1,672 nt of DNA from Escherichia coli (GTDB lineage: Bacteria; Pseudomonadota; Gammaproteobacteria; Enterobacterales; Enterobacteriaceae): NCBI RefSeq assembly GCF_003334355.1, contig NZ_QOWP01000082.1. The stretch is one strand, 5' to 3'. The translations under genes were made by a program, and so were the position numbers. The notes below the pieces were generated by a model. That model worked only from the letters and a program-made list of their open reading frames with translations, was not told the origin of the DNA and did not search any database. This document shows, piece after piece, positions 1-1,672 of this stretch. Positions within the stretch are counted from its first letter, which is position 1. Every line of letters starts with the position of its first letter.

Positions 1-54
1 TTGTCTGTAATCGGGGATAATAGAAATATGTTCCATCAATTTTTTAAGTTCCAT
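1..54 (-). CDS. ISAs1-family transposase (H-repeat-associated protein, ORF-H), N-terminal 18 codons only; CDS continues beyond the left edge (5' end in window, 3' partial).
   Basis: Minus strand reads TAAGGAGAACAAA ATG GAA CTT AAA AAA TTG ATG GAA CAT ATT TCT ATT ATC CCC GAT TAC AGA CAA = MELKKLMEHISIIPDYRQ. This matches the N-terminus of E. coli H-repeat / ISAs1-type transposases (YhhI/YdcC/YbfD-like) as I remember them. Consensus SD AAGGAG sits 6 nt upstream. H-repeats are classically found next to Rhs elements. Too short to appear in the ORF track. Confidence 0.65.
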   Translation of the reverse strand, partial: MELKKLMEHISIIPDYRQ

Positions 55-60
55 TTTGTT

Positions 61-66
61 CTCCTT
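61..66 (-). promoter_or_regulatory. Shine-Dalgarno (AAGGAG) of the ISAs1/H-repeat transposase gene
   Basis: Plus-strand CTCCTT at 61..66 is AAGGAG on the minus strand; 6-nt spacer (AACAAA) to the ATG at 54..52. Confidence 0.55.
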
Positions 67-161
67 AATTATGTAAGAAGTATTTGATCATGTATAAGCA
101 ATAAAAAACAGCTTCAGGTAATAAGGAATATCTCAATTTTTAAACATAAAATGCGAATTAT

Positions 162-545
162 TTAGTGCAAAAAGTGAACTTTTGATGATCTTTCCCTGGC
201 CGTTGACTTGATTGCCGTAGCTCGAACGCAAGCACTCTTATCATTCAATGCCATATTGTTCAAAATATTAAAAACATTATCTTCGCATTTTTTGCAAATT
301 TATATTTGCCCGAGTATAAATGCTCCGATATCTCTACGGATATAATTTTTGTCAGTGCAGAATTCAATTGCCAATCTAACAGCGTCTTGCCCCCCTCTTA
401 ACTGTAATACTCTGGCAGATGAAATCCTTTTCAAGGAATTGCGATCATCAAGTAAGCGAAATAATTCATCATCATTTAGTTTCTTACATTTATTATATAA
501 ACCATACTCTTTACTTGCCTTTCTTTTCTGGTATGTATTTGACAT
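162..545 (-). pseudogene. yibA: yibA-like HEAT-repeat protein gene (Rhs-associated, putative orphan immunity gene), disrupted. The intact ORF 545->300 encodes only the N-terminal 81 aa; an in-frame TAA at 302..300 is followed by 45 more in-frame codons to a second stop at 164..162.
   Basis: Translation MSNTYQKRKASKEYGLYNKCKKLNDDELFRLLDDRNSLKRISSARVLQLRGGQDAVRLAIEFCTDKNYIRRDIGAFILGQI* matches the N-terminus of E. coli YibA (about 280 aa, HEAT-repeat protein) as I remember it. After the TAA the same frame reads ICKKCEDNVFNILNNMALNDKSACVRATAI..., which continues the remembered YibA sequence (a Lys codon there in K-12), so the stop looks like a nonsense substitution. Strong SD GGAGG at 558..554, 8 nt upstream of ATG 545..543. 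The track ORF 300..560 starts at an ATG that overlaps the SD and is less likely the true start. Confidence 0.75.
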
Positions 546-553
546 TGCAGGAA

Positions 554-558
554 CCTCC
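554..558 (-). promoter_or_regulatory. Shine-Dalgarno (GGAGG) of the yibA-like ORF
   Basis: Plus-strand CCTCC at 554..558 is GGAGG on the minus strand; 8-nt spacer (TTCCTGCA) to the ATG at 545..543. Confidence 0.6.
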
Positions 559-649
559 ATAAAGGCTATCTTTTTCTATCGTTTGACTGTCTGGAGTCCT
601 CCACCTACTCTGCCATCAGCGCACACGATGTTTGATTATCCTTACATAC

Positions 650-1033
650 TTATTTTCCGTGGCCAAAATTCAGAATTCTCCCATCATTTTTGCCTATTTC
701 TATAATAAAAACCCCACCAGCAATTTGGTCTGAGTGAATGGTACCTTCAACAACCCAACTTGTTGTTAACTCAGTGATTTCGTATGGTTTTTCTTCTTCT
801 GCGGCATCCTGTCCATAACGATTCTTAACATATATCTCAGCTAATTCCAATGCTATAGCTTTATTTTTAACCAAATTTCTAACGGTATATTTACCTTCAC
901 TTTCATACTTGCGCATTATTTTAATATTATTATTACACTGCGCCCATGTGTTGTATGTAAAAACAAACAAAGATACAATGACACAGTTCCTAAACAATAT
1001 TTTTTTACATATTACCATGAACTCTGCAGACAT
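650..1033 (-). CDS. Putative Rhs immunity protein (RhsI-like), 127 aa, with predicted N-terminal Sec signal peptide. Alternative start at ATG 1018..1016.
   Basis: Six-frame ORF immediately downstream of the rhs CT, overlapping its last codons by 29 nt (1005..1033), which is the typical rhs/rhsI arrangement. AAAGGA Shine-Dalgarno at 1046..1041, 7 nt upstream of the ATG. N-terminus [31 protein letters not shown]|QC has a basic n-region, an 11-residue hydrophobic core and a T-W-A cleavage-like site. The mature part contains ...[19 protein letters not shown]...[16 protein letters not shown]..., which resembles small immunity-type proteins but is not assigned to a family. Confidence 0.7.
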
Positions 1034-1672
1034 TAGGTAATCCTTTTCTGTTTGTTATTTCCTTCCCGTGGTTATCTATTGCTTTAAAATTACCACTGGG
1101 CGTACCTAAATAAAATGACTTGATATTGTTATCTTTACTTTTAACTATTTTCTCATCTTTACCTGAAAATATTTCGTCCCAATATTCTCCATGACTATCT
1201 GCACCATGAGTATGATAAGCTGATACTTTCTCAGTACCATTAGGGCAAGGGCTATTGAATGGATATGATCCTTTTCTTTCTCCTCGGTTAGGTGCTGTTG
1301 AGAAATATCTGCCACTATTATCCTTACATATTAAACCAGCGAACTCTTTATCTTCGCAAATAGATTGGCTATTTATTTTATTTAAGGCGTCATATGCGGT
1401 GCTATCTATAGAATCAAATTTATCTGGACCTATCATAGCGGATAGTGTGCCGCAAAGACCATTAGTACATGCCCCCGATTTTGCATCCTCCCACATAGAT
1501 AAACCCAGGGGGTCGATGTCTGATATCGGATTCAATTGATATCCATACAGGTTCCATCCCCCCTTCAGCCCAATCGGATCCTGAGTGATATATCGCCCCT
1601 GCAGCGGGTCATAATAGCGGTGGCGGTTGTAATACAGGCCGGACTCCTCATCATACTGCTGCCCCGGCAGGC
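1005..1672 (-). CDS. Rhs-family polymorphic toxin, C-terminal portion (3' partial; CDS continues beyond the right edge). Conserved core end is followed by a 164-aa variable C-terminal toxin domain of unrecognised family.
   Basis: Minus-strand frame is open from 1670 to the TAA at 1007..1005. It translates to [57 protein letters not shown], then [18 protein letters not shown]...NVCRVHGNM*. The YDPxxGRYxxxDPIGLxGGxNxYxY...PxxxxDPxGL pattern is the Rhs repeat-associated core end that demarcates the variable CT (DPLGL = 1514..1500). The ORF track starts this ORF at 1535 only because it reads a TTG Leu codon as a start; the frame is open upstream. GC is about 59% in 1561..1672 versus about 33% in 1021..1140 (counted by hand). 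Confidence 0.9.
1041..1046 (-). promoter_or_regulatory. Shine-Dalgarno (AAAGGA) for the putative immunity gene, embedded in the 3' end of the rhs coding sequence
   Basis: Plus-strand TCCTTT at 1041..1046 is AAAGGA on the minus strand, 7 nt upstream of the ATG at 1033..1031. Confidence 0.5.

Follow-up and report, generated by a model that had tools for sequence, protein, structure and literature searches.

The question raised by this stretch of Escherichia coli DNA is what ended the yibA-like reading frame that it carries, and whether the insertion sequence (IS) lying beside that frame was the cause. The window, by which we mean the whole stretch analysed, matches complete E. coli chromosomes over all of its 1,672 bp at 99.8% identity, at the RhsB locus. 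MG1655 is 99.76% identical to positions 1 to 1670, with differences solely at 72, 78, 209, 1569, and 1671, and has the gene order rhsB (b3482), yhhH (b3483), the pseudogene yrhC (b4552), yhhI (b3484), and yhhJ. The match in strain EC-129 comprises four minus-strand features, namely the 3' end of rhsB, yhhH, a HEAT-repeat pseudogene, and the 5' end of yhhI, in an island between nikR and yhhJ. Judged by these matches, the window represents the classical RhsB element at its distal end, the whole locus reading nikR / rhsB-yhhH-yibA'-ISEc1 / yhhJ. The nikR-yhhJ position was seen in all full-length matches inspected (EC-129 and MG1655); the window ends short of the flanking backbone, and we infer the same placement for the window itself. 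Its features, from the rhsB side to the IS, are the following:

1005..1672, minus strand: 3' end of rhsB, comprising the end of the conserved core (DPLGL motif) and the variable C-terminal tip
650..1033, minus strand: yhhH, a small ORF of 127 aa after the RhsB C-terminal tip
546..597, minus strand: yibA upstream sequence common to the K-12 RhsA locus, made up of a 20-bp spacer and the 3'-terminal 32 bp of the rhsA ORF
199..545, minus strand: yibA-derived pseudogene (yrhC, b4552 in MG1655), codons 1 to 116 of 280
198..199: IS/yibA junction, G198 being the last IS base and G199 being yibA nt 347, position 2 of codon 116
1..198, minus strand: transposase-proximal end of ISEc1 (H-rptB), the window stopping inside the IS
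181..198: terminal inverted repeat of ISEc1, reverse complement CAGGGAAAGATCATCAAA, distal end CAGGGCAAGATTACGAAA, 14 of 18 positions identical
162..164, minus strand: TAA at which the dead yibA frame stops once it has crossed 34 nt of IS tip (165-198)
61..66, minus strand: SD-like AAGGAG (reverse complement of these positions), 6 nt 5' of the ATG, read from the sequence
1..54, minus strand: first 18 codons of the yhhI transposase gene, translation MELKKLMEHISIIPDYRQ

The rhsB part was matched by NF041261 and TIGR03696 in residues 1-57 of the translation that runs down from 1670. The start of yhhH and the end of the rhsB ORF overlap by 29 bp (1005-1033). A search of the whole window against Rfam gave no match at E <= 1, and window 1-700 contained two promoter-like sites, against 2.9 expected, and no terminators. 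One promoter-like site, at 96..68, was set aside as unconvincing, its transcription start falling inside the SD sequence.

We then consider the IS itself. Positions 1-54 are identical in DNA to yhhI of locus L001, with no differences below position 72, and yhhI is annotated in EC-129 as 'ISAs1-like element ISEc1 family transposase' on the strand common to rhsB, yhhH, and the HEAT-repeat pseudogene. Full-length YhhI of the reference locus scored 417.7 bits against the NCBIfam model NF033564 'ISAs1 family transposase' (cut-off 70) and contains the Pfam domains DDE_Tnp_1_assoc (PF13808; residues 8-94) and DDE_Tnp_1 (PF01609; residues 102-343). A preliminary description of this DNA had read a transposase start at 54..1 with the SD sequence AAGGAG, had assigned it to an ISAs1/H-repeat element on the rhs strand inside an Rhs locus, and had looked to the left flank for an ISAs1-type transposase. 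The translation MELKKLMEHISIIPDYRQ and the AAGGAG at 61-66 bear out the first point, the annotation and the NF033564 match the second, and full-length YhhI of the reference locus the third. We take the IS copy in the window to be the H-repeat 'H-rptB' in the naming of the Hill laboratory, the PGAP product name giving ISEc1, and we presume that the length and ends given for ISEc1 by ISfinder are those of this element.

Where this element ends became apparent from its other copies. A search with window 1-320 returned two classes of matches, full length at the RhsB locus and limited to 1 to 197-205 elsewhere; the latter are ISEc1 copies at ybfD, ydcC, an ICE, and the yafV site, with 93-98.5% identity. 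The window/RhsB copy and six fetched copies were aligned, giving seven proximal and six distal ends. The seven proximal ends, from copies in different contexts, agree through …GATCTTTCCCTG and then share no similarity, which places the proximal IS terminus at window 198 (…GATGATCTTTCCCTG). The tip CCCTG is kept in six of the seven copies, and an A replaces the final G in the other. Distal similarity begins with CAGGG(C/A)AAGATTACGAAAGCC, at L001 position 2908, and past both ends the flanks are unrelated between contexts. The element is 1291 bp long in five contexts (L001, L004, L006, L007, and K-12), while the copy in L003 measures 1289 bp and that in L008 1292 bp, all within the 1.2-1.5 kb of the family.

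Elements of the ISAs1 family have imperfect terminal inverted repeats beginning CAGGG (ISfinder/TnPedia), and their target-site duplications measure 8-10 bp. The terminal inverted repeats of ISEc1 are likewise imperfect and start CAGGG(A/C)AAGAT...; they had been missed when the sequence was inspected by eye, but they are present, with 14 of 18 positions identical. They are also missing from the list of our repeat scan, because mismatches interrupt them. The top inverted repeat of that scan (L001 2903-2923 / 2990-3010) was rejected as chance or subterminal, and it includes flank bases that are not conserved elsewhere. A scripted comparison of 4-12 bp of flank in six ISEc1 copies gave best matches at chance level. 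Since none of these six copies has one, the missing duplication says nothing specific about the copy in the window. The absence of duplications fits old or rearranged ISEc1 copies, and membership in the ISAs1 family stands.

Two of the fetched loci are worth describing separately. At L008:877-930, the distal ISEc1 end occurs twice, 31 bp apart (CAGGGCAAGATTACGAAAGCC … CAGGGAAAGATTACGAAAGCC). At L007:908-2198, a solo ISEc1 lies between yddH and ansP with no adjoining RhsE, while the same IS position in L004 borders an Rhs element. Because of this pair, we conclude that ISEc1 can occur without Rhs DNA.

On the other side of the junction, window 199-597 aligned with K-12 yibA and its upstream sequence over 399 bp without gaps and with 97.0% identity. 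The homology comprises 52 bp upstream of the gene and yibA nt 1-347 of 843. In the tblastn comparison, 111 of 117 residues are identical to those of K-12 YibA, and a stop replaces K82; this is the in-frame TAA at window 300-302, codon 82 of the remnant. The NF007244 profile was matched at positions 1-81 of 285 with 108.9 bits, against a cut-off of 275. The yibA remnant is a derived pseudogene fragment and not a functional member of NF007244 (HEAT-repeat 'putative lyase'). PGAP describes it, at window 195-545, as 'HEAT repeat domain-containing protein; internal stop; missing C-terminus'. The C-terminal region of RhsA inhibits growth, and yibA is reported to neutralise this effect (PMC3150448). 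The remnant, being homologous to yibA, therefore derives from an immunity gene of the RhsA type. Homology to the K-12 RhsA locus ends at 597, and the stretch that corresponds to the 32 terminal bp of rhsA (tip a1) resembles a tip-replacement scar.

The two sequences meet directly: the IS side reads …TTTCCCTG and the yibA side GCCGTTGAC…, with zero intervening bases. This base-exact junction agrees with the preliminary description, which had an IS abutting a decayed yibA remnant and expected the boundary between about 55 and about 210. The gap of about 110 bp given there does hold as the distance from the end of the yibA-like frame to the transposase, but it is no spacer, all of it being IS DNA; the 5' untranslated end of the IS measures 144 bp (55-198). 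Uninterrupted yibA similarity up to the transposase start, which would have spoken against an IS boundary, was not found, and the similarity stops 144 bp short of it. Some BLAST matches reach 193 or 196, as if there were microhomology at the junction. Such an extension needs a 1-nt gap (yibA CTGAGCCG versus window CTGGCCG), and we discarded it as likely due to chance. With this mapping, both the ISEc1 tip and the yibA breakpoint are located to the base, where annotation pipelines give approximate positions: the PGAP pseudogene call overshoots 4 nt into the IS.

The dead yibA frame runs on into the IS, and the ORF 162..263 ends ...ATAIKSTARERSSKVHFLH. In L005 (CDS 2162-2746) and L008 (CDS 2163-2456), annotated Rhs-fragment ORFs also enter the ISEc1 end. 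These ORFs appear to end at the equivalent of window 162-164.

An uninterrupted counterpart of this arrangement exists at the RhsA locus. In strains such as RM7190 and FDAARGOS_403, the interval yibF…yibH contains an rhs gene that shares the C-terminal (b1) tip of the window, followed by yhhH, a complete 843-bp yibA, and orphan rhs fragments. Window 199-1670 aligned without gaps to these RhsA-locus variants, with 99.1-99.3% identity. Comparison with an uninterrupted yibA locus had been put forward earlier as the way to map the insertion point, and the RhsA-locus variant indeed places the breakpoint at window 199. In the corresponding intervals, L009:6512-12049 and L010:6509-12046, an RhsB-type tip and yhhH sit at the RhsA locus directly 5' of the complete yibA. 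PGAP calls the rhs gene of L009 and L010 'rhsB' despite its location between yibF and yibH.

How old is the junction? A junction-spanning query (window 1-650) was found with >=80% coverage and >=99% identity in about 1812 complete genomes, among them K-12 derivatives, ATCC 8739, and O26/O103/O111 strains. A junction so widely shared is old and fixed. The picture of a locus that is still being rearranged, drawn in the preliminary description, is not borne out by this junction, which these genomes have in common, K-12 included. Ongoing change at the locus is due to agents other than ISEc1, namely IS1 and alternative cargos at nikR-yhhJ. A scan of species-representative genomes with a junction 25-mer recovered one mis-binned MAG scaffold and was uninformative on the age of the junction.

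Several observations concern this variation and the scaffold. In several strains, the match falls into two pieces spread over about 2449 bp instead of 1672 (~777 bp added), and an IS1 transposase is annotated; these split matches are independent IS1 insertions in the rhsB/yhhH/yibA' region. We inspected nikR-yhhJ intervals at L011:546-555, L012:9247-15154, and L013:3378-9203. Depending on the strain, the site was empty (8-bp intergenic) or held hicAB, a PTS/fuculokinase island, or RhsB. A different Rhs with IS1 and an ISAs1 fragment was another content. The 67 bp that separate a REP-like sequence (3' of yhhJ) from the distal IS end in L001 (2841-2907) are present in the RhsB-type loci L001, L013, and L014. 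L012, with the PTS island, lacks this stretch, and its similarity ends 87 bp past the yhhJ stop. The MAG scaffold L015 (QFQM01000622.1), binned as 'Flavobacterium psychrophilum', corresponds over positions 1-1561 to window 88-1648 at 99.87% and is evidently mis-binned E. coli RhsB DNA. Its ends lie in the IS and in the rhs core, as expected of assembly breaks at repeats.

We now return to the origin of the truncation. ISEc1 was probably involved. The very next base after its intact tip is yibA, and this is what implicates the transposase. The other flank of the IS (L001 2754-2907, 154 bp) matches yhhJ-side DNA only. Moreover, the reciprocal junction, searched for with a chimeric query (yibA nt 336-650 plus the distal IS end), is absent from the 5426 complete genomes of E. 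coli, none of which has a place that covers >=80% of the query. Because of the yhhJ-side flank, the missing duplication, and the missing reciprocal junction, an extra deletion or recombination step is needed. The earlier proposal that the IS caused the truncation is therefore plausible in view of an intact tip joined exactly at yibA nt 347, but not in the form of a simple insertion.

Our favored explanation, which we regard as likely, is that an RhsA-like source was cut by a transposase-made joint in an old event that has since become fixed, with ISEc1 at the distal border of RhsB. An RhsA-like arrangement (rhs-yhhH-yibA-…) would have been cut at yibA codon 116 by a joint that the transposase catalysed at the IS tip, and the remainder of yibA, together with whatever lay beyond it, would have been lost either at that moment or afterwards. 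This loss could have come about by an adjacent deletion mediated by the IS or through recombination of two H-repeats in the same orientation; L006 and L008 do contain adjacent ISAs1 copies. ISEc1 would thereby have been left as the final component ahead of the yhhJ backbone, and the remnant would later have gained its nonsense codon and several substitutions. Transposition at this exact yibA site is not directly documented, the duplication and the reciprocal junction both being absent.

Alternatively, an unrelated deletion, or an illegitimate recombination event during the building of RhsB, might have truncated yibA, the IS having independently arrived at, or already occupied, this point. In favor of this reading, there is neither a target duplication nor a reciprocal product, and transposition activity of H-rpt elements has reportedly never been observed (PMC3032704). 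In addition, nikR-yhhJ serves as an integration hotspot in general, and several other cargos can occupy it. However, no conserved base is missing from the IS terminus, and yibA homology begins immediately behind it; in other Rhs islands, too, co-oriented ORFs are cut off by the ISEc1 end. Since an unrelated breakage would seldom keep an intact tip, we consider a coincidental abutment unlikely.

Another possibility is that the H-repeat was the vehicle. An H-repeat inserted in an RhsA-like yibA would then have carried or captured rhs-yhhH-yibA', from the rhs ATG to yibA nt 347, and brought it to nikR-yhhJ, and the IS end would both have truncated yibA and mark the edge of the transferred unit. 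Indeed, RhsB and RhsA-type loci are homologous from the start codon of rhs as far as window 199, the homology ending at the IS. In all six Rhs-linked ISEc1 copies fetched (L001, L003, L004, L005, L008, and L013), the IS shares the orientation of rhs and no further island component separates it from the backbone, and empty as well as otherwise filled nikR-yhhJ sites exist. Against such a transfer, the nikR-side border shows neither an IS end nor an inverted repeat by eye, the duplication is missing, and H-repeats are without known activity (PMC3032704). The rhs cores are moreover mosaic, and gene conversion would equally explain the common homology. Both the transfer itself and the double role that it would assign to the IS end seem to us quite improbable. 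Finally, a simple insertion of ISEc1 into an intact yibA, with both halves still flanking it, would account for the exact joint between the IS tip and yibA, but it is refuted for this locus, as the DNA on the far side comes from the yhhJ side and bears no resemblance to yibA, the target duplication is absent, and the 3' part of yibA lies beside the distal IS end in 0 of 5426 genomes.

The favored origin, a transposase-made joint followed by loss of the rest of yibA, concerns how the remnant arose; a separate issue is what the remnant may do in exchanges between Rhs loci. When the window was compared with L009/L010, 9 of 11 differences fell in 199-491, inside the yibA remnant, and 2 of 11 in 492-1670, the 1.2 kb with yhhH and the rhs tip (Fisher p = 1.7e-5). 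Further upstream in the rhs core, differences from the RhsA-locus variant are patchy again. This suggests a recent exchange of a tip/yhhH tract between the two loci, with one endpoint in the 5' region of yibA. We tentatively propose that the b1-tip/yhhH toxin-immunity cassette might be exchanged between RhsB-type and RhsA-type loci by homologous recombination in which the rhs core provides the upstream homology arm and the yibA remnant the downstream one, although we hold this to be rather less than probable. The proposal fits because the differences are so unevenly distributed and because b1-yhhH lies directly 5' of an intact yibA at the RhsA locus. It extends the known recombination of Rhs elements and the displacement of their C termini (PMC2935791). 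If true, cassette exchange would be a modest addition to the C-terminal displacement model (PMC2935791).

Overall, the region illustrates how IS ends can delimit Rhs islands, with fragments of immunity genes left over, and it matters mainly for annotation. The ISEc1/yibA arrangement is already annotated in E. coli K-12 and other reference genomes and is an ordinary feature of these. In the MG1655 RhsB element, the gene order rhsB-yhhH-yrhC-yhhI-yhhJ is the same as in the window, which has just the first 198 bp of the IS. Similarly, the ISEc1/H-rptB of K-12 RhsB is a 1291-bp element with CAGGG ends, and its NF033564 transposase is also present in MG1655. K-12 yibA (dsORF-a1 of the RhsA element) shares 97% nucleotide identity with the remnant and its upstream sequence, but the K-12 gene is complete. 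Their surroundings differ as well: yibA of RhsA comes directly after rhsA, whereas the remnant follows yhhH. Finally, the variant of RM7190 and FDAARGOS_403, rhs(b1 tip)-yhhH-yibA-yibJ-yibG, has no ISEc1 and, unlike the RhsB element, is located between yibF and yibH rather than at nikR-yhhJ.

Follow-up and report, generated by a model that had tools for sequence, protein, structure and literature searches.

The locus described here is best set against the RhsA toxin of Escherichia coli and its immunity gene yibA. According to Poole et al. (2011; PMC3150448), who cite Vlazny and Hill (1995), the C-terminal region of RhsA blocks the recovery of cells from stationary phase and yibA neutralizes this effect. 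YibA (K-12 b3594, 280 amino acids) is a HEAT-repeat protein of solved structure (PDB 1OYZ), whose intact form scores 466.5 bits against the NCBIfam equivalog model NF007244 (curated cut-off 275 bits, about 280 amino acids) and whose significant Pfam HEAT_2 matches all lie within residues 139-276. A functional Rhs immunity gene is the ORF immediately downstream of its cognate toxin. In the model of Jackson et al. (2009; PMC2935791), a displaced Rhs toxin end stays behind downstream and decays there. The resulting orphan modules of Rhs and CdiA loci (PMC2935791; PMC3150448) place an older immunity gene downstream of the main, attached pair and in the same orientation, with a fragment of the rhs core and a whole toxin end retained upstream of that gene, and such arrays decay through stop codons and insertion sequences. 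In the MG1655 annotation, a pseudogene termed yrhC (b4552) lies between yhhH and yhhI; our literature search recovered for it a passing mention as a pseudogene only (PMC4738310), with the other matches pertaining to the unrelated yrhC of B. subtilis.

The stretch of E. coli DNA that we analysed (henceforth the window; 1672 bp) matches E. coli chromosomes in the thousands, at an identity of 99.8% or slightly less, and corresponds to MG1655 3622760..3624431, from which it differs by five single bases, one of them within the yibA fragment discussed below. The minus strand carries every gene of the window, viz., the 3' end of rhsB, yhhH, the yibA fragment and the left end of the insertion sequence ISEc1, and the locus as a whole has the order rhsB-yhhH-yibA'-ISEc1-yhhJ, with yhhJ falling outside the window. 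The annotated rhsB 3' end (1005..1672) comprises the end of the core with its DPLGL motif and a DUF4329 toxin domain (Pfam PF14220, E = 1.1e-39), and the annotated yhhH (650..1033) is the presumed cognate immunity gene of this domain. The two genes overlap by 29 nt (1005..1033), such that yhhH starts inside the toxin-coding end in a tight toxin/immunity arrangement. A 52-nt spacer (598..649), running from the yhhH stop to base 597, belongs to the same rhsB-CT/yhhH cassette and is devoid of homology to the K-12 rhsA locus. When compared with every best-matching genome among 5426 complete E. coli genomes, the window has private bases on the plus strand at 78 (A/G), 209 (T/C) and 1569 (C/T), the last being a synonymous difference within rhsB; the source strain thus lies outside this set of genomes. 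We also considered, and rejected, that the window encodes a non-coding RNA or contains a regulatory element: Rfam gave no match at E <= 1, terminator-like sites were absent, and shuffled sequence had more promoter-like sites than the window.

The segment from 545 to 199 on the minus strand corresponds to codons 1-116 of the 280-codon yibA. The initial annotation described a YibA-like ORF of 81 codons ending at TAA 302..300, and both its coordinates and its translation are correct: the frame opens with an ATG at 545..543, preceded by a Shine-Dalgarno GGAGG at 558..554, and the translation of 545..1 reads MSNTYQKRK...AFILGQI (81 amino acids; 303..545), the TAA, and then ICKKCEDNVFNILNNMALNDKSACVRATAIKSTARERSSKVHFLH*, i.e., 45 further codons closed by a stop at 164..162. 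Aligned without gaps to K-12 YibA, the fragment shares 111 of 116 residues (96%), the differences being Q19K, H35R, S64T, K82* and E113K, of which the last stems from the window-private G to A at 209. The post-stop codons 83-116 (199..299) retain 33 of 34 residues identical to YibA. At the DNA level, three intact copies of yibA have CAAATAAAAATTTGC where the window has CAAATATAAATTTGC, so that the nonsense codon at 300..302 stands in place of the AAA of YibA Lys82 and differs from it by one A-to-T change, precisely the single substitution proposed in the initial annotation. In all, nine substitutions separate the fragment from yibA, of which four are amino-acid replacements and one is the nonsense change.

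The 81-codon part is recognized by NF007244 with E = 2.8e-31 and 108.9 bits over profile positions 1-81 of 285, which places it in the YibA family by homology (NF007244/PRK09687), but far below the 275 bits of a full-length match. It also lacks the HEAT-repeat array, since that region is deleted and homology ends at codon 116, leaving the fragment without 59% of the yibA coding sequence. PGAP labels it 'HEAT repeat domain-containing protein' or 'lyase', with the qualifiers 'internal stop; incomplete; missing C-terminus'. In position and sequence it is the MG1655 feature yrhC, at the same locus and with an identical TAA and ISEc1 junction. The differences are that the MG1655 annotation covers only the 81-codon pre-stop part (3623887..3624132), whereas homology runs to codon 116, and that the window has its own change at 209 in the dead frame. 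We hence regard the segment 545..199, with a probability of about 0.9, as a non-functional remnant of the RhsA immunity gene yibA, equivalent to K-12 yrhC and with the history proposed below. The fragment is thus one already catalogued as a pseudogene, and it fits established Rhs biology and ordinary gene decay.

The DNA immediately upstream of the fragment is also of rhsA-yibA type. Homology to the rhsA-yibA region of K-12 and CX04 starts at window position 597, where the part equivalent to 597..566 closes the rhsA CDS with its TAG. The window accordingly retains a 32-nt 3' remnant of an RhsA-type toxin gene (566..597; about 10 codons and the TAG at 568..566), followed by the native 20-nt rhsA-yibA intergenic spacer with its ribosome-binding site (546..565). 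The claim that no toxin remnant precedes the fragment is therefore not entirely accurate. The accompanying view of an orphan, decaying immunity gene of the yibA family left from an earlier arrangement is supported both by the pseudogene annotations (yrhC and PGAP) and by the survey of related strains that the initial annotation had recommended, in which U1 and 405 have an intact yibA in the rhsB locus at the position of the fragment. The fragment has in common with b3594 the ribosome-binding site, the 20-nt spacer and the last 32 nt of rhsA, in addition to the 96% identity over codons 1-116, but differs from it in the stop at codon 82, the loss of codons 117-280 and the absence of a cognate RhsA toxin end at the locus. 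Unlike a functional Rhs immunity gene, its neighbor is the unrelated DUF4329 end of RhsB. Its placement downstream of the main pair and in the same orientation (rhsB-yhhH-yibA', on one strand) is that of a displaced module, but in contrast to the classic orphan modules there is no rhs core piece upstream, and of the toxin gene only the last 32 nt. Given that the toxin end is almost wholly gone, a replacement with a second breakpoint is suggested, rather than a simple circle insertion. The locus conforms to the accepted view of Rhs loci, in which displaced toxin/immunity modules pile up and decay, and what it adds is precision: the breakpoints (the 32-nt remnant and the ISEc1 terminus at codon 116), the frequencies of alleles and junctions, and signs of ongoing ectopic exchange with the yibA of the rhsA locus. 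These details may help reconstruct the movement of Rhs toxin/immunity cassettes between loci.

At the other end, yibA homology ends exactly at 199 and base 198 is the first base of ISEc1 (CAGGG...). The left end of this element (also known as H-rpt) occupies 1..198; its inverted repeat, CAGGGAAAGATCATC..., begins at 198, and yhhI has its start codon at 54. From 198 onwards, the minus strand occurs in multiple copies in E. coli genomes, with matches that set in at the equivalent of 198. Thus, the loss of homology reported at about 210 is to be moved to 199, while the accompanying remark that the tail is not YibA was right: the RERSSKVHFLH* that closes the dead ORF at 164..162 is an out-of-frame tail, i.e., insertion-sequence DNA translated in the frame of yibA. 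Termini in CAGGG are a usual mark of ISAs1-family elements in ISfinder, and ISEc1 has such repeats, a length of about 1.3 kb and one transposase gene. In MG1655 the element spans 1291 bp, from CAGGGAAAGATCATC... to ...GATTACGAAAG/CTTGCCCTG, with yhhI as its sole transposase gene; its terminal inverted repeats are imperfect in K-12. The annotation of the truncating element is that of an ISAs1-like ISEc1 transposase.

A simple insertion of ISEc1 into yibA is ruled out, as the far side of the element adjoins yhhJ-proximal DNA and not the remainder of yibA, and as a search for a target-site duplication at its flanks (left GTCAACGGC, right AATACAGGAC) found no direct repeat common to both. The lack of such a duplication is in keeping with either a deletion or recombination of one insertion-sequence copy with another. 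Three comparison loci, those of U1, 405 and LH85-a, have an internally deleted ISAs1-type element whose right-hand junction with yhhJ is identical to that of the K-12 form. Upstream of it they contain a full-length yibA (split in LH85-a), an rhs orphan fragment, a sel1-repeat gene and an IS630 fragment. Since yibA and the orphan modules are kept there before the same right-hand junction, the K-12 form lacks about 2.2 kb. We infer that yibA was cut by an insertion-sequence-bounded deletion and not by gradual divergence. This furnishes the cause, absent from the initial annotation, for a gene found there to be far shorter than about 280 amino acids: codons 117-280 are deleted at the left end of ISEc1. 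The organization is reminiscent of other insertion-sequence-bounded deletions at ISAs1-family elements, with a terminus that abuts foreign DNA precisely, no target-site duplication and the other end conserved beside yhhJ; where it differs is in the mode, which here could have been either adjacent deletion or insertion of the element into yibA and a later recombination of two of its copies. The direction of the event, as far as these few comparison loci suggest, would be from the longer to the K-12 form.

The insertion sequence of the U1-type loci also differs from that of K-12 near the left end. In U1 (locus L004, 8434-8447 and 8644-8660; also L008 and L009), a solo 14-nt ISEc1 end, AGGGAAAGATCATC, occurs directly after the sel1 gene, and beyond it lie the IS630 fragment and then a second ISAs1-type left end, which diverges from K-12 just inside the repeat. 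This suggests that the insertion-sequence ends of U1-type loci have a history more complex than that of one element.

We propose the following history for the locus. An ancestral rhs locus would have ended in an RhsA-type toxin end followed by yibA. An RhsB-type toxin end together with yhhH would then have replaced the RhsA-type end, leaving in place its last 32 nt, the spacer and yibA, and this replacement would have turned yibA into an immunity-only orphan. Subsequently, an ISEc1-associated deletion of about 2.2 kb would have removed yibA codons 117-280 along with the orphan modules and joined the terminus of the insertion sequence to codon 116. The conversion of Lys82 to TAA would have taken a single A-to-T change.

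The frequencies of the two lesions were determined across the same 5426 complete genomes, using for the stop a 55-mer centered on the variable base, with each 28-base megablast seed word having to include that base. The TAA allele was recovered in 1809 genomes and the AAA allele in 2908, while a 56-mer across the ISEc1 junction was recovered in 1819, nearly the number of the TAA allele. A cluster of yrhC-specific alleles at 363/356/351 is present in 1835 genomes and, among the sampled rows, only in pseudogenes lacking a gene name. The initial annotation had the gene first inactivated by the nonsense codon and then truncated; both lesions are indeed present, but their order does not follow, as six genomes are truncated without the stop. 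These match a synthetic query combining AAA with the ISEc1 junction at 100%, and PGAP marks them 'missing C-terminus' without 'internal stop'. They argue for a variant of the proposed history to which we give close to an even chance, namely that this same pseudogene was first truncated at ISEc1 and acquired its nonsense codon when the fragment was already dead. Consistent with this, three of the six (OSUCMP42NDM, MFDS1016424 and S6aCHROMc) differ from K-12 yrhC within the fragment solely at the codon-82 base, and the haplotypes nest perfectly within one another, in the order 234; +393; +491/442/363/356/351; +302; +209.

The other three point the opposite way. TW10573 and 2015-01-466 (L011 and L015) have yibA-type alleles at all seven of seven sites from 491 to 302, and AS19 (L012) has them at six of the seven, with the yrhC allele at 234 kept in all three. 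In the first two, about 1050 nt upstream are identical to K-12, and AS19 has a single change there; the ISEc1 of TW10573 is identical to that of K-12, whereas that of 2015-01-466 has eight differences and that of AS19 likewise differs. Seven differences packed into 190 nt, beside an upstream flank that is unchanged over a long distance, are what a gene-conversion tract leaves. In these three genomes such a tract, derived from the intact yibA of the rhsA locus, looks to have erased the stop, so that a truncated copy without it can be a secondary state. At least three of the six AAA-truncated genomes thus look like cases of conversion-type repair, and a short conversion patch could account for the three single-site genomes as well. 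Accordingly, the evidence is compatible with either sequence of events, nonsense before truncation or the reverse, and the reading of the fragment as a dead remnant of yibA accommodates both.

The upstream junction offers a further view of exchange between the rhs loci. The junction 598/597 occurs in 2976 genomes and is found in K-12-type loci. From identity bands and sampled rows, we estimate that it is also present in about 400 U1-type loci, whose yhhH is diverged and frameshifted, and that several hundred genomes have it where the cassette precedes an intact yibA at the rhsA locus. One such case is GB089 (L003, 1421-6958), where, at an rhsA locus flanked by yibF and mtlA, an intact yibA is preceded by the RhsB toxin end and yhhH. 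This locus is identical to the window from 1670 to 492 except for the window-private base 1569, and then differs from it at eight sites in 491..209. Such a mosaic indicates that the rhsB-CT/yhhH cassette has been exchanged between the two rhs loci, with a downstream crossover within yibA codons 1-19. On the strength of the GB089 mosaic and the three truncated copies with a yibA-type, stop-removing tract, we tentatively raise a role for yrhC as DNA, though we place it somewhat below an even chance. The 5' segment of yibA and the 32-nt remnant on one side and the rhs core on the other might serve as homology arms, such that a double crossover moves the cassette of RhsB toxin and YhhH from rhsB to rhsA or back; the same homology would allow ectopic gene conversion between yrhC and yibA. 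If this is the case, the pseudogene would shape which toxin each rhs locus carries.

We also considered whether the fragment might still act through a product. It retains an intact start codon and GGAGG, and there is no terminator-like site between it and yhhH, so the sequence could still allow production of the 81-residue peptide. Together with the commonness of the allele, these features might be taken to favor a functional short gene, in which the N-terminal YibA piece or a read-through product is kept as a partial immunity protein or decoy. We hold this to be very improbable. The 33 of 34 residues identical to YibA beyond the stop are what a recent nonsense mutation would leave and not what is expected past a natural gene end, and the match to NF007244 is limited to positions 1-81 of 285 and lies far under the cut-off; a naturally short gene is ruled out by these two observations. 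Moreover, IS1 further disrupts the yrhC fragment in several strains, the spectrum of substitutions, with four replacements and one nonsense change among nine, shows no sign of constraint, and common descent from one haplotype accounts for the high frequency of the allele. As every strongly scoring HEAT repeat is missing, the 81-residue peptide, the maximum product of the fragment, most likely confers no immunity. Nothing points to a function for such a peptide, and the non-functional yibA remnant is our preferred reading. An artifactual stop, or a diverged but intact paralog, has a negligible probability: the exact TAA-centered 55-mer is present in 1809 independently assembled complete genomes (against 2908 for AAA), which marks the stop as a real, widespread allele and answers the concern about an assembly error raised in the initial annotation, and the 164 C-terminal codons are physically absent, with ISEc1 in their place.

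The IS1 insertions within yrhC lie near window position 314, close to the stop, in several strains (e.g., JX21CE35), and in LH85-a (L008, 3435-5613) the yibA of the rhsB locus, full-length there, is split by an IS2, so that one and the same orphan gene has been disrupted independently. Finally, 13 nt that match the terminal repeat of ISEc1, AGGGAAAGATCAT, are located in or next to yibV at the K-12 rhsA locus (L007, 8072-8084; also L003 9350 and L005 9287), and could be either a chance resemblance or the relic of an insertion-sequence end.

Follow-up and report, generated by a model that had tools for sequence, protein, structure and literature searches.

Rhs and CDI cassettes consist of a core ending in DPxGL, a variable tip of low GC, and, directly downstream, a small immunity ORF, and displaced orphan copies of such modules are found in arrays (Poole et al. 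2011, PMC3150448; Zhang et al. 2012, PMC3482391). In the classification of Zhang et al. (2012, PMC3482391), DUF4329 was named Tox-JAB-2, was defined by conserved E, H[ST]H, S, and D residues, and was paired with the immunity family Imm-NTF2-2, and the nuclease or RNase label that DUF4329 carries in the literature (PMC3482391 among the sources) is a prediction. A second described system that bears on such neighboring genes is that of the short-overlap coupled pairs (ATGA/TAATG; Huber et al. 2019, 2023), which are co-directional, with the downstream start inside the upstream gene and its Shine-Dalgarno (SD) sequence in the upstream coding sequence. For termination-reinitiation in E. coli, efficient pairs cluster at stop-to-start spacings of -8..+6, and re-initiation is nearly lost at about 20-38 nt, with 80-100% lost at 38 nt (PMC10666635).

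The rhsB-yhhH locus of Escherichia coli, which we analyzed in a stretch of 1,672 nt (the window), shares with the Rhs/CDI cassettes the layout of core, tip, and immunity ORF as well as the orphan copies, and shares with the coupled pairs the co-directional arrangement with an embedded start and SD. It differs from the former in that YhhH is predicted to be exported, which one would not expect with a toxin domain predicted as a nuclease, and from the latter in that its overlap is 29 nt instead of 1, 4, or 8 and in that no stoichiometric cytoplasmic complex is known to include RhsB and YhhH as subunits; among the other K-12 rhs loci, rhsC-ybfB does have the canonical -1 TAATG junction. K-12 MG1655 has the same locus with the same -29 overlap, the window coming from a slightly different E. 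coli strain. The paralogous rhsD-ybbC module resembles rhsB-yhhH in its toxin tip (52% identity, the HTH..S..D motif and the conserved Cys being shared) and in its immunity protein (48% identical, with predicted N-terminal export signals in both). However, its two genes lie 39 nt apart with a free-standing AAGGAG as SD, and YbbC carries a lipobox-like LFAC, whereas YhhH has a predicted signal peptidase I site.

Genes and domains of the locus

The window covers the rhsB-yhhH-yrhC-yhhI region of E. coli (99.8% identical), and the best-matching complete genome, that of strain EC-129, differs from it at 3 of 1672 bases, with 0 differences near the junction (Table 1). In the K-12 MG1655 reference annotation, rhsB (b3482) occupies 3619192..3623427 and yhhH (b3483) 3623399..3623782, which gives an overlap of -29; RefSeq annotates this overlap alike in EC-129 and MG1655, and the pair is given as -29 in the E. 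coli gene-spacing supplement of Huber et al. 2023 (PMC10666635). Because it stands in both the RefSeq K-12 annotation and a published spacing table, the overlap was already on record.

The upstream ORF matches NCBIfam RHS_core (E=2e-30) and Rhs_assc_core (E=5e-21) over its residues 1-57, with both matches ending at residue 57, and the GC content is 0.56 in the Rhs core versus 0.37 in the toxin tip. The PF14220 match (135 bits) extends over model positions 2-114 of 116, and the Tox-JAB-2 residues E, H[ST]H, S, and D are present in the rhsB tip within CEDKE, AYHTHG, and FSGKD, in columns that are invariant across four homologues (RhsB, RhsD, and the L005 and L007 homologues). The PF15631 match of YhhH spans the full model (1-68), residues Y68, Y73, and W93 are invariant in 9/9 immunity sequences, and yhhH adjoins a Tox-JAB-2 toxin gene, as members of its family are expected to. 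The RHS_core, PF14220, and PF15631 matches thereby bear out the preliminary description of this DNA, which had named an rhs toxin tip and a predicted immunity gene from the letters and open reading frames, and we infer an immunity function for YhhH in a putative pair with the rhsB tip. PDB sequence searches returned no relative for the rhsB toxin tip or for YhhH, Rfam gave no match at E<=1, and the searched literature held no neutralisation experiment for YhhH against the RhsB tip. The gene yhhH is nearly absent from that literature.

Table 1. Features of the rhsB-yhhH region, in window positions
Feature	Positions	Strand	Details and basis
rhsB 3' end	1005..1672	minus	runs off the window at 1672; stop TAA 1007..1005; translation, RefSeq annotation
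PxxxxDPxGL motif	1500..1529	minus	marks end of Rhs core and start of variable toxin tip; from translation
DUF4329 / Tox-JAB-2 toxin domain	1047..1403	minus	Pfam PF14220, E=1.1e-39, residues 90-208
H-T-H motif of toxin domain	1214..1206	minus	S-G-K-D further downstream
TAA in yhhH frame	1055..1057	minus	closes the yhhH ORF upstream
SD AAAGGA of yhhH	1041..1046	minus	rhsB codons Lys-Gly; duplex with 16S 3' end -5.4 kcal/mol, 5 bp
ATG1, annotated yhhH start	1031..1033	minus	29-nt overlap; spans rhsB codons AAT GTC
Overlap read in two frames	1005..1033	minus	rhsB frame: ..N V C R V H G N M *
ATG2, yhhH codon 6, in frame	1016..1018	minus	15 nt downstream of ATG1; 14-nt overlap
ATG-TAA start-stop	1005..1010	minus	last sense codon and stop of rhsB
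A7 homopolymer	1000..1006	minus	begins within the rhsB stop codon
yhhH coding sequence	650..1033	minus	127 codons and stop; ORF, annotation
Predicted Sec signal peptide	941..1033	minus	residues 1-31, ..NTWA then QC; hydropathy, -3/-1 rule
Imm-NTF2-2 (YbbC/YhhH) domain	653..856	minus	Pfam PF15631, E=3.4e-26, residues 60-127
yrhC, yibA-like HEAT-repeat pseudogene fragment	300..545	minus	nonsense TAA 302..300; NCBIfam PRK09687 from ORF residue 6, annotation; SD duplex of ATG 545 -10 kcal/mol
yhhI start (ISEc1 transposase)	1..54	minus	runs off the window; annotation; SD -9.2 kcal/mol

The 29-nt overlap and its conservation

In rhsB codons, the junction reads AAC AGA AAA GGA TTA CCT AAT GTC TGC AGA GTT CAT GGT AAT ATG TAA AAAAA on the minus strand, with yhhH in the +1 frame relative to rhsB. 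Direct reading of this strand reproduced every position given in the preliminary description exactly (AAAGGA, ATG 1033..1031, ATG 1018..1016, and TAA 1007..1005), and likewise its overlaps of 29 nt from ATG1 and 14 nt from ATG2 and its placement of the immunity SD inside the toxin coding sequence, AAAGGA being the rhsB codons AAA GGA. The SD is separated from ATG1 by a 7-nt spacer, TTACCTA; ATG1 lies 26 nt and ATG2 11 nt upstream of the rhsB stop codon, and the AUG-UAA start-stop that ends rhsB sits 8 and 23 nt downstream of the two in-frame yhhH AUGs. As TAA 1057..1055 lies in the yhhH frame, ATG 1033 is the first ATG of the ORF and there is no start further 5'.

The junction was compared across seven lineages, namely the window itself, a frameshifted orphan copy in the rhsA-locus array (L002, 88% identical DNA), an immunity variant with 83% identity (L019/20), a Salmonella orphan module (L005/6), and three metagenomic lineages (L007-9, L010, and L011) whose immunity proteins are 65-72% identical. 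Immunity identity among the seven lineages ranges from 65 to 88%, and the junction geometry recurs: AAAGGA, the 7-nt spacer, ATG1, and the position of the toxin TAA are each kept in 7/7 lineages, and ATG2 in 6/7, the triplet being ATA in L007-9. The ATG-TAA start-stop is present in just 5/7 lineages (L019 has ACG-TAA) and is thus not essential to the cassette. Within the species, we found the 75-nt junction in 2714 of 5426 complete E. coli genomes, in identical form in 2329 of those, and three junction variants that we inspected leave the SD, ATG1, and ATG2 untouched. In one genome, the homopolymer just past the rhsB stop is A8 and not A7, and yhhH is without annotation there. A profile search of genome contigs with the nine-sequence immunity alignment returned four loci only (two E. 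coli-identical contigs in unrelated MAGs, one ybbC-like locus, and one from E. albertii), which added no information on junction geometry.

An equally good SD at -20..-3 is found for 18% of all positions on the purine-rich minus strand, so that the SD alone is not beyond chance. Judged from the alignments, the conservation of the junction, unlike the strength of its SD, exceeds chance. Where the three full-length toxins agree on the amino acid, the codons are also DNA-identical in 8/9 cases within the last 15 codons, compared with 50/99 over the remaining toxin domain (Fisher p=0.027), and the synonymous-informative sites GGA (Gly, 4-fold degenerate) and AAT (Asn), the only two that are truly informative, are invariant in 7/7 lineages. 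This synonymous signal is modest, the lineages being few and related, and the conservation of the SD and ATG1 is confounded by the conserved toxin tail KGLPNVCR[VI]H, which the same bases encode, so that for the most part it carries no information on the immunity start. Overall, the rhsB-yhhH overlap is real, conserved, already known, and ordinary.

Start codon and translation of yhhH

Upon comparing the possible starts, we obtained the most favorable values for ATG 1033. Duplex energies with the anti-SD were -5.4 kcal/mol for ATG1, -2.4 for ATG2, -2.8 for TTG 997, and +0.9 for Met40, and a crude estimate that adds up the energies of the SD, the start codon, and opening was best for ATG1 (-0.5, compared with +3.2 for ATG2 and +1.0 for the ATG at +23). 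Because ATG1 is kept in 7/7 lineages while ATG2 is ATA in one of them, ATG 1033 is the best-supported candidate for the yhhH start. It is improbable that the start is mis-annotated and that translation instead begins at ATG 1018, with a 14-nt overlap and the first five codons outside the protein: ATG2 would leave a shorter and more typical n-region of the signal peptide (MVICKK), lies nearer to the rhsB stop, and is found in 6/7 lineages, but its SD is weak, its crude initiation score is the worst among the candidates, and in L007-9 the immunity ORF is intact beside an intact DUF4329 ORF although ATG2 is ATA and no alternative start lies ahead of the hydrophobic core. Further downstream, exclusive initiation at the internal Met40, which the preliminary description had named as what would speak against its start, is countered by the unconserved Met40, by its duplex energy of +0.9 kcal/mol, and by signal-like N-termini throughout the family. 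We rejected Met40 (Leu in P0072, without SD, and with loss of the signal peptide) as well as TTG 997, which is not conserved and has no SD. Shorter database forms of YhhH (122 aa from Met6 and 115 aa from TTG) are genes cut by contig ends and not start variants.

Published initiation data bear on the same choice. INRI-seq (PMC9825163) profiles initiation complexes formed in vitro on synthetic E. coli 5' regions, and its table of non-annotated sites (Table S3), the part of the data set that concerns alternative starts, lists for yhhH an out-of-frame ATG at +23 with 89 CPM in 4/5 replicates, for which the in vivo Ribo-RET signal is 0. This site corresponds to window 1010..1008, which is the final sense codon of rhsB and has TAA directly after it. 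ATG2 (+15) is not among the non-annotated in vitro sites of that table, which argues against ATG 1018 as the start, since a site 8 nt away was called. Table S2 of the same source lists the ybbC start as detected both in vitro and in vivo (PMC9825163). Ribo-RET gave no signal at the yhhH junction, and the TRAINSPOTTER N-terminomics data contain no entry for yhhH, rhsB, or ybbC.

We suggest, with a probability of roughly 0.6, that yhhH is translated by SD-driven de novo initiation at ATG 1033 on a shared rhsB-yhhH mRNA, that its product is exported, and that the overlap is inherited and doubly constrained. Translation of yhhH would begin from its own SD (AAAGGA with the 7-nt spacer) within the Lys-Gly codons of the toxin tail. 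A scan for promoters and terminators found none upstream of yhhH on the minus strand or between the genes, and since no promoter-like or terminator-like site separates them, rhsB and yhhH would probably be carried on one mRNA. Ribosomes would load de novo at this moderately strong site, which RNA structure does not appear to hide, and immunity protein could be made in larger amounts than the 1411-codon toxin and without strict dependence on it, with input from ribosomes terminating at the rhsB stop secondary at most. The junction would then work like any operon-internal ribosome-binding site (RBS) embedded in an upstream coding sequence. Orphan copies without a toxin still retain the RBS, with ~52-58 nt kept ahead of ATG1. 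Likewise, the overlap itself may be an inherited trait of one cassette lineage under double constraint, with no requirement by the toxin/immunity pair. Against this reading, the in vitro peak on record for the junction in the INRI-seq table of non-annotated sites lies at the out-of-frame +23 position and not at ATG1.

The preliminary description had proposed translational coupling that ensures immunity whenever the toxin is made, and for this part of it we found no support, given a spacing outside -8..+6, an RBS that is not sequestered, and the 39-nt spacing of rhsD-ybbC. Under such coupling, yhhH would be translated mainly by ribosomes fresh from rhsB, either by re-initiation after TAA 1007..1005 or by melting of structure over the RBS. 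The two genes do run in one direction and overlap, no terminator or promoter is predicted between them, the overlap geometry is kept in 7/7 lineages, and in the L002 orphan a deletion has joined the toxin tail in frame to an upstream ORF, leaving translation to cross the yhhH start as before. We nevertheless consider coupling unlikely as the main source of YhhH. In its re-initiation form, ribosomes would have to move back 8-23 nt to an ATG, and the stop-to-start distances of -29 (ATG1) and -14 (ATG2) lie outside the -8..+6 range of termination-reinitiation; this distance argument is an extrapolation, because the published tests moved the stop only upstream of the start and left the backward direction unmeasured. 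Re-initiation alone would, moreover, cap immunity at no more than the stoichiometry of the toxin, and in the orphan L010, which lacks a toxin, a stop codon lies 50 nt ahead of ATG1. As for unfolding, the SD has a pairing partner in the minimum-energy fold, GGUAAUUUU at 1094..1086, but the 121-nt fold (-18.7 kcal/mol, z=-0.63) is no better than that of shuffled sequence, opening -20..+9 would take 6.1 kcal/mol, which is the median for the strand, and the partner of the SD shows no compensatory change in the 88%-identical orphan copy L002. We therefore rejected this SD-sequestering hairpin as non-significant and not covarying, and found no stable structure over the yhhH SD and start of the kind on which coupling by RNA unfolding would act, although coupling is known for some pairs without predicted structure (review PMC12548453). 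The paralogous rhsD-ybbC module, with its 39-nt spacer and own AAGGAG, also speaks against coupling, and the K-12 rhs junctions as a set, at +20 (rhsA-yibA), -29 (rhsB-yhhH), -1 (rhsC-ybfB, TAATG), and +39 (rhsD-ybbC), differ from one another, so that spacing is not a shared design. Coupling as the main mechanism is thus not supported by anything that we computed.

The same variation in spacing would suit a neutral overlap, in which the C-terminal tail of the toxin was extended over a pre-existing immunity start and is kept only by the double protein constraint. The tail motif GL..VC...H is conserved also in RhsD, where nothing overlaps, and in the L002 orphan the overlap bases diverge faster than their surroundings (9/29 differ versus ~12% overall). 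Yet the synonymous sites at the junction are more conserved than the rest of the toxin, and we see only a slim chance that the overlap is purely neutral, a reading that is otherwise largely compatible with de novo initiation at ATG 1033 and differs from it only in denying selective value. A very small likelihood attaches to the idea that the 29-nt overlap serves as a small initiation hub, in which ribosomes terminating on or captured at the AUG-UAA would feed or compete with yhhH initiation and thereby set the ratio of immunity to toxin or the choice between two signal-peptide isoforms. Finally, a +1 frameshift in the overlap could yield an RhsB-YhhH fusion protein, as yhhH lies in the +1 frame of rhsB and an SD-like element just upstream is superficially like that of prfB. 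We regard this as next to negligible: the overlap has neither a slippery nor a hungry codon, an in-frame stop is missing where one would be needed, a fusion would bury the signal peptide internally, and no fused RhsB-YhhH protein was found among database relatives.

Predicted export of YhhH and the site of toxin action

By hydropathy and the -3/-1 rule, the N-terminus of YhhH has a KK n-region and an 11-residue hydrophobic core (KD 2.4) followed by TWA then Q, and orthologues have predicted cleavage sites at NGWA then NG and NGWA then DS. Since conservation does not extend to the Cys that follows the cleavage site, YhhH would not be a lipoprotein; it may instead be exported with a Sec signal peptide. 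The earlier claim that either ATG leaves an N-terminal signal peptide holds at the level of prediction. A signal-like hydrophobic segment is found at the N-terminus of 98/110 full-length distant relatives in a library of 1.8 billion proteins, which makes a start downstream of this segment implausible.

The toxin tips of RhsB and RhsD have five invariant cysteines in common, possibly with a sixth in the C-terminal tail. On sequence grounds, an immunity protein predicted to be exported together with a Cys-rich toxin suggests a periplasmic toxin target, with which both fit better than with the nuclease or RNase label.

The toxin and immunity families were assigned already in 2012. What the junction offers is a clean and conserved case in which two same-strand genes overlap by more than is usual and upstream codons contain the downstream SD, and it could serve as a test case for the backward reach of termination-reinitiation in E. 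coli. The by-products of the analysis, a predicted-exported immunity protein and a Cys-rich toxin, are of more practical interest than the overlap itself, and the nuclease or RNase label of the RhsB and RhsD DUF4329 tips may be wrong.

The overlap between rhsB and yhhH

We found that two independent orphan yhhH-like copies, one in an rhsA-locus array (L002) and one metagenomic (L010), retain only ~52-58 nt of toxin tail upstream of the annotated yhhH start. In both, the remnant is just the FKAIDN..KGLPNVC tail together with the Shine-Dalgarno sequence (SD). A pentapeptide-repeat ORF appears to be joined in frame to this tail in L002, and in L010 the stop codon of the preceding gene adjoins it.

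Within the overlap, INRI-seq in vitro placed an initiation peak exactly on the rhsB-terminal ATG, at the out-of-frame position yhhH +23 (89 CPM, 4/5 replicates), with no in vivo signal there. As junction comparison revealed GTA in its place in L002 and ACG in the 83%-identical immunity variant (L019/20), the rhsB-terminal ATG is not kept universally. The A7 run at the junction reads A8 in one complete genome, Iso00270 (L027), where yhhH is unannotated; the extra A could reflect a genuine frameshift, or else a sequencing error in the homopolymer.

Features at and around the rhsB-yhhH junction
Feature	Location	Strand	Remark
A7 run	window 1000..1006	(-)	begins within rhsB stop codon; spans yhhH codons 10-12
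ATG-TAA start-stop at rhsB end	window 1005..1010	(-)	mid-overlap with yhhH
yibA-like HEAT-repeat immunity-type gene	window 300..560	(-)	N-terminal third, K-12 pseudogene yrhC; next ORF after yhhH
YhhH predicted Sec-type signal peptide	window 941..1033	(-)	from sequence
Orphan yhhH-like copies	L002 2722..3087; L010 823..876

Gene neighbors and relatives of yhhH

The true start of the yibA-like ORF (yrhC) is the ATG at 545, preceded by a strong GGAGG SD, rather than the ATG at 560. A nonsense codon (AAA to TAA) at 302..300 breaks this ORF, and yibA-like homology extends past it up to the ISEc1 element (yhhI, start 54..52). Since the orphan locus L002 carries an intact yibA at the identical 104-nt spacing from yhhH, yhhH and yibA travel together.

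The Rhs core has a GC content of 0.56, and this falls to 0.37 across the toxin tip and to 0.33 in yhhH (window 1005..1672 versus 650..1033), the usual mark of a horizontally exchanged tip/immunity cassette. One E. coli genome (L021 1..1884) has a chimeric gene directly downstream of an rhsC-type toxin tip, the two meeting at a TAATG -1 junction. The N-terminus of this chimera, which we take to be that of K-12 YbfB, joins the mature YhhH part at ..LWAQC; compared by eye, the latter agrees with the window sequence, and the chimera looks like a recombination within the signal-peptide region. A genome-contig search also returned contigs (L012, L013) that match E. coli yhhH at 100% identity and sit in public MAGs labelled Flavobacterium psychrophilum and Lachnospiraceae bacterium, probably through binning contamination.

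Predicted export of YhhH and a possible periplasmic toxin target

Among the distant Imm-NTF2-2-like proteins (P0109-P0251), 98 of the 110 full-length members have a signal-like N-terminus, lipobox-like in 26 of those 98. Five Cys residues are invariant between the DUF4329 tips of RhsB (window 1047..1403, minus strand) and RhsD, and their C-terminal tail may hold a sixth. Together with the predicted signal peptide of YhhH, these features point to a periplasmic toxin target. Such a target conflicts with the nuclease/RNase prediction for DUF4329 tips that is often restated in the literature.

Follow-up and report, generated by a model that had tools for sequence, protein, structure and literature searches.

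Organization of the rhsB locus

The analysed window, a stretch of 1672 nucleotides of Escherichia coli DNA, was identified as the 3' end of rhsB on the minus strand, within the rhsB-yhhH-yhhI region (99.8% identity over the full length). At least 80% of the window was found in 2696 of the 5426 complete E. coli genomes, K-12 included. Compared to K-12 MG1655, 4 mismatches were counted in 1670 nt. None of the database genomes matched the window at 100%, the best reaching 99.8% over the full window. All genes of the window lie on the minus strand, namely the end of rhsB, yhhH, a truncated yibA-like gene and the end of an ISEc1/H-rpt element. Gene order and coordinates agree with those of the K-12 RhsB element (rhsB-yhhH-yrhC-yhhI; b3482-b3484), which represents the same locus and differs from the window by only few point differences. 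The window is in this way firmly placed at the rhsB locus. The following features were assigned:

1005-1670, minus strand (read from 1670 down to 1005): last 221 codons of rhsB, translated as a single open frame
1500-1672, minus strand: last 57 codons of the RhsB core, RHS repeat-associated core domain with aspartyl-protease plug, delimited by the ends of the models NF041261 and TIGR03696
1515-1550, minus strand: last 12 codons before DPLGL, 36% GC, delimited by the mismatch profiles against rhsA and rhsC and the whole-gene change point at 1548
1005-1499, minus strand: C-terminal toxin tip of RhsB, 164 codons plus stop, DUF4329 / Tox-JAB-2 according to Pfam
650-1033, minus strand: yhhH, predicted immunity gene with NTF2 fold (Imm-NTF2-2), 33% GC, from RefSeq annotation and PF15631
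199-597, minus strand: end of an rhsA-type tip, spacer and yibA-like remnant, from identity to the K-12 rhsA locus and RefSeq
1-198, minus strand: end of ISEc1 (H-rpt) with the first 18 codons of the transposase gene yhhI (54 down to 1), 28% GC, from H-rpt identity and annotation

The RhsB core and its two DPxGL motifs

Scores for the core models were computed on the complete gene of a 99.8% identical genome, as the window holds only the last 57 core codons. Using the model RHS_core (NF041261), 2640 bits were obtained for residues 1-1247 of this complete gene (cutoff of 2000), and the YD-repeat model TIGR01643 matched with an E-value of 2.5e-40. The model Rhs_assc_core (TIGR03696) spans residues 1170-1247. 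Two DPxGL motifs, 17 residues apart, were found in the window, DPIGL at 1566-1580 and DPLGL at 1500-1514. A type VI secretion Rhs toxin was reported to have the same spacing of 17 residues at its autoproteolytic site; its catalytic Asp resides in the second motif, and the chain is cleaved after it (PMC8636562). In Rhs proteins, the tip is set off by the motif PxxxxDPxGL (Poole et al., 2011; PMC3150448). With its core model, its PxxxxDPxGL end, its variable tip and its GC contrast, rhsB was classified as a gene for an Rhs / YD-repeat polymorphic toxin.

Comparing RhsB with solved structures of type VI secretion Rhs effectors and of the Tc toxin component TcC (7pq5, Tre23/Rhs1; 8qjc; 4o9x, TcdB2-TccC3), the plug sequence with two DPxGL motifs was found in common. 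The homology reaches as far as the L of the second motif, where several of the deposited core chains end as well. Beyond the core plug, the Tox-JAB-2 tip matched none of the solved structures by sequence. For the type VI secretion Rhs effectors, cleavage after the second motif was demonstrated experimentally (PMC8636562), while for E. coli RhsB it is expected from homology.

GC content of core and tip

The first-pass annotation of this DNA had reported, from hand counts, a GC-rich core end next to an AT-rich tip and immunity region. Both counts were reproduced exactly, with 58.9% GC at positions 1561-1672 and 33.3% at 1021-1140; for 1490-1672 a value of 54.1% was obtained. Its assignment of DPLGL to 1514..1500 was also correct, as the minus strand reads GACCCCCTGGGTTTA at 1500-1514, which translates into DPLGL. 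The GC break sits within one open frame that runs from 1670 to 1005 on the minus strand. A boundary between genes, between frames or between coding and non-coding DNA was excluded as the cause of the break, since the frame is uninterrupted over this whole range.

Only 173 nt of the core lie in the window, and local GC there ranges from 33% to 60%, which leaves room for the view that the break arose by chance in so short a sequence. When the window was tested for the best two-segment split, the log-likelihood ratio amounted to 16.1. None of 5000 mononucleotide shuffles (highest value 12.2) and none of 5000 shuffles of 30-nt blocks (highest value 13.8) reached this ratio. For the complete rhsB of the 99.8% identical genome, which is different from the window at 3 positions, the ratio rose to 60 for all bases and to 73 for third codon positions. 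The same contrast was seen along the entire 3.7 kb of the core and in all K-12 rhs paralogues. Chance was rejected on the grounds of the shuffles, the whole-gene test and the K-12 paralogues, and we regard its probability as practically nil.

For the whole rhsB core (codons 1-1247) a GC content of 61.8% was determined, with 72.7% at third codon positions (GC3), compared to 36.6% and a GC3 of 24.8% for the tip. A uniform profile, when computed properly, had been named in the first-pass annotation as an outcome against its reading; the GC3 values of 72.7% and 24.8% show that the profile is not uniform. All eight K-12 rhs genes and fragments display the contrast, with 57-63% GC in the core and 37-43% in the tip. 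The fall in GC at the core/tip junction is real, and the observation is confirmed. It is also already known: the GC contrast between core and tip has been published and has been textbook knowledge since the 1990s. The earlier description as a "known signature" was right, as a G+C-rich core and an A+T-rich core-extension have been described (PMC2935791).

The low GC content of the tip might simply reflect its amino-acid composition or selection, for example low expression or silencing of AT-rich DNA, with core and tip having always evolved together. In agreement with this, the first and second codon positions lose GC as well (about 0.65/0.45 before the junction, about 0.40/0.40 after it), and the DPLGL codons stay GC-rich through the residues that they encode. 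Nevertheless, the fall is greatest at the mostly synonymous third codon positions, so the drop in GC is not simply a by-product of the encoded amino acids. Amino-acid composition alone was rejected for this reason. Moreover, in other strains this core at this locus ends in an unrelated tip, a related tip is found on a different core subfamily, and the unrelated K-12 tips are all low in GC. Taken as a whole, an explanation by composition or selection in a core and tip of common history is thus considered very unlikely, and a junction between parts of different histories is preferred.

Position and sharpness of the junction

The break had been called sharp and had been placed exactly at DPLGL. 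The position was upheld insofar as DPLGL lies inside every support interval; the sharpness was not, as the change is spread over about 1430-1551. Reading from the core into the tip, 59% GC was found at 1551 and above (to 1672), 36% at 1515-1550, 60% in the DPLGL codons at 1500-1514, about 50% at 1430-1499 and about 33% below 1430. The stretch of about 50% GC thus covers roughly the first 23 codons of the tip. Using the window alone, the change point was located at 1437. The whole gene yielded a change point at 1548 for all bases, with a 2-lnL support range of 1438-1597, and one at codon 1251 for third codon positions, with a support range that corresponds to window positions 1470-1551. The compositional switch is located to only about 60 nt either way.

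Boundaries were also obtained from the protein models and from sequence comparison. Both NCBIfam models, RHS_core (NF041261) and Rhs_assc_core (TIGR03696), stop at residue 1247, the L of DPLGL, which corresponds to window position 1500, as does the homology to the solved Rhs and Tc toxin structures. In genomes lacking the RhsB tip, BLAST alignments to the window stop between 1500 and 1527. Comparing rhsB with K-12 rhsA and rhsC at the nucleotide level, the genes were found near-identical until about 37 nt before the D codon of DPLGL, at approximately window position 1551. Mismatches per 30 nt amounted to 0-4 up to about -60, and then increased to 4-5, 9-14 and 16-18 on approaching and crossing DPLGL. 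Within the last 12 core codons rhsA and rhsC diverge strongly from rhsB, with the PxxxxDPxGL residues kept, and after GL the sequences are unrelated. This loss of identity between the paralogues near 1551 fits the change point of 1548 that was found for the GC content of the whole gene.

From these alignments, the unit that differs between the paralogues begins about 12 codons before DPLGL, near 1551, and not at 1500. Since near-identity to rhsA and rhsC collapses there, the codons at 1515-1550 would be assigned to the tip, and would travel with it and not with the core. The exchanged unit would regularly include the last 12 or so core codons, and each tip may accordingly come with its own fitting set of xxxx residues in PxxxxDPxGL. 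In practical terms, the compositional junction is fuzzier than had been claimed and starts about 12 codons before DPLGL.

The toxin tip and YhhH

The tip was assigned to DUF4329 (PF14220, E-value of 1.1e-39, positions 2-114 of the 116 model positions). It contains an E in KEFAGL (within 1332-1349), the motif HTH (1206-1214) and an SxxD motif (SGKD, 1155-1166). The E, the HTH and the S and D were found invariant in an alignment of six homologues. DUF4329 is the Tox-JAB-2 family with the signature E, H[ST]H, S and D, and is paired with Imm-NTF2-2 (Zhang, 2012; PMC3482391). Toxin JAB domains have only been suggested as possible nucleases (PMC3482391). In the literature on DUF4329 in combination with Rhs, as far as it was available to us, no experimental report of toxicity or of a target of the tip was found.

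The gene yhhH lies directly downstream of the Tox-JAB-2 tip and overlaps the end of rhsB by 29 nt. YhhH matches Imm-NTF2-2 (PF15631, E-value of 3.4e-26), the domain covering residues 60-127 only. Searches with NCBIfam models yielded no match for either the tip or YhhH, and both were recognized by Pfam alone. By analogy to such pairs, YhhH is predicted to be the cognate immunity protein of the RhsB tip.

Two further features of yhhH were observed. Its start lies 29 nt inside the end of rhsB (1005-1033), with the purine-rich stretch GGGAAGGAAA about 25-35 nt upstream and AAAAGGA nearer to the start. These sequences suggest that yhhH may be translated independently of rhsB. Furthermore, YhhH (650-1033, minus strand) and its paralogue YbbC (L005:5582-5950) have hydrophobic, signal-peptide-like N-termini, that of YbbC being MKYSSIFSMLSFFILFAC with a lipobox-like LFAC. 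If both proteins were exported, the site of action of the Tox-JAB-2 tip might be the periplasm, where it could for example attack cell-envelope targets as a metallopeptidase. We consider this reading, like the fit of the xxxx residues to each tip, rather doubtful. A periplasmic action would depart from the published suggestion of nuclease activity for toxin JAB domains.

Composition of the DNA downstream of the junction

According to the first-pass annotation, everything to the left of about 1500 had been acquired separately from the core. This stands for the tip cassette, which is exchangeable, and does not stand for the region as a whole, which consists of at least three modules and not of one acquisition. 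All three are AT-rich, with 28-37% GC. The first module (598-1499) is the RhsB-tip/yhhH cassette. The second (199-597) comprises approximately the last 32 nt of an rhsA-type tip, a spacer and the first 117 codons of yibA, and shows 97% nucleotide identity to the K-12 rhsA locus (L003:6286-6684). Its yibA-like remnant, a HEAT-repeat sequence with an in-frame internal stop, has 94.9% amino-acid identity to residues 1-117 of YibA. It corresponds to the pseudogene yrhC of K-12 and carries the RefSeq note 'internal stop; incomplete'. The third module (1-198) resembles the H-rpt copies of the K-12 rhsC and rhsE loci, with nucleotide identities of 87-99%. The yibA remnant is cut at 198/199 by this ISEc1/H-rpt element. 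Judged by these identities, the DNA at 199-597 is the leftover of an earlier cassette. The practical gain is that the downstream DNA proves to be a stack of separate remnants rather than a single acquisition.

In a separate observation, the features under the match in NZ_CP189959.1 (strain c1-17) were rhsB, yhhH, an rhs core fragment and yibA. The alignment extends to query position 4201, well beyond the point at which ISEc1 cuts yibA in the window. The layout of NZ_CP189959.1 may predate the insertion seen in the window.

Other tips on the same core

An invariable linkage of tip and core in related genomes had been named in the first-pass annotation as the outcome that would speak against separate acquisition. 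The linkage was found not to be invariable. Strain MS 69-1 carries next to nikR an rhs gene that matches rhsB at 95.6% identity over nt 1-3714, after which a ybfO-type tip follows. This alternative tip matches the K-12 orphan ybfO, including the junction PVQYIDSMGL, and a ybfC-type immunity gene lies next to it. Farther downstream, the strain retains 87 nt from the end of the RhsB tip, yhhH with a frameshift, and intact yibA; these pieces look like displaced leftovers. The layout is common to 273 genomes, counted by the best place per genome. The ybfO/ybfC cassette is also present at the rhsC locus, and in O157:H7 strains it was found on full-length cores at a different chromosomal position.

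Beyond the alternative tip, immunity-type genes and gene fragments are stacked at the nikR-linked locus of MS 69-1 (L007:13801-17697). Their order is a ybfC-like gene, an NTF2-fold gene, DUF6258, pentapeptide fragments, the RhsB-tip end with frameshifted yhhH, intact yibA, an rhs fragment and sel1. Most of this stack is common to the same 273 genomes.

A cassette paralogous to that of the window is found in K-12 itself, on another core. RhsD-CT and YbbC belong to the same families as the RhsB tip and YhhH (DUF4329 / Tox-JAB-2 and Imm-NTF2-2), with 53% and 56% amino-acid identity to them, respectively. The gene for YbbC lies downstream of rhsD, as yhhH does of rhsB. The same drop in GC is seen there, from 63.3% in the core to 36.5% in the tip. 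The RhsD core belongs to a different subfamily (77% amino-acid identity to the RhsB core) and lies at another chromosomal site. Together, the alternative tip on the same nikR-linked core and the paralogous cassette on another core bear out the reading as "core plus exchangeable tip".

The tip of the window is carried by only 2695 of the 5426 E. coli genomes, compared to only 2096 genomes with the K-12-type contiguous nikR-rhs start; like the 273 above, these counts use the best place per genome and do not form a complete partition. In some genomes, the match to the gene annotated as rhsB begins only at the rhs start. The difference between 2695 and 2096 may stem from rearrangements among rhs copies, a variant upstream region or the listing of the best place per genome.

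Related tips with 74-76% identity were found after DPLGL-type motifs in one Salmonella enterica subsp. salamae record (76%) and in one other record. A search of a large protein database with the tip yielded no low-GC donor lineage of the cassette and only enterobacterial Rhs tips or fragments (among them E. coli, Shigella and Salmonella salamae); this search was word-indexed, the matches listed were mostly fragments, and it does not represent a fair census. An acquisition from outside is suggested by the composition and the patchy linkage, and not by a traced transfer.

The composition of the core calls for the opposite view to be considered as well, in which the core would be foreign and the break would mark the arrival of this GC-rich rhs core next to AT-rich local DNA that is simply older or evolves differently. 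With 61.8% GC the core exceeds the flanking nik and rbbA-yhhJ genes (56-58%), and the average GC content of E. coli, about 51%, is also below that of the rhsB core. Many strains possess nikR with no adjacent rhs gene, which indicates that the whole element is accessory. The core is thus atypical too, and either part, or both, may be foreign. With both parts atypical, a foreign core would nevertheless add to the explanation by two different histories and not replace it. Against the core as the sole foreign part, the tip/immunity cassettes move independently among cores and loci, and the downstream DNA consists of cassette remnants and an insertion element and not of native sequence. We give the view very little credence, and retain the junction between a core and a replaceable cassette.

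Proposed explanation and comparison with known systems

We propose, with high confidence, that the GC break marks the junction of two parts of rhsB with different evolutionary histories, a GC-rich YD-repeat core and an AT-rich replaceable cassette of tip and yhhH. The core (about 62% GC, GC3 about 73%) is the part common almost unchanged to rhsA, rhsB and rhsC. The cassette (about 36% GC, GC3 about 25%) comprises the Tox-JAB-2 (DUF4329) tip and the predicted NTF2-fold immunity gene yhhH. Directly observed were the identities and composition of the parts, the boundary of the core models, a different tip on this core at this locus, remnants displaced downstream, and a paralogous cassette on another core.

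For autocleavage, secretion, toxicity and immunity, as well as for the recombination mechanism, we rely on published work. Judging from its homologues, RhsB most likely follows the standard mechanism, in which the core would form a closed shell that encloses the tip and ends in an aspartyl-protease plug with the two DPxGL motifs. The plug would cut the chain just after the second motif, DPLGL, and free the tip, which a type VI secretion system would deliver to a neighbouring cell, while YhhH would protect the producer. To our knowledge, K-12 has no working type VI system, and delivery in such strains is doubtful.

Following the published model of exchange, a new tip/immunity cassette would arrive with a short piece of core and recombine into the resident core by homology. 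The old tip would be pushed downstream, with fragments left behind. With a crossover within the shared core, the last 12 or so codons before DPLGL would belong to the incoming cassette, and for this reason the fall in GC and the loss of paralogue identity would start near 1551 and not at 1500.

The finding as such adds little and repeats published results (Hill laboratory; Jackson, 2009; Zhang, 2012). The GC contrast between core and tip was among the earliest features reported for these elements, and it already underlies the accepted view that Rhs proteins are polymorphic toxins whose tips can be swapped. For E. coli rhs genes, work of the Hill laboratory described a G+C-rich conserved core of approximately 1200 residues, followed by a divergent, A+T-rich core-extension that is 130-177 residues long (summarised in PMC2935791). 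Jackson et al. (2009) found the same GC contrast in Serratia, with tips common to several loci and different tips at one locus, and proposed tip displacement by recombination (PMC2935791). Comparing the rhsB locus with this displacement model and with the orphan rhs-CT/rhsI modules (Poole et al., 2011; PMC3150448), agreement was observed in the tip demarcated by PxxxxDPxGL, in the low-GC trough that extends beyond the gene, in the displaced remnants of tips and immunity genes, and in the occurrence of the same tip at different loci. The differences are minor and of degree, as the rhsB locus carries a remnant of the yibA type and strains of the MS 69-1 type carry a longer stack.

Follow-up and report, generated by a model that had tools for sequence, protein, structure and literature searches.

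The question raised by this stretch of Escherichia coli DNA (1,672 nucleotides of contig NZ_QOWP01000082.1, hereafter the window) is whether an open reading frame listed near its right edge is a gene in its own right or the visible tail of a much longer one and, if the latter, how its product might be delivered. The mechanical ORF listing gives 176 aa on the minus strand (1005..1535) with TTG as the start codon. A sequence-only reading of the window had proposed instead that this 'M' is a TTG leucine codon, that the frame stays open to 1672 while encoding the conserved end of an Rhs core, and that the listed ORF is the tail of a multi-kb rhs gene. The first two proposals were confirmed by translation: the minus strand from 1670 to 1005 encodes 221 residues, stop-free up to the edge, in which the TTG at 1535-1533 is the internal Leu1236 of RhsB. 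Bases 1671-1672 are part of a codon cut by the window edge, and the other two minus-strand frames both contain stops within 1500-1672. The features discussed below are collected in Table 1.

Table 1. Features of the 1,672-nt window (position 1 is its first base; residue numbers are those of full-length RhsB)
Feature	Coordinates	Strand	Basis
rhsB core end: its final 57 codons and 2 bases of the codon before them, which is cut	1500..1672	-	RhsB residues 1191-1247
First DPxG motif, DPIG, RhsB 1221-1224; Asp1221 (1580-1578) is the predicted first catalytic aspartate	1569..1580	-	sequence and PMC10684867
TTG codon taken as ORF start; internal Leu1236 of the RhsB core	1533..1535	-	translation
PxxxxDPxGL core-end signature, RhsB 1238-1247; Asp1243 (1514-1512) is the predicted second catalytic aspartate	1500..1529	-	sequence
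Predicted self-cleavage, after Leu1247 (1502-1500) and before Ser1248 (1499-1497)	1497..1502	-	Tse5 alignment
RhsB C-terminal toxin domain, DUF4329 / Tox-JAB-2, 164 aa	1499..1008, stop 1007-1005	-	PF14220 match
JAMM-type residues E1299, H1343-T-H1345, S1359 and D1362	1346-1344; 1214-1206; 1166-1164; 1157-1155	-	
yhhH, cognate immunity gene, 127 aa	650..1033	-	Pfam Imm-NTF2-2 PF15631, E=3e-26; RefSeq annotation YhhH
yibA-like HEAT-repeat remnant (pseudogene yrhC in K-12), N-terminal part only, cut by ISEc1	about 195..560	-	annotation as pseudogene
End of ISEc1 (H-repeat) element; start of the yhhI transposase at 54, its remainder lying beyond the left edge	1..198	-	annotation

The 57 residues encoded by 1670..1500 match positions 20-76 of the 76-position NCBIfam profile for the RHS repeat-associated core domain, TIGR03696 (79 bits, cut-off 32.5 bits, E=2.3e-22), and, with E=7e-32, the final stretch of 57 positions (1205-1261) in NF041261, the RHS_core equivalog. 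As profile matches these are far beyond chance, and the proposed Rhs core end is thus indeed encoded here. It closes with DPLGL (1514..1500), coordinate 1500 being the last base of the Leu codon, and is followed directly by SMWED. Exactly 18 residues separate DPIG from DPLG, so that the DPXG-X18-DPXG motif, described as the aspartyl-protease signature of enterobacterial Rhs proteins (PMC10684867), is present; the region is the C-terminal 'plug', or aspartyl-protease region, of the Rhs shell. At the DNA level, K-12 rhsA, rhsB and rhsC are nearly identical to the window from the right edge (1672) to about 1551, diverge gradually across the DPxGL codons and lose similarity left of 1500. After DPxGL come a variable DUF4329 C-terminal domain (CT) and then the small immunity gene yhhH, the layout of Rhs polymorphic toxins, and by this alignment pattern position 1500 is a classic polymorphic-toxin core/CT junction.

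The identity of the locus was established by Megablast against 5,426 complete E. coli genomes. All 1,672 bases of the window are found at 99.8% identity in E. coli chromosomes, which is the best match, none of these genomes holding it at 100%, and the aligned genomes carry annotated rhsB, yhhH, a HEAT-repeat pseudogene and yhhI over the window sequence. Compared with strain EC-129, the window differs by three SNPs only, at positions 78, 209 and 1569; the translation in the RhsB frame is the same in both, so the change at 1569 is synonymous. Read as it is transcribed, which in the window means from right to left, the EC-129 locus has the order nikABCDE-nikR, rhsB, yhhH, pseudogene and yhhI, and rhsB there is 4236 bp long and encodes 1411 aa. 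The same arrangement is found in K-12 MG1655 (b3482 rhsB, b3483 yhhH, yrhC, b3484 yhhI), so that the likeness to the K-12 RhsB element is one of gene order and neighbours. In K-12-lineage records (DH1, a K-12 strain) the CT segment 1005-1535 is 100% identical to the window, and the K-12 rhsB core end is near-identical, with few SNPs. At 1671 and 1569 the window has synonymous differences from K-12 rhsB and carries the bases of K-12 rhsA and rhsC, an observation consistent with gene conversion among rhs paralogues. The locus is thus the classical, long-described RhsB element of E. coli, and its toxin and immunity families have already been catalogued.

Because 99.8%-identical complete genomes carry a 4236-bp rhsB at this place, the proposal that the 176-aa ORF is the tail of a multi-kb rhs is supported as well; in near-identical genomes rhsB runs 3.7 kb further upstream. 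The EC-129 protein (1411 aa) matches NF041261 with 2640 bits over residues 1-1247 and has a DUF6531 domain at 46-123. The YD-repeats that the sequence-only reading had suggested looking for in the rest of the gene were seen in these relatives, where five stretches match the YD-repeat model TIGR01643 and ten Pfam RHS repeats are found at E<=0.001. Four parts can be distinguished in RhsB of the relatives, namely a 47-aa PAAR-like N-terminus, the DUF6531 plug, the YD-repeat shell and the aspartyl-protease plug, the last of which is the part inside the window. The 47-residue N-terminus starts MSGKPAARQGDMTQYGGSIVQGSAGVRIG. An N-terminal PAAR domain had also been anticipated, and here the outcome is divided: residues 2-29 align weakly with the third PAAR repeat of solved PAAR proteins (such as 4jiv_D and 9rce_c; E=9e-4 to 0.8), whereas no Pfam PAAR match was obtained over residues 1-1000 at E<=10. 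The PAAR-like character of the N-terminus is drawn solely from these weak alignments to one PAAR repeat and from the parallel with Tse5.

Among solved T6SS Rhs effectors, RhsB is homologous to Tse5 (E=2e-126), to RhsA of P. protegens (E=3e-85) and to others. Tse5 (RhsP1) of Pseudomonas aeruginosa (PDB 8cp6) shares with RhsB a 47-residue PAAR-like N-terminal fragment, the PVNP start of the DUF6531 plug, the YD shell, the DPxG...DPxGL aspartyl-protease plug and a toxin that follows a Leu residue. Both ends of the Tse5 shell chain result from self-cleavage, at K47/P48 and at L1168/I1169, and the second cut has been mapped experimentally and requires D1141 and D1164 (PMC10684867). When RhsB is aligned to the shell chain 8cp6_B, P48 (TSGH/PVNPLLGAK, P48 following the slash) falls on residue 1 of that chain, the RhsB core end falls on its C-terminal end and L1247 on its last residue, L1168. 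Moreover, D1221 and D1243 of RhsB, both encoded within 1500-1672, correspond to D1141 and D1164 of Tse5, and the 47-aa N-terminus equals the 5-kDa PAAR-like Tse5-NT in length and cleavage position (Tse5-NT: PMC10684867). Cleavage at DPLGL has been demonstrated in Rhs1 as well (PMC8636562). The two proteins differ in the spacing of the DPxG motifs (x19 in Tse5, x18 in RhsB), in the toxin (a pore former in Tse5, a predicted JAB fold in RhsB) and in their link to secretion: experiments connect Tse5 secretion with a VgrG and the H1-T6SS, whereas RhsB has no linked T6SS gene and is a putative T6SS cargo by homology.

By comparison with these effectors, the CT of RhsB is likely freed by aspartyl autoproteolysis. 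By homology to Tse5, Rhs1 and RhsA, Asp1221 and Asp1243 of DPIG-x18-DPLG would cut the chain after Leu1247, and the 164-aa toxin would then stay free and encapsulated in the shell. The N-terminal PAAR-like repeat may mount RhsB on a VgrG spike belonging to a T6SS whose genes lie elsewhere on the genome, the toxin would be released in a neighbouring cell, and YhhH, with its NTF2 fold, would neutralise it in the producer. Altogether, the window very probably comprises the 3' end of the core of an rhsB gene of about 4.2 kb, the CT toxin, yhhH, the yibA-like remnant and the start of yhhI; for the rhsB product, Tse5-like self-cleavage and T6SS delivery are proposed.

The toxin domain itself matches Pfam PF14220 (DUF4329) with E=1.1e-39, the alignment taking in positions 2-114 of the 116-position model. 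Its JAMM-type metal site (E1299, H1343, H1345, S1359 and D1362) is intact. Across 61 sequences sharing 29-74% identity with the query, E52 and S112 of the CT are invariant and H96, T97, H98 and D115 are conserved in at least 90%. Structure prediction yields a confident JAB/MPN-fold model, whose closest solved folds include deubiquitinase-like JAMM1, the CBASS protease Cap3 and RadC, and the toxin is probably a JAB/MPN-fold Zn-dependent hydrolase. DUF4329 corresponds to Tox-JAB-2 of Zhang et al. 2012, where it is partnered with Imm-NTF2-2, the latter being listed for E. coli only (PMC3482391); the RhsB-CT/YhhH pair, together with its ybbC paralogue, is that E. coli entry, without any difference. 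In the same work, 'nuclease rather than peptidase' is a prediction for Tox-JAB-2 (PMC3482391), and the 'RNase' label attached to DUF4329 is likewise a prediction in the secondary literature consulted; a literature search found no experimental activity for DUF4329. The CT had been called new, which was not borne out: DUF4329/Tox-JAB-2 is a known family, and this CT is present in 2733 of 5426 complete E. coli genomes, K-12 among them, with at least 99% identity in 2645. NCBIfam holds no model for the CT or for YhhH.

The immunity gene yhhH starts with an ATG at 1033 and overlaps the 3' end of rhsB by 29 nt (1005-1033), an arrangement that suggests translational coupling of toxin and immunity. 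The Imm-NTF2-2 domain spans residues 60-127 of YhhH only. The N-terminus of YhhH (within residues 1-40) is hydrophobic and resembles a signal or anchor sequence; if YhhH were exported, this would point to a periplasmic target of the toxin and would suit a peptidase better than the RNase that the literature assumes. Further downstream, the 86-aa ORF of the HEAT-repeat remnant matches positions 1-81 of the 285-position PRK09687 model ('putative lyase'). Strain 94EC carries this CT and yhhH at its rhsA locus, where they terminate a full-length rhs as its primary end and have an intact yibA of 280 aa behind them, which suggests that a CT-yhhH-yibA block moved between rhs loci via recombination through the core and yibA. 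The 94EC arrangement also led us to reject the idea that this CT lies in some strains as an orphan downstream of another rhs.

The sequence-only reading had also held that a delivery context outside the window, for example a T6SS-associated PAAR or VgrG upstream, would determine how the CT is delivered, and had proposed a search there for vgrG, hcp and eagR (DUF1795); the upstream example was not borne out. The upstream neighbour of rhsB is nikR, followed by the rest of the nik operon, and none of vgrG, hcp or eagR/DUF1795 was found within 12 kb on either side of rhsB in EC-129, nor at the K-12 locus. In both strains rhsB is flanked by the nik operon, acpT, yhhT and yhhS in one direction and by yhhJ, rbbA, yhiI and others in the opposite direction, and the sole delivery-related element at the locus is the PAAR-like single repeat in the N-terminus of RhsB itself. 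The gene is a 'neighbourless' Rhs. A 'neighbourless' class, Rhs-Nb, is credited to Ma et al. 2017 in PMC6730261 and PMC7216683, and the same literature counts rhsA to rhsD of E. coli EDL933 among the orphan or 'neighbourless' Rhs genes, which lie apart from vgrG islands (PMC7216683, PMC6730261). With the Rhs-Nb of E. coli, rhsB shares its location outside vgrG/eagR islands, and no difference was identified. K-12 and B strains are without a T6SS, yet they have kept rhsB (PMC6730261). Since no vgrG, hcp or eagR is linked, Pfam gives no PAAR match and T6SS-less strains retain the gene, we only infer that RhsB would be delivered by a T6SS, one encoded elsewhere. A literature search for experiments on T6SS-dependent delivery of RhsB found none.

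The retention of intact rhsB and yhhH in K-12, which lacks a T6SS, is also what favours another view of the region, in which the core end (1535-1672) would double as an expression signal, supplying a promoter and a start codon other than ATG, for instance the TTG at 1535, so that RhsB-CT and YhhH would be made within the producer cell and act as a pair resembling a type II toxin-antitoxin system, besides the expression of the full-length gene. There is a precedent for internal expression and for such a pair in rhs of S. Typhimurium, in which transcription starts 89 nt ahead of the codons for PxxxxDPxGL and translation from a CTG start gives a toxic product (PMC7043789); the homologous position is approximately 1618 in the window, within 1500-1672. 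Against this view, a consensus scan detected no sigma-70 promoter-like site on the minus strand at 1535-1672, and overall fewer sites than in shuffled sequence; this promoter and terminator scan returned nothing relevant in or near 1500-1672, and the conservation of the TTG is wholly accounted for by the Leu that it encodes in the conserved core. Internal expression is therefore considered unlikely here. If true, it would explain the presence of an intact 'neighbourless' rhsB in T6SS-less strains such as K-12.

Whether the full-length gene assumed by the preferred reading, an rhsB of about 4.2 kb with a cleavable CT, is intact in the source strain can be judged from its relatives. Among 3,908 records matching the 4236-nt rhsB, 40 evenly spaced rows were sampled; the best 27 of these 40 span the whole 4236-nt gene, which extrapolates to about 2,600 of the 3,908 records, compared with 2672 genomes that hold the CT. 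The gene is free of insertion sequences in 24 of the 27 full-coverage rows, and in the other three (about 1 in 9) ISEc12, IS1 (IS1A) or IS3 lies inside it. Judged by these relatives, rhsB is likely to be intact in the source. The opposite case would be that the window holds a truncated or orphan piece of rhs, a short length of core with its CT and immunity gene, which an IS, a deletion or C-terminal displacement has separated from the part needed for delivery, and thus a toxin that cannot be delivered. Such events do occur: E. coli rhs genes are commonly followed by orphan pieces of a core end (yibJ, ybfO), rhsB is interrupted by an IS in the three sampled genomes mentioned above, and the protein database holds rare DUF4329 proteins truncated to 242-287 aa and fused to IS1 fragments. 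However, the CT is joined to a full-length rhs in every complete genome inspected, at the rhsB and rhsA loci alike, and of 40 rows sampled evenly from the genomes with this CT, 39 cover the CT, each of them falling under a gene with the name RhsB or 'RHS element core protein'. Moreover, the 171 core bases in the window contain neither a stop nor an IS end, and the downstream yhhH, yrhC remnant and yhhI are the context of the primary rhsB locus. A truncated or orphan origin is accordingly given little credence.

Why the frame is cut at 1672 is probably explained by repeats at the two window ends. On the left, the ISEc1 sequence of bases 1-200 is found at a median of 5 sites in each genome; on the right, from about 1521 to 1672, the window consists of multi-copy rhs core, so that the window edge is probably a short-read assembly break. 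A contig bounded by two repeats would suffice to cut the frame at 1672, and no biology is needed. Draft assemblies have also given rise to thousands of 'partial' DUF4329 entries in the protein database, 216-255 aa long, which fit the same repeat-break artefact.

That the 176-aa ORF from the TTG at 1535 is a real stand-alone gene, as the mechanical listing would have it, can be set aside with near certainty, because the frame upstream is stop-free to the edge with codons that match Rhs core models (E=2e-22 and 7e-32) and every annotated relative has a protein of 1411 aa; the ORF was produced artificially, by taking an internal TTG as the start.

On the biological side nothing new emerges, RhsB, its core-end motif, the Tox-JAB-2 toxin and the YhhH immunity protein all having been described before. 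The lesson is one of annotation: calling genes from the first ATG, GTG or TTG after a stop, or from assemblies that break in the multi-copy rhs core, is misleading, and through such artefacts the end of a toxin of 1411 aa is recorded as a spurious 'DUF4329 protein' of 176 to 255 aa.
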